DNA from: an uncultured Faecalibacterium sp.
Lineage (GTDB): Bacteria > Bacillota > Clostridia > Oscillospirales > Acutalibacteraceae
Direction: 5' to 3'
Assembly: GCA_964397395.1 (NCBI GenBank)
Contig: CAYNIN010000001.1
Span: 1,353 to 65,352 of the forward strand
DNA: 64,000 nucleotides
Numbering within the stretch: position 1 is the stretch's first letter; the number at the start of each line of letters is the position of its first letter. The position numbers and the translations under genes were made by a program. Below the pieces are notes generated by a model, which saw nothing but the letters and a program-made list of their open reading frames with translations, searched no databases and was not told the origin of the DNA. Below, in pieces: positions 1 through 64,000 of the stretch.

Positions 1-1104
1 GTTCCTTTCAACACCGTTTTCATTCACGGTATCGTTCGTGACGAACTCGGCAGAAAGATGTCAAAATCTCTCGGCAACGGTATCGACCCCCTGCTTGTTA
101 TCGACAAGTACGGCGCTGACGCCCTTCGCTTCACCCTTGCAACAGGTAACAGCCCAGGAAACGATATGCGTTATTCCGATAAGAAGGTTGAGGCAAGCCG
201 TAACTTTGCAAACAAAATCTGGAACGCCGCAAGATTTATCCTTATGAATCTCAGTGAAGACCAGAAGGCACCTCATATCCCTGCTGACCTTGCTCTTGAA
301 GACAAGTGGATTCTTTCAAGATTCAATACCCTTGCAAAAGAGGTTACGGATAATCTTGAAAAATTTGAACTCGGTGTTGCAGTTCAGAAACTCTATGATT
401 TTATCTGGGATATTTTCTGCGATTGGTATATCGAACTTGCAAAGATAAGACTTTTCAAAGGCGGCGACGAAGCCGATACTGCAAGAGCAGTTCTCGTTTA
501 TGTTATGAGCGAAACTCTCAAACTTCTTCATCCCTTTATGCCTTTCATCACCGAAGAAATCTGGCAGACTCTCCCCCACGACGGCGAAACAATTATGCTT
601 TCAAAGTGGCCCGAATTTTCTGCTGACCTTGTCTTCACCGAAGATGAAAACAAGATGGATATTATTATGGATGCCATCAGGGCTATCCGTAACAGACGTG
701 CCGAAATGAACGTACCGCCCTCAAGAAAGGCTCACGTTTATATTGCAGCGGAAAAGGCAGACGTCTTTGAAAAGAGTGCGGAATTTATGCAGAAACTCGC
801 CTCCGCTTCCGACGTTTCCGTCGGTGAAAGTTTCTCAATCGACGGCAGTGTAAGTATCGTTACCGCCGACGCAAAGATTTACATTCCCATGGGTGACCTT
901 GTTGACTTTGAGGCAGAAAGAAAACGTCTTACGAAAGAAAAAGAAACCGCTGAAAAGAAACTTGCGCAAATTAACGGCAAACTTTCAAATCCCGGTTTCC
1001 TTGCAAAAGCACCCGAAAATGTTATTGCGGGACAGAAAGCCGATGCAGAAAAACTGACGGAAAAAATCAAGATGATTGACGAAAGTCTTGCTTCACTGGG
1101 TTAA
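1..1104 (+). CDS. valS: Valyl-tRNA synthetase, C-terminal part (5' end lies outside the window)
   Basis: Frame 1 is open from base 1 (..GRKMSKSLGNGIDP, the KMSKS class I motif). It has an anticodon-binding region and the C-terminal coiled coil typical of ValRS. A hairpin terminator follows. Confidence 0.9.
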   Translation, partial: VPFNTVFIHGIVRDELGRKMSKSLGNGIDPLLVIDKYGADALRFTLATGNSPGNDMRYSDKKVEASRNFANKIWNAARFILMNLSEDQKAPHIPADLALEDKWILSRFNTLAKEVTDNLEKFELGVAVQKLYDFIWDIFCDWYIELAKIRLFKGGDEADTARAVLVYVMSETLKLLHPFMPFITEEIWQTLPHDGETIMLSKWPEFSADLVFTEDENKMDIIMDAIRAIRNRRAEMNVPPSRKAHVYIAAEKADVFEKSAEFMQKLASASDVSVGESFSIDGSVSIVTADAKIYIPMGDLVDFEAERKRLTKEKETAEKKLAQINGKLSNPGFLAKAPENVIAGQKADAEKLTEKIKMIDESLASLG

Positions 1105-1116
1105 TTTAAAGAATCA

Positions 1117-1150
1117 AGAGATGTTCTTTCGGGAACGTCTCTTATTTTTC
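1117..1150 (+). terminator. Rho-independent terminator after valS
   Basis: Stem agagatgttc / gaacgtctct with loop tttcgg, followed by a T-run (ttattttt). Confidence 0.6.
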
Positions 1151-1212
1151 TTGCCAAAAGGAAAAAGATAATGTATAATGTAAACAAATAAAATTTAAAC
1201 AAGGATATTGAA

Positions 1213-1716
1213 ATGATAGTACGTCTTGCAAAGGAAAAGGATTTACCCGAAATACAAAAGGTTTACCGTAAAATAACAGAATATATGAAAGAGCAGAAAA
1301 TTGTTATATGGGATGAGATTTATCCCAACGACTTTTTCATTGAAGATATAAAAAAGAAGGAGTTTTACGTTCTTGAAAAAGACGGCGTTATCCTTGGCGG
1401 TTTTGCATTGAGCAGTGAAGACGAAGGCGAAAAGTTTGTTGAGTGGGAAAAGAGGGGTGCCCCTGCCCTTTACCTTAACCGTCTTGGTGTAAGAACAGAA
1501 AACCAGCGTACAGGTCTTGGCGAATTTCTCATTTACAAGGCAGAAGAAAAGGCAAAAGAAAAAGGTGCCGAATTTCTTCGTTTGTTCGTTGTGGACTATA
1601 ACACCCCTGCCATAAGACTTTACGAAAAAACGGACTTCCGAAAAGCAAAGGGGCTTTACAGAAATTTTCAGGGTGAGATTACCCTTAAAGAATACGGCTA
1701 TGAAAAGAAATTGTAA
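1213..1716 (+). CDS. GNAT family N-acetyltransferase
   Basis: 167 aa. Contains the acetyl-CoA binding-like segment LGVRTENQRTGLGEFLI and the C-terminal RLYEKTDF motif typical of GNAT proteins. Confidence 0.75.
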   Translation: MIVRLAKEKDLPEIQKVYRKITEYMKEQKIVIWDEIYPNDFFIEDIKKKEFYVLEKDGVILGGFALSSEDEGEKFVEWEKRGAPALYLNRLGVRTENQRTGLGEFLIYKAEEKAKEKGAEFLRLFVVDYNTPAIRLYEKTDFRKAKGLYRNFQGEITLKEYGYEKKL

Positions 1717-1731
1717 AAGGAGAAAATTATT

Positions 1732-2013
1732 ATGAGTCTTTCAAGATACAACAAAATTTACAACATCAGTTTAGGTATTGTTATTCTTTATACCCTGATG
1801 AGTTTTATTGCTCTTATAACAAAGATAGAAATTTTAGGCAGTATCATAAGTGCCACGGGCTTTATTTATGCCCTTTTTGCCGCCGTTATGCTCTGGTATA
1901 AAATCCACCTTACGAGAAAGTATTTTATCGGCGGAAGCGTTATTATCAATCTGATTGTTCACGGGGTGCTTATGGGAATAAGTTTTCTTCTTATTCTTAT
2001 ATCTGTTTTATAA
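1732..2013 (+). CDS. Small integral membrane protein (3 predicted TM helices), function unknown
   Basis: 93 aa and hydrophobic. RBS AAGGAG lies 8 nt upstream. It directly follows the GNAT gene. Confidence 0.55.
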   Translation: MSLSRYNKIYNISLGIVILYTLMSFIALITKIEILGSIISATGFIYALFAAVMLWYKIHLTRKYFIGGSVIINLIVHGVLMGISFLLILISVL

Positions 2014-2046
2014 TACGCAAAGGACAGACTTTTAACGGTCTGTCCT

Positions 2047-2115
2047 TTAAATTTGTTCACCTATATATTCACCGCCTTTGAAATGACGGTATCTGCCTTT
2101 TTCAATCTTACTCAT
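2047..2115 (-). pseudogene. Possible truncated remnant of a DUF1653-like gene (22 codons)
   Basis: My translation is MSKIEKGRYRHFKGGEYIGEQI*, preceded by an AAGGAG RBS. The G-x-YRH(F/Y)KG-x-x-Y motif matches the N-terminus of ~70-aa DUF1653 proteins as I recall them. The ORF stops inside a terminator hairpin. Confidence 0.3.
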
Positions 2116-2130
2116 AAAATACTCCTTATC

Positions 2131-2162
2131 AAAAACGGCACCTTACTTAAATGCAAGGTGCC
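2131..2162 (-). terminator. Rho-independent terminator after the aminotransferase gene
   Basis: On the minus strand: ggcacctt-gcatttaagt-aaggtgcc followed by gttttt. Confidence 0.65.
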
Positions 2163-2170
2163 TTCATTTT

Positions 2171-3451
2171 TTATTCGCTTAAAAGCTTTTCACAAGCGGC
2201 AAGTTTAACGCAGATACAAAGCAGTTTTGTTGCCGTCATAAGTTCATCAACGGGAGGATAGGAAGGAGCAATTCTGATGTTCTTATCCTCGGGGTCAATA
2301 CCGTATGGGAAGGTTGCACCAACGGTTGTGAGGGTAACGCCTGCATTTTTGCAAAGTTCGTAAACTCTTTTTGCCGTGCCGCCCATTACGTCAAGGCTTA
2401 TGAAGTAACCGCCGTTGGGCTTTGTCCATTTTGCAACGCCGTATTCGCCGAGACTGCTTTCAAATTCGTTGATAACTGCCTTGAATTTGGGTGCAAGAAT
2501 GTGTCTGTGAAGTTTCATATGCTTCTTTATGCCGTCAACATCCTTATAGAATTTAACGTGTCTGTACTGATTTATCTTATCGTAACCGATAGTCTGAACA
2601 GACATACGCTTCATAATCATTTTGATGTTGTTATCGGAAGCGGCAAGAACCGCAACACCTGCACCGGGGAAACTTATTTTTGATGTTGAAGTGAATTCAA
2701 TTACCATATCTTCGTTGCCGTACTTTTTAAGCACGTCGAAAATATTGTCAAGGTGATCCCCTTCTTTTACAAGGTCGTGGATAATGTATGCGTTATCCCA
2801 GATGATTCTGAAGTCCTTTGCCGCAGGCTTCATTTTTGCAATTCTGTCAACAACCTCACTTGAATAAGTTGCACCTGTGGGGTTTGAATATTTGGGTACG
2901 CAGAACATACCCTTAACGGAACTGTCTTTGACCATTTCTTCAACGGCATTCATATCAGGACCGTTTTCATCCATAGCAATGGGAATGAGTTTGATGCCGT
3001 AATACTGTGCAATTGCAAAATGTCTGTCATAGCCGGGAGAAGGACAAAGGAACTTGATTTCACCCTGATCTTTCCAGGGCTTGTCACCTGAACCTGTGAG
3101 CATACACTGGGTAATATAGTCAAACATCATATTAAGGCTTGAGTTACCGCATACAATTACATTGTCCGTTGGTACGCCGAGAAGGTCAGCAAAAATTTCC
3201 TTGCATTCAATTATACCCGTAAGAAGACCGTAGTTTCTGTATTCAAGACTGTGATTGCTTGCATCGTCTTCCCAATCACGTGAAGTAATTGCATCAAGAA
3301 GTCCGTTTGAAACGGCAAGTTGATCCGAACCGGGCTTGCCTCTTGACATATCAAGTTTCAGTCCCTGATTCACGTAAGCATCATATTCTTCCTGAAGTTT
3401 ATTCTTTAAGTCTGATAACTGTTGTTTACTGTATGATTTAATTTCTGCCAT
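2171..3451 (-). CDS. PLP-dependent aminotransferase (class I/II fold, aspartate-aminotransferase-like)
   Basis: 426 aa. Has the YSNPTG motif and STSKISFPGAG (PLP lysine). I chose the ATG at 3451, 6 nt after AGAGGTG. The ORF-track start at 3460 is a GTG. Confidence 0.8.
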   Translation of the reverse strand: MAEIKSYSKQQLSDLKNKLQEEYDAYVNQGLKLDMSRGKPGSDQLAVSNGLLDAITSRDWEDDASNHSLEYRNYGLLTGIIECKEIFADLLGVPTDNVIVCGNSSLNMMFDYITQCMLTGSGDKPWKDQGEIKFLCPSPGYDRHFAIAQYYGIKLIPIAMDENGPDMNAVEEMVKDSSVKGMFCVPKYSNPTGATYSSEVVDRIAKMKPAAKDFRIIWDNAYIIHDLVKEGDHLDNIFDVLKKYGNEDMVIEFTSTSKISFPGAGVAVLAASDNNIKMIMKRMSVQTIGYDKINQYRHVKFYKDVDGIKKHMKLHRHILAPKFKAVINEFESSLGEYGVAKWTKPNGGYFISLDVMGGTAKRVYELCKNAGVTLTTVGATFPYGIDPEDKNIRIAPSYPPVDELMTATKLLCICVKLAACEKLLSE

Positions 3452-3465
3452 AAATTGCACCTCTG

Positions 3466-4860
3466 TTAAAAATCTGCACTGCCCGTTGTTCTGGGGAAGG
3501 GAAGAACGTCACGGATATTTGAAATGCCCGTAAGATACATTACGAGTCTTTCAAAGCCGAGTCCGAAACCTGCGTGCTTTGTGCCGCCGTACTTACGAAG
3601 GTCAAGATACCACCAATAGTCTTCCTCTTTAAGACCGAGTTCTCTGATTCTGTCAATGAGAACGTCATATCTTTCTTCTCTCTGGCTGCCGCCGACAATT
3701 TCGCCGATACCCATAACAAGAAGGTCACAAGCAGCAACGGTCTTGCCGTCATCGTTAAGTCGCATATAGAAAGCCTTGATTTCCTTGGGGTAATCCGTAA
3801 CGAAAACGGGCTTTTTGAAAATCTGCTCTGTAAGGTATCTTTCGTGCTCTGTCTGAAGGTCGCAACCCCAATATGCCTTAAACTCAAACTCACCGTTGTG
3901 TTCTTCGAGAAGTTTAACGGCTTCTGTATAAGTTACTCTTGCAAAGTCGGAAGAAGCAACTGCCGTAAGTCTTTCAATAAGACCCTTGTCAACAAACTGA
4001 TTGAGAAATTCGATATCCTGCCTGCAATGCTCCATAACGTAATTGATAACAAACTTTATCATTCTTTCTGCAAGATCCATATCGTCGCAAAGGTCTGCGA
4101 AAGCAATTTCGGGTTCAATCATCCAGAACTCTGCGGCGTGGCGCTGAGTATAACTCTTTTCTGCTCTGAAAGTGGGGCCGAAAGTATAAATTTTACCGAA
4201 AGCCTGTGCCATAATTTCGCCCTGAAGCTGACCTGAAACGGTGAGGAAAGCACTCTTACCGAAGAAATCCTGACTGTAGTCGATTTCGCCGTCTTCTGTT
4301 CTGGGGGGATTTTCCATATCAAGAGTTGTCACTCTGAACATTTCACCTGCACCCTCACAGTCACTGCAGGAAATAAGGGGTGTGTGAGCATAGATGAAGC
4401 CTTCGCTTTCAAAGAAACGGTGAATAGCCTGAGCGGCAACGGAACGGACTCTGAAAGAAGCGGAATAAATATTTGTGCGGGGACGAAGATGCGCAATTGT
4501 TCTGAGATACTCAAGGGAGTGTCTCTTTTTCTGCAAGGGATATTCGGGAGCAGATGCACCCTCCAATTCAACCTTGGTAGCATTGATTTCAAAAGGCTGT
4601 TTTGCTTCGGGGGTGAGAATAAGATTACCCTCAACGATAACCGCAGCACCTACGTTATATTTTGCAACTTCAGCGAAGTTGTCAATCTTTTCCTTTTCAA
4701 AAACTACCTGAACACCTTTAAAGCAACTGCCGTCATTGATTTCCATAAAGCCGAGAACTTTTGAATCTCTGTTTGTTCTTATCCAGCCGCAAACCTTAAC
4801 GGTGCCTTCAGTGTACTTTTCGGCACACTCATAAATTTTAGCAATTTCTGTTCGTTTCAT
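3466..4860 (-). CDS. asnS: Asparaginyl-tRNA synthetase
   Basis: 464 aa. N-terminal OB fold ([23 protein letters not shown]) and class II motifs ([30 protein letters not shown]). GGAGG RBS. Confidence 0.92.
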
Positions 4861-4957
4861 TTATCTTTACCTCCGAACTGAAGTATTTAAACACTGATAG
4901 ATTATTATATCAATAACTGTCTTAAAAATCAAGACTGCAAAGGAATTTTGTTCACCT

Positions 4958-6412
4958 TCAGGGTGATAAGTATACTCTGATGTCCTTTAAAACAGGATTT
5001 GACCTTGACTGCGTAACAATAAGAAGCAGTTCATCGGTCAACGCCTTATCCTCAAGTCTTATTATTTTGCCCGAGCCGATAACCGTACCTTTGTAAATAA
5101 GTCCGTATCCCTTTTCTGTTTTTGCGTAAAGTTCAAATTCCTCTATCCTCTGACTGAAACGCAAATCCTCTTTTATTTTAAGGGCGGTAACTTCTCTTTT
5201 TCCGCCAAGAGAAACGCAAACGCCCATTTCGTCATCACCGAAAGCAAGGTTTTCTTTTTTTCTCTTTTCTCCGTTTATCTTAAAAGCAGAAAAAGAAAGG
5301 TTTGTCAATTCATTTCTGAACGGCTCTGTTATGAGCCTTGTAAACTTTTCAAGAGTTGCAATTTCTCTTTTGTTGATAAGACCTTTTTTATCCGGCGGAA
5401 CATTAAGAAGCATTGAAGCGTTACCGCCGACAGAATTGAAGTATATCTGTGCCAGGTCTTCGGCGGTACGGTTTTTCTTAAAGAGATAGTAAAAATTATT
5501 ATGCCAGAACCAACCGAGGTTAATTGAAACGTCTGCTTCTGCAGGTTTAAAGCACAAATCCTTATACTTTGAAAGGATTTCTCTTGAGCCTAAATCCTCA
5601 TCTCTCTCCCCTACTTCTGCGAGTTTTTTGCCCTCGTTTTCATTTTGTTGGGAATTTTCGGCAACCTTCTCGTTTGCCTGACTGTAAGCGGGAATAACGC
5701 TCCATTCGCTTTTTCTCACTCTGCCGCCCTCGTTGCCTATCCATCTGACATCGGGACCGCAAACGGAAATGACTGCATCGGGGTGGTACTTTCTTATAAC
5801 TTCATAATACCTTTTCCAATCATAAACCTGTTTCTTTCCGTTTTTGCCCTCACCGCAGGCACCGTCAAACCAGAAACAGAAAATATCACCGTAATTCTCA
5901 CAAAGTTCCGTAAGTTGATTTACAAAAAAATCGTTGTACTTTTCTGTGCCGTAGGTCTTTTCGTGTCTGTCCCAAGGGGAAAGATAGATGCCGAGTTTCA
6001 AGCCGAATTTCCTGCAACTTTCAGAAAGCATCTTCACTATATCTTTGCCGAAGGGGGTATTCATAACGTTATGATCCGTTTGCTCGGTATCAAAAAGACA
6101 GAAACCGTCATGGTGCTTTGCCGTAATAATTATACCTTTACTGCCCGTGCTTTTAAGCACCCGACACCACTGGTCTGTGTCAAGTTTTTCGGGATTGAAG
6201 CGGGATATATCCTCGTTACCCTTGCCCCACTCCGCATTGTTCATTGTATTTATGCCGAAATGAATGAAGTTGTAGTATTCCATTTCGAGAAAATCAAGTT
6301 GTCTTTGTGAGGGCACAACGCTTATATATCTTTCGACTTCTGCATCATTAACGGGGCAGGAGTTGTTTGCCGTGCACCAGGATTTTCCGATTTTCACCGT
6401 TTCCTCTTTCAT
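4958..6412 (-). CDS. Alpha-L-fucosidase (GH29)
   Basis: IITAKHHDGFCLFDT, PWDRHE and WFDGACGEG are typical of the GH29 catalytic domain. I chose the ATG at 6412; the track start at 6427 is a TTG. Confidence 0.85.
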   Translation of the reverse strand: MKEETVKIGKSWCTANNSCPVNDAEVERYISVVPSQRQLDFLEMEYYNFIHFGINTMNNAEWGKGNEDISRFNPEKLDTDQWCRVLKSTGSKGIIITAKHHDGFCLFDTEQTDHNVMNTPFGKDIVKMLSESCRKFGLKLGIYLSPWDRHEKTYGTEKYNDFFVNQLTELCENYGDIFCFWFDGACGEGKNGKKQVYDWKRYYEVIRKYHPDAVISVCGPDVRWIGNEGGRVRKSEWSVIPAYSQANEKVAENSQQNENEGKKLAEVGERDEDLGSREILSKYKDLCFKPAEADVSINLGWFWHNNFYYLFKKNRTAEDLAQIYFNSVGGNASMLLNVPPDKKGLINKREIATLEKFTRLITEPFRNELTNLSFSAFKINGEKRKKENLAFGDDEMGVCVSLGGKREVTALKIKEDLRFSQRIEEFELYAKTEKGYGLIYKGTVIGSGKIIRLEDKALTDELLLIVTQSRSNPVLKDIRVYLSP

Positions 6413-6435
6413 CTTCTTACCTTTCAAAAAAGGCC

Positions 6436-6473
6436 GTCACAGACAGCACCGTAAGAGTACAGTCACAGACAGC
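6436..6473. repeat. Two exact 12-nt direct repeats (gtcacagacagc) 26 nt apart, in the intergenic region upstream of the fucosidase gene
   Basis: Copies at 6436-6447 and 6462-6473. They lie between the stop of the Fn3 protein gene (6482) and the fucosidase start (6412). Confidence 0.6.
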
Positions 6474-6481
6474 CCTTGGTT

Positions 6482-8554
6482 TTATGCATATACTATGTTT
6501 ATATCGAGTCCGCTTACCGTATAAGTCATACTCGTTGCGTCAAGTCCCTTTTTGAATGCCACGAGCATATCATAATCTTCCATTGTGATTCTTGCATCAA
6601 TCCGCAGATTCTGATAGTTACCCATAACGTTACCGGGAATGAAGCCCGTGCACCACCAATATTCACCGTAAGGTCTTGTGAAAACTTCAACCCAATCGGT
6701 TTTACTGCTAAATACATTCTTTCTCTTGATAAAGGTCATTGACATTTTGAGCATATCGTCGTCGGTTGCACAGTCATAATGAGGAATCGTTCTTGATGAA
6801 GGCTTGTTGTAAACGCCGATTTCCGCACCGTAGAACACAAGTCCGTACTGACCTTTCCAGAACTGAACGAGCCAGTCTTTGTTGTTCCAGGAGAAATAAA
6901 CTCTTTCGGTATCGTAGTTTATAAGGGTGAAGGGCGCTATAACATCATAGACCTCGTTATATCCTGCAACTCTCTGCCAGGGGTCTGCGGCAGTATAAAA
7001 ATAGTTGCCTTGGGCATCGTAAAGATAGCCAAAAATGCCCTCTTTTTGCATCTGCTCGATATACTCGTTAGAGGATTTTTTTGCCTCGTAACTTACGCTG
7101 ACGGAAGAAGTGTGATTGCTGTAATAAGAGGTATTTCCCTGAGTATAGTATGCAATGACTCTGTATGTATAAACGGAAGTTTCGGAAAGAGATGTGTCCG
7201 TATAAGTGGTTTCCTTAATCTGTGCCACGGTTGTCCATTTGCCCTTTGAAGCGTCGTACTTTTCAACGGTGTAACCTGTTGCGCCGTCACTTGCCGACCA
7301 GGAAAGCACCGCCGAATTGCCCGAAAGAGAAGCCTTAAGGTTTTCGGGAACTGCAGGTGCCGTCGAAGCGGTGAGAGAAGAAGAATATTCGCCATAGGTG
7401 ACACCGAGACTGTTTATTACAAGAGCTCTTACCTTATACTGAACAGACGATGCACAAGCAAGGTTTTCAGCGGTATAACTTTCCGTTGTAACCGTTGCAA
7501 CTGCCTTCCATTTCTTTGAAGAAAGGTCATACCGTACCACCTGGTAACCCGTTGCACCCGTCACTTTTTTCCAAGTCAGTGTGCAGGAATTACTTGTGTA
7601 AGCAGACAGTTTAAGGGAACTCACCTTTGCAGGTGCCGTTGTGAAGGAAAACTCCTCCGAAGCACTGCCCCACACTGTCGGTGATGCCGAATAATAGGCT
7701 TTGACCTTGATTTTATACGCCGTAGCCGTGGAAAGTGAAGTGAGTTTATATGAGGTGTTTTTCGTTGTGGCAACACGTACATACTTTTCTGTTGACGGGT
7801 TATATCTGAAAATACGGTAGCCCGTTGCGCCCTTGACGGCAGACCATGAAAGCACCGCCGAAGACGATGTTACCGAAGAAACCGAAAGACCCGTTACCTT
7901 ATCGGGAACGGTTGTCGTTTTAACGGCAGAAGTGGGCGAACTGTAAATATAGGAATTGCCTGTTTTTTTATAGGCTCTTACCCTGAACTTATAAGTAGTT
8001 GACGAAGAAAGAGAGGAAACCGTGCAGGAAGAAGCCGTTGTCATTTTAACGCTTTTCCACTTCTGTGCACTTTCATCATATCTGTAAATTTTATAACCCG
8101 TTGCACCCTCAACCTTATCCCAGGAAAGTTTGACTTTGGACGTTGAGGTGCTGTTCACTTTAAGACCCGAGGGAGTTTTGGGTAAAGTTGTAACGGAAAA
8201 GACAGAAGACGAAGATCCGTAATAAGTTTCAGAATCTTTCTTTGCGTACGCCTTGACTTTAAATTTATAAGTTGTGGCGGAATTAAGAGAAGTTACGCTG
8301 TAAGTTCTGTTAGTGGTGTTTTTGATGTTGACCCACTTTTTTGTATTCGTATCGTACTTATAAATCTTATATCCCGTTGCACCCGAAACCTTGCTCCATT
8401 TAAGACTTACCTTTGAGGTCGTTACCTCTGTCGCCTTGACAGTTTTAACTTTACCGAGAGAGGCAGCAGATGCAAAAACCGAGTTGCCTCCGATAACGAA
8501 GATGCACATTACAAGACATAATACGAGTTTTGCAAGTTTTTTCACTCTGTTCAT
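6482..8554 (-). CDS. Secreted protein: signal peptide, five fibronectin type III repeats, and a C-terminal ~190-aa domain of unknown function (DUF4474-like)
   Basis: 690 aa. N-terminal signal peptide (..VFASAASL). Five ~91-aa repeats contain W(S/K)KV.GATGY.I(Y/F)RY. The C-terminal domain (DPWQRVAGYNEVYDV..NKDWLVQFWKGQYGLVFYGAEIGVY..YWWCTGFIPG) is shared with the 12987..13976 product. Confidence 0.85.
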   Translation of the reverse strand: MNRVKKLAKLVLCLVMCIFVIGGNSVFASAASLGKVKTVKATEVTTSKVSLKWSKVSGATGYKIYKYDTNTKKWVNIKNTTNRTYSVTSLNSATTYKFKVKAYAKKDSETYYGSSSSVFSVTTLPKTPSGLKVNSTSTSKVKLSWDKVEGATGYKIYRYDESAQKWKSVKMTTASSCTVSSLSSSTTYKFRVRAYKKTGNSYIYSSPTSAVKTTTVPDKVTGLSVSSVTSSSAVLSWSAVKGATGYRIFRYNPSTEKYVRVATTKNTSYKLTSLSTATAYKIKVKAYYSASPTVWGSASEEFSFTTAPAKVSSLKLSAYTSNSCTLTWKKVTGATGYQVVRYDLSSKKWKAVATVTTESYTAENLACASSVQYKVRALVINSLGVTYGEYSSSLTASTAPAVPENLKASLSGNSAVLSWSASDGATGYTVEKYDASKGKWTTVAQIKETTYTDTSLSETSVYTYRVIAYYTQGNTSYYSNHTSSVSVSYEAKKSSNEYIEQMQKEGIFGYLYDAQGNYFYTAADPWQRVAGYNEVYDVIAPFTLINYDTERVYFSWNNKDWLVQFWKGQYGLVFYGAEIGVYNKPSSRTIPHYDCATDDDMLKMSMTFIKRKNVFSSKTDWVEVFTRPYGEYWWCTGFIPGNVMGNYQNLRIDARITMEDYDMLVAFKKGLDATSMTYTVSGLDINIVYA
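7088..8458 (-). repeat. Five tandem ~273-nt coding repeats (Fn3 modules)
   Basis: Approximate protein repeat boundaries are aa 33-123, 124-215, 216-306, 307-398 and 399-489. Confidence 0.8.
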
Positions 8555-8573
8555 CTCCTTTTACAAACAGTTG

Positions 8574-8624
8574 AGGTAACGGAAACGAACGCAAATTGCC
8601 TTATACGTCCGCTTTCACGCACCT
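8574..8624 (-). repeat. Copy A of a conserved ~55-nt intergenic stem-loop element (candidate cis-regulatory RNA)
   Basis: Minus-strand sequence: aaaggtgcgtgaaagcggacgtataaggcaatttgcgttcgtttccgttacctca. It shares a 20-nt identical core (aaaggtgcgtgaaagcggac) and the same two-stem fold with copy B at 26291..26344. Confidence 0.5.
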
Positions 8625-8651
8625 TTGAAGTTTTTTCGTCTTGAAAAACGA

Positions 8652-9938
8652 TTATTTAATCTGTACTCCGCCGTAGGGTCTTATCGAAAGAACATAGCAT
8701 GAGTCATCTCCGAAGATTGACTTCATAGCGTCGGTATAGGTATCAATCATTTCGTTTGGTACAAATGCCTGAATGGTACCTGCAAAACCGCCGCCGTGAA
8801 CTCTCCAGGCACCCTTGCCGCCGAGAATCTGCTGACTTACTGCAAGAGCAAGGGAAAGGGGCTGGTTTTTGGGAGCCTTACAGGTGTATACGTTCTGATT
8901 ATACATATATGAGGAATTACCGCTTGCAATAATCAGTTCCTTGAATTTTTCAAAATCCTTTTCGGCAAGAGCCTGACTCTGTGCAATAACCTTTTCGTTT
9001 TCGCCGAAGAAATGAAGTGCTCTTATAACGGCTCTTTCACCTTTCTGCTTTGCAATTTCGCCTGCGTTTTTAATCACGTCTTCCTTGGTGCATTCACGCA
9101 GAACTTTTTTACCGAAAAATTCTGCAACGCTTTCCATTTCACTTCTTACTGCCGCATATTCGTCAGTAAGGTCTGAATGACTGCCCTTTGTGTCAACAAT
9201 ACAAAGAGAGTGACCCGACTTTGAAAAATCAAAGTCAATCTTTTTGATGACGGGTTTATTTGTATCTTCAAAGTCGATGGAAACAAATCCGCCCACGGAA
9301 CAAGCAGTCTGGTCAAGAAGACCGCAGGGTTTATCAAAGTAAACATTTTCACTGTACTGCGAAATCTTTGCAATTTCAACGGGGTCAACCTTGCCGTCAT
9401 TATAAAGGTGGTTGAGCATTGTGCATACAAGCACTTCAAAGGCGGCGGAAGATGAAAGACCTGAGCCTGAAAGCACCTGGGAAGCCGTTGTTGCATCAAA
9501 ACCGCCGACGTTATAGCCGAGTTCCTTGAATCTTGCAACAATACCTCTTACAATTGACTGGCTCTTGCCCTTTTCGCAGTCTTTGACCTGAAGGTCATCA
9601 CAACAAACCTTATCAAGAGGATAGCCTGCCGACTTGATTCGTACAATACCCTCGTCATTTTTGGAAGCCACCGCAATAGCGTCAAGGCTGATACCTGCAG
9701 CAAGAACAAGACCGTGATTGTGGTCGGTGTGATTGCCGCCGATTTCACTTCTGCCGGGAGCAGAGAAAAGACCTACTTCACGTTGACCTTCTTTGTCGAA
9801 AAGTTCACGGAAGGCATCAAGAACCCGAAGATATCTTTCATACTGCTTTGCATAATTTTCCTTTTCATAAACCACAGAAAAACATTCGTCGAGTTGCTTC
9901 TCTTTCAGGAGTTTTTCCATTTCATTTGTTTTAATCAT
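8652..9938 (-). CDS. galK: Galactokinase
   Basis: GRSEIGGNHTDHNHG (galactokinase signature) and GSGLSSSAAFEV (GHMP ATP motif). I chose the ATG at 9938; the track start is a TTG. Confidence 0.9.
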   Translation of the reverse strand: MIKTNEMEKLLKEKQLDECFSVVYEKENYAKQYERYLRVLDAFRELFDKEGQREVGLFSAPGRSEIGGNHTDHNHGLVLAAGISLDAIAVASKNDEGIVRIKSAGYPLDKVCCDDLQVKDCEKGKSQSIVRGIVARFKELGYNVGGFDATTASQVLSGSGLSSSAAFEVLVCTMLNHLYNDGKVDPVEIAKISQYSENVYFDKPCGLLDQTACSVGGFVSIDFEDTNKPVIKKIDFDFSKSGHSLCIVDTKGSHSDLTDEYAAVRSEMESVAEFFGKKVLRECTKEDVIKNAGEIAKQKGERAVIRALHFFGENEKVIAQSQALAEKDFEKFKELIIASGNSSYMYNQNVYTCKAPKNQPLSLALAVSQQILGGKGAWRVHGGGFAGTIQAFVPNEMIDTYTDAMKSIFGDDSCYVLSIRPYGGVQIK

Positions 9939-9951
9939 ATTTATCAACCTT

Positions 9952-10680
9952 TCATTTGTTGTTATTTCTTTTGTTGCTTTTCATTCCTATTCCCTCTCCG
10001 ACCAGCAAAAGCACCAATCCCGACAGAAAGGAAAGGATAATAATAGGTAAGATGAAACTTGTTGAAGCAGGGTCAAAGACATTATAACCGATGATTGTGT
10101 ATGTAATAAGTTTGTGGCCGTACCCTGCAAGAGAAATGAGAAGGAATTTCCATAATTTCATATCCGTTGTTCCGTAAAGGGTGCTGACTTTATTAAGGGG
10201 CATCAAAGGAAGGAACCTGAGCAGAAACAGAACCACGGGTGAGCCGATTTTATGCTCTGTCACATAGCGGTATATAGTTTGATTTTTTGAAATTATTTTT
10301 TCAGCATTACCTGCACCGAATCTTTTACCCCAATAATATTTCGCTGTAAAGGCAATAGAAATTCCGACGGCATTTATTGCAATTGCTATATACCATTCAA
10401 AAACCACACCGCAGGCAAGGCAGATACAGGCAACGGGACACCAAGGGAAAGCCGCCCACACAAGATAGTTGAGCAGAACGAAAACCACCGTTATCCAGGA
10501 CGGGCCGTAGGTCTGAATCCAATTTTCATAGGAAAGTAAGGTCTGGGTATATTTACCGTACCAGATATTGAACTCCTCAAGATGAAAAATCCTCAGGAGT
10601 ACCGCTAAAACAAGGGCAAAGAGAAAACAAAAAAATGCCCCTACGGTAAAACTGTTATAAAACTTTTTGTTTTTATTCAA
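9952..10680 (-). CDS. Multi-pass membrane protein, TVP38/TMEM64 (VTT/DedA-like) family
   Basis: 242 aa with 5-6 TM helices. The FLLRFLPLMPLNKVSTLYG segment resembles a VTT domain. TTG start 7 nt after AAGGAG. Confidence 0.5.
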   Translation of the reverse strand: MNKNKKFYNSFTVGAFFCFLFALVLAVLLRIFHLEEFNIWYGKYTQTLLSYENWIQTYGPSWITVVFVLLNYLVWAAFPWCPVACICLACGVVFEWYIAIAINAVGISIAFTAKYYWGKRFGAGNAEKIISKNQTIYRYVTEHKIGSPVVLFLLRFLPLMPLNKVSTLYGTTDMKLWKFLLISLAGYGHKLITYTIIGYNVFDPASTSFILPIIILSFLSGLVLLLVGEGIGMKSNKRNNNK

Positions 10681-10872
10681 GATTTTTCTCCTTAATCTGT
10701 TTTAAGACATAAAATTATACAGTATATATTTTATAATATATAATCATTTTGGTCAACCCGATTTGTTAAAATTATTGAAAAAATTATAGCCTTTGTGTAT
10801 ATTTTATTCCGTAAACGGTGACAACTTTACTCAAATATGATAGAATTATAAAAAAGATATATGGAGGCATTT

Positions 10873-11832
10873 ATGAAACTTGTAATTCTTGATGCATACA
10901 CGGAAAACCCCGGTGACCTTTCTTGGAAATGGTTAAGTGATGTTGTTGACGAATATGAAATTTACGACATTACTCCCCCTGAAAAAATCATCGAAAGATG
11001 CAAGGGTGCAGAAATAATCGTTACAAATAAAACCATTATAACAAAAGAAATTATTCAGGCTCTTGACTCTCTTAAATTCATTTCAACTCTTTCAACGGGC
11101 TATAACACAATTGACCTTGAAGAAACGAACAAAAGAGGTATCATTGTTTCAAACATTCCTGCTTACAGCACTGACGGCGTTGCTCAGCTTGTTTTTGCTC
11201 TGCTTCTTGAAATGACTAATCACACGGCTCTTCACAATAACAGCGTCAAGAAAGGTGAATGGTGCGAAAGTGAACATTTCTGTTATTGGAAAGCACCTAT
11301 CGCCGAACTTGCGCACAAAGTTTTCGGCATCATCGGTTTCGGTAAAATCGGCTCGGCGGTGGCAAACATTGCCAATGCTTTCGGTATGAAAGTTCTTGCA
11401 TTTTCGCCTAACACCAGAAGTTACAACGGTTTCGGTCAGGTGGAATTTGCCGACATGGAAACTCTTATTAAAGAAAGTGACGTTATCTCTCTGCACTGCC
11501 CTCTCACAAAGGAAACAACGGGACTTGTTGATATAAACTTCCTTGAAAAGATGAAAAGCACCGCCTACCTCATTAACACTTCAAGAGGTCCCGTAGTAAA
11601 TGAAAAGGATCTGAAAAAAGCACTTGACGAGGGTATCATCGCAGGGGCAGGTGTTGATGTGCTTTCCACAGAGCCGCCTTCAAAGGATAATCCGTTGCTT
11701 TATTGCGAAAAGTGCCTTATTACGCCTCATATAGCCTGGGCAAGTCTTGAAGCCAGAACACGACTTATGAATATTTTCAGAAGTAATATCGAGGGCTTTG
11801 TCAAAGGCGAATATGTTAATGTGGTGAAATAA
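10873..11832 (+). CDS. D-isomer-specific 2-hydroxyacid dehydrogenase (glycerate dehydrogenase-like)
   Basis: Rossmann motif GIIGFGKIGSAVA, plus RGPVVNEKDL and TPHIAW. I chose the ATG at 10873, 5 nt after GGAGG. Confidence 0.85.
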   Translation: MKLVILDAYTENPGDLSWKWLSDVVDEYEIYDITPPEKIIERCKGAEIIVTNKTIITKEIIQALDSLKFISTLSTGYNTIDLEETNKRGIIVSNIPAYSTDGVAQLVFALLLEMTNHTALHNNSVKKGEWCESEHFCYWKAPIAELAHKVFGIIGFGKIGSAVANIANAFGMKVLAFSPNTRSYNGFGQVEFADMETLIKESDVISLHCPLTKETTGLVDINFLEKMKSTAYLINTSRGPVVNEKDLKKALDEGIIAGAGVDVLSTEPPSKDNPLLYCEKCLITPHIAWASLEARTRLMNIFRSNIEGFVKGEYVNVVK

Positions 11833-11880
11833 TTACCGCTTCAGCACTGTTACGGCATAAATACGGTATATAAATACAGA

Positions 11881-11920
11881 CTCCCCTTTGTAACTGTCAA
11901 TACAAAGAGGAGTTCTTAAT
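11881..11920 (+). terminator. Terminator after the dehydrogenase gene
   Basis: Stem ctcccctttgta / tacaaagaggag (11 of 12 bp), followed by ttcttaat. Confidence 0.55.
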
Positions 11921-11922
11921 AA

Positions 11923-11956
11923 CAGCAGAAAACACTCCCCGATAACGAGGAGTGTT
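11923..11956 (-). terminator. Putative terminator after the acidic surface-protein gene
   Basis: Stem aacactcc / ggagtgtt with a 10-nt loop. The U tract on the minus strand is weak. Confidence 0.4.
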
Positions 11957-11985
11957 AATTTTAGTATTTGAAGATTTTAAATGAA

Positions 11986-12864
11986 TCAGTCTTCCTTTTT
12001 CTTGAGGCAAACGAAAGCAGCAGCGGATGCTACGGAAAGAGTAGCGATTGCTACGATAACAGCGGAAGTGTCGCCTGTCTTGGGAACTTCTGTTGTTACA
12101 ACTTCAGGAACCTTTGTTGTGGATTCTGTTGTTTCTGTGGGTTCTTCAACCGTGCCGTCAACATAACCGATGTAAAGGTTAGCAAAGAAGTTAACGATTT
12201 CGTTATCAAGCATTGCTTCGATTGTTGTTGTGTCAAGACCGAGAGATTCAAGACCTGAAAGAATTGTATCTGCAATGCCTGCCATAAGGTCAGTTGTTGC
12301 ATAGGATGTTGAGGATGAACCTGTTGATGCAAGGAGAGTTGAAACGTCAACGTTACCGATTGCACTAAGGTCAAATGTGCTCAGATCTACACCTGCACCT
12401 GACATTGATTCTGAAACAACTGCAAGAAGATCGTCAAGACCTGCAACTTCAAAACCGCTGAACATATCAGTGAGAGCGGTTGTATCCATTTCTGATGAAA
12501 GAATGTTTGTCAGCCATGTGAGGTCAAGCACTGAAGTGTTTGCTGCTGCGGTTGTTTCCGGTTCTTCAACAACTTCTTCGTCAGTTACTTCTTCATCAGT
12601 TGCTTCTTCATCAGTTGCTTCTTCTGAAGTTTCTTCTGTTCCTGTGAAATCAGCAAGAAGTGAGTCAAGATCAAGACTTCCGAGGTCAAGGTCTGCAAGC
12701 ATTGCTTCAATTTCTTCTGTGGAGAAGGAACTTACATCAATGTCGCCGAAATATTCGTTGAGAATATCTTCAAGACCTGTTGTTTCTGATACTGCTGATA
12801 CTGTGGGGATAAGCATACATAAGCAAAGGGAAACTGCTACGATAATGCCAAAAATCTTTTTCAT
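11986..12864 (-). CDS. Very acidic cell-surface protein with a signal peptide and a C-terminal sortase-type anchor (VPKTG + TM + KKKED)
   Basis: 292 aa. Signal peptide ..PTVSA. (ATDEE)n acidic repeat. Repeated h-x-x-h-G-h-D modules (YFGDIDVSSF, SGAGVDLSTF, LESLGLDTTTIEAML). C-terminus is VPKTGDTSAVIVAIATLSVASAAAFVCLKKKED. Confidence 0.8.
   Translation of the reverse strand: MKKIFGIIVAVSLCLCMLIPTVSAVSETTGLEDILNEYFGDIDVSSFSTEEIEAMLADLDLGSLDLDSLLADFTGTEETSEEATDEEATDEEVTDEEVVEEPETTAAANTSVLDLTWLTNILSSEMDTTALTDMFSGFEVAGLDDLLAVVSESMSGAGVDLSTFDLSAIGNVDVSTLLASTGSSSTSYATTDLMAGIADTILSGLESLGLDTTTIEAMLDNEIVNFFANLYIGYVDGTVEEPTETTESTTKVPEVVTTEVPKTGDTSAVIVAIATLSVASAAAFVCLKKKED
12576..12635 (-). repeat. Tandem 15-nt coding repeat (about 4 units) encoding (A/V)TDEE
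   Basis: cttcgtcagttactt / cttcatcagttgctt / cttcatcagttgctt / cttctgaagtttctt. Confidence 0.7.
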
Positions 12865-12986
12865 TTAAAATCAAATCCTTTCTAACGCTTATATAAACGG
12901 CAAAAGCCGAAATATTTCTATCACTGAAGTATTATACTATATGTAGATACAAAAATCAATAGTTATACATATATTTTTTTATTTTT

Positions 12987-13976
12987 TTACCAATAAATAT
13001 ATACGTCAAGTCCCTTTACTTTGTATGTCATAAATTCTTCGGAACTTGATTTTGTGAAGCCGTTTTCTTCAAGTGCATCACAGAAAATCTCACGCATTTC
13101 TTTATCTTTCATTGTTAAACGGGAATTAAGAGTAATTTCCGAACGGTCACTCATCTTATCAAGTCTGCCGGGCACAAAGCCTGTGCACCACCAATATTTC
13201 GCATAATCTCTTGTGTAGATTTCTACACCGTCACGGTATGCGGTACAAGTCATATAGAGTGCGTCTTCGTTACTTGCGCAGTCATAATATTCGGCATCTC
13301 TTGAAGGATCTTTGGTGTAAACACCGATTTCAGTACCGATGAAAATCATACCGTACTGACCTTTCCAGAACTGAATGCACCAATCTTTATTATCATAGTT
13401 GAACTTGCAACGGAAAGTATCAAGATAGAAAATGGCAAAGGGTGAAAGCACGTCATAAATTTCACCGTAGCCGATTGCTCTCTGCCAGGGGTCGCTGCTT
13501 GTAAAGTAGTAGTTACCGTCGGAACTGTACTGATAACCTGCAAGACCGTCGTCAAAAACAGCACCGTTTGAATCGCCCGAAAGGGCAGCGGCTGTTGTTG
13601 ACTGAGTTGTGGGCATTGTTACCGTCTGAGTCGTTGTAGCCTGAGTAGTAGGCTGGGTTGTGGTGGGCAACGTGGGAGCAGTTGTAGTTTCCGTTGTTGT
13701 CTGAGTTGTAGACTCTGTTGTTGAAACGGCAAATGTAGTGATAACTGACTGTGCCGTTGTGATTTGTGTTGTGGGAACTTCAAAAGTTGTGCTTTCTGTT
13801 GTGGGAACAGTTGTAGTTTCCGTTGTTGCCTGAGTTGAAATGTTATATGTAGGCTGAACTGTTGTAGCCGGTTCAAGTGAATTTTTCATCGCACGTACAC
13901 CGAGGAAAGAGCCGATGCAAACAACTACCAGCACTACAAGTGCAACCACTCCTGTGTTTATTTTTACGTTCTTCAT
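12987..13976 (-). CDS. Secreted/membrane-anchored protein: N-terminal TM/signal, Thr-rich linker, and a C-terminal DUF4474-like domain
   Basis: 329 aa. The C-terminal ~190 aa (SDPWQRAIGYGEIYDV..NKDWCIQFWKGQYGMIFIGTEIGVY..YWWCTGFVPG) is a paralog of the C-terminus of the 6482..8554 product. Confidence 0.8.
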   Translation of the reverse strand: MKNVKINTGVVALVVLVVVCIGSFLGVRAMKNSLEPATTVQPTYNISTQATTETTTVPTTESTTFEVPTTQITTAQSVITTFAVSTTESTTQTTTETTTAPTLPTTTQPTTQATTTQTVTMPTTQSTTAAALSGDSNGAVFDDGLAGYQYSSDGNYYFTSSDPWQRAIGYGEIYDVLSPFAIFYLDTFRCKFNYDNKDWCIQFWKGQYGMIFIGTEIGVYTKDPSRDAEYYDCASNEDALYMTCTAYRDGVEIYTRDYAKYWWCTGFVPGRLDKMSDRSEITLNSRLTMKDKEMREIFCDALEENGFTKSSSEEFMTYKVKGLDVYIYW

Positions 13977-14164
13977 CCGTTAAACCTCCGTTGCAAATAT
14001 ATGATAAAAATTATAAGGGCATTTTAATACATCTAATAGAATAACAGAAATATGCAATTCGGTCAAGTATGTTTCAATAATGTTTACAATTTTATTTTAC
14101 TCAATCCGAATAAAGCATAAAAGAACTGCCCCGAAGGGACAGTTCTCGCTTATATTCGAAGTTA

Positions 14165-15532
14165 TCAGTTGTTACCGAAAATGTTTCTGCCCTTGAATAC
14201 GGGGAGAACATCGCTTTCGTCTTCGTCTGCATCATCAAAGATTGAACCGCTTTTCTTTGCGGGAGTTTCAATTACATCATAAGCCTGTGCAGGAGCCTCC
14301 TGGGCGGGTGCTTCCTCCTGTACGGGAGCAGTTGCAATGGGCTCGAAGATACCCTGATTGTTTGTATTGTTAGCCTGAACTGCTTTTTCAAAAATTGATG
14401 CAAAACTCTGACCGAACTTTGTTGAAGCAAAGTCAACTGCCTCACGGTTGGCACCTGAGAAAATTGTTCCTGCAGATGCGCCTCTTGCTGACTGGCTGAT
14501 AAATTCGGGAGCACCTTCAACCTGAGGCTGAACTGCTGCGCCCTGAGCCTGCTGAACGGGGGCTTCGTCTTTCTTCTGCATACCGAAGCCTGTTGCAATA
14601 ACGGTAATGAGCATTTCGTCACCCATATCTTCATCAAATACCGAACCGAAGATGATGTTTGCATCGGGATGTGTTGCATCAGCGATAAGTGAACCTGCCT
14701 GCTCAATCATATCAAGGGACATATCAGATGAACATGTAACGTTGATGATAACACCGCTTGCACCGTCAATTGCAGTTTCAAGCAGAGGACTTGTAATAGC
14801 CTGCTTCGTCGCTTCTGCGGCACACTCTGCACCCTTGCCTCTACCGATACCCATATGAGCAAGACCTGCGTCTTTCATTACGCTCTTGATATCTGCAAAG
14901 TCAAGGTTGATGTAGCCGGGAACTTTGATTGTGTCGGAAATACTCTTAACACCCTGCCAGAGCACTTCGTTTGCCTTGCCGAAAGCATCTCTCATTGAAA
15001 GGGACTTGTCACCTAAAAGTTTGAGTCTTTCGTTGGGGATTACGATAAGGCTGTCAACGTGCTTTTCGAGTTCTCTGATGCCGTCTTCTGCCTGCTGCAT
15101 TCTCTTTCTGCCTTCGAATTTGAAAGGCTTTGTAACGATACCTACGGTGAGGGCACCGAGTTCTCTTGCAATTTCCGCAACAACGGGAGCCGCACCTGTA
15201 CCTGTACCGCCGCCCATACCGGCAGTAATGAATACCATATCCGTTGAACGCAGAGCGTCTGCAATAATGTCACGGCTTTCTTCGGCTGCTCTCTTACCTA
15301 CTGCGGGATCACCGCCGGCACCCATGCAACCTGTAACCTTTTCACCGATTTGAATTTTATGGTCTGCTTTGGAATTTTCGAGAATCTGTCTGTCGGTATT
15401 GATTGAAAGAAATTCAACGCCGATAATACCTGACTCAACCATTGAGTTAACGGCATTACCGCCGCCACCGCCTACACCGACAACTTTGATCTGATTATAA
15501 GCGATATTTTCGTTATCCATTATGAAGCCCAT
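14165..15532 (-). CDS. ftsZ: Cell division GTPase FtsZ
   Basis: [10 protein letters not shown] and [10 protein letters not shown] tubulin signature. It has a long disordered linker and a C-terminal peptide [18 protein letters not shown] 6 nt upstream. Confidence 0.95.
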
Positions 15533-15616
15533 TTTACTTCCTCCTGTTAATATATTTGAACTGAAATTATAGTTTTATTGACGCCTAAGAAGGCATAACA
15601 ACTTATTATTCACGTT

Positions 15617-15645
15617 ATTATAACACATCTTAACAGAAAATACAA
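15617..15645 (-). promoter_or_regulatory. Candidate promoter for ftsZ
   Basis: Minus strand: TTGTAT, 17 nt, TATAAT, with TG at the extended -10 position (tgtTATAAT). It lies in the 175-nt ftsQ-ftsZ spacer. Confidence 0.4.
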
Positions 15646-15707
15646 TAAGAAAGCAATATAAATTTTTTACAATTTTTAAATTTAAAAAATCGCATCGCAA
15701 TTTGCCT

Positions 15708-16991
15708 TTATTTAGCCTCCATTGAGCCCACATAAAGATAGGCTTTGTTACTGTATCGCAGGTCAATATACGCCTTCTGTCCCTCGGCAACTCCCTTGAG
15801 CATGGTTTCGGCACCCAGAGAAAGTTGACTTTCGATTTCTCCCCCATCACCGAGATAGAGTCTGACTCTTGAATCATAGGTAAAGGTTATATCCGTCAGG
15901 TCCTTTACGTTCAGTATGCCCTTTTTGAAACTTCCGTTTTCTTTAAGAGCGGAAATTATACGCTTTGCCGTCTCATATCTTTCTGCGTTTTCTTCACTCG
16001 GCACAAAGGTTGCGCACAGTTCGATTTCCTGCTTTTCAAGACCGTCTATTCTGTACATACCCTCGGAAAGTTTCTTCTTTTTAAGCAGAAGGATTTTATC
16101 ATAATCGTCCACACAGAAAAAGTCCGAACCGTTTTTAATAAGCAGGGTTTCCTTTGTGGGTGTCACCGTAATGGTAAGGGTATCGGGAAGAGTGCGTTTG
16201 ATTTCGGCACTGTGAATATAAGGATAAGTCTGCGTAAGCACTTCGTTGACTTTGCTTTCTCTGATGCTGAGCATATTCAGCCCTTTATAGATGTTGGCTG
16301 TTTCCGTTATCTGCTTTTTTGAGTAAACCGTTTCGCCTTCGAGTTTGATTGTCTGCAAAATAGCACCGTTGTTATATGCGTACCAGCCCGCAACGCCGAA
16401 AACAAAAAGCATAACGGTAAGCGTTGTAAGCAGTGCCGCAAGTTTTCTTTTCTTGCGTTTGTTTTTTGCTCTGCCCTTGCTGATTTCATCGTGGGATTTT
16501 CCCTGTCTTAAACTTTCACGGTACTTCTCCTCGGATTTGTTGAGTTTCTTTTTGTTGTTAACGGCTTTTTTCTCTGCGGTTTTTCTCTGTTTCTGCTGAT
16601 CGAGTGCTTTAGCCGATTCGGAAATAGGCCTGTCCTTTTCGGGAACATTACGCATATCTTTGCCCTTCGGTTTACGGCTCTTGGGAGCACTCTTTTTCTT
16701 TTCCGCCCTTTGCTTCGGTGCCTGTTTTTTACTTTGAGATGCTTTATTCCCTTTCGCACTTTCTGATATTCTTTCGGGCATTGCACTTTTATTCTTGTTT
16801 GATGCAGCCGTTGTTTTTTTGGTCTGTGCTTTTTTTCTCGGTGCATTCGTCGGCGCTTTCTGCGGCGAACTCTTTGTTAAATTTATCGGCGTTCCCGTAC
16901 TTATGACTTCGTACATATCGGAGGTCACGTTTTTAACTTCACCTGCACCGTTTTCTTTATAAAAATTCAGACTGTCGGAATTTTTGTTCAT
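15708..16991 (-). CDS. ftsQ: Cell division protein FtsQ/DivIB with a long lysine-rich N-terminal extension
   Basis: A single TM helix (LAALLTTLTVMLFVFGVAGWYAY) is followed by a POTRA-like region (IKLEGETVYSKKQI..). It sits in the canonical position before ftsZ. The start is ambiguous: ATG at 16991 or GTG at 17003. Confidence 0.75.
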   Translation of the reverse strand: MNKNSDSLNFYKENGAGEVKNVTSDMYEVISTGTPINLTKSSPQKAPTNAPRKKAQTKKTTAASNKNKSAMPERISESAKGNKASQSKKQAPKQRAEKKKSAPKSRKPKGKDMRNVPEKDRPISESAKALDQQKQRKTAEKKAVNNKKKLNKSEEKYRESLRQGKSHDEISKGRAKNKRKKRKLAALLTTLTVMLFVFGVAGWYAYNNGAILQTIKLEGETVYSKKQITETANIYKGLNMLSIRESKVNEVLTQTYPYIHSAEIKRTLPDTLTITVTPTKETLLIKNGSDFFCVDDYDKILLLKKKKLSEGMYRIDGLEKQEIELCATFVPSEENAERYETAKRIISALKENGSFKKGILNVKDLTDITFTYDSRVRLYLGDGGEIESQLSLGAETMLKGVAEGQKAYIDLRYSNKAYLYVGSMEAK

Positions 16992-17090
16992 AACGAAATG
17001 CACTCTCCTTTCATATATAAATAAAGAACGGCCGTATACTGCTAAAAAGAGATACAGCCGCCCGAAAAACTCAATTTTAATTTTAACCCG

Positions 17091-18344
17091 TTATCCCCGT
17101 CTTATCTCTGCGCCCAGGTTTTTCAGGTCATCTTCGATTTTTTCGTAGCCTCTGTCAATATGACTGACCTGCTCGATAACCGTTGTGCCTTTTGCCCCAA
17201 GACCTGCCACAACAAGAGCCGCACCGCCCCTTAAATCCGGAGAATATACCGTTGCCGGATAAAGTTGGTCTGTGCCGTCAATCAAAGCCACTTTTCCTTC
17301 AATTTTAATTTTTGCACCCATTCTCGCAAGTTCACCGACATGCTTGAAACGGCTTTCAAAAATATTTTCTACTATTACACTCGTACCCCTTGCCGTCGAA
17401 AGCATTGCCATAATCGGTGCCTGTGCATCGGTAGGAAAGCCCGGATAAGGCATTGTGCGTATATCCCTGACCGCACGGGGCCGTTTGTCTGTTCTGATTC
17501 TCAGGGAGTCACCCCTGTTTTCAATCTGACACCCTGCCGCTTCAAAAACGGGAATGACAGACATAAAATGATTTGTGTTGACTTTACTGAGTACAACATC
17601 GCCTCTTGTCACAACTGCCGCCGCCATATATGTAAGGGCAACAATTCTGTCGGGCATTACGGTATACTCACAGCCGTGTGCCGACTTCACACCGTCAATT
17701 ATTACGGTGCCGTGTGAACGGATATCAATTCTGCAACCGCATCGGCAAAGAAAATTTGCAAGGTCTTCGATTTCCGGTTCCCTTGCCGCATTAAGTATTA
17801 CTGTTCTGCCCTTTGAAAGAGCCGCCGCAAGAATTATATTTTCCGTTGCACCCACGCTGGGAAAAGAAAGACTGATAACCGTCATTTCAGAACTCTCATT
17901 TTTTCGGCAGGTAATAAGACCGTGGCTTTCATCAATTTCAAAGCCCATCTTTTCAAGGGAACTCAAATGAAGATCAATGGGTCTTAAACCGATTTCACAA
18001 CCGCCGGGAGCAGAAAGCACCGCCTCACCCGTTCTGCCCGATATTGAACCGAGAAAAACAATTGACGAGCGCATCTCCCGCATAAGAGAGTCAGGTATAT
18101 TATAGCACGATATCCTCGACGAATCAACGGTAACGGTGTTATTTCCTCTTTTTACTTTACAGCCAAGATGTTCAAGAATTTTAACCGCCGCATCAACATC
18201 GGTAAGATTCGGGCAGTTATGTATGACACACACTCCGTCAACGAGTACCGTTGCCGCAAGAATGGGCAATGCACTGTTTTTTGACCCTTGAACATCAACC
18301 TCACCTTTGAGATGCCGTCCTCCGTCAACAATAAAACTGCCCAT
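17091..18344 (-). CDS. murA: UDP-N-acetylglucosamine 1-carboxyvinyltransferase
   Basis: 417 aa. GSKNSALPILAA, and the active-site Cys context PGGCEIGLRPIDLH. Confidence 0.92.
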   Translation of the reverse strand: MGSFIVDGGRHLKGEVDVQGSKNSALPILAATVLVDGVCVIHNCPNLTDVDAAVKILEHLGCKVKRGNNTVTVDSSRISCYNIPDSLMREMRSSIVFLGSISGRTGEAVLSAPGGCEIGLRPIDLHLSSLEKMGFEIDESHGLITCRKNESSEMTVISLSFPSVGATENIILAAALSKGRTVILNAAREPEIEDLANFLCRCGCRIDIRSHGTVIIDGVKSAHGCEYTVMPDRIVALTYMAAAVVTRGDVVLSKVNTNHFMSVIPVFEAAGCQIENRGDSLRIRTDKRPRAVRDIRTMPYPGFPTDAQAPIMAMLSTARGTSVIVENIFESRFKHVGELARMGAKIKIEGKVALIDGTDQLYPATVYSPDLRGGAALVVAGLGAKGTTVIEQVSHIDRGYEKIEDDLKNLGAEIRRG

Positions 18345-18404
18345 ATCATCACACCTTTCACATCATCTTATGCAAAGAAACGGAAAGCCGTGATTAAAAA
18401 AGGG

Positions 18405-19523
18405 TTATTTTATCAAAGAAATTACGATATCTGCAATTTTTTCTTTAGCATTAAGAGATGCCATTGCCTTGGCATTTTTCTCCGTAGCCTGTCTTTTTGC
18501 ATCGTCATCGGCAAGAGAAAGGAAAAGTTCGTTCATCTTTTCTTTCGTAATATCCTTTTCCTCAATAACGAGTGCCGCACCGCCTCTTACAAGCGCCATT
18601 GCATTGTGGTACTGGTGATTTTCCGAAACGTTGGGTGAGGGAATGAGAATTGACGCCTTGCCCAGAGCCTGAAGTTCCGAAAGAGATGACGCACCTGCAC
18701 GGCATATAACCACGTCAGCCGCCGCCATACATCTGTGCATATCGCTTATATATTCTCTTATTTCAACATTACTGCTGTTTTCAAGGTCAACACCTTTTTC
18801 TTTGAGTTTGTCGGGCACCCATAAACCGTACTGACCCATGGCGTGAAGGAAATAATAATTCTCGTTTTTGTGATGCTCTGAAATAATATCAACCATTGCA
18901 TTGTTGATTGTTGCCGCACCAAGACTTCCGCCCATAGAAAGAATGAGTTTCTGTGAATCTTTGATGCCGAGTTCCGCTCTGCTTATCTCTCGGTCGGCAG
19001 TGAGCATTTCTCCTCTTACGGGAAGACCCGTAACCGTAGGTGCGTTTTTGCACTGAAGATGTTTTTCTGCATCTTTTGCCGTGAGCATAACTCTGTCAAC
19101 AAGTTTTGCAAGAGCCTTATTGGTAACACCGGGAAAAGCATTCTGCTCGTGAATTGCCGTGGGTATGCCCATTTTTGCCGCCATTCTTACAACGGGACCG
19201 CTGACGTAACCGCCGAAGCCTACAACAACATCGGGGGCAAAATCTTTGATTATCTTTTTCACAGCGGCACCTGAAGTGAGAAGATACCATAAGGCAAGGA
19301 TATTTCTTACTATATTCTTCAGAGATATTTTTCTCTGGAAACCTGCAATTTTAATTGTTTTGAGTTCAAAGTCTGCCTGAGGTACAAGTTTTTCTTCCAT
19401 TTTGCCCTTTGCACCGACGAAACGTATCTGCGCATCGGGATATCTTTCTCTGATTTCACCTGCAACTGCTAAAGCAGGATTGATGTGTCCGCCCGTACCG
19501 CCTGCAGCAAATAAAACTTTCAT
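18405..19523 (-). CDS. murG: Undecaprenyldiphospho-muramoylpentapeptide beta-N-acetylglucosaminyltransferase
   Basis: AAGGTGGHINPALAV motif. I chose the ATG at 19523, 6 nt after GGGAGAG. Confidence 0.9.
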   Translation of the reverse strand: MKVLFAAGGTGGHINPALAVAGEIRERYPDAQIRFVGAKGKMEEKLVPQADFELKTIKIAGFQRKISLKNIVRNILALWYLLTSGAAVKKIIKDFAPDVVVGFGGYVSGPVVRMAAKMGIPTAIHEQNAFPGVTNKALAKLVDRVMLTAKDAEKHLQCKNAPTVTGLPVRGEMLTADREISRAELGIKDSQKLILSMGGSLGAATINNAMVDIISEHHKNENYYFLHAMGQYGLWVPDKLKEKGVDLENSSNVEIREYISDMHRCMAAADVVICRAGASSLSELQALGKASILIPSPNVSENHQYHNAMALVRGGAALVIEEKDITKEKMNELFLSLADDDAKRQATEKNAKAMASLNAKEKIADIVISLIK

Positions 19524-19542
19524 TTTTATCTCTCCCATTTTT

Positions 19543-20811
19543 TTATTCTTTTTCTATTCTTGAATTTCTTGATACCGATAAAACTATGCCCATTTCACCA
19601 AGCAGGGCAATAAGCGATGAACCGCCGTAACTGAAGAAAGGAAGTGCCATACCCGTATTGGGAATAAGGTCGGTTACAACGGCAAGGTTGATAATAACCT
19701 GCAAAGCCACCTGAATGACAACACCCATTACAAGAAGTGAGCCGAAATAGTCTTTGCTCTTTGTGGCAATAACCATACCTCTGCAAATGAGAGCGGCAAA
19801 GAGTATAAGCACGAATGCCGCACCGATAAATCCGAACTCCTCGCAGAAAATCGAAAAAACAAAGTCGTTCTGCGGTTCGGGAATGTAAAGTTGTTTCTGT
19901 ACGGAGTTGCCGAAGCCCACACCGAAAAGTCCGCCCGAACCAATGGCGTAAAGTCCGTTTACCGTCTGTCTTCTCTGGTCAACGTAAATAGGATTTGAAG
20001 GGTCGAGCCAGGCTTTGATTCTGCTTGCGGCAAAACCGAAACCTGAGATAATATCGGGGTTGATTATAACAACGGCAACAACAACCGCCATTACCGTAAC
20101 AAGTGCGGCGAAGTAGTTTCTGTTGGCACCGCTGAGCCAGGCAATCGAAATACCCAGAAGACCGATGAGAATTGTTGCCGAATAGTGCTTTTCAAGAAGA
20201 ATAAGCACACAGTAGGAAAGGGTTACAAAGGCAAGAACAAGACAAGCCTTGAAAGGTGTTTTTACATTTTTAAAAAGTTTAATTTCAAGATTGCTCAATC
20301 CGTCTTTCTGAGGAGTGAAAGCACCTCTTTTTCCCTTCGGTGCCCTGAGTGCATTTTTGAGAACACATATAAGGTAAGACATTACAATAATCAGGGACAT
20401 CTTGGCAAATTCCGAAGGCTGAAGCTGTAAAGGTCCTATATAAATCCAACGGCTTGTGCCCGTTTCATCGCCTGCACCGAGAGCAATTGTATAAACAAGA
20501 ACTGCCACCGTTATAAAGTATGCAAAAATGGCAAATCTGCCGTTATAAATTTTATAGTCAAGTTTGCTCAGGACAATCATAAACAGAAAGCCGATGAATG
20601 CATTACGCAGTTGCGAAGTGAAATAAAGATTTGCATCACCGTCATAGTATGCCGCATAAGCATAACTTGCCGAGTACATTGAAACAATACCGACAGCAAA
20701 GAGAATTAAAACAATGCAGGCAAAAACCACATCAAAACTTCCGTTCAGAAACAGATTTGTTCTGAACTTTATGTCTATATTAAAATGCTTTTTCAAAAAA
20801 CCTTTGACCAC
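19543..20811 (-). CDS. ftsW: SEDS peptidoglycan glycosyltransferase FtsW/SpoVE
   Basis: About 10 TM helices. C-terminal TGMALPFFSYGGSS SEDS motif. I chose the GTG at 20811, 6 nt after GGAGGG. The longer track ORF starts at a TTG with no RBS. Confidence 0.88.
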   Translation of the reverse strand: MVKGFLKKHFNIDIKFRTNLFLNGSFDVVFACIVLILFAVGIVSMYSASYAYAAYYDGDANLYFTSQLRNAFIGFLFMIVLSKLDYKIYNGRFAIFAYFITVAVLVYTIALGAGDETGTSRWIYIGPLQLQPSEFAKMSLIIVMSYLICVLKNALRAPKGKRGAFTPQKDGLSNLEIKLFKNVKTPFKACLVLAFVTLSYCVLILLEKHYSATILIGLLGISIAWLSGANRNYFAALVTVMAVVVAVVIINPDIISGFGFAASRIKAWLDPSNPIYVDQRRQTVNGLYAIGSGGLFGVGFGNSVQKQLYIPEPQNDFVFSIFCEEFGFIGAAFVLILFAALICRGMVIATKSKDYFGSLLVMGVVIQVALQVIINLAVVTDLIPNTGMALPFFSYGGSSLIALLGEMGIVLSVSRNSRIEKE

Positions 20812-20848
20812 AGTTTTCCCTCCTGCAAAGATATGAGATTTTAAAAAA

Positions 20849-21892
20849 TTACATGGCAACCGTTGCTTTCATTATAAGTACACCGATAACACAGCCAACA
20901 ATGCTTACGAAGGTGAACACTGCAACGATTTTATTTTCATTCCAGCCGCACATTTCAAAGTGATGATGAATGGGAGCCATTTTGAAAACTTTCTTTTTAC
21001 GGATTTTGATTGAGCCAATCTGAATAACATCGGAAAGAGCCTCGATAACATAGATTATTCCCAAAGGAAGAAGAATGAGAGGACACTCAACGGCATAGGC
21101 AAGAGCCACGACAATACCGCCAAGGAACATTGAGCCCGTGTCACCCATCATTACTTTTGCAGGATAACGGTTCCATAAAACATAACCGACACAGCCGCCT
21201 GCAAGAGCCGCACCGAGTATACCCACGGAAGTGAGGCTGAGCATAAGAGCAATAACGGTGAAAGCGACGCCGACGGGTACTGTAACAGTACCGCAAAGGC
21301 CGTCGATACCGTCGGTGAAGTTAACGGCATTGATAGCGCCGTAAATTACGCATACGCTGAAAATGCAGAAGAAAATTATTCCGCCGATACCCTCGAAGGC
21401 AACTTTGCCGTAAAAAGGAATGAACATTGAAGTGTTCTCACTTATAATAAAAGAAGCGAGATAACAACCGATGATAAGTACCTGGGGAATTGTTTTCTGG
21501 ATTTCGGTAAGACCTAAATTTCTCTTTTTAACAACCTTGATATAATCATCGGCAAAACCAACAAAGGCAAAACAGATTGCCATTAAGATGCCTGCGAAAA
21601 CTCTTGTATACTGCTGATGTCTTGTAATTTCAAGGTCTGCAAAAATCTGAAGACCCGTCACTTTGCAGATAATATACGTTACTGCTACGGAAACAAGTAT
21701 ACCTATAATAAACATAAAACCGCCCATTGTGGGAGTACCCTGTTTCTTTGCGTGCCACTTGGGACCGATATCCGTGAGAATATTCTGACCGAATTTAAGG
21801 TTGTGCAGAACGGGTATAAGCACAAATCCAAGCAGTGCCGTAACTGCAAAGGAAATTACTGCTGAAAGTATAATTGCCGATGTTGTTGTCAT
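20849..21892 (-). CDS. mraY: Phospho-N-acetylmuramoyl-pentapeptide transferase
   Basis: 347 aa. Motifs KKQGTPTMGG, NAVNFTDGIDGL and MGDTGSMFLGG. Confidence 0.93.
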   Translation of the reverse strand: MTTTSAIILSAVISFAVTALLGFVLIPVLHNLKFGQNILTDIGPKWHAKKQGTPTMGGFMFIIGILVSVAVTYIICKVTGLQIFADLEITRHQQYTRVFAGILMAICFAFVGFADDYIKVVKKRNLGLTEIQKTIPQVLIIGCYLASFIISENTSMFIPFYGKVAFEGIGGIIFFCIFSVCVIYGAINAVNFTDGIDGLCGTVTVPVGVAFTVIALMLSLTSVGILGAALAGGCVGYVLWNRYPAKVMMGDTGSMFLGGIVVALAYAVECPLILLPLGIIYVIEALSDVIQIGSIKIRKKKVFKMAPIHHHFEMCGWNENKIVAVFTFVSIVGCVIGVLIMKATVAM

Positions 21893-21925
21893 TTAAAACA
21901 TTCCTTTCAAATATGTACTTTTATT

Positions 21926-23344
21926 TTAGACTTCCGATAATATTTCTCTTACAACTTCTCTTTCGTCAAAATGAAGTTTTTCGTCTTTGATGATCTGATA
22001 GGTTTCGTGACCTTTACCTGCAAGAAGAATTATATCTTCGGGCTGAGCAATTTTCAAAGCGTAAGCAATTGCTTCACGTCTGTTTTCTTTAATATATACG
22101 GGAGTTTTTGTGTCTTTAATACCTTTTACGATATCTTCTATAATATCTCCCGGCTCCTCCCCTCTCGGATTGTCGCTTGTAACAATAACAATATCCGAAT
22201 AGGTTGAGGCGATTTCACCCATAATACTGCGTTTTTCTCTGTCCCTGTTGCCGCCGCAACCGAAAAGAGTGATTATTCTTTTGCCGTGGAAATTTCTTAA
22301 AGCAAGAATAATATTTTTAAGAGCATCGGGTGTGTGGGCGTAGTCGATTACAACCTTATAAGGCTTGTCGATTTCAACGAGTTCAAATCTGCCCTTAACA
22401 CCGTAGAAGTTTCTCATAGCCGCCGCACAGGTTTCAATGCTTACACCGAGGTTTGAACAGGTGATAATTGCCGCCATTGTGTTTGAAATGTTGAAAATAC
22501 CGGGAAGGTGAGATTTAATTCTGTGAATGAGTCCGTCGGTAACAATTGCGTAGTCCGTTATTCCGTCGCCGAATTTTATGCATTTTGCCGTATAGTCGGC
22601 ACTGTCACTTTCAAGAGAATAAGTCTTGACGGTGCAAGAAGCGGCTTTTACAAACTCATCGGCATATTCGTCGTCATAATTTATTACGGAAAGTTTGCTC
22701 TGGGTAAAGAGAATTTTCTTTGCCTCTTTGTAATTTTCCATAGTTTTGTGATAGTCAAGATGGTCTTCGGTTACATTGGTCAGTATGCCTGCCTCAAACT
22801 CAACGCCGTAAAGTCTTTGCTGAAAAAGACCTTGGGAAGAAGCCTCGATAATGCAGTACTCCGTACCGCAGGAAACCATTTCGCTGAACATTCTGTGAAG
22901 TTCAAAACTGTCGGGAGTTGTAAGAGAAGCGGGTTCTGCCTTGCCGCCGAAACGGTTTTCAACGGTGCCGAGAAGTGCACACTTGTGACCTGCAAGGGTG
23001 AGAATACTGTAAATCATATTCGTAACCGTTGTTTTGCCGTTGGTGCCCGTTACACCGATAACCTTGATTTTTCTGTTTGCGTGACCGAAAAATGCCGCCG
23101 ATAAAAGAGCGTATGCTTTTCTTGTGTCCTCAACAACAATTGTATTTTCACTTAATTTTCTCTGAGCGACAACTGCAACTGCACCCTTTTCAATTGCCTG
23201 TGCAACATAGGGTTCGCCTTTTTCGTGGCAGATAAAGAGAGTGTCTTTTTCTACCTTTCTTGAGTCGTCAGTAATATATTTTATATCAACGTCCTGTGCT
23301 TTATACATGATATTTGCATTACTAAGCAGTTGTGAAATAAGCAT
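21926..23344 (-). CDS. murE: UDP-N-acetylmuramoyl-L-alanyl-D-glutamate--2,6-diaminopimelate ligase
   Basis: ITDDSRKV, GVTGTNGKTT, and the DNPR motif (TSDNPRGEEP) associated with meso-DAP specificity. GGAGG RBS. Confidence 0.9.
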   Translation of the reverse strand: MLISQLLSNANIMYKAQDVDIKYITDDSRKVEKDTLFICHEKGEPYVAQAIEKGAVAVVAQRKLSENTIVVEDTRKAYALLSAAFFGHANRKIKVIGVTGTNGKTTVTNMIYSILTLAGHKCALLGTVENRFGGKAEPASLTTPDSFELHRMFSEMVSCGTEYCIIEASSQGLFQQRLYGVEFEAGILTNVTEDHLDYHKTMENYKEAKKILFTQSKLSVINYDDEYADEFVKAASCTVKTYSLESDSADYTAKCIKFGDGITDYAIVTDGLIHRIKSHLPGIFNISNTMAAIITCSNLGVSIETCAAAMRNFYGVKGRFELVEIDKPYKVVIDYAHTPDALKNIILALRNFHGKRIITLFGCGGNRDREKRSIMGEIASTYSDIVIVTSDNPRGEEPGDIIEDIVKGIKDTKTPVYIKENRREAIAYALKIAQPEDIILLAGKGHETYQIIKDEKLHFDEREVVREILSEV

Positions 23345-23356
23345 AAAAATCCTCCT

Positions 23357-25702
23357 TTAATCCTCATCAATTACTTCTGCTTTAAAATAAACGGTAATCT
23401 TTGAGCCTGCTTCCACCGTTGCTCCCACAGCCACATCCTGACTGTAAGAAACGGTGCCCGAAGCATCTGTGGGCCCTGAGAAAACTGCGTTAATTCCCTT
23501 TGATACGGCAAGGCTGTTTACCTGACTTACCGTAAGACCTGAAAAATCGGGGACTTCAACTTCCTGGGCTTGCATATCTGTTTCGGTATACAGAACAACT
23601 ACGCCGCCCGAGGGTATTGTCTGACCGGAAGCGGGAACCTGTGAAATAACGGTATCACCGTCACCGACAACTCTCGTCGAATAGCCTTCTGCAGCAGCGG
23701 CAACCTTTGCCTGACTGATGTTTTTGCCGATAAGAGCAGGTGTAGTTCCGCTGATTTTTTTAAGTTCACTTTCGGTGTATCTCGGTTCAATGTTGAGATA
23801 TGAGAGAGTTGAACTCATAACCTCTTTTGCAATGGGAGCGGCAAGAGCACCGCCGCCACGGATTTCACCTGCGCCGTTTTCAACGCAGATAAGTATTGCA
23901 ACCTCCGGGTCATCGGCGGGGGCAAAACAGACAAAAGAAGCAACGTAAATTTCCTGCTCTGAATTGTCGTCAAGTTTCTGTGCCGTTGCCGTCTTACCTG
24001 CCACACGGTAACCTGCAAGGTATGCGTTTTTACCCGTACCCGCCTCAACAACGGCTTCCATCATTGATGTTACCTTCTGTGAAGTGGATTCGGAAATTAC
24101 ATTTCTTACAACGGTGGGTTCTGTCTGTGAAACAATGTTACCCTCACTGTCAACAACGCTTTGCACAAGATAAGGCTTCATAAGTTTTCCGCCGTTGGCA
24201 ATTGCACAGGTTGCGGTGATAAGTTGCAAGGGAGTTATTCTGAAAGACTGACCGAACGAGGTACTTGCAAGGTCAACAATCGACATAGTTTCTGCGTTAT
24301 GAACATAGGAGTATGCTTCGTTGCCGATGTCAATACCCGTTCTTTCCGTAAAACCGAAGGCTTCAAAGTATTTCATATAGGACTCTATACCGAGTGTCTG
24401 ACCTACATTTATAAATCCGCAGTTACAGGAATTCATAAGCATCTGTGTAAGAGTCTGATAGCCGTGGGCTCTGTTGTTTGCGCAGTGATAGGTTGTGTCT
24501 GCGACTCTGTTATAGCCCACGCAGGTGTAAGTTGTGTTAAGAGAAGCCGTGCCTTCCTCGATTGCCGCAGAGGCACCGAAGATTTTGAACGTTGAGCCCG
24601 GCTCGTAAGTATCCGTTACGCAGGAACTGCTCCACTGCTCATAAAGCAGACGGCTGTATTCCGTGTTATATTCTTCACTTCCGCTTTCAAAAGTTTTAAG
24701 AAGTGACGTATCTGCATAGTCATTGAGAGTGCCAGGATTCGTAAGGTCAAAGTCGGGTTTTTCACTCATTGCAAGAATCGCACCCGTGTCAACGTCCATA
24801 ACAATACCGTAGACACTTTCGGAGTTTATACTGTTAAGTGCCTGTTCAAGTGCATTTTCAAGGTAGGATTGAATATTAGCGTCAATAGTTATAACAATGC
24901 CGTTGCCTTCACTTGCATCGAAAACCGTTTCAAAACTTGAATCGAGCACCTGACCTCTTGAGTCTTTGGCGGTAACTATTCTGCCGCTTTCACCCGTAAG
25001 GATACTGTTATAGTAACTTTCAAGACCGGTAACACCGTTGTTTTCGTCATTTACAACGCCGAGCACCGTTGAAGCAAGATGGCTCTGGGCATAAACTCTG
25101 GTACTGTCATTTTCATAGGAAAAGCAGGAAGACGGGCTTACGCTTTTCTTTTTTTCCTCTGTTGTTGTTTTGCCCCATGAGGTTGTTTCTACGCTAACGT
25201 AAAAAATATATTTTTCTTCAAGGAAAGCCTGAAGCGCTATTTTTTCAGAGGGTGTTACCTCTTTTTTAATTCGCACATACTGACTGTCCTCTTTTTTAAG
25301 AAGTTTCTTTACATCCTTTGCTTCAAGGTCAAGTATTTTTGCTATACCCTTTGCAAGATACGAGTAATATTCATTGAGATAACTTTCGTCATATTTTGAA
25401 AATAACTTTCTGATTTCGTTGGGGTTGGCACAGAGAATCCATGCCGATGTGCTTGTAACCAGAGGGGTCATATTTCGGTCATAGATTGTGCCTCTTATAG
25501 CCTCAATCGTTTCGTCATAAAGTTGACTTTCAACGGCTGCCTGACGGTATTCTTCGCCGTGAAACGCCATTATCCAACCTATTCTGCCGAGATTAACACA
25601 AAACAAAAACACAAGAAAACCCGCCACAAGACCTTTTGCCCGTTTGACAAAGGTTGTGTCGGTTTTTCTTTTAACACGGTCTTTATATAATCTGAAATAC
25701 AA
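23357..25702 (-). CDS. Class B penicillin-binding protein (FtsI/SpoVD/PBP2B-like) with two C-terminal PASTA domains
   Basis: N-terminal TM, dimerisation domain, transpeptidase motifs STFK and SCN, and K-T-A in place of KTG (AGKTATAQK). Two PASTA repeats at the C-terminus. The start is uncertain; I chose the TTG at 25702, 8 nt after GGAG. Confidence 0.88.
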   Translation of the reverse strand: MYFRLYKDRVKRKTDTTFVKRAKGLVAGFLVFLFCVNLGRIGWIMAFHGEEYRQAAVESQLYDETIEAIRGTIYDRNMTPLVTSTSAWILCANPNEIRKLFSKYDESYLNEYYSYLAKGIAKILDLEAKDVKKLLKKEDSQYVRIKKEVTPSEKIALQAFLEEKYIFYVSVETTSWGKTTTEEKKKSVSPSSCFSYENDSTRVYAQSHLASTVLGVVNDENNGVTGLESYYNSILTGESGRIVTAKDSRGQVLDSSFETVFDASEGNGIVITIDANIQSYLENALEQALNSINSESVYGIVMDVDTGAILAMSEKPDFDLTNPGTLNDYADTSLLKTFESGSEEYNTEYSRLLYEQWSSSCVTDTYEPGSTFKIFGASAAIEEGTASLNTTYTCVGYNRVADTTYHCANNRAHGYQTLTQMLMNSCNCGFINVGQTLGIESYMKYFEAFGFTERTGIDIGNEAYSYVHNAETMSIVDLASTSFGQSFRITPLQLITATCAIANGGKLMKPYLVQSVVDSEGNIVSQTEPTVVRNVISESTSQKVTSMMEAVVEAGTGKNAYLAGYRVAGKTATAQKLDDNSEQEIYVASFVCFAPADDPEVAILICVENGAGEIRGGGALAAPIAKEVMSSTLSYLNIEPRYTESELKKISGTTPALIGKNISQAKVAAAAEGYSTRVVGDGDTVISQVPASGQTIPSGGVVVLYTETDMQAQEVEVPDFSGLTVSQVNSLAVSKGINAVFSGPTDASGTVSYSQDVAVGATVEAGSKITVYFKAEVIDED

Positions 25703-25806
25703 GGAAAACACTCCTTTTTAGTTGATACGCAAAAATCTCATTAAATCCCAAAATAGGGGCTGTGTAAGTAAAGTATACTTTTAACAGTCCCCTTGTGTTA
25801 TAAAAA

Positions 25807-26271
25807 TTATTTATCTGTGTCCTTTTCTGTGCTTTGAGATAAAATTACTTGATTTCCGTTATATGAGTCAAGATAAACCTCATTGTCCGAGGTAACTTTG
25901 ACCATACCTAATTTTTCAACGGCATAAAGGTCAATATTCTGCTGCGTTCTCAAAGCCACAAGTTTTGAATTGAGTTCCTTTAATTCCGATTGACAGATAA
26001 TAAGATTACTGTTTGCGGCATTAAGGTTTCTTTTGGCGTTTTCTTTTTTGTAGTGACTGTCGCAAACAATTCCGAACATACCGATTACAAGGGCAACGGC
26101 AGCGGCAATTTTCAAAACTTGCTTCAGATCTCTTTTTTCAAGAGCAATTGCATCGGGCTTTTGCTTTTTAAGGGTCTTTAAATTTTGCTTTTCCTGTTTT
26201 TCTTCCCTGACCAGAGGTTCTGCCGTCTGCGCATAACCGTAGTCGTACTTATAAGCATTCTCTGCCGCCAT
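25807..26271 (-). CDS. ftsL: FtsL/DivIC-like septum formation protein
   Basis: 154 aa. One TM helix (IAAAVALVIGMFGIVC) followed by a coiled coil. It occupies the canonical ftsL position between rsmH and the PBP gene. I chose the ATG at 26271. Confidence 0.6.
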   Translation of the reverse strand: MAAENAYKYDYGYAQTAEPLVREEKQEKQNLKTLKKQKPDAIALEKRDLKQVLKIAAAVALVIGMFGIVCDSHYKKENAKRNLNAANSNLIICQSELKELNSKLVALRTQQNIDLYAVEKLGMVKVTSDNEVYLDSYNGNQVILSQSTEKDTDK

Positions 26272-26290
26272 CTCTCTCACCCTTTCACTG

Positions 26291-26344
26291 AAGGTGACGG
26301 GAATCGGACACGATATACCTCATATGTCCGCTTTCACGCACCTT
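26291..26344 (-). repeat. Copy B of the conserved ~55-nt intergenic stem-loop element (candidate cis-regulatory RNA) in the rsmH-ftsL spacer
   Basis: Minus-strand sequence: aaaggtgcgtgaaagcggacatatgaggtatatcgtgtccgattcccgtcaccttca. P1 is AAGGUG/CACCUU and P2 is CGGACA/UGUCCG. It ends 19 nt before the ftsL ATG. Confidence 0.5.
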
Positions 26345-26350
26345 TTTTAC

Positions 26351-27280
26351 TTACTTTATCTTTTCAACACACCGAAGTGTTGCACTTCTTGACCTTTGAT
26401 TTTCTTCAATTTCTTCCTTTGAGGGAAGCACCTTTTTAAAGGGCAGTTTACCCTCGGGCGTTTTTCCGCAAACACAAATGGGACTTGACGGGGGACACTC
26501 ACAACCCTTGCAGAAAGAAGCGAAAGCCTTTTTGACTATTCTGTCTTCTAAAGAATGGAAAGTGATTATCGCCACTCTGCCGCCCACATTAAGACTCGAG
26601 AACATATCATCCACGGTCTGACTGACTTTTTCAAGTTCGCCGTTGACTTCTATTCTCAAAGCCTGGAACACTCTTCTTGCAGGGTGACCGCCTGAACGTC
26701 TTGTTGCGGCAGGTATTGCATTTTTGATTATCTCTGCAAGGAAGGTGGTGCTTGTTATTCTTGCTTTTTCTCTTTCGTCTGTAATTGCCGCCGCAATTCT
26801 CGACGAGAACTTTTCTTCGCCGTAATCACGGAAAATTCTGACTAAATCTTTATAGGAATAGGTATTGACAACGTCTTCGGCAGACATTCCCGTCTGTGAC
26901 ATACGCATATCAAGAGGAGCGTCGTTATGATAAGAAAAGCCTCTTTCCGCTTTGTCAAGCTGATGGGAAGAAACACCTAAATCCGCAAGAACTCCGTCAA
27001 CTTTTTCTATTCCGAGATTTTCAAGGATATTCTTTAAATTTGAAAAATTATCGTGTACCACCGTAACGCACGGATGGCAACCGATTCTTTCTTTTATAAT
27101 CTCAATTGCGTCGGGGTCCTGGTCAATTGCAATAAGCCGACCGCCTTCGCCGAGATGCTTTAATATTTCACGGCTGTGTCCCGCACCGCCGCAGGTACAG
27201 TCAACGTATATGCCGTCTTTTTTTATATTCAGGGCATCAATTGTTTCCTGAAGAAGAACACTTTTATGAGAAAATTCCAT
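26351..27280 (-). CDS. rsmH: 16S rRNA (cytosine1402-N4)-methyltransferase
   Basis: 309 aa. [18 protein letters not shown] and [12 protein letters not shown] motifs. Confidence 0.93.
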
Positions 27281-27291
27281 AACCGCACCTC

Positions 27292-27786
27292 TTACAGTGA
27301 TGCTTCGGGAGAAGAAATGAACTTGCCCTCTGCAAGAAGATTGCGGTAAATTTCTTCTTCCTTCTTAATAGCCTGCTCGTCGGCAATATAACTGTCACTG
27401 ATGGACTGAAGATAGTTTTCATAAGTTTCGGGACTCATTACTTCAACATAGGAGCCGAAGCCGACGAAAACACACTGCTTTTCAATTCCCGCTTTTTTTG
27501 CAATCAAGGGGTTAATAACAATTCTGCCCTGACTGTCGTAGGAGGCAACGCCTGCGCCGTGATAGATTCTTGCAAGAGCCTCTCTTTTTTTAACGGGGTG
27601 GGTTATGCCGTCAACGGAGCCGAGGAAAGTTTTTTCAAATTCTTCTTTGCTGTAAAGTTGAACGGAAGGATGCTCTGAAGGAAAAATCTTATAAATGAAG
27701 TCATCGCCGAGACCGTTTCTGAACTTTGCGGGAATGAAAACTCTGTTTTTTCCGTCAAGGTTATGTTCGTATGTACCGATAAACAT
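27292..27786 (-). CDS. mraZ: Transcriptional regulator MraZ
   Basis: [23 protein letters not shown] plus a second DxxGR repeat ([11 protein letters not shown]). I chose the ATG at 27786. The upstream extension in the track lacks MraZ homology. Confidence 0.9.
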
Positions 27787-27873
27787 AACATTCAGCCTTC
27801 CTTTCTTTAAACTAAAGCAGAAGAAAGAACCTTGATTTCCACCAAAATTCCCCTTCGACCGACACAAATACAG

Positions 27874-27889
27874 TCACTTTCCCCACTTT
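27874..27889 (-). promoter_or_regulatory. Two direct AAAGTG(G/A) repeats, candidate MraZ operator
   Basis: Minus strand reads AAAGTGGggAAAGTGA, immediately downstream of the -10 box. AAAGTG-type direct repeats have been described as MraZ boxes in other Firmicutes/Mollicutes. Confidence 0.4.
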
Positions 27890-27897
27890 GTAGAAAC

Positions 27898-27926
27898 ATT
27901 ATAAACTTATACAGAAAAAAAGTCAA
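27898..27926 (-). promoter_or_regulatory. Candidate promoter of the dcw cluster (mraZ)
   Basis: Minus strand: TTGACT, 17 nt, TATAAT. Confidence 0.55.
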
Positions 27927-28049
27927 CATATAAAAGAAAAAATTTTCAGATTTTTTCCGTTGTTTTTAAAGGGAGCAAAAGGAAAAGTCCCCTTTTCATT
28001 GAGAAAAAGGGACTTTGAAATTTTCGGTGGTGAAAAGTGGGGCGGATTG

Positions 28050-30638
28050 TCACCCCTTTGCATCATACCAGGTCTTTCCGCAGTGGACATCGGCAAGAAG
28101 TTTGACTTTCATCTTGCAGGCGTTTTCCATTTCCTGCTTGAGAATGACTTCAACTGCCTGTCTGTCCTTTTCGCTGCACTCAACAATAAGTTCGTCGTGA
28201 ACCTGCATAATGAGTTTTGCGTCAAGTTTTTCTTTTTTGAGCCGGACACTGACTTTTATCATTGCGATTTTGATTATATCGGCGGCAGTTCCCTGAACGG
28301 GCATATTCTTTGCAACTCTTTCGCCGAAAGCCTGAAGCATTTTATTGCTTGCGGAAAGTTCCGAAAGGTATCTTCTTCTGCCGAACATGGTGCTGACAAA
28401 GCCGTCTTCTCTTGCTTTCTCAACAGTCTTTTCAAGATAGTTTCTGATACCGCTGTAATGGTGAAGATAACCCTTTATATAGTTATCCGCCTCTTTCCTC
28501 GTTACGCCGATATCCTTTGCAAGTGAGAAAGCACCGATACCGTAAACAATACCGAAGTTTACCGCCTTTGCTCTGCTTCTCATAAGAGGAGTTACCATAA
28601 ATAAGGGCATATTGAAAACCTCGGAGGCAGTAATTGCGTGAATATCCTCTCCGTCATTGAAAGCCTGTATCATTGCGCTGTCATTTGACAAGTGAGCAAG
28701 AACACGCAGTTCAATCTGTGAATAGTCGGCATCGACAAGAACTTTGCCCTCAGCGGCACAGAAGAATTTACGCATTTCTCTGCCGAGTTCCGAGCGCACG
28801 GGAATATTCTGCAAATTGGGCTCTGCGGAAGAAATTCTGCCCGTTCTCGTTTCCGTCTGATTAAGAGTTGAACGGATTCTGCCGTCAGAGTCAATAACCT
28901 TCAAAAGTCCCTCGCAGTAGGTGGACTTGAGTTTTGATATTGCTCTGTATTCGAGAACGTCGGCAATAATGGGATAATCCGCCGAAAGTTCTTCAAGAAC
29001 TTCCGCATTGGTGGAATAACCGCTTTTTGTTTTCTTTCGGCAGGGTATGAGCAAATCTTCAAAAAGCACCTTGCCGAGTTGTTTGGGTGAGTTGATATTA
29101 AACTCCTCACCTGCCAGGGTATAAATTCTCTGTGTCAGTTCTTCAGCCTTTTCCGTCATAAGTTCGCCGAATTTTTCAATGCCCTCTTTGTCAACGAGGA
29201 AGCCTACCCTTTCCATATCGGCAAGAACTTCTGCAAGAGGCATTTCAATTTCATAGAAAAGTTCCGTCTGTCCGTTTTCTTCCATAAGGGAGAGAAGTTT
29301 ACCGCACAAATCTCTGAAAGAAGCACAGACAACCGCCTTTTCTTTAAACTCATCTGCACAGTCCACATCACAAAGCACCCCGTACTCCTGACAGAGTCTG
29401 TCAGCCTCATAAGAGTTTGCCGAGGGGTTGAGAATGTAGCCTGCAAGAGAGGTATCCATTTTTACGTTTTTAACTTCAACGTTCTTTTTCTTTGCAAATT
29501 TATAAAGAGCCTTGACGTCACTTGTATATTTTTCACTGTCACCCGAAAGGAAGGCGCAGACAAATTCTTCAAAGTCCAGGCAGTCCGAAGCAACATACTT
29601 CACCTTATCCTCAAAGGAGAACCAGAATTCCTTTATGCCCTTTTCATCAAAGAAGGTATTGAAATACGCCTTACCCTCTTTTTTGATTTCACCGAGAAGC
29701 AAAGGCAAATCTCTTTCTTCAATGAAAGACTTTTTCTCTTTTTCCTCCACCGTTAAAGCGGTGTTCTTTTCTGCCGTAAGACCCAGCTTTTCGATTATAC
29801 CGAACATTTCAAGATTTACAAGTATGGAAATTGCTTTCTTTGCGTCAATCTCACCGATACTGTAAGTTTCCATATTCAGACAAACGGGTGCTTCAAGACA
29901 GATTGTGCCGAGAGTACGGCTTAAGAAAGCGTTGTCCTTATCGGCAAGAAGTTTATCGTGAACGCCTTTTTTGATTTCGAGTTCCTCAAGGTGCTCATAG
30001 ATGTAGTCGATACTGCCGTACCTTGCAATAAGGTCGCCTGCGGTTTTCTGTCCCACACCTGCAACGCCGGGAATATTATCCGAGGAGTCGCCCATGAGAG
30101 CCTTAATTTCAATCATACCCTTGGGCTCAACGCCGTAATCTTCCATTATTTTTTCTTTATCGTATACGGTGGTAATGGCTTTGCCCATTTTTGTTGAGGC
30201 AAGAAGTACCTTTGTGGTATCGCTCACAAGTTGCAGAGAGTCACGGTCACCCGTTGCAATAAAGCACTCGTCCCCTTCCTTGCACTGAGCCGAAAGAGTA
30301 CCGAGAATATCGTCGGCTTCGTAGCCTTCTTTTTCTACGATTGTGTAACCTAAAGCGGTGAGCAGTTCCTTTAAAATGGGCATCTGACTGCGCAGTTCTT
30401 CAGGCATACCCTTTCGTCCTGCTTTATACTCGGAGTACATCTTATGTCTGAAAGTGGGAGCCTTCAGGTCAAAGGCAATTGCCACCTTATCGGGCTGACA
30501 CTCCTCACGGAGTTTAATGAGAATATTAAGAAAGCCGTAGATACCGTTGGTAAACTGACCGTCTTTGTTTGTCAGAAGTTTGATACCGTAAAAGGCTCTG
30601 TTGACAATACTGTTTCCGTCAAGAACAAGAAGTTTCAT
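28050..30638 (-). CDS. polA: DNA polymerase I
   Basis: 862 aa. 5'-nuclease domain (LLVLDGNSIVNRAFYG), then the polymerase motifs DYSQIELRVLAH, RSRAKAVNFGIVYG and QVHDELIVE. I chose the ATG at 30638, 6 nt after AGAGGTG. Confidence 0.93.
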   Translation of the reverse strand: MKLLVLDGNSIVNRAFYGIKLLTNKDGQFTNGIYGFLNILIKLREECQPDKVAIAFDLKAPTFRHKMYSEYKAGRKGMPEELRSQMPILKELLTALGYTIVEKEGYEADDILGTLSAQCKEGDECFIATGDRDSLQLVSDTTKVLLASTKMGKAITTVYDKEKIMEDYGVEPKGMIEIKALMGDSSDNIPGVAGVGQKTAGDLIARYGSIDYIYEHLEELEIKKGVHDKLLADKDNAFLSRTLGTICLEAPVCLNMETYSIGEIDAKKAISILVNLEMFGIIEKLGLTAEKNTALTVEEKEKKSFIEERDLPLLLGEIKKEGKAYFNTFFDEKGIKEFWFSFEDKVKYVASDCLDFEEFVCAFLSGDSEKYTSDVKALYKFAKKKNVEVKNVKMDTSLAGYILNPSANSYEADRLCQEYGVLCDVDCADEFKEKAVVCASFRDLCGKLLSLMEENGQTELFYEIEMPLAEVLADMERVGFLVDKEGIEKFGELMTEKAEELTQRIYTLAGEEFNINSPKQLGKVLFEDLLIPCRKKTKSGYSTNAEVLEELSADYPIIADVLEYRAISKLKSTYCEGLLKVIDSDGRIRSTLNQTETRTGRISSAEPNLQNIPVRSELGREMRKFFCAAEGKVLVDADYSQIELRVLAHLSNDSAMIQAFNDGEDIHAITASEVFNMPLFMVTPLMRSRAKAVNFGIVYGIGAFSLAKDIGVTRKEADNYIKGYLHHYSGIRNYLEKTVEKAREDGFVSTMFGRRRYLSELSASNKMLQAFGERVAKNMPVQGTAADIIKIAMIKVSVRLKKEKLDAKLIMQVHDELIVECSEKDRQAVEVILKQEMENACKMKVKLLADVHCGKTWYDAKG

Positions 30639-30721
30639 TTTTCGCACCTCTTAAATTTGTGTTGGTAATAGTATAACACAAATTTTTCCATAAAGATATA
30701 CAAATATAAGATTTTTTATGC

Positions 30722-30753
30722 GTAAAAAAGGAACGGACATTTCTGCCCGTTCC
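30722..30753 (-). terminator. Terminator after the zinc-ribbon membrane protein gene
   Basis: Stem ggaacgg / ccgttcc, followed by a U-run on the minus strand. Confidence 0.6.
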
Positions 30754-30816
30754 CGTGAGGTTATTTGATTTTGACAATTTAAATAATCCCTTGAAATACA
30801 AAAAATATATTTTAAA

Positions 30817-31416
30817 TTACTCAATTTCTATTGTAAAAGTGATAGGATCATCAAATCCTAAAAACTCGCTGATTTCAACTTCAATGGCAGTTTCTTCATC
30901 ATTGAGTATATATGCCTGCTGTACATCAATAGTTGCACCCGGTTTTATTGTTTTTGACTGATTGTCTGTATCGTAGTTGTCAATCTCATATGAAAAGAAT
31001 TCTTTTTCAAGCTCTATCCCGTTCTGAAAGCATTGATCATACATGGAAACATCGAAACTTGCATCAGATTCCGACTTATTTGTGAAAGTGTAAGTTATAA
31101 CTATGACCTTCTCATTCTCGGAGTTTTCTTCATAAAAATGATCTTTAATAACCACATTATAAGAGCCAACATCTCCAAATTCTTTTTCGGGTTCTTCTTC
31201 AGATGAGCCTATACCTATAAAAATGGCAATAATAAGAACGATAATTATGGCAATTAAGCAACCTCGTTTCTTTCTTTTCGGCACAATGTTGTTAACTTGA
31301 ACAACTTGAGTTGTTTTCTGCACTTGATCAGGCTGAGCCTCAAAAGGCGTACCGCAATTAGTGCAATTTACAGCGGTATCTTCGTGTTGTGTTCCACATT
31401 TTTGACAAAATTTCAT
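30817..31416 (-). CDS. Zinc-ribbon / single-TM protein with an extracellular beta-rich domain (DUF4352-like)
   Basis: N-terminal CxxC..CxxC (MKFCQKCGTQHEDTAVNCTNCG), a TM helix (CLIAIIIVLIIAIFIGI), and a ~125-aa C-terminal domain. Confidence 0.6.
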   Translation of the reverse strand: MKFCQKCGTQHEDTAVNCTNCGTPFEAQPDQVQKTTQVVQVNNIVPKRKKRGCLIAIIIVLIIAIFIGIGSSEEEPEKEFGDVGSYNVVIKDHFYEENSENEKVIVITYTFTNKSESDASFDVSMYDQCFQNGIELEKEFFSYEIDNYDTDNQSKTIKPGATIDVQQAYILNDEETAIEVEISEFLGFDDPITFTIEIE

Positions 31417-31573
31417 TTTTCATGTCTCCTTTGTTTTTCATTTGAGAGCAGTGGTGGAAATACTGCTCCTATTGATATGATAAATACTATCATATTTAAT
31501 ATTTTATCTGTATTTCAGATAAAAGTCAATATCTGTATTCAAGATATTTATAATAATTACAGGTGATATATAT

Positions 31574-31804
31574 ATGATTTTTAAAAATGTACGTGCTTTA
31601 CGTGAAGACAGGGATTTAAAGCAACGTGAAATTGCCAAAATCCTTGGCATGTCGCAAAACACTTACTCACAATACGAAACAGGAGTCATAGCTTTTACTG
31701 ATCAGGTGCTCATTAAACTTGCCGATTATTACGGAGTCAGCGTGGATTATCTAATGGACAGAACACAAACAAAAGAGCCTTATCCTACACAATCAAAAAA
31801 TTAA
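31574..31804 (+). CDS. XRE-family helix-turn-helix transcriptional regulator
   Basis: 76 aa. LREDRDLKQREIAKILGMSQNTYSQYETG is a classic Cro/C1 HTH. It is divergent from the zinc-ribbon gene. Confidence 0.8.
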   Translation: MIFKNVRALREDRDLKQREIAKILGMSQNTYSQYETGVIAFTDQVLIKLADYYGVSVDYLMDRTQTKEPYPTQSKN

Positions 31805-31839
31805 ACCTGACATTTATTAAGTGTCAGATTTTGCCATAC

Positions 31840-31870
31840 AACAAAAAGCAGGGCTACAAACCCTGCTTTT
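31840..31870. terminator. Bidirectional terminator between the XRE gene and the CDF transporter gene
   Basis: Stem agcaggg / ccctgct, flanked by an A-run and a T-run. Confidence 0.6.
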
Positions 31871-31871
31871 C

Positions 31872-32780
31872 TTAATGGTGGTGATGATGGTGATGATGAC
31901 CGTGAGGGGTCTCGCCCGTAATACAGCACTTTTCTTCGTGGCAGTGCTCCGAAGTGCTCTCAAGCTCAAGAGTTGAATGAACTATACCGTGTTCCTTCAG
32001 TTCCTCCCGTACTGCATCTTTAATTTTGTGGGGGTCTTCGTCGGTAACGATGTGCATTGTGGCATAGTTGCGGTAGCCGTCAATACTGCGTATATGGATA
32101 TGGTGAACATCGGCAACACCTTCGATTTCGCAAAGGTGCTCTTTAATTTCACTCACGGAAATGCTGTCGGGTGTTTTCTCAAGAAAAAGGTCTGTAACGG
32201 TTTTAAGGTTTTTCACAGCGTTTACCAGTATGAAAACAGCAACACCGATTGACATAAGCGGGTCAATAATTGGAATATCCGTAAAGCGCATTATTACGGC
32301 ACCGATAAGAACAACAACCCAGCCAAGCACATCTTCAAGCATATGAAGATTTACTGCTTTCTGATTAAGAGAGTCGCCTTCTCTGGTGAAATACGCCGCA
32401 AGGAAATTTAAGGCAGCGCCGAAAAGGGCAAAAATTATCATTCCGTTATAATTTATTTCCACGGGAGTTATAATACGGCAAACTGCATTATATATAACGG
32501 CAACAGAACCGACAAGCAAAATCACCGTTGTGATAACGCTTCCCACAACGGAGTATCTTATATATCCGTAGGTGTAGTTATCATCGGGCTCCTTTTTGCT
32601 TTTCTTTTCAAGGAAATACGACAGACCTATACTCGCCGCATCGCCCATATCGTGAACTGCATCGGAAACAATAGCAACGCTTCCCGTTATGGCTCCGCCG
32701 ATAAATTCAAAAATTGAAAAAGAAAGATTAAGAATAAATGCAATTAAAATATTTCTTTGTGTTTTCACAAAATACCTCAC
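31872..32780 (-). CDS. Cation diffusion facilitator (Zn/Co/Cd efflux, CzcD/ZitB-like) with a native C-terminal His8 tail
   Basis: 6 TM helices, SDAVHDMGD and HMLEDVLGW metal-site motifs, a cytoplasmic C-terminal domain, and a ..HGHHHHHHHH end. The GTG start overlaps the arsR-family stop (GTGA). Confidence 0.88.
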   Translation of the reverse strand: MRYFVKTQRNILIAFILNLSFSIFEFIGGAITGSVAIVSDAVHDMGDAASIGLSYFLEKKSKKEPDDNYTYGYIRYSVVGSVITTVILLVGSVAVIYNAVCRIITPVEINYNGMIIFALFGAALNFLAAYFTREGDSLNQKAVNLHMLEDVLGWVVVLIGAVIMRFTDIPIIDPLMSIGVAVFILVNAVKNLKTVTDLFLEKTPDSISVSEIKEHLCEIEGVADVHHIHIRSIDGYRNYATMHIVTDEDPHKIKDAVREELKEHGIVHSTLELESTSEHCHEEKCCITGETPHGHHHHHHHH

Positions 32781-33127
32781 TCAATAACGTGTTCAAGACC
32801 TAAATTGATTATCTCTCTGACGTGCTCGTCGTCAAGCATATAGAAAATTATTTTGCCTTCTCTTCTGCATTTAACAAGTTTTGATGCTTTTAGAATACGA
32901 AGCTGATGGCTTACGGCAGAGGTTGAAAGAGAAAGTATTGTCGCTATATCACTCACGCAAAGTTCCGTTCCCGAAAGAGCGAACAAAATTCTGATTCTGT
33001 TGGAGTCACCGAAAATTTTGAAAAGTTCCGCCAAATCAAAAAGCACGTTTTCATCAAGTTGACCTGCCTGAACTTTTTTGGCTTCCTCTTTTTCCAAGGC
33101 TAAAAAATCCTTGTTTTCTTCAAGCAT
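32777..33127 (-). CDS. ArsR/SmtB-family metal-responsive repressor
   Basis: FKIFGDSNRIRILFAL..LCVSDIA..LSLSTSAVSHQLRILK winged-HTH signature. I chose the ATG at 33127, 5 nt after AGAGGTG. It is translationally coupled to the CDF gene. Confidence 0.88.
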   Translation of the reverse strand: MLEENKDFLALEKEEAKKVQAGQLDENVLFDLAELFKIFGDSNRIRILFALSGTELCVSDIATILSLSTSAVSHQLRILKASKLVKCRREGKIIFYMLDDEHVREIINLGLEHVIE

Positions 33128-33284
33128 AAAAGCACCTCTTTTTATCATTTGAACAACTGTTCAAATATTATTATATGCATATACCTCTGTTTGTCAACAG
33201 ATAAATAAAAATTTTTAAAAAAGTAATGAAATTTATCCCCGTATGTGTTATAATATCAGATAGAATAAAAAAGGAAGATTATAA

Positions 33285-34253
33285 ATGAAAATTGGTGATA
33301 TAGAAATCAGTTCCCGCTCTGCAATTCTTGCCCCTATGGCAGGTGTTGCCGACAGAGCCTTCAGGGAACTTTGCGTGGAGTACGGCGCTTCTTACGTTGT
33401 CAGCGAAATGGTAAGCAGTAAAGGTCTTACAATGTGCGACAGAAAAAGCAAGGAACTGTTACTCCTTTCCGAAAAAGAACGACCTGCGGCGGCACAGATT
33501 TTCGGCTCCGACCCTGAGATTATGGCGGAAAGTGCAAAAAGTTGCCTTGCCTATAATCCCGACGCCATTGACATAAATATGGGGTGTCCTGCTCCGAAAA
33601 TTGCAGGAAACGGCGGCGGTGCGGCGCTTTCAAAAAATCCCGACCTTGCCGAAAGAATAATGAAAAGTGTTCGTAATGCCGTTGATATTCCCGTCACGGT
33701 AAAAATCCGTTTGGGCTGGGACAGCGAAAGCATCAACTGCGTTGAAATGGCACAAAGAGCCGAAAGGGCAGGTATTGATGCAATTACCCTTCACGGCAGA
33801 ACAAGAGCACAGATGTACGCTCCCTCCGTTGACCGTAAAATGATTGCGGAAGTTAAAAAGAATGTGAATATTCCTCTTATTGCCAACGGCGACATTACCG
33901 ACGGTTTATCTGCCGCACAGATGATTGAAGAAACGAACTGCGACGGCATTATGGTGGGCAGAGGCGCTTTGGGCAGACCCTGGGTCTTCAGTCAGATAAA
34001 CGCCTATCTTGAACACGAAGTCATTCTCCCCGAGCCACCCGTAAGCGAAAGAATGAGGGTTATGGTAAAGCATATAAAACGCATCTGCGAATATAAGGGT
34101 GAAAGAGTCGGTATCAGAGAAGCCAGAAAACACGCCGCCTGGTATATCAAAGGCATAAAAGGTGCCGCTTCTTACAGACAGCAGGTAGGTATGCTTGAAA
34201 GCATTGAACAACTTGAAGAATTAGCCTATAAAATTATGATAGAAAATTCATAA
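33285..34253 (+). CDS. dusB: tRNA-dihydrouridine synthase
   Basis: LAPMAGVADRAFR, INMGCPAPK and HGRTR motifs. 322 aa. Confidence 0.9.
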   Translation: MKIGDIEISSRSAILAPMAGVADRAFRELCVEYGASYVVSEMVSSKGLTMCDRKSKELLLLSEKERPAAAQIFGSDPEIMAESAKSCLAYNPDAIDINMGCPAPKIAGNGGGAALSKNPDLAERIMKSVRNAVDIPVTVKIRLGWDSESINCVEMAQRAERAGIDAITLHGRTRAQMYAPSVDRKMIAEVKKNVNIPLIANGDITDGLSAAQMIEETNCDGIMVGRGALGRPWVFSQINAYLEHEVILPEPPVSERMRVMVKHIKRICEYKGERVGIREARKHAAWYIKGIKGAASYRQQVGMLESIEQLEELAYKIMIENS

Positions 34254-34284
34254 ATACAGAGCATAAATGAAAGGACGAAGAAAT

Positions 34285-34740
34285 ATGAGTACACAACAGA
34301 AAGATTATCTTAAAAAAGGCATTTTATATTCCCTTACGGCAATTATCCTCTTTTGCAGCGGTTACATAATCGGCGCCCTCACAAATTCCGTTACGGCTAC
34401 AATTGACAAACCCATTGCCGTTGCCGCAACCGCCGAGGTCACAACTACCACATCAACCCCCGAAACAACAACTTCCACAACGGTTGCACCCACCACAACG
34501 GCTCCGACAACAACCGAGCCCACAACAGAAACCGCAACTACCACAACAGAGCCCACGACCGAGTCCGCAACACAGGGCGAAAATCAGGGTGCAGAAGAAA
34601 GAGTGTTCAACTGCTTCCTTATCGAAATGAAGGTTAATGCCCTTGAAGCTATCCGTGACCTTCTCAACATCGATTTTGTAACAACTGTTATTGATACAAT
34701 CGTTTCATTCTGTATGACCGTTGACTCACTTTTCGCATAA
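34285..34740 (+). CDS. Membrane-anchored protein with a Thr/Pro-rich linker and a C-terminal amphipathic module
   Basis: 151 aa. TM helix (ILYSLTAIILFCSGYIIGAL), a TTTSTPETTTSTTVAPTTTAPTTTEPTTE linker, and the C-terminus ALEAIRDLLNIDFVTTVIDTIVSF, which resembles the small-peptide family at 58-61 kb. I chose the ATG at 34285. Confidence 0.6.
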   Translation: MSTQQKDYLKKGILYSLTAIILFCSGYIIGALTNSVTATIDKPIAVAATAEVTTTTSTPETTTSTTVAPTTTAPTTTEPTTETATTTTEPTTESATQGENQGAEERVFNCFLIEMKVNALEAIRDLLNIDFVTTVIDTIVSFCMTVDSLFA

Positions 34741-34791
34741 AATTACATAAGTATTAACCCCACAGTTTTTTTCGACTGTGGGGTTTAATTT

Positions 34792-35511
34792 TTATCGGAG
34801 TTTTTCAATCATTCTGTCGGGGAAGTTGCCGATAAGGGAGTCTACTCCCCACTCGGCAAGACGCTCAATATCTTCATATTCGTTAACTGTCCAGGTGTTG
34901 ATTTCACAACCTGCAGAGTGCATTTCGTCAATGACTTCTTTGCTTAAAGTGATGTGCCAGGGATGACAGCACTGCACATTTCTTTCCCTTGTGTATTTGC
35001 CGAAATCCACAAGCCAGTCACCCGTGAGGAAGCCCCTCTTGATTTCGGGTGCAATTTTTTCGCAACGTTTAACAGTGAAGTGATTAAAGGAAGAGAAGAT
35101 TATTTTATCTTCAAGACCGAATTCTTTAATAAGGTCAGTCACCTTCCGTTCAATGCCCTCATACTCGTAAACACCTGTTTTAAGTTCAATGTTTGTTATA
35201 ATGTCGGTATCTTTTACAAGTTCGAAATATTCTCTCAAAGTGGGGATACCGCAAAAGCCGTAAACTCCTCTGAAAGCGGCGGAAGCATCGAACTTTTTAA
35301 GTTCTTCAAGAGTCATATCCTTAACAAGACCTTCGCCGTCGCAGGTTCTTTTAATATCTTCATCGTGAATGATAACAATTTCTCCGTCTTTTGTAAGATG
35401 AACGTCAAGTTCAATTCCGTCAACACCGATTTCAACTGCCTTTTCAAAAGCGAGCATTGTGTTTTCGGGGTATTTGCCTGAAAAACCTCTGTGAGCAAAA
35501 ATTTTTGACAT
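34792..35511 (-). CDS. Glycerophosphodiester phosphodiesterase
   Basis: AHRGFSGKYPENT, ELDVHLTKDGEIVIIHD and the C-terminal GVDSLIGNFPD are GDPD-family signatures. Confidence 0.88.
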   Translation of the reverse strand: MSKIFAHRGFSGKYPENTMLAFEKAVEIGVDGIELDVHLTKDGEIVIIHDEDIKRTCDGEGLVKDMTLEELKKFDASAAFRGVYGFCGIPTLREYFELVKDTDIITNIELKTGVYEYEGIERKVTDLIKEFGLEDKIIFSSFNHFTVKRCEKIAPEIKRGFLTGDWLVDFGKYTRERNVQCCHPWHITLSKEVIDEMHSAGCEINTWTVNEYEDIERLAEWGVDSLIGNFPDRMIEKLR

Positions 35512-35596
35512 TGGTAACACTTCCCTTTTTTTATTTTACAAGACGATTATACACCCTCCCCGATTTTTTGCAAGAGTAAAAAAGAAAAAATCAGGA

Positions 35597-35992
35597 TTAA
35601 TTCCTGACTTCTCCTTCACTTACCAGAACAATCCAACCGTGTTCAGAAAGGCTCTTAAGAACTTCCTCGGGTATATCCGACACCTCACCCTCACCGAGTT
35701 TAATAACCGCATACACTCCCGTCGAGCCGGGGTAAGACTCGTTTATACCGTCGTGAACAACCCATATTCTGTCACCCGTATCAATATTATTGAAAAGTTT
35801 TTCATTATCCTTTGTGTTATGCATAACGATGGGTGAGTTTTCTTTTATCATCATATATGAGCCGTTTTCTGCCACAAGACATCTTGCAACGGAAAAGCCA
35901 AAACCTCTTTGCACGGCTGAAAACAAAAGCGCTGTAAAAACAGTAGCCACAAGCAGAATTACACATATTACGGTAACAATTTTTTTCTTCAT
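35597..35992 (-). CDS. Membrane-anchored hypothetical protein
   Basis: 131 aa with an N-terminal TM/signal anchor and a GGAGG RBS. It lies 12 nt downstream of the preceding gene. Confidence 0.5.
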   Translation of the reverse strand: MKKKIVTVICVILLVATVFTALLFSAVQRGFGFSVARCLVAENGSYMMIKENSPIVMHNTKDNEKLFNNIDTGDRIWVVHDGINESYPGSTGVYAVIKLGEGEVSDIPEEVLKSLSEHGWIVLVSEGEVRN

Positions 35993-36004
35993 TAAAACTC
36001 CTCC

Positions 36005-36967
36005 TTAAAATATTCCCGGGATAATCTTTGCCGCGATGAAGCCTGCACCGAAGGAAACTGCATTTGCCACAAAAGAATAGATAATGTAAAACCTTGCTTT
36101 TCTCTCTTTGCTGCCGAGTTTTTTCATAAATGCCGAATAAAGCAGTGCTTCAAGGGCGAAGACGATAATTTCAAAGAAAATATAGTTATAAGTAAAAGCA
36201 AGATAACCCGAAGTGAAATTCACCGCATTTAAAAGAACGTTAAGTATTATCTGGGTTATGATATTGACGGCAGAAAGGAAAATAAGTTCATTTTTCTTTC
36301 TGAAGCCGAAAATAAGAGCAACTGCCGTTTCAATAATAATTGTTATCACAATACGTGCAAACAATGACAGAAGTTCTTTTGAATAATCGTAGGATTTTTC
36401 AGCCGTCAGTTCCTGACGGGTGGAGGCTTCAAACTGTTCAATACGTTCGTCGGTGCTGAGGGTTTCGTTATAATCCACAGTGCCGATTTCAATGCCCTGC
36501 ATATTAACCGTGTAATAAGTGTCAAAGGCGTATCTTTCATAAATTCCGCTGACGGCAAACTTTTCACTTTCGGGGTAATAGAGAAGAATTTTGAAACTGT
36601 GGGGCGGATAGTAAGTCCAGGCGAGTTCCTTATTTTCGCTGACTTTCCAGCCTGACTGCAAAAAGTAGTAACCGTCAGTATCTTTATAATCGACAAAGGC
36701 TTTCCAGATGTCGAAGTTTAGTTCTGAATATGAGTAATACTCGTTTTCATTGTGCCTTGCGTTTTCATCTTTTCCGTCCCATACCGCCGCAGGTCCCGTG
36801 CAGTCCGTTTCTGAAAGAAGAGTTCCGTAGCAAAGTTCGTCACCCATATTTTCAAAGATAATATGTACCGAAGCCTTGGGACCTATATCCGCATAAGCCG
36901 TTAAACTCATACACATAAGCACCGTTAAAATACAAAGTGCCCAATAAAACAATCTTTTGATTTTCAT
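36005..36967 (-). CDS. Hypothetical membrane protein (signal peptide, ~190-aa extracytoplasmic domain, 4 C-terminal TM helices)
   Basis: 320 aa. I recognise no family. Confidence 0.5.
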   Translation of the reverse strand: MKIKRLFYWALCILTVLMCMSLTAYADIGPKASVHIIFENMGDELCYGTLLSETDCTGPAAVWDGKDENARHNENEYYSYSELNFDIWKAFVDYKDTDGYYFLQSGWKVSENKELAWTYYPPHSFKILLYYPESEKFAVSGIYERYAFDTYYTVNMQGIEIGTVDYNETLSTDERIEQFEASTRQELTAEKSYDYSKELLSLFARIVITIIIETAVALIFGFRKKNELIFLSAVNIITQIILNVLLNAVNFTSGYLAFTYNYIFFEIIVFALEALLYSAFMKKLGSKERKARFYIIYSFVANAVSFGAGFIAAKIIPGIF

Positions 36968-37237
36968 TGTTATCCCCCTTGCTGTGTTTTCTTCACTTTA
37001 TAAGATAAATTTTTCTGCTGTTTTGTTGCATATCCCATAAAAAAATAAAAGTTCCGACCTAAAGCCGAAACCAACACCCTCCTCTTACATATTTATTATA
37101 ACATACCTTGTCAAAAAATACAAGACTTGTATTTTACTGCTTTTAAGAGTAATATGTGTGTTGTCCCAATATTTTACAGTCGCAAACTCCGTTACGGTTT
37201 GTTTCAACCTGAAAATATAAAAATCGAGGTGATAAAA

Positions 37238-39067
37238 ATGAGCCCGAGATTACGTTACACGGGCGACAGAGGGAAGGTTCCCCTTGTCAAAAACATTGCC
37301 TTTGCCTTAAAACTTGTATGGCAGGCAGATAAAAAACTTCTCATTTGCTCCCTTGCCAATTGGATTGCAGATTCGGTGTTTTCTCTTTTTGTTCAGAATA
37401 TTCTGTTTTTAAAGATACTTCTCGGAATCATTGACGCAAAGGGTAATTTCGAGGAATATTTCAAAAACCTTGTTTTGTTTCTTGTCTTATCTGTGGTGCT
37501 TAAAGGCATCATCTGGTACACCGCCTATGTAAGACAGGTTTCAACAAAAAATGTTTTAAAGGAACTTAATAACAAGGTTTTTAAAAAGGCTTTGGAACTT
37601 GACATTTCCTGCTATGAAGACCCGAAATTTTACGACAAATACCAACGTGCAACGCAAGTGCTCGCATGGGGACTTTTCGATTCCGTTTGCAATAACGTTG
37701 CCCTTGTTCTCGGCAGCATTCTCTCTTTAGCCCTTGTTGTCGGTACCGTCACAACAATTGACCCTGTTTATCTTCTTTTCCTGCTGCCTACCGGCTTTGT
37801 TTTTGTTATTGAACTTTTCAAAAGCAAACTTGTCTTTAAACGTGACAAGGAAATGACCGCCAACAACCGAATTAAAGCCTATATTCAGCGCACGGTTTTC
37901 CTTAAAGAGTATTCAAAAGATATACGCACATCAAATATCTTTGCTGTTTTAATGGTACGCTTCAAAGCGGCAATTGATGCCAACGTGGAAATTCTGAAAA
38001 GTTACGGTGTACGGCTTTTCATTTACAGTATGGTAAGTTCACTTTTCAGTGATTTTATCCCAACCATCGGCACCTACGCTCTTGCGGCATATCAGTTCGT
38101 TTTCACCAAAACCATGACTGTTTCCGCCTTTTCCGTTGTACTTTCTTCAATCAATTCCGTAAGTATATCAACAATGCGTGTTGCAAACAGTTTTCAGATG
38201 CTCTCCGAAGCGGCTTTCTACTTCCAGAATCTGCGTGAGTTTTTTGATTACGAACCTGAAATCATCGGCGGCAGCAAGAAATGTGAAGAATTTGAATCTC
38301 TTGAATTTAAAAATGTTTCTTTCCGCTACCCCTCGGCAGAAAAGAATTCTCTCACAGACGTTTCATTTAAAATAAATAAAGGCGAAACCGTTGCTCTTGT
38401 GGGTGTCAACGGTGCAGGTAAAAGTACTCTTGTCAAACTCCTGCTTCGTTTCTACGATGCCACAGAGGGTGAGATCCTCTATAACGGCATAAACATCAAG
38501 GATTATGACCTTACTTCTCTGCGTGAAAGTTACGGCGCCGTTTTTCAGGATTACAAAAACTTTGCCGTTTCCGTTTACGAAAATATTATGTGTCACGAAT
38601 GTTCCGACGAAGAAAAAGAAAAGGCGAAAACCGCCCTCATGCAAAGCGGTATATGGGATAAGATTTCTGCCCTGCAAAAAGAAGGCGATACGGTACTTAC
38701 AAGAGAATTTGAAAATGACGGTATCGGTCTTTCGGGCGGTGAAAACCAGAAAGTTTCCGTTGCCCGTCTTTTTGCAAAGGATTTTCAGTTTGCGGTTCTC
38801 GACGAGCCTTCCTCTGCCCTTGACCCGATTGCAGAATACAAGATGTATCAGAGTCTGATTGAGGTTACAAAAGGCAAAACCGTTCTCTATATATCCCACC
38901 GACTTTCTTCTGCCGTTCTTTCGGATAAAATCATCGTTTTAGGCGGCGGAAAGGTGCTCGAAAGAGGCTCCCATCAGGAACTTCTTTCAAAAGGCGGAGA
39001 GTATAGCCGTATGTTCACCCTCCAGGCATCAAGTTACAACAGAGAAAAGGAGGATGAAAATGAGTAA
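37238..39067 (+). CDS. ABC exporter, fused permease/ATPase (half-transporter 1 of a heterodimer)
   Basis: 6-TM domain plus NBD: Walker A GVNGAGKST, signature LSGGENQK, Walker B AVLDEPSS, H-loop ISHRL. I chose the ATG at 37238, after GAGGTGA. Confidence 0.88.
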   Translation: MSPRLRYTGDRGKVPLVKNIAFALKLVWQADKKLLICSLANWIADSVFSLFVQNILFLKILLGIIDAKGNFEEYFKNLVLFLVLSVVLKGIIWYTAYVRQVSTKNVLKELNNKVFKKALELDISCYEDPKFYDKYQRATQVLAWGLFDSVCNNVALVLGSILSLALVVGTVTTIDPVYLLFLLPTGFVFVIELFKSKLVFKRDKEMTANNRIKAYIQRTVFLKEYSKDIRTSNIFAVLMVRFKAAIDANVEILKSYGVRLFIYSMVSSLFSDFIPTIGTYALAAYQFVFTKTMTVSAFSVVLSSINSVSISTMRVANSFQMLSEAAFYFQNLREFFDYEPEIIGGSKKCEEFESLEFKNVSFRYPSAEKNSLTDVSFKINKGETVALVGVNGAGKSTLVKLLLRFYDATEGEILYNGINIKDYDLTSLRESYGAVFQDYKNFAVSVYENIMCHECSDEEKEKAKTALMQSGIWDKISALQKEGDTVLTREFENDGIGLSGGENQKVSVARLFAKDFQFAVLDEPSSALDPIAEYKMYQSLIEVTKGKTVLYISHRLSSAVLSDKIIVLGGGKVLERGSHQELLSKGGEYSRMFTLQASSYNREKEDENE

Positions 39068-40856
39068 GACCAAAGACAAAAAGCAGTACAGTATGCTGTC
39101 AAACATTTTCTTTTTCGTAAAACTTCTCTTTTCAATTTCCCCTTTGCTTGTTATCGGTGAATTTATCTGGGGCATACTTCTCATTCTTCCCGAAAGGCTC
39201 GTTTCGGTCATCGGTGTGAAGTATATCATCGACGTTGTTACCGAAGGCGAAAACCTTGAAAGAATCTTTGCAGCCGTCGGAGTGATTGCCCTTGTTATAA
39301 TTTTAAGCAAAGTTTTCTCCTGGCTTTTCAGAGAATTTTTCTGGAACACGGAAAAAGAAAAAGTTTACTACGGGCTTAACAAAACCCTTTACGACAAAGC
39401 CCGTGGACTTGACGAAGAAAATTACGACAATCCCGAATTTTACAACAACTTCATTCTGACAATTGAATCTTCCTCTGACAATATTCAGAATCTTTTAGGT
39501 CTTGTCAGAAACTATGTGGGCAACGTAATTTCTCTTATTACAATTGCAGGTGTTCTTCTCACCATCGACCCCCTTTGTCTTGTGATAATCGTCTTTTTCA
39601 TCGGTGCTTTTCTTCCCCTGAGCCGAAAAATCGGTGATTTACAGATGGGCAGGCGGATTGACAACACAAAGTACCACCGCAGAAGTGACTACTTCCAGCG
39701 TATTTTCTACCTTCAGGACTACTGCAAAGAGGTACGAATGAACAACATCTCCCCTCTGCTTATGGAAAGGTATAACGATGCGGCAACAGATGTTGTTAAA
39801 AATCAGAAGAAATATTGGAAAAAGATTTCTTCACTTTATATGGTACAGGAAACGGGCATACAGATTTTAGGGTTTATGTTTGTGCTCCCCCTTTATCTCG
39901 GATACTGTGTACTTGTGAAAGAGAGCCTTTCGGCAGGTGATTTCGTTGCCGCTTTCAACGGCGCTCATTCAATTGCAATTTCAATCAATTTTCTGACGGT
40001 GTGGGCAGTTGCCGTTTTCACCGAAAGAGGAAAAATGATTGAAAAGTACCGTGAATTTTTAAAATGCGACTTTAAAATCAAAGACGGCGAGAAGACCGCA
40101 GAAAAATCAGAGCCCAAAGAGATTAAAATTGAAAATCTCAACTTCACCTATCCCGGTAACGATGAGCCGACTTTAAGCGACATAAATCTCACGATAAAGC
40201 CTTATGAAAAAATTGCCCTCGTCGGCTATAACGGCGCAGGTAAAACCACCCTTACCAATCTGCTTCTTCGCCTTTATGATGCCACAAGCGGTACAATTAA
40301 AATCGGCGGTGAAGACATAAGGGAAAGTACCCTTGCTTCTCACCGTGACAGATTTTCCGCCGTTTTCCAGGACTTCCAACTTTTCTCCTGCAGTGTTGGT
40401 GAAAACGTTGCTCTCGACAAGGAGTATGACAGCGAAAAGGTTATGCAGGCTCTTTCTCACAGCGGTTTCACAAAGGAACTCAAGAAGGGTACGGAAACAG
40501 AACTTCTGCGTGAATTTGACGATGAAGGCGTTATGCTTTCCGGCGGCGAAAGCCAGAAAGTTGCAATTGCAAGAGCCTTTTATAAAAACTGTCCCTTTGT
40601 TATTCTCGACGAGCCTTCGGCAAATCTCGACCCTGTTGCAGAGTACAATCTCAACTGTGCTATGATGGAAGCGGCTGCACATAAGACCGTTATTTTCATC
40701 TCACACCGTCTTTCCACAACGGTCAATGCCGACAGAATTTATGTTATGGAAAAAGGCAGGATAATCGAAAGCGGAAGCCACGAAGAACTGATGAAGATGA
40801 AGGGAACTTATGCGTATATGTTCAATCTTCAGGCAGAAAAATATAAAACCGAATAA
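39060..40856 (+). CDS. ABC exporter, fused permease/ATPase (half-transporter 2)
   Basis: Walker A GYNGAGKTT, signature LSGGESQK, Walker B VILDEPSA. The ATG at 39060 overlaps the upstream stop by 8 nt. AAGGAGG RBS. Confidence 0.88.
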   Translation: MSKTKDKKQYSMLSNIFFFVKLLFSISPLLVIGEFIWGILLILPERLVSVIGVKYIIDVVTEGENLERIFAAVGVIALVIILSKVFSWLFREFFWNTEKEKVYYGLNKTLYDKARGLDEENYDNPEFYNNFILTIESSSDNIQNLLGLVRNYVGNVISLITIAGVLLTIDPLCLVIIVFFIGAFLPLSRKIGDLQMGRRIDNTKYHRRSDYFQRIFYLQDYCKEVRMNNISPLLMERYNDAATDVVKNQKKYWKKISSLYMVQETGIQILGFMFVLPLYLGYCVLVKESLSAGDFVAAFNGAHSIAISINFLTVWAVAVFTERGKMIEKYREFLKCDFKIKDGEKTAEKSEPKEIKIENLNFTYPGNDEPTLSDINLTIKPYEKIALVGYNGAGKTTLTNLLLRLYDATSGTIKIGGEDIRESTLASHRDRFSAVFQDFQLFSCSVGENVALDKEYDSEKVMQALSHSGFTKELKKGTETELLREFDDEGVMLSGGESQKVAIARAFYKNCPFVILDEPSANLDPVAEYNLNCAMMEAAAHKTVIFISHRLSTTVNADRIYVMEKGRIIESGSHEELMKMKGTYAYMFNLQAEKYKTE

Positions 40857-40910
40857 AAAAATATCCACTCCCCGTTTGAAAACTTTTTAACGAGGGAGTG
40901 GACTTTTTTA

Positions 40911-41882
40911 TCAGTAAGTGAAATCCGAAAGGTACATATAATTATCAAGAACTGCCGTTCCTGCGGCGTTCAGACCGATAACTTTACCGCTGTTGATTTT
41001 AATAAGAATATGCATATATTGGTCAAGGGAAACAATTTCGTTTGTTTCGGGGTTATAGACAAGTTCTGCGGTGCAGTCATAATACGTAAGACTGAAATCG
41101 ATGTCTTTAATAAGGAACTTTACAGCCTTATCGTTTTCAAGAGTGTAGACAACCTCCGCTCTCTGAATAGGCGTGAACAATGAGCCGACGGCACTTTCGC
41201 AGGTCGTTGCACCTTCAGCGGGAGGCTCACTGTTGACTTCGTCGTTAAGCACAATAACAATTTTATTGTTGCCGTCGGGAAGAGCAGTACAAGTGGCAGA
41301 TTTAATTTTGCTCACATCGGTAAGCATACAGCCTTTCTGTACTCTGTAAATCGGGAACCAATACATATCGTTTCCCTTTTCTCTGATTTCGGGATTTGCT
41401 CTTGCCTTTTCTTCCGTTACGAAAAAGTTTGATGCAATAGGCAGAATTTTATCAAATACGCCGCCCTCAAAGTTAACTTTATCTTCGGGGATAGCCTGAT
41501 ATTCCACCTTTTTATGAGCAGGCTTTTCAGTTTTTGCCTTATCCACAATTAAAGTATACTTTGCAAGAATTTCTTCTGCCGTTGAGGGAACGGAAGATAC
41601 CGTTGCCTCGGTGGTGGTGACGGCAGAGGTTGTGGTGGCATCGGCAGAACTTTGTTCCGTTACCTGTGCCTGAGTTGTCGTTTGTGCAGTCGCTTGAGTT
41701 GTTGCCTGAGTTGTTGCCTGCGTTGTTGCCTGCGTTGTTGTTACGGGGGCCTGAGTAGTTGTCTGCGATGCAGTTTCAACTTCCGAGGTGTTTCCGTCTG
41801 AAGTTACGACAAAAACGACCGCTACGGCAAGACATACCGTAAGGGCAACGAGCAGTCTTAAAATTGTTTTTTCCTTTTTCAT
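40911..41882 (-). CDS. Secreted/anchored hypothetical protein with a (TTQA)n linker
   Basis: 323 aa. N-terminal TM/signal, a TTQATTQATTQATTQATAQTTTQAQ repeat, and a ~210-aa C-terminal domain of unknown family. Confidence 0.55.
   Translation of the reverse strand: MKKEKTILRLLVALTVCLAVAVVFVVTSDGNTSEVETASQTTTQAPVTTTQATTQATTQATTQATAQTTTQAQVTEQSSADATTTSAVTTTEATVSSVPSTAEEILAKYTLIVDKAKTEKPAHKKVEYQAIPEDKVNFEGGVFDKILPIASNFFVTEEKARANPEIREKGNDMYWFPIYRVQKGCMLTDVSKIKSATCTALPDGNNKIVIVLNDEVNSEPPAEGATTCESAVGSLFTPIQRAEVVYTLENDKAVKFLIKDIDFSLTYYDCTAELVYNPETNEIVSLDQYMHILIKINSGKVIGLNAAGTAVLDNYMYLSDFTY
41693..41740 (-). repeat. Tandem 12-nt coding repeat (4 units) encoding TTQA
   Basis: cttgagttgttg / cctgagttgttg / cctgcgttgttg / cctgcgttgttg. 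Confidence 0.75.
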
Positions 41883-41947
41883 TTTCCTCTCTCCTTTTTA
41901 TTTGACGGACATAAGTCCGTTTTTTATTTTGTGTTTGCTGTTACTTT

Positions 41948-42424
41948 TTACTCAACTGTTACAATATGCTCTATTCCTGAATGTTCTTTATTCAGATATT
42001 CTTTTAAAAATGTGGGATAAGCCTTGTATTTATCCAAATCTTTTATAGCAATCCAAACCATATTTTCTTTTACACCTTGAGTATAACTGTTGCTGTTTAA
42101 CTCTTGAGTGCCTCTCGGTTTCATCAGAAAATAAAATGCGACTTCGTGGCACTTCAAGTCTTTAAAACATTCGCTTGAATCAGTAAAAAAGTTTTCATGT
42201 ATTACTGCCAACCGGTCAACTTCGTAAAGTGTGCCCGTTTCTTCAAAAACCTCACGAACAACGGCGTCTTCTGCTTTTTCACCGATATGCACACCGCCGC
42301 CGACGGAATAGTAATAATCCGCTTTTTCATTGCTTGCCAACAGAACATGGTTGTTTTCAACAATGATTGCAGCAGCACGGAACCTGAACCAGTTGTTTTC
42401 TTTTGTTAAGCCACAATCAAACAT
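41948..42424 (-). CDS. NUDIX hydrolase
   Basis: Nudix box GGGVHIGEKAEDAVVREVFEETG. Confidence 0.85.
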   Translation of the reverse strand: MFDCGLTKENNWFRFRAAAIIVENNHVLLASNEKADYYYSVGGGVHIGEKAEDAVVREVFEETGTLYEVDRLAVIHENFFTDSSECFKDLKCHEVAFYFLMKPRGTQELNSNSYTQGVKENMVWIAIKDLDKYKAYPTFLKEYLNKEHSGIEHIVTVE

Positions 42425-42465
42425 TTCACGCTCTCCTTTTGTTCATCGGATATAAGTTTAGCCAA

Positions 42466-43377
42466 TCACGGAAGTTTATTTCCCGCCGCCCTGTAAATCT
42501 CATACCATTCTTCACGGGTGAGTTTAACTTCACTTGCTTTAAGGCAATCGGTAAGACGGGTAAGCTTTGTCGTTCCCGTAACGGGCTGCATTTTTGCAGG
42601 GTGACGGAGTATCCAGGCAAAAGCAACAGTCGTTTTTGAAACGCCGTATTTTTCGCCTATATTTTCAAGTGCTTTGTTAAGTTCGGGGAACTTTTCATTA
42701 TCAATATAGCAGCCTTCAAAAAAGCCGTATTGCATAGGTGACCATGGCTGAATTGTGATTCTGTTCAGTCTGCAGAAATCGAGCACACTGCCGTCACGGT
42801 TAATTCCCGATTCGTTATACATATTGACGTTGATTCCCGATTGAATCATCGGTGCGTGCATAACGGAAAACTGAAGCTGATTTGCACAAATGGGCATATC
42901 AAGGCAGGATTCAAGAAGCTTCATCTGATAAGGATTCTGATTTGAAACACCGAAGTGACGGACTTTTCCTGAAGATTTCAGTTCATCAAAGGCTCTTGCA
43001 ACCTCTTCAGGCTCCATAAGTGCGTCGGGACGGTGAAGAAGGAGAACGTCAATATATTCTGTACCGAGGCGTTCAAGACTGCCGTTAACGGAATTTACGA
43101 TATGCTCGTAGGAAAAATCAAATCTGCCGGGACGGATACCGCATTTAGTCTGAATAAAAATGTTTTCACGCATAGAGGGTGTTATTGCTTTGCCGAAAAC
43201 ACTTTCACTTTTTCCGCCGCCGTAAATATCTGCATGGTCGAAAAAGTTTGCACCGTTTTCAAGAGAAGTATCAACAAAAGCAGACACTTCTTTTCCGCTC
43301 ATATCGCTTATACGCATACAGCCAACGGCAACAGTTGGCACAAGCAGACCGCTTTTACCAAGTTCAATTTTATACAT
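42466..43377 (-). CDS. Aldo/keto reductase
   Basis: 303 aa. FDHADIYGGGKSE, LLHRPD and GVSNQNP motifs. Confidence 0.88.
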   Translation of the reverse strand: MYKIELGKSGLLVPTVAVGCMRISDMSGKEVSAFVDTSLENGANFFDHADIYGGGKSESVFGKAITPSMRENIFIQTKCGIRPGRFDFSYEHIVNSVNGSLERLGTEYIDVLLLHRPDALMEPEEVARAFDELKSSGKVRHFGVSNQNPYQMKLLESCLDMPICANQLQFSVMHAPMIQSGINVNMYNESGINRDGSVLDFCRLNRITIQPWSPMQYGFFEGCYIDNEKFPELNKALENIGEKYGVSKTTVAFAWILRHPAKMQPVTGTTKLTRLTDCLKASEVKLTREEWYEIYRAAGNKLP

Positions 43378-43403
43378 AACTGTTCTCCTTTTATGGTGTT
43401 TTT

Positions 43404-46400
43404 TTACATATCAAACAAACTCATCTGTCTTGTTTCGGGCAAATCCCTGAATGCACCAACCTGACGGAGTGCTTCAATTGTTGATGAAGAAGCCGAGGCT
43501 TTCTGGGCAAAATCGTCAACGGATACAAACTCCGCACCGCCTTTTCTCGCCTCCATAAGAGCAATAGCCGCATTTTCACCGACACCGCTTAAAGCGCCGA
43601 AAGGCATACGGATTTTTCCGTCTTCAATTTCGTAAACGGTGGCGTGGGACTTGTAAATATCAACGGGAAGAAGTTCAATACCTCTTGCCATCATTTCATT
43701 TACAACCTGCAAAGTCGGGTACATATTGATTTCTTTGGGTTGTGCGTCCTTACCCTTGAGTTTAATATCCGCCATTCTTCTCTTAACGGCGTTTCTGCCC
43801 TCGATAACCGTTGCTGCTTCAAGGTCGCCGCCTCGTACCGTCATAAATGCCGCATAATATTCAAGGGGGTAGTAAATCTTGTACCAGCCAAGACGGAGTG
43901 CCGCACTTACATAAGCCGCCGCATGAGCCTTGGGGAACATATACTTGATTTTCATACAGGAGTCAATGTACCACTGCTCAACACCGTTATCTTTCATAGC
44001 CTGAATATGCTCCTCGGTAAGAAGTTTTGTCGCCTTACCCTTACGGACAATTTCCATAATCTTAAACGCCATACTCGGCTCAACGCCCTTATGCATAAGG
44101 TAAACCATAATGTTGTCACGGGTACCGATAACTTCTGAAATGGTGCAGATTTCGTCTTTGATAAGTTCCTGGGCATTACCCAACCAAACGTCCGTACCGT
44201 GAGAAAGACCTGAAACCTGAAGAAGATCGGAGAAATTCTTGGGCTGTGCATCAAGAAGCATCTGTATAACAAAGGGAGTGCCCATTTCGGGAATGGAAAG
44301 TGTACCCGTAGGACAGTCAATATCCTCTGCCGTAACACCCAAAGGCTCGGGGCTGAGAATTAGTTCGTATATCTTCGGGTCACATATATCCGTATCCATA
44401 ACGGAGATACCCGTCAGATCTTCAAGATGCTTATAAAGGGTGGGAACATCATGACCCAGATTATCAAGTTTGAGAATTGTATCGTGAAGTGCGTGGAAGT
44501 CGAAGTGGGTTGTTCTCGTGTCACTCTTTGCGTCGTCAGCAGGGTGCTGAACGGGAGTGAAGTCGGAAAACTCAAAAGCGTCGGGCACAACAACCATACC
44601 GCCCGGGTGCTGACCCGTTGTTCTTTTAACACCGGTACAACCCTTTGTGAGTCTGTCTTCTTCGGCACGGCTGACAACAATATCCCTTTCCTGAAGGTAT
44701 TTCTTAACATAACCGTAAGCGGTTTTATCGGCAACGGAGGCAATTGTTCCCGCTTTGAAAACGTGACCGTCACCGAAAAGGGTTTCCGTATATCTGTGGG
44801 CTCTTGACTGATATTCGCCCGAGAAGTTAAGGTCAATATCGGGGCTCTTATCGCCCTTGAATCCAAGGAAAGTTTCAAAGGGGATATCGTGACCGTCACG
44901 AATCATCGGTGTATCACAGTGGGGACAGTTTTTCGGCGGAAGGTCATAACCCGAACCTACCTCACCTTTAAGGAAAAATTCCGAATGTTTACAGTCGGGA
45001 CAGCGGTAATGGGGAGCAAGAGGATTAACTTCGGAAATACCCGAAGCGTTGGCAACATAAGATGAGCCGACGGAACCTCTCGAGCCTACGAGGTAACCGT
45101 GTTCCTCGGAGTTTTTAACAAGTTTCTGGGCAATCATATAAAGAACGCCGAAACCGTGTTTGATAATTGAGGTAAGTTCCTTTTCAAGACGTTTTGCAAC
45201 ATATTCGGGTACGGGGTCACCGTAAAGGCTTTTCGCCTTATCCCAGCAAAGTCTTGTCAGTTCCTCGTCGGCACCCTCAAGGGAGGGCGGGAAGTTACCG
45301 CTGGGTATGGGTATTATTTTTTCAATCATATCGGCAATTTTGTTGGTGTTGGTGATAACAACTTCCTTTGCCGTTTCTTCACCGAGATATGCAAATTCGC
45401 CGAGCATTTCCTCGGTGTTTCTGAAGTAAAGAGGTGCCTGATTATCCGCATCGGTAAAGCCCTGACCCGCCATAAGAATTGCTCTGTACTTTGCATCTTC
45501 CGGGTCAATGAAGTGAACGTCGCAGGTTGCAACAACCATTTTACCGAGGGCATCGGCAACGTGAATAACCTTGCGGTTGAAGTTCTGTATATCCTCAACG
45601 GAATTTACATTGGGGAATCGCTCGCTTCTTATCATATATTCGTTGTTGCCGCAGGGCTGAATTTCAAGATAGTCGTAAAAGGAAGCGATTTTCAGTATCT
45701 CCGCATCACTTTTGCCCTCAACAATCGCTCTGTAAAGTTCACCTGCCTCACAGGCACTGCCAATGATAAGACCCTCTCTGTGCTTTATGAGTTCACTTTT
45801 GGGAATAATGGGTCTGCGGTGGTAATATTCAAGGTTTGATTTTGTAATAAGTTTATAAAGATTTTTAAGACCCGTAAGGTTCCTTACGAGAATAATCTGG
45901 TGAAAATACTTATTCTTCGCCTTTTTCCAATCTTCAAAACTTTGCTCGGTATCGTCAATAAAATATCCTTCCATACCGTAGATAATCTTAATCTTACCGC
46001 CTGCCGCCGCAACGGCTTCGGGGAAAGCCTGAACAACGCCGTGGTCAGTGATTGCAATTGCCTTGTGACCCCAACTGATTGCTCTTTTTACAAGCACCGA
46101 CGCATCGGTCATACCGTCCATCATAGACATCTTTGTATGAAGATGCAGTTCAACTCTTTTTTCAGGTGCATCATCGGTCTTGGGTATTTTTTCAACAAGA
46201 CTTATTGCTCTGGGAGAAATAACATTTTCGCCCGTATATTTATCAAAGGAAAGGTCACCTCTGAGAAGCAGCGTAACGCCGTCTTTGATTTTTGCAAGAA
46301 GTGTTTCGCAGTTTTCCTTTCTCTCAAAAACCTTGCAGGTATAGGAATAAGTGTTGTCGGTAATGTTAAAGGTTATGATATTGCTTCTGCCGTCCCTTGT

Positions 46401-47138
46401 TTCTCTGCTTTCAAAAGAGAAAACATCACCCCACACAACGCAGGAGCCGTCTTCGGGAGTAATATCAATAAGAGGACGGGGATTTTTTGTAATTTTATTG
46501 CCGTAAATGGGTTTTGCTGTTTCAAGATAAAGAGGTATGCCCGGGGCGATTTTGTGTTCTTTCGGCTTCGGTGCCATATACTCCGCAGGGTCAATACCCT
46601 TGGCACGAAGATTTTCTTCTTCGGCTTTTCTGTGGAAAGAGGCAATCTCGTCGTCACTGATGTTAAGTTCCCTCTGTCCGCCGAAAACAACTTTAATTTT
46701 CCTGCCGAAATGCTCGGCAACTTTTCTTTCCATATACTCCCCTGCTTTGAAGGAGTCAAGAATGTCACCGCCGCCGTGAGAAAGTTCAACAGTCAGAGTT
46801 GTTCCGTCAAAACTGCAACTGCTGTCGGTAAGAAAGCCGTTTGAGGCAGGTATATCTCTGTTGACAAGGCTTACAAGAGATGAAAAATAACTTTCGGAAA
46901 ATCTTTCGGCAGGCATTTTTGTTCTGATATGAACGGAGTTTACCTGAAGTTTTGCTTTAAGTTCCTTTTCCGCCTCGTCGATTACTTTATATGTAACAAT
47001 ATCGGGAAAGAACGCCGTTATTTCAACGGCTTTTTTCTCCATAGATATTGCAACGTTTTCTATTTCACATAATAAAAATGCTTCTCTTGCCCTCTCTGAA
47101 CTGAAAGGGCCAAAGAGTTCTTCAAATCTACTGCTCAT
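43404..47138 (-). CDS. polC: PolC-type DNA polymerase III alpha subunit, apparently lacking the internal 3'-5' exonuclease domain
   Basis: PolC N-terminal domain, OB fold (VVWGDVFSFESRETRDGRSNIITFNITD), PHP (HLHTKMSMMDGM, AITDHGVVQAFPE), PolC Zn module (CPDCKH..CPHCDTP), polymerase core and C-terminal HhH. It is 1244 aa, versus roughly 1430 aa for canonical PolC. Confidence 0.88.
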   Translation of the reverse strand: MSSRFEELFGPFSSERAREAFLLCEIENVAISMEKKAVEITAFFPDIVTYKVIDEAEKELKAKLQVNSVHIRTKMPAERFSESYFSSLVSLVNRDIPASNGFLTDSSCSFDGTTLTVELSHGGGDILDSFKAGEYMERKVAEHFGRKIKVVFGGQRELNISDDEIASFHRKAEEENLRAKGIDPAEYMAPKPKEHKIAPGIPLYLETAKPIYGNKITKNPRPLIDITPEDGSCVVWGDVFSFESRETRDGRSNIITFNITDNTYSYTCKVFERKENCETLLAKIKDGVTLLLRGDLSFDKYTGENVISPRAISLVEKIPKTDDAPEKRVELHLHTKMSMMDGMTDASVLVKRAISWGHKAIAITDHGVVQAFPEAVAAAGGKIKIIYGMEGYFIDDTEQSFEDWKKAKNKYFHQIILVRNLTGLKNLYKLITKSNLEYYHRRPIIPKSELIKHREGLIIGSACEAGELYRAIVEGKSDAEILKIASFYDYLEIQPCGNNEYMIRSERFPNVNSVEDIQNFNRKVIHVADALGKMVVATCDVHFIDPEDAKYRAILMAGQGFTDADNQAPLYFRNTEEMLGEFAYLGEETAKEVVITNTNKIADMIEKIIPIPSGNFPPSLEGADEELTRLCWDKAKSLYGDPVPEYVAKRLEKELTSIIKHGFGVLYMIAQKLVKNSEEHGYLVGSRGSVGSSYVANASGISEVNPLAPHYRCPDCKHSEFFLKGEVGSGYDLPPKNCPHCDTPMIRDGHDIPFETFLGFKGDKSPDIDLNFSGEYQSRAHRYTETLFGDGHVFKAGTIASVADKTAYGYVKKYLQERDIVVSRAEEDRLTKGCTGVKRTTGQHPGGMVVVPDAFEFSDFTPVQHPADDAKSDTRTTHFDFHALHDTILKLDNLGHDVPTLYKHLEDLTGISVMDTDICDPKIYELILSPEPLGVTAEDIDCPTGTLSIPEMGTPFVIQMLLDAQPKNFSDLLQVSGLSHGTDVWLGNAQELIKDEICTISEVIGTRDNIMVYLMHKGVEPSMAFKIMEIVRKGKATKLLTEEHIQAMKDNGVEQWYIDSCMKIKYMFPKAHAAAYVSAALRLGWYKIYYPLEYYAAFMTVRGGDLEAATVIEGRNAVKRRMADIKLKGKDAQPKEINMYPTLQVVNEMMARGIELLPVDIYKSHATVYEIEDGKIRMPFGALSGVGENAAIALMEARKGGAEFVSVDDFAQKASASSSTIEALRQVGAFRDLPETRQMSLFDM

Positions 47139-47156
47139 TTTTTTGCCACCCTAAAC

Positions 47157-48206
47157 TTACAGAAGTTCAATTTCTTTCATAAGTTCGTTTAAAATATCTT
47201 CTTCTTTTACTTTGCGCAATACTTCGCCTTTTCTGAATATCACCGCAGCGCCGTCACCGCCGGCAATGCCGATATCCGCTTCTTTTGCTTCACCGGGGCC
47301 GTTAACAACACAGCCCATTACTGCAACGGTAATATTCTTTTTTACACCTTTGAGTTTTTCTTCCGTTTCCTTTGCAAGAGAAATTAAGTCAATTTTCGTT
47401 CTTCCGCAAGTGGGGCAGGAAACGAGCCTTGGTGTGCTTTTATCAATCCCCACGGCTTTTAAAATATCAAAACCTGCATAAACCTCATTGACGGGCTTGT
47501 CCGTAAGGGAAACTCTTATTGTGTCGCCGATACCTCTTGTGAGAAGTGAGCCGATACCAACGCTTGACTTTATAAGTCCCATTCTTGCAGTGCCCGACTC
47601 CGTAACGCCCAGATGCAAGGGATAGGGACACAAAGAAGCAATTTTTTCATAAGAGGCTATCATATTCCCCACGTCCGAGGACTTGATGGAAATTACGATG
47701 TCGTCAAAGTCAAATTTCTCGAGAAGCCTCACGTGGTAAAGGGCGCTTTCTGCCATAGCCTCGGGAGTGGGTGCACCGTAAGAGGCAAGAATCTCTTTTT
47801 CAAGGGAGCCTGAATTAACTCCTATTCTTATAGGCACTCCCCTTCTCCTGCATTCGTCGGCAACTGCTCTGACTTTTTCGTCGGAACCGATATTGCCCGG
47901 ATTTATACGGATTTTATCCGCACCTGCCGCAAGACTTTCAAGGGCAAGTTTATAATCAAAGTGAATGTCCGCAACAAGAGGTACGGTGATATTTTTCTTC
48001 ACTTCTTCAAGGGTTTTTACGCTTTCTTTGTCGGGAACTGCAATTCTGATTATTTCACAGCCTGCTGTTTCAAGTTCCTTTGCCTGACGGATATTACCCT
48101 CTGTATCATAGGCAGGAATGTTAAGCATTGACTGAACGGTTATTTTACTGTCGCCGCCGATGAATATATCGCCGACTTTAACTTTTTTGCTCTGCCGTCT
48201 TGTCAT
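47157..48206 (-). CDS. ispG: 4-hydroxy-3-methylbut-2-en-1-yl diphosphate synthase
   Basis: IFIGGDSKITVQSM, CPTCGRT and GCVVNGPGE motifs. I chose the ATG at 48206, after GGGAGGAAG. Confidence 0.92.
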   Translation of the reverse strand: MTRRQSKKVKVGDIFIGGDSKITVQSMLNIPAYDTEGNIRQAKELETAGCEIIRIAVPDKESVKTLEEVKKNITVPLVADIHFDYKLALESLAAGADKIRINPGNIGSDEKVRAVADECRRRGVPIRIGVNSGSLEKEILASYGAPTPEAMAESALYHVRLLEKFDFDDIVISIKSSDVGNMIASYEKIASLCPYPLHLGVTESGTARMGLIKSSVGIGSLLTRGIGDTIRVSLTDKPVNEVYAGFDILKAVGIDKSTPRLVSCPTCGRTKIDLISLAKETEEKLKGVKKNITVAVMGCVVNGPGEAKEADIGIAGGDGAAVIFRKGEVLRKVKEEDILNELMKEIELL

Positions 48207-48230
48207 ATTTCTTCCTCCCGCCAAAAAATT

Positions 48231-49517
48231 TTAATAAAAACCTTTACCTGAAATAAGTTTCCATATATCGCTTGCCGATATAATCACCATAAAACCTAAA
48301 AGCAGTACAAGACCTGCGGCATGAATGTAGGACTCATATTTCTGAGGTACGGGTTTTCTGAAAACAAGTTCAAAAACCATAAAGAATAAGTGTCCGCCGT
48401 CAAGGGCAGGTATGGGTAAAAGGTTGAAAAGCCCGATGTTAATGGTAATCATTGCCATGAGCATAAACAGACCGCTCCAATCAACCGAAGCGATGCTTGA
48501 CTGTGCAATGTCCGCAATAACGGTAACTGTGCCGATGGGACCCGCAAGGTCATTGAGTCCGTACTGACCACGAAGCAAATCGAAAAGGCTCAGATACACA
48601 ATTCTGCCCATTGAAAGAGAATAGGAAAAGGCAGCAGAAAGCACATTGAAAACATTCTTTTCTTCACCCAATATCACAAAGTCGAAAAACGTTACCGTTG
48701 CAAGAGGAATATCGGAAAGAGATATTTCTTCTTCCCCTCTTTTTACGGTGAAGTCATAAACATAGTCTTCGTCTTTACCCAGAGAAGCCACAAGTTCTTC
48801 ACCCGTCGTAATTTTTTCGCCGTTAACCGAGGTGATAACATCGTTTTCTTCAAAACCTGCCTCTAAAAGTTCCTCGGAAATGCCGTAAACGGAGCCGTCT
48901 TCCGTATAATAGAAGTTTCCGCTTGTTCGTTTGCCGAATTTAACCTCGTCTAAAACTACCTTTTCGCCGTCACGAAGCACTGTAAATTCATAAGTACCGC
49001 TTGCGTTTCTTTGCATAAAATAGCTGATATCATAATCGGAAAAGACTCTTTTTCCGTCAATTTCAAGAATTTTGTCATTCTCTTTAAGGGCTTGGTTACT
49101 TACCGCACCCTCATAAAACTGCAAAACTGTGTTTGTTCCGACGTATTGCTCACTTGAAACAAGACAGATGCAGACAATAAAACCGAGAATAAGATTGAAC
49201 ACCGCACCTGCGGCAATTATAATCATTCTCTTCCATACTTTCTGGTTGCAGAAAGCTCTTTTGTCATCGCTGTTTTCTTCTTCACCCTCCATACTTACAA
49301 AACCGCCGAAAGGCAGAAGACGGAGAGCATATTTCGTTTCTTTGCCCTGCTTTTTCAGTATCGTCGGGCCCATACCGATGGCAAATTCGTTGACCTTGAC
49401 ACCGAAAAGTTTCGCAAAGATAAAGTGACCGAACTCGTGAATAAAGATAATCAGCCCAAAAAAGAGAATTGCAATAACAAAGGGTATAACCTTAGATAAA
49501 ATCGTTGAAAGTTCCAT
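48231..49517 (-). CDS. rseP: RIP site-2 metalloprotease RseP/RasP
   Basis: HEFGHF zinc motif in TM1, a central PDZ region, and the C-terminal NLLPIPALDGG motif. Confidence 0.9.
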   Translation of the reverse strand: MELSTILSKVIPFVIAILFFGLIIFIHEFGHFIFAKLFGVKVNEFAIGMGPTILKKQGKETKYALRLLPFGGFVSMEGEEENSDDKRAFCNQKVWKRMIIIAAGAVFNLILGFIVCICLVSSEQYVGTNTVLQFYEGAVSNQALKENDKILEIDGKRVFSDYDISYFMQRNASGTYEFTVLRDGEKVVLDEVKFGKRTSGNFYYTEDGSVYGISEELLEAGFEENDVITSVNGEKITTGEELVASLGKDEDYVYDFTVKRGEEEISLSDIPLATVTFFDFVILGEEKNVFNVLSAAFSYSLSMGRIVYLSLFDLLRGQYGLNDLAGPIGTVTVIADIAQSSIASVDWSGLFMLMAMITINIGLFNLLPIPALDGGHLFFMVFELVFRKPVPQKYESYIHAAGLVLLLGFMVIISASDIWKLISGKGFY

Positions 49518-49569
49518 TCTGAAAATTTAAGAGATAAACTCTTACCTTTCTTTAAAATTTATCCGCTTT

Positions 49570-50718
49570 TTACAGTATATGACTTTCCACCGTAAGTCTT
49601 GCATTTTTATCTGCTTCAAGAACGTCGGAAAGGTTGTAATCTTCTTTACTTGCCCCGTTTTCAAGGGCAAAAGATACACAGTCGGCAATTTCAAGGAAAC
49701 CGATTTTTCCCTGTCGGAAAAGTTCGTTTGCCTTTTCGTTGGCACCGTTGACAATTGCAGGGTAAAGTCCGCCTTTTTCAATTGCTTTTCTGCAAAGTGA
49801 AGGACAGATGAAAGTTTCGCTGTCCATTTCAAAAAATGAAAGATTGCCGTACTTTGAAAGGCTGAGTTTCCCCGTCGGCGACTCATACCTTTCAGGGTAG
49901 GTCAGAGCATACTGAATGGGAATCCTCATATCAGGTACGCCGAGTTGTGCAATAACAGAGTTATCTCTGTATTCAACAAGGGAATGCACCACGCTTTCAC
50001 GGTGAATGACTATATCAATCATATCAGGTTTGACATCAAAAAGCCACACCGCTTCAATAAGTTCAAGACCCTTGTTCATCATTGAAGCAGAATCAACGGT
50101 TATCTTTGCACCCATTGACCAGTTAGGGTGATTAAGTGCCTCTTTTACAGTGACATTTTCAAGGTCTTTTCTTTTTTTACTGAAAAAAGGGCCGCCTGAT
50201 GCCGTTAATATAATTGACTTAAGTTCACTCTTTTTATTCATACCCTCAAGACATTGAAAAATTGCACTGTGCTCACTGTCAACGGGCAGAATTTTTACAC
50301 CTTTTTCCCTTGCTCTCTTTGTCACAAGGGCACCGCCTGCCACAAGGGTTTCCTTATTGGCAAGGGCGATATTTTTCTTTTCGTCAATCGCCGTAAGAGT
50401 AGGCATTAGTCCTGCAATGCCCACAAGGGAGTTAAGCACCGTGTCGGCGTCTTTTGCCGCCGCACATTCGCAAACACCCTCTGCCCCCGAGAAAATTTTT
50501 GTATTCGTATCGGCAACAAGAGTTCTGAGTTCAGATGCCGCTTTTTCGTCAGCCATAGCGGCAAAGTCGGGTTTAAACTTTCTTATCTGCCTTTCCATCA
50601 ACTTAACGTTGCTTCCTGCGGCAAGAGAAACCACCTTTATGTTTCTCTTTTCGGCAACCTGAAGTGCCTGGGTGCCGATGGAGCCCGTTGAGCCTAAAAT
50701 TGAAATTTTCTCTGTCAT
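49570..50718 (-). CDS. dxr: 1-deoxy-D-xylulose 5-phosphate reductoisomerase
   Basis: ILGSTGSIGTQAL, LANKETLV, PVDSEHSAIFQC and NHPNWSMG. I chose the ATG at 50718, after GAGGAG. Confidence 0.93.
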   Translation of the reverse strand: MTEKISILGSTGSIGTQALQVAEKRNIKVVSLAAGSNVKLMERQIRKFKPDFAAMADEKAASELRTLVADTNTKIFSGAEGVCECAAAKDADTVLNSLVGIAGLMPTLTAIDEKKNIALANKETLVAGGALVTKRAREKGVKILPVDSEHSAIFQCLEGMNKKSELKSIILTASGGPFFSKKRKDLENVTVKEALNHPNWSMGAKITVDSASMMNKGLELIEAVWLFDVKPDMIDIVIHRESVVHSLVEYRDNSVIAQLGVPDMRIPIQYALTYPERYESPTGKLSLSKYGNLSFFEMDSETFICPSLCRKAIEKGGLYPAIVNGANEKANELFRQGKIGFLEIADCVSFALENGASKEDYNLSDVLEADKNARLTVESHIL

Positions 50719-50745
50719 AAGACAACTCCTCAAAGGATAATACTG

Positions 50746-51654
50746 TTAAAACTGAAAATTGATTAAAGCGAAAATGCCGTAGAGAGCAGGTGCAACAAAG
50801 GTACAACTGTCAAAACGGTCCATAATACCGCCGTGACCCGGAAGCAGTTGACTGTAATCTTTGATGCCGAAGTTTCTCTTGAGCACCGATGCGGCAAGGT
50901 CGCCTATCATACTTACAAAGGAAAGCACCATTGAAATGGGTATAATGTAAAGATACTTCGCAGCACTGTCGCCGAAGATTTTATATCCCATAACCTTTTC
51001 ACCGATAAGGTCAAAGGCAAGAAGGAGTATAACGTTGAAAACGGCAGTTACAACAATACCGCCGATTGCACCCTCAACAGACTTCTTGGGACTGATAACG
51101 GGTGCCATTTTATGTTTGCCGAACTTTCTGCCCACAAGGTAAGCAAAAGAGTCCGTTATCCATGAACAAGCGAAAGCAAGACCTACAAGGTATGTACCCT
51201 CATAATGACTGTAACTTTCGTTAAGTTCTGCAATATTATTAAGTCTGATGAAGCAGGAAAATGCATAGGGAATTGCAACGGAAGCAAAGAATGCCGTTAC
51301 GGTGTGGGTGAAAACGATGTTCTTGTTGTCAAAAACGTTCAGCGAGAGAAGTAAAAGAACATAGAAACTCAGAAGCACACCCGAGGGAATCGTGATGCCG
51401 AAGCCCACACTGAGCACACTGAAAGCACCAACGGCACAGGAAACGACATAGAGAAGTTTATTTTTTGTTCCTACTGCTCTCACAACTTCAAAAACTGCAA
51501 TTGCGGCAAGGGCAGCGAGTATAACCGTCATAACGGGCACCCAATCTTTTATTACCGTTACAAGAAAGAGGATAAGTCCGATGATGATTTTTATTGTTGA
51601 AGCCGTTCTTTCCCCTTTGAAAATCTTTTTCTTTTCTTTTGTTTTGTTTGACAC
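50746..51654 (-). CDS. cdsA: Phosphatidate cytidylyltransferase
   Basis: Multi-TM. SPKKSVEGAIGG and the C-terminal GHGGIMDRFDS signature. Probable GTG start. Confidence 0.88.
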   Translation of the reverse strand: MSNKTKEKKKIFKGERTASTIKIIIGLILFLVTVIKDWVPVMTVILAALAAIAVFEVVRAVGTKNKLLYVVSCAVGAFSVLSVGFGITIPSGVLLSFYVLLLLSLNVFDNKNIVFTHTVTAFFASVAIPYAFSCFIRLNNIAELNESYSHYEGTYLVGLAFACSWITDSFAYLVGRKFGKHKMAPVISPKKSVEGAIGGIVVTAVFNVILLLAFDLIGEKVMGYKIFGDSAAKYLYIIPISMVLSFVSMIGDLAASVLKRNFGIKDYSQLLPGHGGIMDRFDSCTFVAPALYGIFALINFQF

Positions 51655-51687
51655 TTTAATTTCCGCCTTTCTTTTTAAGGTGACACC

Positions 51688-52410
51688 TTATACACCGCCG
51701 AAACGACGGTTTCGTTTAGAATATTCCTCTATTGCTCTGTCTAAATCTTTTGAAGTGTAATCAGGCCAGAGAATATCGTCAATGAAAATTTCACTGTAAG
51801 CACTCTGCCATAAAAGGAAGTTTGAGAGTCTGTATTCCCCGCTGGGTCTTATTATCAGATCCGGGTCGGGCTGACCTGCCGTATAAAGATAAGAGGAAAT
51901 CAGTTCCTCGTCTATTTCTTCGGTGACAAGTCCGCCTTCTTTTACCTTACGGGCAATAGCCTTTACGGCATCGGTTAATTCGGTACGGGCGCCGTAGTTA
52001 AAGGCAATGTTGATATTTATTTTTTTCTTGTCTTTTGTTCTCTCACGGGTTTCCTCCATAAGTTTAACTACATCTTCGGGCATACCCACTCTTGAGCCGA
52101 GAAAACGGATTCTGTATCCTTCTTTCTCGTTTTCCTTTGCTCTTTCTTCAAGTTCATCAAGATATTTTCTCAAAAGATTCATTATCCCCGCAACTTCTGC
52201 GGCAGACCTTTTCCAATTCTCCGTTGAAAAAGCGTAAAAGGTCACGTACTCGATACCGATTTCGGCACAGTAGGAGCAAATCTGTTTGAAAACTTCGGCA
52301 CCTTTTTTGTGCCCGTGGCTTCTGGGAAGACCTCTTTGCTTTGCCCATCTTCCGTTTCCGTCCATAATGATTGCGATATGCCTTGGTAAAAGTGAGGATT
52401 TGTTTTCCAT
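51688..52410 (-). CDS. uppS: Di-trans,poly-cis-undecaprenyl-diphosphate synthase
   Basis: HIAIIMDGNGRWA, FSTENWKR and RLSNFLLWQ motifs. Confidence 0.93.
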   Translation of the reverse strand: MENKSSLLPRHIAIIMDGNGRWAKQRGLPRSHGHKKGAEVFKQICSYCAEIGIEYVTFYAFSTENWKRSAAEVAGIMNLLRKYLDELEERAKENEKEGYRIRFLGSRVGMPEDVVKLMEETRERTKDKKKININIAFNYGARTELTDAVKAIARKVKEGGLVTEEIDEELISSYLYTAGQPDPDLIIRPSGEYRLSNFLLWQSAYSEIFIDDILWPDYTSKDLDRAIEEYSKRNRRFGGV

Positions 52411-52519
52411 AAATCTACTTCCAATCTTGAATTTTAAGCCATAAAAAGAGAAAAAACAAACACCTTAATAAAACACCAACAGTGGCTATCCGACAGAATA
52501 GCCACCATGTAATTTTTCT

Positions 52520-53074
52520 TTATACAGACATAATTTCTTTCTGCTTTGCTGCGGAAATATCGTCAATCTCCTTGATAAAGCCGTCGGTGATTTTCTGAAT
52601 TTCCTTTTCGCCGTCTTTAAGGTCGTCCTCTGTGATTTCTGAATTTTTCTTCATAGCCTTGAGTTTTTCAAGACAGTCACGGCGGATTGAACGGGCGGCA
52701 ACTTTTGAGTTTTCAGCAATTTTCTGAATATCCTTAACAAGTTCCTTACGTCTGTCTTCGGTAAGAGGAGGGAATGTGAGGCGGATAATTGAGCCGTCAT
52801 TCTGAGGATTGATGCCGATATCTGAAGTCTGGATTGCTTTTTCAATTGCTTTGAGAACACTCTTGTCCCAGGGCTGAATTGTGAGCACTCTTGCTTCTGC
52901 AACGGCAACGGAAGCGAGCTGGTTAATCGGAGTAGGTGTGCCGTAATAGTCAACGGTTACTTTGTCAAGAATCTGGGGATTTGCTCTGCCTGCTCTGATT
53001 GCACCGTACTCTGTAACAAGAGCGTTAACGGTTTTGCCCATTTTGCTTTTTGCGATTTCATATACTGCTTTCAT
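52520..53074 (-). CDS. frr: Ribosome recycling factor
   Basis: 184 aa. IRAGRANPQILD, and the RRD..K segment in SIRRDCLEKLK. Confidence 0.93.
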   Translation of the reverse strand: MKAVYEIAKSKMGKTVNALVTEYGAIRAGRANPQILDKVTVDYYGTPTPINQLASVAVAEARVLTIQPWDKSVLKAIEKAIQTSDIGINPQNDGSIIRLTFPPLTEDRRKELVKDIQKIAENSKVAARSIRRDCLEKLKAMKKNSEITEDDLKDGEKEIQKITDGFIKEIDDISAAKQKEIMSV

Positions 53075-53113
53075 AAGATATTTCCTCTCTTTATGTAAAT
53101 TGTTTTAATTTTA

Positions 53114-53821
53114 TTATTCACTTACAACGGTACCGATATTCTCACCCTGAACCGCTCTTACGATGTTATCGTAATCATTAAGGTTAAAAACAAGAATATC
53201 AATGTTGTTATCTCTGCAAAGAGAAGCTGCCGTTGCGTCCATAACTTTAAGACCCTTTGAAAGAACTTCCGAATGAGTAAGAGTGTCAAACTTCACTGCA
53301 TCGTCAAACTTATTGGGATCCTTGTCGTATACACCGTCAACATTGGTTGCCTTGAAGATGATTTCAGCGCCGATTTCTGCGGCACGCAAAGCAGCCGTTG
53401 TATCAGTTGAAAAGAAGGGACAACCGATACCTGCACCGAAAATTACAACTTCGCCTTTTTCAAGATGCTCAACGGCACCTCTTTTTGTATAGGGGTCTGC
53501 CACAAGGGGCATGGAAATAGCCGTCTGAACATAGGCTTTGACACCCATCTGCTCAAGGGTATCACAAAGAGCGAGAGCGTTGATACAAGTGGCAAGCATA
53601 CCCATATGGTCTGCTCTTGTTCTGTCCATTTCACCGCTGCTTCTGCCTCTCCAGAAATTACCGCCGCCGACAACAAGCCCAATCTGTGTGCCGAGTTCGG
53701 TACATTTTTTAATTCTCTGACAAACGTCATTTACAATTTCAAAATTGATACCCTTGCCCTCTTCGCCTGCGAGAACTTCGCCGCTGAGTTTGAGGAGTAT
53801 TCTTTTATATTTACTTTGCAT
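53114..53821 (-). CDS. pyrH: UMP kinase
   Basis: [21 protein letters not shown] and [12 protein letters not shown] chose the ATG at 53821, 6 nt after GGAGGTG. Confidence 0.93.
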
Positions 53822-53892
53822 TTTAAGCACCTCCATGTATCTTTTATTTTACTAAATATAACTAAAACTGTAAAGCCTTTTCAGAATTTTTC

Positions 53893-55248
53893 TTAAACAA
53901 TTTTTATATTTTCATATTCTTCAAAAGCACTTTCGGCAGTAAATCTTACTGTTTCAAGATTTTCCACCTTTTCGCAGTAAAGACCGTGAGCGTAACTTTC
54001 GCAGACATTCTTATAATCTGCTCTGACTTTCATAAGCAGAACGTCTTTTGCGTTCTTGATGAAAATGCAGGAATTTTTGCTTTCGGTAATACCCACGTCA
54101 ACAGCAGGGCGAAGGTCATAAATTCCGCAGTCCCACTTTGAAGTTTTGTCAAGTGTAACCTTAACGTTTTCAAAGGAGATGTCTTCAATGGGGTTGTTTT
54201 CCGTACCGTGAACAAGAATACCGTTTTCACCGCAGCAGGTGATGTTGCTGAAACGTACATTTTTAATGTGACCGCAGACGGTATTTTCATCACGGCGGAA
54301 AGCGGTAATTGCAATAGGTTCTGCACTGCCCCACCAATCAGGACAGAAACGTCTGGTTTCAATGATGATGTTGGAGAAACTTACATTTTCAACGTTACCG
54401 CCGTCACGAATCTGAATGGAGATACCTCTGTTCGACTTGGAGATAACGCAGTTATCAACAATAACGTTACGGAAGTTGCCCACACCTTCGGTGCCGATTT
54501 TAAGAGCGGCAGAGGTTGAAGTAAGGGTACAGCCCGTAATAACGATATTTTCGCAGGGACCGTATTCACTGTTACCCTTTGAAGTCTTAAGGCAGATACA
54601 GTCGTCGGCACAGACAACGTGGCAACCGACGATTCTTACATTTGAGCAGTGGTCGGGGTCGATACCGTCACTGTTGGCAACATCAATGGGGTTGAGGATA
54701 CGGATATTTGAAATAAGCACATCGTTACAGCCTGCAGGGTGGAGAGTCCAGAAAGGTGCGTCTTTCACCGTTACGTCTTTGACTGTGATATGATGACTGT
54801 TTTCGATATAGATTGTTGTGGGTCTCGGATAGAAGTTACCCGTAACATAATACTGACTCTTTCTTTCAACAAAAGCGTAGCAGTTGCCGTCGATAACACC
54901 CTCGCCGCTTATAGTGCAGTTATCTGCACCGTAGCCGTAAATAAAAGCAAAGGAGGGTTTGCCCGTCACGGGATTTCCCACAAGAGCAGTTTTGGGGTCG
55001 TTAATGGTTTCGCAGGGTCTTATATAAGAGTCAATGTCGGCGCTTGCTTTAAGGTGTGCGCCTTTTTGCAGGTGAAGGTCAACATTTGCCTTAATCGCAA
55101 TAGAGTGACTGTAATATTCGCCGCTTTCAAGCACAACCCTGCCGCCGCCGTTTTCGTGACAGGTATCAATTGCTTTCTGTATTGCATTGCCGTCGTCGTG
55201 TTTTCCGTCACATACGGCGCCGAAATCTTTTACGTTATATAATTTCAT
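53893..55248 (-). CDS. Glycoside hydrolase family 28 (polygalacturonase-like, right-handed beta-helix)
   Basis: N-terminal VKDFGAVCDGKHDDGNAIQKAI, catalytic-region NSDGIDPD and ADDCICLK, and RGISIQ. Confidence 0.8.
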   Translation of the reverse strand: MKLYNVKDFGAVCDGKHDDGNAIQKAIDTCHENGGGRVVLESGEYYSHSIAIKANVDLHLQKGAHLKASADIDSYIRPCETINDPKTALVGNPVTGKPSFAFIYGYGADNCTISGEGVIDGNCYAFVERKSQYYVTGNFYPRPTTIYIENSHHITVKDVTVKDAPFWTLHPAGCNDVLISNIRILNPIDVANSDGIDPDHCSNVRIVGCHVVCADDCICLKTSKGNSEYGPCENIVITGCTLTSTSAALKIGTEGVGNFRNVIVDNCVISKSNRGISIQIRDGGNVENVSFSNIIIETRRFCPDWWGSAEPIAITAFRRDENTVCGHIKNVRFSNITCCGENGILVHGTENNPIEDISFENVKVTLDKTSKWDCGIYDLRPAVDVGITESKNSCIFIKNAKDVLLMKVRADYKNVCESYAHGLYCEKVENLETVRFTAESAFEEYENIKIV

Positions 55249-55262
55249 AGTGAATTTCTCCT

Positions 55263-57665
55263 TTACACTTTTTCTAATTTTGCATAATTTGCCATCAGTT
55301 TCTTTGTACTTCCGCCCTCAAAGGCAATTTCAAGCATTGCATCGTTTGCAACGGGTTTCGAGGAAAGAACAACACCTTTGCCGAAAACCTTATGCATAAC
55401 CGTGTCGCCCACATTGTACTGCACTTTCGGTGCGGCGGATTTACTCTGTACGGTCTGCTTGTTTCTTGCAAGGTATCCGTTACCCGTAAAGGCACTGCGG
55501 TCGCTTGCATCAATTCTGTCCTGTCTTTCATAGTCACCTCTTGCCAGAGCCTCAAAGGACATCTGCGACGAGGGACGTCTGCCGATTTTTTCCGTCAGGG
55601 CATCGGGGATTTCCAGAACAAAACGTGAGGGAAGATTACGGTGCGTTGTACCAAAGAGCATTCTTGAATTTGCGTGAGATAAGAAAAGTTTTCTCTTGGC
55701 TCTTGTTATACCGACATAGGCAAGTCGCCTTTCTTCCTCAACATCGTCGGGGTTGAACATACTCTGCACACCCGGGAAAATCGTTTCTTCCATACCGGGA
55801 ATGAAAACAACGGGAAATTCAAGACCCTTTGCCGAGTGGATTGTCATAAGGACTACGGCATCCTGCTGGGCGTTATAGTTATCAAGGTCGGTCATAAGAG
55901 CAACTTCTTCAAGGAAGCCCGAAAGTGTAGGTTCCTCGGCTTCATTCTGATAAGTTTTCAGGTTAGAAACAAGTTCGTATATGTTCTCGACTCTTTCTTC
56001 GCCCTTTTCTTTATCAAGGCGAAGATGAGCAATATAATCCGTCTTTCTTAAAACATCGTCAAAGAGTTCATCAAGAGGCAATTTGTCGATGTTCTCCCTC
56101 ATGGATTCAATACTTTCAGTAAAGAGCATCAACTTTTTGGCGCTTCGTTTGAGAGCCTCATACTCGTCAGCGTGAGAGAAAACCTCAAAGAGAGATATTC
56201 CGAGACCCGACGCAATTTCACTCGCCTTGTTTACCGTAGTGTCGCCGATGCCCCTTTTGGGCACATTAACAATTCTGCGCAGCCTTACGTTATCACCGGG
56301 ATTGTTTACCACCGTCAGATATGCAATCGCATCACGGATTTCCGCTCTTTCATAGAAACGGAAACCGCCGATAATTTTATAGGGTATGCCCGCCCTTACA
56401 AGTACATTTTCAAGGTTATTGGACTGGGCATTCATTCGGTAAAGAATTGCGTGGTCGCTGAAAGTGAACTTGCCTGAACTGACGTTTTCTTCGATTGTTT
56501 CCGCAATGAATTTTGCTTCGTCGGTTTCATCGTAAGCGGTATTGATAACTACCTTATCACCGCCGCCGTTGGCAGTCCAGAGGCTTTTGCCCTTTCGCTT
56601 TTTGTTGTTGGAGATAACCTCGTTGGCAACATCGAGAATCGTCTGGGTTGAGCGGTAGTTCTGCTCAAGACGGATTATCTGACTTTCCGCATATCTGTGT
56701 TCAAAGGAAAGTATATTTTCAATCGTTGCGCCACGGAAACGGTAGATACTCTGGTCATCGTCACCGACAACACAGATGTTTCTGTGACCTGCCGCAAGAA
56801 GTTCCGTCAGTCTGTACTGTGCGTGGTTTGTATCCTGATACTCGTCTACCATTATGTATCTGAATTTGCGTTGATAGTAACCTCTTACGTCGGGGTACTC
56901 CTCAAGAAGTTTAACGGTATTTACAATAATATCATCAAAGTCCATTGCATCGGAATTTTTCAGTTCTTTCTGGTACATTTTATAGACTTTGCCGATTTGC
57001 GCCTTTCTTGCATCCTTACCTGCCGAGGCTATATAATCCTCGGGAGAAACAAGGCTGTCCTTTGCGTGACTGATTTCATTAACAACAGTCTTGACAGGGA
57101 GAACGGCATCGCTTATACCCAATTGCCTCTGGCACTCTTTGACGAGCCTTTTGGTGTCGTCGGAATCGTAAATCGTGAAGTTTTTACTGTAACCGAGAAC
57201 TTCGCCGTCTTTTCTGAGTATTCTCACACAGCAGGAGTGGAAAGTTGAAGCCCAGATGTCCCCCGCCTCGTCGCCGAGCATTTTTTCAAGACGCTCTTTA
57301 AGTTCGTTTGCCGCCTTGTTGGTAAAGGTGATGGCAAGTATCTGCCAGGGTCTTGCAGGGTCAACGGCAATCAGATCCTCAATATCAAACATCGCATCGG
57401 TATCGCCGTCAAGATATGCTTTCATCAGACGTATATCTCTTTCACTCGGCTCAAAGGCAACTTCTTTGCTGTGATATGCGTCACCGTATTTTACGATATT
57501 TGCAATACGGTTAACGAGTACCGTTGTTTTGCCGCTTCCTGCACCTGCAAGAATGAGCACGGGGCCGTTGACCTGAAAGATAGCCTGCTGCTGTTTGTCA
57601 TTCATATATTTGAAATCATTCTCGATGATTTTCTTTCTGAGTTCAAAAAATTCTTTAGATGCCAT
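55263..57665 (-). CDS. pcrA: ATP-dependent DNA helicase PcrA/UvrD
   Basis: AGAGSGKTT (motif I), VDEYQDTN (motif II), the SF1 motifs, and a C-terminal Tudor-like VGDTVMHKVFGKGVV. Confidence 0.92.
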   Translation of the reverse strand: MASKEFFELRKKIIENDFKYMNDKQQQAIFQVNGPVLILAGAGSGKTTVLVNRIANIVKYGDAYHSKEVAFEPSERDIRLMKAYLDGDTDAMFDIEDLIAVDPARPWQILAITFTNKAANELKERLEKMLGDEAGDIWASTFHSCCVRILRKDGEVLGYSKNFTIYDSDDTKRLVKECQRQLGISDAVLPVKTVVNEISHAKDSLVSPEDYIASAGKDARKAQIGKVYKMYQKELKNSDAMDFDDIIVNTVKLLEEYPDVRGYYQRKFRYIMVDEYQDTNHAQYRLTELLAAGHRNICVVGDDDQSIYRFRGATIENILSFEHRYAESQIIRLEQNYRSTQTILDVANEVISNNKKRKGKSLWTANGGGDKVVINTAYDETDEAKFIAETIEENVSSGKFTFSDHAILYRMNAQSNNLENVLVRAGIPYKIIGGFRFYERAEIRDAIAYLTVVNNPGDNVRLRRIVNVPKRGIGDTTVNKASEIASGLGISLFEVFSHADEYEALKRSAKKLMLFTESIESMRENIDKLPLDELFDDVLRKTDYIAHLRLDKEKGEERVENIYELVSNLKTYQNEAEEPTLSGFLEEVALMTDLDNYNAQQDAVVLMTIHSAKGLEFPVVFIPGMEETIFPGVQSMFNPDDVEEERRLAYVGITRAKRKLFLSHANSRMLFGTTHRNLPSRFVLEIPDALTEKIGRRPSSQMSFEALARGDYERQDRIDASDRSAFTGNGYLARNKQTVQSKSAAPKVQYNVGDTVMHKVFGKGVVLSSKPVANDAMLEIAFEGGSTKKLMANYAKLEKV

Positions 57666-57839
57666 ATTTACCTCTTACCGAATCCGTTTTCGCAGACGGA
57701 TTTCTAACTTTAAACATACACTGTAATTTTACATTATCCTAAAGAAAATTACAACCATTAAAAGTAAATATTATTATTTTTTCTTGACTGCCCACCCCAA
57801 AAGCAGTACAATAGGAAAAAACTCAAAGGAATGATATAT

Positions 57840-58313
57840 ATGGCAATTGAAAAAGTCAGGGACTATTTCAGTCAGTTCGGTATGGAAAACAGAATAATGG
57901 AATTTGACGTTTCTTCTGCAACCGTTGAACTTGCGGCAAAGGCTCTCGGCACCCAGGGAAAGAGAATTGCAAAAACTCTTTCATTTCACCTTGACAGCGG
58001 TGCAATTCTCATTGTTGCCGCAGGTGACGGCAGAGTTGACAACAAAAAATTCAAAGCAACTTTCTCACAGAAAGCAAAAATGCTCTCTTTTGACGAAGTT
58101 GAACAAATGACAGGCCATGCCGTCGGCGGTGTTTGTCCTTTCGGAATAAATGAGGGTGTCAGGGTTTATCTTGACGAAGGGCTCAAACGTTTCGATACGG
58201 TTTTTCCTGCCTGCGGAAGCAGTAACAGCGCAATTGAACTGACCGTTGAGGAACTTGAAAAATACTCAAAGGCAGACGGCTGGGTTGACGTGTGCAAAAC
58301 ACCCGAAGAATGA
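57840..58313 (+). CDS. YbaK/EbsC-family aminoacyl-tRNA deacylase domain protein
   Basis: 157 aa. TGHAVGGVCPFG motif. I chose the ATG at 57840, 9 nt after AAAGGA. Confidence 0.75.
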   Translation: MAIEKVRDYFSQFGMENRIMEFDVSSATVELAAKALGTQGKRIAKTLSFHLDSGAILIVAAGDGRVDNKKFKATFSQKAKMLSFDEVEQMTGHAVGGVCPFGINEGVRVYLDEGLKRFDTVFPACGSSNSAIELTVEELEKYSKADGWVDVCKTPEE

Positions 58314-58320
58314 TTCATAC

Positions 58321-58353
58321 AAAAAAGCGAGGCACACTTTATCAGTGTGCCTC
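58321..58353 (-). terminator. Terminator after small ORF P1 (probably also serves the ybaK-like gene)
   Basis: Stem gaggcacact / agtgtgcctc with a 5-nt loop. The minus strand continues gctttttt. Confidence 0.7.
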
Positions 58354-58375
58354 ATGTTTCGCTTTAAAGGGTTAA

Positions 58376-58504
58376 TTATTCGCCTTCAGTTTCAGTTTCT
58401 TCTGTGTCGATTGTGGGCATCTTGCTTGTGTCAACACCGAAAAGTTCAAGAATGCTCTTGATGAATGCTAAAAACTGAGCAATAACTGATTCAAGCATTT
58501 TCAT
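58376..58504 (-). CDS. Small acidic amphipathic peptide P1 (42 aa)
   Basis: My translation: MKMLESVIAQFLAFIKSILELFGVDTSKMPTIDTEETETEGE*. GGAGG lies 8 nt before the ATG. It has its own promoter and terminator and is a paralog of P2-P11. Confidence 0.75.
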   Translation of the reverse strand: MKMLESVIAQFLAFIKSILELFGVDTSKMPTIDTEETETEGE

Positions 58505-58535
58505 ATTAAAATCCTCCGTTCATATTTGTATTTAT

Positions 58536-58564
58536 ATATTAACCGATAATATATAATTTGTCAA
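58536..58564 (-). promoter_or_regulatory. Sigma-A-type promoter of P1
   Basis: TTGACA, 17 nt, TAATAT. Confidence 0.6.
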
Positions 58565-58571
58565 TATATCA

Positions 58572-58612
58572 CCGTAATAAAAACTGTCCTGCCGACTTAC
58601 CGACAGGACAGT
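58572..58612 (-). terminator. Terminator after P2
   Basis: Stem actgtcctg..caggacagt (9 bp plus 2 inner bp), followed by ttttatt on the minus strand. Confidence 0.7.
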
Positions 58613-58623
58613 TTCGTTTTTAA

Positions 58624-58758
58624 TTATTCTTCTGTTGCTGTGTACTCGTCAAGTTTTCCCTGAAGAGTTGCTGCTGCATCGGTTAAGCCGAGTGCTTCAA
58701 GAATTGTTACGAATGCTGCAAGGAATGCGAAAATTACGTTTTTTACTTCTGCGGGCAT
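58624..58758 (-). CDS. Small acidic amphipathic peptide P2 (44 aa)
   Basis: MPAEVKNVIFAFLAAFVTILEALGLTDAAATLQGKLDEYTATEE*. GGAGG lies 8 nt before the ATG. Confidence 0.75.
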   Translation of the reverse strand: MPAEVKNVIFAFLAAFVTILEALGLTDAAATLQGKLDEYTATEE

Positions 58759-58793
58759 GGTATTAGCCTCCTTTATTTATTTTTTGCAATTTT

Positions 58794-58823
58794 ATTATAT
58801 AATATTTTTATGCTGTTTGTCAA
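58794..58823 (-). promoter_or_regulatory. Sigma-A-type promoter of P2
   Basis: TTGACA, 18 nt, TATAAT. Confidence 0.6.
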
Positions 58824-58854
58824 GAGTTTTTTAAACAAACTGTGAATTTTATTT

Positions 58855-58891
58855 TAAACAAAAAAGAAGAAGCCTACCGTAAAGGCAGGCT
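58855..58891 (-). terminator. Terminator after P3
   Basis: Minus strand: aagcctgcc-tttac-ggtaggctt (with one G-U pair), followed by cttctttttt. Confidence 0.7.
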
Positions 58892-58906
58892 TGTTGCTGA
58901 ATAAAA

Positions 58907-59056
58907 ATTATTCTTCTGCTGCGATTTCTTCTCTGATTTTATCTTTAGCATTTGATAACATTTCCTTAACAAAATCGGGAGTTGCAAGACCGAGAGCGTT
59001 TAAGAGAGCTTCGACTGCTGCTGCAATGCTTTCAATAACATTAATGATAGTTGCCA
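58907..59056 (-). CDS. Small acidic amphipathic peptide P3 (49 aa)
   Basis: MATIINVIESIAAAVEALLNALGLATPDFVKEMLSNAKDKIREEIAAEE*. GGAGG lies 9 nt before the ATG. Confidence 0.75.
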
Positions 59057-59114
59057 TAATGAGTAACCTCCAAAAAAATTTGATTTAATCTGTTTGTTTT
59101 TCAGATTACGGATA

Positions 59115-59143
59115 CATTCTACAACAAATAATTCGATTTGTCA
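59115..59143 (-). promoter_or_regulatory. Sigma-A-type promoter of P3
   Basis: TTGACA, 17 nt, TAGAAT. The leader is about 50 nt. Confidence 0.6.
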
Positions 59144-59210
59144 ATAATATGTTAACATTTTTATTGTTTTTAATAAAATTATCTCACACTTTTCTTTCGA
59201 GAACCTTGTA

Positions 59211-59249
59211 CAATAAAAATTCGGCACACCTCAAAAGAAGTGTGCCGAA
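59211..59249 (-). terminator. Terminator after P4
   Basis: Stem ttcggcacac / gtgtgccgaa with a 10-nt loop, followed by tttttatt on the minus strand. Confidence 0.7.
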
Positions 59250-59268
59250 AAGCATTTGTGTTTGGATT

Positions 59269-59424
59269 TTAGTTGTTTTTACCGTCGCTGAACTGATCAA
59301 GAAGTTCGTGAGCCTTTTCGGAAAGAGTTGTTGCGAAATCGGCAAGATTAAGTTTGTTAAGGATAACAACGAAAACTTCTATAAGAGCCAATGCGGTGTC
59401 TGCAAAATTTACGGGTAATTCCAT
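59269..59424 (-). CDS. Small acidic amphipathic peptide P4 (51 aa)
   Basis: MELPVNFADTALALIEVFVVILNKLNLADFATTLSEKAHELLDQFSDGKNN*. GGAGG lies 9 nt before the ATG. Confidence 0.7.
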   Translation of the reverse strand: MELPVNFADTALALIEVFVVILNKLNLADFATTLSEKAHELLDQFSDGKNN

Positions 59425-59455
59425 AGTTATATTCCTCCTCAAATTCTATGGTTTT

Positions 59456-59484
59456 AGTCTACATTATAAATGTTCATTTGTCAA
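59456..59484 (-). promoter_or_regulatory. Sigma-A-type promoter of P4
   Basis: TTGACA, 17 nt, TAGACT. Confidence 0.55.
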
Positions 59485-59538
59485 GAGAAAATTCACAATT
59501 TATTTAATTTTAACTATTTATTTATATTACTGCAAACT

Positions 59539-59571
59539 AAAAAAGAAAAAACCTGCCCCTAAGGACAGGTT
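59539..59571 (-). terminator. Terminator after P5 (end of the P6-P5 unit)
   Basis: Minus strand: aacctgtcc-ttag-gggcaggtt (one G-U pair), followed by ttttttcttttt. Confidence 0.7.
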
Positions 59572-59607
59572 TAATTTAAACTGTTAACAACTTAAATTAT
59601 ATGGGAA

Positions 59608-59754
59608 TTATTCACCAATAGCTTCTTTAACCCATTCGCCATTGAGTTTTTCTTCAAATCTTTCAAGAACACCGGCATCAACGCCAAGCTTTGCAAGAAT
59701 TGTTGTGAAAACAGCAACAAGAGTTTCAATTAACTTTGCAATATTTTCAGGCAT
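59608..59754 (-). CDS. Small acidic amphipathic peptide P5 (48 aa)
   Basis: MPENIAKLIETLVAVFTTILAKLGVDAGVLERFEEKLNGEWVKEAIGE*. GGAGG lies 8 nt before the ATG. It is 47 nt downstream of P6 with no intervening terminator. Confidence 0.75.
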   Translation of the reverse strand: MPENIAKLIETLVAVFTTILAKLGVDAGVLERFEEKLNGEWVKEAIGE

Positions 59755-59801
59755 GTTTATATCCTCCATATTAGATTTTGTTTTTTAGAAAAAATTCAGG
59801 A

Positions 59802-59960
59802 TTATTCACCTTTAATGATGTATTCCCAGTCGTTTGCGAAATCTTCAGCCTTTTTACCTGCTTCTTCAAGTTCAGCATCTGTTGTGAAACCGATAGCTAC
59901 GAGAACCTGACCAAAGAAAGCAGCAATTTTTGCTACGAGATCCTTAAGAAAATCAGCCAT
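59802..59960 (-). CDS. Small acidic amphipathic peptide P6 (52 aa)
   Basis: MADFLKDLVAKIAAFFGQVLVAIGFTTDAELEEAGKKAEDFANDWEYIIKGE*. GGAGG lies 9 nt before the ATG. Confidence 0.75.
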   Translation of the reverse strand: MADFLKDLVAKIAAFFGQVLVAIGFTTDAELEEAGKKAEDFANDWEYIIKGE

Positions 59961-60013
59961 TATACTTTTCCTCCTTTATATAGTTAATCTGAGTTTCCTC
60001 TGATTACTCTCTT

Positions 60014-60042
60014 ATTTTATACCCAAACTATAAACTTGTCAA
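60014..60042 (-). promoter_or_regulatory. Sigma-A-type promoter of the P6-P5 unit
   Basis: TTGACA, 17 nt, TAAAAT. The leader is about 46 nt. Confidence 0.6.
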
Positions 60043-60098
60043 TAGTTTTTTAACAATTGTTTATCATCTGTTTTTTTAATCTTTTTTCTTTTAAATTT

Positions 60099-60130
60099 TA
60101 AAAAGAAAAACCTGCCTGAAGGGCAGGTTT
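60099..60130 (-). terminator. Terminator after P7
   Basis: Stem aaacctgcc / ggcaggttt with a 5-nt loop, followed by a U-run on the minus strand. Confidence 0.7.
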
Positions 60131-60141
60131 AAACTTTGTGA

Positions 60142-60279
60142 TTATGCTACGGTTCCCTCGGTTGAATCTTCTTCCGTTTCTAAACTTGCCAACCAATCTG
60201 TGATAAATGAAGGAACATCTTCACCGATAAGTGACATAAGTTTTACGATAAATTCAGCAATAATTTTAATAAAAGCCAT
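60142..60279 (-). CDS. Small acidic amphipathic peptide P7 (45 aa)
   Basis: MAFIKIIAEFIVKLMSLIGEDVPSFITDWLASLETEEDSTEGTVA*. GGAGG lies 8 nt before the ATG. Confidence 0.75.
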   Translation of the reverse strand: MAFIKIIAEFIVKLMSLIGEDVPSFITDWLASLETEEDSTEGTVA

Positions 60280-60336
60280 TTCATTTTCCTCCTGAAAAAT
60301 TATTTATCTGATTTATAAATCAAATTTATTGTTTTT

Positions 60337-60365
60337 ATTTTACATCATAAATTTGTAAAAGTCAA
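60337..60365 (-). promoter_or_regulatory. Sigma-A-type promoter of P7
   Basis: TTGACT, 17 nt, TAAAAT. The end of the leader (aaataatttttcaggaggaaaa) is nearly identical to that of P8. Confidence 0.6.
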
Positions 60366-60401
60366 CAAAATATAATAAACCAATTGTTAACATTAAGAAG
60401 C

Positions 60402-60436
60402 AAAAAAAGAAAACCTACTCTTTCGGGTAGGGTTTC
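60402..60436 (-). terminator. Terminator after P8
   Basis: Stem aacctactc / gggtagggtt (bulged, with a G-U pair) and loop tttc, flanked by an A/T run. Confidence 0.6.
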
Positions 60437-60466
60437 GGATTATACTATAATTTTTTTGCACTGAAA

Positions 60467-60613
60467 TTATTCAGCGTTTTCTGAGTCTAAATCAAAAATA
60501 CTTCCAAAGATTCTCTTAAGGCTTGCCTCAAGTTCTTCCGTATCACCTTGAATACCGAAAACAGAAAGAATGACCTTAACAAGTTTCATTGCATATTCGA
60601 GAATGGCTTCCAT
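60467..60613 (-). CDS. Small acidic amphipathic peptide P8 (48 aa)
   Basis: MEAILEYAMKLVKVILSVFGIQGDTEELEASLKRIFGSIFDLDSENAE*. GGAGG lies 8 nt before the ATG. Confidence 0.75.
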   Translation of the reverse strand: MEAILEYAMKLVKVILSVFGIQGDTEELEASLKRIFGSIFDLDSENAE

Positions 60614-60669
60614 TATGTTTTCCTCCTGAAAAAATTATTTGTCTGACAAACAATCAAACCTACGTTCAT

Positions 60670-60698
60670 ATTTTACAGTATTTTGTCTTAAAAGTCAA
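60670..60698 (-). promoter_or_regulatory. Sigma-A-type promoter of P8
   Basis: TTGACT, 17 nt, TAAAAT. Confidence 0.6.
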
Positions 60699-60730
60699 TA
60701 ATATATAACAAATCATTTTTAAAATACAGC

Positions 60731-60762
60731 AAAAGAAAAAACCCACCCGAAAGGGCAGGTTT
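60731..60762 (-). terminator. Terminator after P9 (end of the P10-P9 unit)
   Basis: Minus-strand RNA: aaccugccc-uuuc-ggguggguu, followed by uuuuucuuuu. Two G-U pairs mean the stem forms only in the minus-strand transcript. Confidence 0.7.
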
Positions 60763-60767
60763 TTAAT

Positions 60768-60786
60768 TATACTATACTATACTATA
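60768..60786. repeat. Pentanucleotide microsatellite (tatac) x 3.8 in the P9 3' UTR
   Basis: tatactatactatactata. A single tatactata occupies the equivalent position after P8 (about 60441). Confidence 0.7.
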
Positions 60787-60803
60787 ATTATTTTGTAACG
60801 AAA

Positions 60804-60965
60804 TTATTCGCCTACAGTTTCGTCAGCAGCATCATCATTGCCCATGATAACGTTCATGATCTTTGTGATGAGACCAACGATTGCTTCTACGAGAGCGCTA
60901 AGTTCTGCGTTTTCGGGAGCAACAGCTTTGATTTCAGCAATTACTTTTGCGATAGCTTCTTTCAT
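60804..60965 (-). CDS. Small acidic amphipathic peptide P9 (53 aa)
   Basis: MKEAIAKVIAEIKAVAPENAELSALVEAIVGLITKIMNVIMGNDDAADETVGE*. GGAGG lies 8 nt before the ATG. It is 37 nt downstream of P10. Confidence 0.7.
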   Translation of the reverse strand: MKEAIAKVIAEIKAVAPENAELSALVEAIVGLITKIMNVIMGNDDAADETVGE

Positions 60966-61002
60966 TGTTAAATCCTCCTTGTAAAATTTTAAGTTAAGTC
61001 AA

Positions 61003-61146
61003 TTATGCGTTGAGATCTTCGAGACCAGCGAGTTCTTTTTCAATTGCTTCCCATTCGCCAAGGTCAACAAGAAGAGCCTTAACTGCGTTTACGATTGAAA
61101 CGATGAGAGCTTCGAACTTTGTGATAAAATCTGTAATAGCCTGCAT
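61003..61146 (-). CDS. Small acidic amphipathic peptide P10 (47 aa)
   Basis: MQAITDFITKFEALIVSIVNAVKALLVDLGEWEAIEKELAGLEDLNA*. GGAGG lies 9 nt before the ATG. Confidence 0.7.
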   Translation of the reverse strand: MQAITDFITKFEALIVSIVNAVKALLVDLGEWEAIEKELAGLEDLNA

Positions 61147-61200
61147 TATACGCTACCTCCTTATAAGATTAAGTTAGGGTTATCCCCTATCTTTAGTCTT

Positions 61201-61229
61201 ATAATACACCTTAATTCACAATTTGTCAA
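61201..61229 (-). promoter_or_regulatory. Sigma-A-type promoter of the P10-P9 unit
   Basis: TTGACA, 17 nt, TATTAT. The leader is about 48 nt. Confidence 0.6.
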
Positions 61230-61330
61230 TATATTACTCAAAATTTTAATAAAATTATTTTATTAAGATTTCTTAAGGTAAATTTGCACCTCCATTTGAA
61301 GAACCGTGGGCGGTATAACTCTTTATCGTA

Positions 61331-61365
61331 CCAATGAAAAGCACCCCGTTTTTTTCGGAGTGCTT
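61331..61365 (-). terminator. Putative terminator after P11
   Basis: Stem aagcactccg / cggggtgctt with loop a7. The U tract is weak (ttcatt). Confidence 0.5.
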
Positions 61366-61372
61366 CATAATT

Positions 61373-61477
61373 TTATTCTGTTTCTTCGGAACCCAAAACT
61401 TTGTCAAGACCAATCTTACTGAGAAGATTGATAAGAGCCACTATAATTTCGTCAATCCATGCTTTAAACTGTGCCAT
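61373..61477 (-). CDS. Small acidic amphipathic peptide P11 (34 aa)
   Basis: MAQFKAWIDEIIVALINLLSKIGLDKVLGSEETE*. GGAGG lies 7 nt before the ATG. It is 28 nt downstream of the Cys-rich protein gene and is probably co-transcribed with it. Confidence 0.7.
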   Translation of the reverse strand: MAQFKAWIDEIIVALINLLSKIGLDKVLGSEETE

Positions 61478-61505
61478 TTTCTTTCCTCCTTAAATTACCG
61501 TTAAC

Positions 61506-61988
61506 TTATGCGCCCATAATTTCGTCGAATCTGAGGAATTCGAAGATTGTGTTAAAGAAGTTATCAAACCATTCTCTTAAAGTTTTAAGAACACGCTGGA
61601 ATGTGGTGACAATCTGTTCCTGCTGATCCTCACTGAAAATGGGCTTGCTGTCGTTTTCTGAGCCGTCGGAATTTACGGGACAGCATGTGCAGTTACATGT
61701 GCAGGGATAAATACCGTTACATTCGACACAGCAAGTCTGAAGGTCATAATATGTTTTGCCGTCTTCACCTACAAAAACAGTCTTTTCAACGCAAGCTGTT
61801 CTGTATGAAAGATCAAGGTTATCGCACCAGATGCAACAATGGCATTTTTCACCTGATTCTGCAGGATAGTGGTCTTCTGTACATTCGCATTTATTTGCAG
61901 CAATGGCTTCGTCTGCAGCAAAAGTTGCAGGAACAAAGAGAGTTGCAAGCATTAAAACTGCAAGTAAAACTGATAAAAACTTTTTCAT
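61506..61988 (-). CDS. Secreted cysteine-rich protein with a C-terminal amphipathic helix
   Basis: 160 aa. Signal peptide (..PATFA/ADEA). 15 Cys fall within ~75 residues (CEC..CHCCIWC..C..CCVEC..CTCNCTCC). The C-terminus is IVTTFQRVLKTLREWFDNFFNTIFEFLRFDEIMGA. GGAGG RBS. Confidence 0.75.
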   Translation of the reverse strand: MKKFLSVLLAVLMLATLFVPATFAADEAIAANKCECTEDHYPAESGEKCHCCIWCDNLDLSYRTACVEKTVFVGEDGKTYYDLQTCCVECNGIYPCTCNCTCCPVNSDGSENDSKPIFSEDQQEQIVTTFQRVLKTLREWFDNFFNTIFEFLRFDEIMGA

Positions 61989-62041
61989 AATTGTCTCCTC
62001 CGGATTATTTTACGGCTACATTGTAAACCGTTCACAGATAT

Positions 62042-62070
62042 ATTATAATTCATAACCCTTTAAAAGTCAA
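62042..62070 (-). promoter_or_regulatory. Sigma-A-type promoter of the Cys-rich protein/P11 unit
   Basis: TTGACT, 17 nt, TATAAT. Confidence 0.6.
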
Positions 62071-62079
62071 CCGAATTCG

Positions 62080-62111
62080 CAAAAAAATAAATGCCCACCG
62101 AAGTGAGCATT
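62080..62111 (-). terminator. Terminator after the 131-aa secreted protein gene
   Basis: Minus strand: aatgctcac-ttcg-gtgggcatt (one G-U pair), followed by tattttttt. Confidence 0.7.
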
Positions 62112-62122
62112 CTTCTTTGCAA

Positions 62123-62518
62123 TTAAGCAGCAACGGGACTAACGTCTTCTTCTGCGGGAGCAGTTGTTGTAACTTCTTCCTCAGTTTCGGTGCTTCCCGA
62201 GTTCATGGCACCTGCGATAAGTTCTTCAATCTGACTGATGATATCATCTTTGTCAATTACACCGAAAATCATGGCAAGTTTCACATAAACTTTAACAAGT
62301 TTAAGAGCAATCTTTGCAAACTTGAGAGCAGGACCAACCGTCCAGAAAGGAAGGTCGAGAATCCACTGAAGCGTATCATCGGTTTCGGCTTCGGAAGCAT
62401 CACCTTCAACTTCTCCTGTTGTTGTTTCGGCGTCATCTGTTACATCTTCAGCAAAAGCAACGGTTGTAACTGAGAACATCATTAAAAGTGCAAGAAAAAG
62501 TGAAATAATTTTTTTCAT
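62123..62518 (-). CDS. Secreted acidic protein carrying an internal copy of the amphipathic helix-G-h-D module
   Basis: 131 aa. Signal peptide (..TVAFA/EDV), an acidic stretch, LKFAKIALKLVKVYVKLAMIFGVIDKDDIISQIEELIAG, and an acidic Thr/Glu tail. AAGGAGG RBS. Confidence 0.75.
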   Translation of the reverse strand: MKKIISLFLALLMMFSVTTVAFAEDVTDDAETTTGEVEGDASEAETDDTLQWILDLPFWTVGPALKFAKIALKLVKVYVKLAMIFGVIDKDDIISQIEELIAGAMNSGSTETEEEVTTTAPAEEDVSPVAA

Positions 62519-62550
62519 TGGAAATTCCTCCTTGAATTTTATTTGACTTT

Positions 62551-62579
62551 ATTATACCTTTTATTAACTGAATTGTCAA
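62551..62579 (-). promoter_or_regulatory. Consensus sigma-A promoter of the 131-aa protein gene
   Basis: TTGACA, 17 nt, TATAAT. The -35 box overlaps the stop codon of the XRE gene. Confidence 0.6.
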
Positions 62580-62950
62580 CAGTTTTCTTGTTTATTAAGA
62601 CTGTTAATAAACTCAAGGGCTTTCTCTTTATCTTCTTTGTTCAGGACTCTGAAATACATAAGAAGATACCTTTCTTCTTTCGGAAGATTTGCTATCGGGT
62701 CAATTTCCACAGAAGAAAGAGCGTCGACTTTTTCTCTTCTCAGTTCGGGATTGTTTTCTTCATAACCGCAAAGATAACCGAGAGATACGTTATATATATC
62801 GCACAGTTTTTTCATAGATTCAAGAGAAGGTCTTGTTTTACCGATTTCATAAAATGTGTAGGCACTTCTGTCGATACCGAGAACATCAGCGATGTTCTGC
62901 TGAGTAAAATGATGACTCTTTCTTAAATTTCTGAGGTTTTCATCAAGCAT
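62576..62950 (-). CDS. XRE-family HTH transcriptional regulator
   Basis: 124 aa. LRNLRKSHHFTQQNIADVLGIDRSAYTFYEIGKTRPSLESMKKL is a Cro/C1 HTH, followed by a ~55-aa C-terminal extension. It is the first gene of the peptide locus on the same strand. Confidence 0.8.
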   Translation of the reverse strand: MLDENLRNLRKSHHFTQQNIADVLGIDRSAYTFYEIGKTRPSLESMKKLCDIYNVSLGYLCGYEENNPELRREKVDALSSVEIDPIANLPKEERYLLMYFRVLNKEDKEKALEFINSLNKQENC

Positions 62951-63058
62951 AGTTTCACTCCTTTTGTGTTTCTTACTTTATCTGAATGTATAATAACACA
63001 AAATGTGACATTTTTCAACATTATTTAAAAAGTTTTATTTAATTTTTTTCATCTTCCG

Positions 63059-64000
63059 TCAGTGCTCTTTGTGAAAATATGCGTATATTTTTTCACCGTC
63101 GGTTTTGCTGATACCCTTAACGGAAGAAAGGGTATCGGCATCGGCGTTTTTAATTGCGGTAAGAGTTCTGAAATGTTCCAGAAGCAGCAGTGCTTTCTTT
63201 TCACCGATACCGTCAATTTTTGTAAGAGTCATGGAAAGAGCCGATTTTCCGTGCTTTTGTTTGTGGTAGGTTATTGCATAGCGGTGCACTTCCTCCTGAA
63301 TTGCAGAAACGAGAGTAAAAACACGTCTGCCCGAATTTATGGCAATTTCCTGACCGCCCGAAGTTATGGCTCGGGTGCGGTGCTTCGAGTCCTTGACCAT
63401 ACCGAAAACGGCTATATCAAGACCGAAAGCCTCGACAACGGGTTTAACGGCATTGACCTGCCCCTGACCGCCGTCAAGCAAAATCAGATCGGGGAGTCTG
63501 CCGAAGCCCTCGTCACTCTTTTCACTTTCGGTGTATCGGTTAAGTCGGCGGCTGATAACTTCTCTCATTGAGCCGTAATCGTCCTGACCCGAAAAGCCTT
63601 TTATGGCAAATCGGCGGTATGCACTTCTCAAAGGTTGTCCGTTTCTGAAAACTACCATACCTGCCACATTGTCACTGCCTGCGGTATGGGATATATCGTA
63701 AGACTCGATGTATTCGGGCGTTTTTTTAAGACCGAGCACCTTGGCAAGTTCATCAAGCACCGCCGTTTCGCCTGCCTGTCTGCCCAGATATTCGTCAAGT
63801 TTCTGTGCCGCATTGTTAAGACACATCTCCGTCACCCTTACTTTTTCTCCCCTTTGAGGATTTAAAAGGGTAACCTTTCTGCCTTTCTTCTCTGTGAGCC
63901 ACTGAGCCACAAGTTCGCTGTCCGTAACCTCACCGTCGGTGACTATAAGGGACGGCACGGCTCTGTCGAGGGAATAGTAGGAGGTTATAAGTTCCTGGCG
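63059..64000 (-). CDS. uvrC: Excinuclease ABC subunit C, C-terminal part (5' end outside the window)
   Basis: The frame is open to base 64000. It has the UvrC endonuclease-V-like region (PDLILLDGGQGQV) and the C-terminal (HhH)2 (IDGIGEKKALLLLEHF). Confidence 0.88.
   Translation of the reverse strand, partial: RQELITSYYSLDRAVPSLIVTDGEVTDSELVAQWLTEKKGRKVTLLNPQRGEKVRVTEMCLNNAAQKLDEYLGRQAGETAVLDELAKVLGLKKTPEYIESYDISHTAGSDNVAGMVVFRNGQPLRSAYRRFAIKGFSGQDDYGSMREVISRRLNRYTESEKSDEGFGRLPDLILLDGGQGQVNAVKPVVEAFGLDIAVFGMVKDSKHRTRAITSGGQEIAINSGRRVFTLVSAIQEEVHRYAITYHKQKHGKSALSMTLTKIDGIGEKKALLLLEHFRTLTAIKNADADTLSSVKGISKTDGEKIYAYFHKEH

Follow-up and report, generated by a model that had tools for sequence, protein, structure and literature searches.

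Analysed here is a 64,000-nucleotide stretch of DNA (the window) and, within it, the head of a lineage-specific cluster of genes in Acutalibacteraceae, uncultured Clostridia of the gut that form one family. By ORF reading, three minus-strand genes, for an XRE-family repressor of 124 aa and for the proteins S131 (131 aa) and S160 (160 aa), stand in front of an array of 11 peptide genes, and three undescribed families meet here: the S131 family with its LDLPFW motif, the S160 family of Cys-rich domains and a superfamily of small peptides. Comparison of S131, S160 and the peptides with Pfam, NCBIfam, PADLOC and PDB gave signal-peptide or chance matches only and no function-bearing homologue, and a full-text search of the literature found nothing on this family. 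The most likely explanation, to which we would give a probability of about 0.4, is that these are amphipathic peptides of the envelope or the extracellular space whose helices pair with each other. Even without such pairing, the families are now defined, and they have members only in the abundant uncultured Acutalibacteraceae that live in the gut of ruminants and other animals.

The cluster head consists of three transcription units, namely XRE, S131 and S160-P11. The XRE gene (62576..62950, minus strand) lies behind a promoter found by scan at 62990..63018 (minus; TTGAAA-17-TATTAT, extended TG). S131 (62123..62518, minus), delimited by its ORF, homologue alignment and AlphaFold model, has a perfect TTGACA-17-TATAAT promoter at 62551..62579 (minus) and, on its 3' side, a scan-predicted intrinsic terminator at 62089..62112 (minus; 10-bp stem with four GC pairs, T-run). 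S160 (61506..61988, minus; ORF and family alignments) follows a scan-predicted promoter at 62042..62070 (minus; TTGACT-17-TATAAT, 11/12 matches). The sequence-only reading had placed three genes upstream of the array on the same strand, and these ORFs bear it out. All three genes are kept in relatives, where their substitutions fall preferentially at third codon positions. The locus is flanked by uvrC, by pcrA and by a gene for a ybaK-like deacylase.

P11, a leaderless peptide of 34 aa (61373..61477, minus), starts 28 nt past the S160 stop with an AAGGAGG ribosome-binding site in front. This gap, already noted from the letters, is confirmed and holds no terminator-like site, and the sole promoter-like site near the junction (61468..61440, 9/12) falls inside P11; judged by these signals, P11 is probably co-transcribed with S160. 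A terminator-like hairpin, GAAGCACTCCG-A7-CGGGGTGCTTTTC (61336..61366, minus), closes the unit; it was read directly from the letters, has one stem mismatch and was missed by the terminator scan. Beyond it, P10 to P1, ten leaderless acidic peptides of 42-53 aa (58376..61146, minus), are arranged in eight transcription units, all furnished with a promoter close to consensus, a ribosome-binding site of the AAGGAGG type and a terminator. Across the region, promoter-like sites number 37 where shuffles give 15.9 +/- 4.8, and terminator-like sites number 15 where shuffles give 3.5 +/- 1.5.

Export of the two larger proteins is indicated by their leaders, in which MKK and 17-20 hydrophobic residues precede AFA|ED in S131 and TFA|AD in S160. 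The N-terminus of S131, MKKIISLFLALLMMFSVTTVAFA|ED, has n, h and c regions and an AXA site, while that of S160 reads MKKFLSVLLAVLMLATLFVPATFA|AD. By pattern reading, such signal-peptide-like N-termini are conserved across both families, and N-terminal profile matches fall solely on known signal-peptide regions (for S131, the signal peptides of Fab constructs in the PDB). Action outside the cytoplasm, which the sequence-only reading suggested for the module, is reasonable for S131 and S160 and conjectural for the leaderless peptides.

In S131, the signal peptide (residues 1-23) is followed by an acidic disordered linker, an invariant LDLPFWTV motif, a Lys-rich amphipathic helix (62-84), an F-G-V-I-D turn, a second helix (90-108) and an acidic Thr/Glu/Pro tail. 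The protein is acidic overall (pI 4.05; 25 D+E vs 8 K+R), and its charge map runs -12 / +5 / -10, with a Lys every 3-4 residues in the +5 helix. The AlphaFold model, of low confidence overall (pLDDT 60), has helices at 62-84 and 90-108 in a block of pLDDT 67-83. This helix-FG-helix module (residues 62-108; 62195..62335, minus) is the part resembling the free peptides, and its residues 64-91 are LKFAKIALKLVKVYVKLAMIFGVIDKDD. A cleavable-type signal peptide (predicted), an acidic mature part and a helix-FG core, all ascribed earlier to the 131-aa protein, are thus upheld. A search returned 183 homologues at E<=1e-3, all of them in uncultured Clostridia.

The Lys-bearing +5 helix between segments of -12 and -10 would also suit a bacteriocin- or toxin-like competition locus, in which S131 would be a Sec-exported cationic antimicrobial helix inactivated by its acidic flanks until processing at LDLPFW, the peptides would be additional toxins or else immunity partners that neutralise them, and XRE would act as the switch. 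Strong promoters and the strong between-genome variation in peptide copy number and sequence speak for this account as well. We nevertheless hold it to be improbable, given that genes for a transporter, a processing protease or a membrane immunity protein are absent from the locus, that the peptides are anionic, that in the retrieved loci it occupies a fixed place between uvrC and pcrA rather than a variable island, and that the bacteriocin models of Pfam and NCBIfam are unmatched. Leaderless class II bacteriocins such as enterocin L50, aureocin A53 and lacticin Q are helical, 30-55 aa long, often several to a locus, strongly cationic and encoded with ABC transporter and immunity genes. The locus resembles them in offering several leaderless helical peptides, and differs in the pI of its peptides (4.0-4.5) and in having no transporter or immunity genes.

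S160 is composed of a Sec-type signal peptide, a Cys-rich domain, an acidic/Gln linker and a C-terminal amphipathic helix. The Cys-rich domain (residues 34-103; 61680..61889, minus), delimited by invariant columns in two family alignments, follows the pattern CxC..H..CHCCxxCxN..YxTxC..CCxxCxGIxPCxCxCxCC and contains a conserved His and all of the exactly 15 Cys of the protein; the earlier count of Cys was correct, but the span is 70 residues and not ~75. The C-terminal helix module (residues 120-160, ...FQRVLKTLREWFDNFFNTIFEFLRFDEIMGA; 61509..61631, minus) is the best-conserved part of the family. The amphipathic helix with which the sequence-only reading ended this protein is present, but the terminus is LRFDE and lacks the F-G-h-D hinge. 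AlphaFold gave a poor model of S160 (pLDDT 55), in which only the C-terminal helix (120-159) is moderately confident; neither this model nor that of S131 is good enough to be searched by fold.

Among 1.84 billion proteins, the S160 family has 47 representatives, and the C-terminal helix accompanies the Cys domain in 44 of them. The domain also occurs in tandem, as two copies in P0153 and three in P0149, and occupies the N-terminus of P0188 and P0190, a pair of BspA-LRR proteins whose C-termini gave no match to the S160 helix HMM (E=0.8 and 4.9). Since a signal peptide always stands ahead of it, and since it is repeated in tandem in relatives and heads two surface-type BspA-LRR proteins, the Cys domain would be extracellular. 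Packing 15 Cys plus a conserved His into 70 residues, with CxC, CC and CxxC spacing, it is reminiscent of the small Cys-rich domains, metallothionein-like ones among them, that bind metal or are rich in disulfides; it differs in having no family match in Pfam, NCBIfam or PDB and in following a Sec signal peptide in an organism that is strictly anaerobic.

The free peptides are leaderless and acidic, with lengths of 29-53 aa overall and pI values of 4.05-4.51 (about 4.0-4.5) in the window, and the peptide family HMM finds members in relatives. Their plan is a hydrophobic N-terminal helix, bearing several charged residues, and a charged or acidic tail. The hydrophobic moment of the helices in the locus is 0.35-0.73, that of the peptides being 0.35-0.54 over 18 residues, and the reading of amphipathic helices fits the AlphaFold helices of S131 and S160. 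The peptides lack a signal peptide, and the locus encodes no exporter, the closest ABC pair (37127-40856) being unlinked and 17 kb off; this is a point against placing them at the envelope. So is their acidic pI, unlike that of most membrane-active bacterial peptides.

The short hairpins in the 5' leaders, and the tandem order of genes for peptides of 30-50 aa in which a hydrophobic N-terminal helix precedes a charged tail, recall type I toxin-antitoxin systems, in which the peptides would be small membrane toxins held under antisense RNAs, with S131 and S160 as unrelated neighbours. This was discarded as very improbable on account of the helix chemistry, the missing antisense promoters and the missing Rfam match: the helices are charged and amphipathic, not transmembrane, the plus strand has no consistent convergent promoter, and no antitoxin RNA of Rfam reached the threshold in the locus. 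The ribosome-binding sites of the leaders, moreover, are strong and mostly unpaired, and the peptides are related to exported proteins.

That relation speaks for the preferred reading of peptides at the envelope. When the S131 core was compared with 60 peptides in hhalign, the similarity was weak (P=3.3e-4, score 21.7, Prob 38%) and yet specific: the reversed control scored 12.2 and 100 column shuffles 8.2 +/- 1.7 (maximum 12.9), none of the 100 reaching 21.7, which lies about 8 sd above the shuffles. An iterated peptide HMM matched S131 proteins at E=2e-3 to 9e-3 (S131 of the window at E=8.9e-3, residues 66-114), the string A-x-KLVKV is common to P8 and S131, and at least 25 of the 31 sub-threshold matches of an S131-core HMM among 6049 ORFs were peptides of the family. 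No clean signal came from the 48-aa peptide class, the commonest behind S131 (17.3 against S131; reversed 14.9; best shuffle 23.2). The weakness of the S131-peptide similarity, with the low confidence of both structure models, is a further point against the envelope-peptide reading.

For S160, the similarity lies in a subgroup of the peptides. Its C-terminal helix aligned with P11-type peptides (hhalign P=3.1e-4, score 21.1; reversed 11.0; shuffles <=15.0) and, more strongly, with a 34-aa free peptide of relatives (Prob 94%, P=8.9e-8); the P11 group in turn aligned with the 34-aa peptide group (Prob 88%), and the S160 C-terminal HMM matched free peptides of the 34-aa type at E=2e-4, with no match to the peptides of the window at E<10. 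Against the pooled P1-P11-type family, the S160 helix showed no specific similarity (16.6); because the reversed control outscored the real sequence (19.6), the pooled profile was discarded as evidence on S160, and only the subgroup comparison is informative. No similarity was found between S131 and S160. There are at least two helix classes, each of about 25 residues as predicted from sequence, linked through the peptide family only. The claim that one module occurs both free and fused to exported proteins therefore stands in part, weakly but specifically for the S131 core and, for the S160 helix, with the P11 subgroup and the 34-aa subgroup of relatives; it fails for S160 against the pooled family. 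Profile-profile comparison with P1-P11, the check proposed for it, divided in the same way. The S160 helix and P11 make up a concrete, testable pair.

Comparison with relatives separates a constant part of the locus from a variable one. Through S131, 40 Acutalibacteraceae loci were retrieved; all 40 have uvrC-XRE-S131, and their chromosomal position, between uvrC and pcrA, is fixed, while peptide copy number and sequence vary strongly among genomes. Loci without S160 hold 0 or 1 peptide and those with S160 hold 0-6, against 11 in this window; arrays of at least two peptides occur only where S160 is present. XRE-S131 is an invariant core beside uvrC, and S160 is an accessory gene that tracks the expansion of the array. 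The locus also illustrates how an array of small proteins can grow by duplication around an exported relative. Synteny in relatives, which the sequence-only reading had offered as a check, is accordingly partial: XRE-S131 is constant, but of the 19 loci that lack S160 and are adequately covered, 9 are free of peptides. The proposal of a single functional unit fares similarly, supported by the invariance of uvrC-XRE-S131 in 40 loci and weakened by the housekeeping gene in that block, by peptide-free loci and by S160 with peptides elsewhere. Since XRE-S131 occurs without peptides in those nine loci, and S160 does so in two (L035 and L044), helix pairing cannot be obligatory.

These observations bear on an alternative that we regard as rather unlikely, in which the peptides are cytoplasmic, at the inner membrane face or with a cytosolic partner for instance, and have a role separate from S131 and S160. 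The neighbourhood would then reflect shared descent within one family, and the likeness of the helices common origin or convergence instead of joint function. The invariant block includes a housekeeping gene, uvrC, and synteny within one family can be inheritance and not functional coupling. The lack of signal peptides and of a nearby exporter, the peptide-free loci with XRE-S131 or S160, and the failure of the pooled family to match S160 better than its reversed sequence all agree with such a separation. Against it, two lineages (L002 and L003-L006) have S160 and its peptides relocated together to a site apart from XRE and S131. Peptide genes of the P11 type, related to the last helix of S160, follow S160 by 24-28 nt in four genomes, orthologues in L001, L007 and L011 standing 24-27 nt behind it; and arrays are confined to loci with S160.

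In the envelope reading that we prefer, S131 and S160 would be exported by Sec and would then remain at the cell envelope, or act on it, by means of their amphipathic helices. The +5 helix of S131 may be masked by its acidic flanks of -12 and -10, and the Cys domain of S160 may be held by the C-terminal helix of that protein. Given the near-consensus promoters, the strong ribosome-binding sites and their own terminators, the free peptides would be produced in large amounts; they would then pair helix-to-helix with their related counterparts in S131 and S160, or work alongside these at a membrane or an interface, in the manner of surfactant-like or membrane-active peptides. A more elaborate version, which we think quite unlikely, is a new kind of extracellular helical assembly, where S131 and S160 as Sec-exported anchors present a surface helix that nucleates or caps bundles, pores or films of exported leaderless peptides; the Cys-rich head of S160 would there possibly bind metal, and a larger array would change what the assembly is made of, and so tune it. 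Should the helices truly pair, Gram-positive anaerobes would have a hitherto undescribed means of building or decorating their surface out of leaderless mini-proteins, which would point to a novel export route.

Known systems offer partial parallels. Phenol-soluble modulins of staphylococci (alpha, beta and delta-toxin) are abundant, leaderless amphipathic alpha-helices of 20-45 aa encoded by tandem genes of the core genome; the beta type is acidic, and the modulin exporter is encoded elsewhere in the genome. The peptides of the locus are likewise short, leaderless and predicted to be amphipathic alpha-helical, but those compared give no PSM or delta-lysin match in Pfam or NCBIfam, their helix is N-terminal with an acidic tail, and every gene or pair of genes has a promoter to itself. 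We know of no related Sec-exported fusion proteins for phenol-soluble modulins. In the chaplins of Streptomyces, one small module occurs as short free proteins and as long, cell-wall-anchored exported proteins, all with Sec signal peptides, and forms beta-rich amyloid. The module of the locus is similarly found alone and in longer exported proteins, which could anchor or nucleate a surface assembly, whereas its short forms are leaderless and helical and a sortase signal is absent.

The place of the XRE protein in the cluster is a separate question. It combines an N-terminal HTH_3 (Pfam PF01381, residues 6-60, E=2e-14, 53.8 bits against a cut-off of 23) with a conserved C-terminal domain of ~60 aa, a layout that resembles two-domain repressors of the CapH/DdrO type. 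Its residues 2-122 match the PADLOC capH model, from a library without a curated cut-off, at E=1.8e-10; its PDB matches (DdrOC, PezA and ImmR) span the HTH only. A SinR/SinI-like pairing of repressor and anti-repressor was rejected when the XRE C-terminal domain was compared with the peptides (hhalign score 8.8, P=0.21). As had been noted, the XRE stop codon overlaps the -35 of the next promoter, TGA at 62578-62576 lying inside the hexamer of promoter 62579..62551. The S131 promoter and its short leader are kept in most relatives, and the overlap is unique to this window. Control of the locus by XRE, proposed in the sequence-only reading, gained nothing from these comparisons, in which the overlap was not conserved and no common operator was found: XRE and S131 promoters share no more within a genome than between genomes (7.26 vs 7.44), and palindromes in them are not enriched over shuffles. 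XRE control of S131 or of the peptide array is possible, and without support.

It is conceivable, if doubtful, that XRE is unconnected with the peptides and is a CapH/DdrO-like, damage-responsive repressor of the adjacent uvrC or of distant targets. The end-to-end match to the capH model and the DdrOC match, which spans the HTH, favour this, as do the position of XRE directly after uvrC in 40/40 retrieved loci, the palindrome-like element confined to the promoter of XRE itself, the occurrence of S160 and peptides without XRE in some lineages and the absence of an operator shared by the S131 and XRE promoters. Conversely, XRE is an equally invariable neighbour of S131, its orthologue adjoining S131 in the same 40/40 loci, and uvrC also yielded no operator. 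The CapP/IrrE-type metalloprotease gene that defines CapH/DdrO-type systems is not adjacent either, XRE being flanked by uvrC and S131 here as in each of the 40 loci. The palindrome AAATGTGACATTT (63001-63013), a single exact match in the window and absent from the other promoters of the locus, lies in the spacer of the XRE promoter, and an element of the CAC..GTG type recurs at the same position in relatives; XRE would be a repressor of two domains, with its own gene as a probable target.

The peptide locus is a lineage-specific cluster built from amphipathic helix modules, which occur free as leaderless acidic peptides and also fused behind the Sec signal peptides of two larger proteins, S131 and S160. 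On the minus strand, the gene of the 124-aa HTH regulator XRE (62576-62950) is followed by those of S131 (131 aa, 62123-62518), S160 (160 aa, 61506-61988) and the 34-aa peptide P11 (61373-61477), and ten more small peptide genes, P10 to P1, extend down to 58376. Directly upstream of XRE is uvrC, and a plus-strand ybaK-like deacylase gene and pcrA lie beyond the array. The genes are real: substitutions between orthologs concentrate at third codon positions, with differences at positions 1/2/3 of 31/21/50 for S131, 52/33/75 for S160 and 33/24/70 for XRE between the window and the related locus L001, and of 8/5/20 for a P3-type peptide between L007 and L001. What the sequence-only reading had described, namely the genes, signal-peptide-like N-termini, Cys count, overlap of the XRE stop with the next -35 box and spacing of P11, was borne out throughout.

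That reading also held that a single helix module is shared by S131, S160 and the peptides, which stood strongly for S160 and P11, weakly for S131, and not for S160 against the pooled peptides. The window and the loci of relatives supplied 60 distinct small peptides for these comparisons, which were trimmed to start codons backed by a ribosome-binding site and aligned. In hhalign, the S131 core scored 21.7 against the pooled profile (P=3.3e-4, Prob 38%), placing KFAKIALKLV.VYLKVAKIFG onto the helix of the peptides as far as the F-G hinge; the reversed control scored 12.2, and 100 column shuffles 8.2 ± 1.7 (maximum 12.9). Further, when run against a database of 6049 ORFs, an iterated peptide HMM matches S131 proteins (E=2e-3 to 9e-3), and the string A-x-KLVKV is common to P8 and S131. 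The similarity of the S131 core to the peptide family is weak but specific, and the 48-aa peptide class usually found behind S131 gave no clean signal against S131 when taken alone. The C-terminal helix of S160 scored lower against the pooled profile (16.6) than its reversed control (19.6), so the similarity here is of the generic amphipathic-helix kind. However, the 34-aa free peptides of L002 and L003 (MLENFEAYANGIVEWFKKLFTIIYEFLDDIGVEV) matched this helix at Prob 94%, P=8.9e-8 and score 33.4 (reversed 12.9; shuffles at most 14.8), and the P11 group, comprising window P11 and, from L001, L007 and L011, the peptides that trail S160 by 24-27 nt, at P=3.1e-4 and score 21.1 (reversed 11.0; shuffles 9.0 ± 1.9, at most 15.0). 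The two groups matched each other at Prob 88% and P=3.5e-6, in a comparison without control runs. Given the low reversed and shuffled scores in these subgroup comparisons, the last helix of S160 is specifically related to the peptide encoded directly behind it. S131 and S160 showed no similarity to each other. P9 (60804-60965) is unlike the other peptides: its family helix is preceded by an additional helix at the N-terminus (MKEAIAKVIAEIKAVAPEN), and only residues 18-52 are aligned by the family HMM. Further small helical ORFs with weak peptide-HMM matches (e.g. MSFDAIFEALESFVIRIYEIIANVFKMFETPDEAGEEATE) occur at L011 5180-5323, L028 8673-8801, L034 8713-8835, L042 8735-8857 and L016 8640-8759, and the count given here probably understates the breadth of the peptide superfamily.

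At the N-terminus of both S131 and S160, MKK and a hydrophobic stretch lead to an AXA site (AFA before ED and TFA before AD, respectively). S131 is acidic overall (pI 4.05), and its AlphaFold model (27-sequence alignment, mean pLDDT 60) predicts a signal helix, an acidic linker without order, two helices at 62-84 (block pLDDT 76-83) and 90-108 with an F-G-V-I-D turn between them, and a disordered tail; the motif LDLPFWTV is invariant throughout the family. The first helix carries a charge of +5, with Lys every 3-4 residues, between flanking segments of -12 and -10. From this distribution of charge one could imagine a locus of bacteriocin type in which S131 is a cationic helix kept masked, a reading we find distinctly doubtful. 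S160 has exactly 15 Cys, every one within residues 34-103, and its AlphaFold model is poor (pLDDT 55), with moderate confidence confined to the C-terminal helix 120-159. The pattern CxC..H..CHCCxxCxN..YxTxC..CCxxCxG..PCxCxCxCC is largely kept family-wide, and 13 Cys are invariant among the closest five homologs. In the proteins recovered by exhaustive search, the Cys domain is present in two tandem copies (P0153) or three (P0149), and stands N-terminally, behind a signal peptide, in two BspA-type LRR proteins, P0188 (956 aa) and P0190 (656 aa), which fits an extracellular location; the domain appears to be a mobile extracellular module. Cys domain and C-terminal helix occur together in 44 of the 47 family representatives. 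The C-termini of P0188 and P0190 read CSCNCHK..FFWKIINFFQKLF..CxCG..H, a further Cys motif with an amphipathic helix.

Taken together, S131 and S160 would be exported and act at the envelope via their helices, and the abundant free peptides would form pairs with those helices or work beside them at a membrane or interface; we put the probability of this joint reading at roughly 0.4. Its weaknesses are that the free peptides have no known export route, that their acidity is unusual among membrane-active bacterial peptides and that cluster members occur without partners. The peptides could instead be cytoplasmic small proteins tied to S131 and S160 by descent only, which we regard as unlikely.

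Within 58000-63200, a scan found 37 promoter-like sites (15.9 ± 4.8 in shuffles) and 15 terminator-like sites (3.5 ± 1.5). From scan and sequence, the transcription units are XRE; S131; S160-P11; P10-P9; P8; P7; P6-P5; P4; P3; P2; and P1, so that the ten units downstream of the XRE unit agree with the ten promoters counted earlier. S131 has a perfect TTGACA-17-TATAAT promoter (62579..62551), whose -35 box holds the XRE stop TGA (62578-62576). The 28 nt between the S160 stop and the P11 start contain AAGGAGG and no terminator, and a terminator-like hairpin (61336-61366) follows P11. In most units a near-consensus promoter is accompanied by a terminator and a ribosome-binding site of the AAGGAGG type, which points to strong, independent expression. 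That such units are type I toxin-antitoxin modules seems very improbable. Peptide genes with a transcription unit of their own have a short hairpin in the 5' leader soon after the -10 box, often followed by TAAAT; it is seen in P3 (59086-59108), and similar ones occur in the leaders of P6, P7, P8 and P10 and in most peptide genes of L002-L042. The stems vary between genomes with pairing retained (for example TCAAGG/CCTTGA, GGG/CCC and AAAGGT/ACCTTT), and the S131 leader lacks this hairpin; it may be an mRNA-stabilising 5' stem-loop.

All 183 S131 homologs at E<=1e-3 come from uncultured Clostridia. A word-based search returned 5 S160 homologs, and an exhaustive search of 1.84 billion proteins the 47 representatives. 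The genome scan with the S131 alignment gave 40 loci, nearly all in MAGs labelled Acutalibacteraceae or Oscillospiraceae. The order uvrC-XRE-S131 holds in 40/40, an S160 homolog comes next in 17, followed by small peptides of the same family, and ybaK-like and pcrA genes usually end the locus where the contig suffices, as in the window. Where the downstream sequence extends to 1.2 kb or more, loci without S160 (n=19) have no peptide in nine cases and one in ten, and loci with S160 (n=14) have 0, 0, 1, 1, 3 (seven loci), 4, 4 and 6; the window has 11. Expansion of the array thus goes with S160 being present. P1 (58376-58504), which ends the array, resembles the single peptide behind S131 in simple loci (MDFIKEI..ILxLI..FGxD class) and P11 is the counterpart of the peptide trailing S160 in relatives, so insertions between S131 and P1 may account for the growth of the array in the window. 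The proposal of a single functional unit holds only in part: unrelated genes directly follow XRE-S131 in, for example, L010, L024, L025 and L040, S160 lacks peptides in L035 and L044, and S160 with three peptides lies apart from XRE-S131, beside the gene of an ECF sigma factor, in L002/L015 (one contig, one genome) and in a second lineage, L003-L006. Because of these exceptions, XRE-S131 is a fixed core, and S160 with the peptides a separable accessory block. The ECF sigma factor is divergent, a beta-propeller protein is also adjacent (L002 9611-11292; L003 4477-6127), and a conserved basic 53-aa ORF (MADKAKRDRIMKKARSV...) lies immediately upstream of S160 at the L002 and L003 sites.

XRE matches Pfam HTH_3 (E=2e-14) and has a conserved C-terminal domain besides; it aligns end to end with the PADLOC capH model (residues 2-122, E=1.8e-10), and its matches to structures of DdrOC and further XRE proteins run through the HTH. 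A palindrome in its own promoter, AAATGTGACATTT (63001-63013), with a related CAC..GTG element recurring in relatives, fits autoregulation. XRE control of the whole locus, as proposed earlier, found no support: adjacency is what speaks for it, since the palindrome has no second occurrence in the locus, the stop/-35 overlap is peculiar to the window (relatives have 5-130 nt from the stop down to the promoter, and in some of them a terminator intervenes), and XRE and S131 promoters share no more bases within a genome than between genomes (7.26 vs 7.44). Palindromes are not enriched over shuffles. Independently of the other alternatives, the role of XRE could lie with uvrC or in DNA-damage regulation and not with the peptides, which is fairly unlikely. 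Given the capH/DdrOC matches, the position directly after uvrC in all 40 loci and the promoter palindrome, XRE may act as a repressor that responds to damage and is cleaved by a protease, but no partner protease gene is adjacent.

The nearest functional analogies would be the staphylococcal phenol-soluble modulins, which are leaderless amphipathic peptides from tandem genes, some of them acidic, and the Streptomyces chaplins, in which one module has short free and long anchored forms. Membership fails for both: no peptide searched matched Pfam or NCBIfam, the short forms in this locus have no signal peptide, and their type of fold is not that of chaplins. It also fails for leaderless bacteriocins, on charge and gene content. 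Full-text literature searches found nothing on the family, and because all three protein families are undescribed, we judge the system to lie outside known kinds. The only ABC system found in the examined stretch upstream of the array consists of two proteins with ABC-type ATPases (646 and 600 aa; 37127-40856); it is 17 kb distant and is not linked in relatives.
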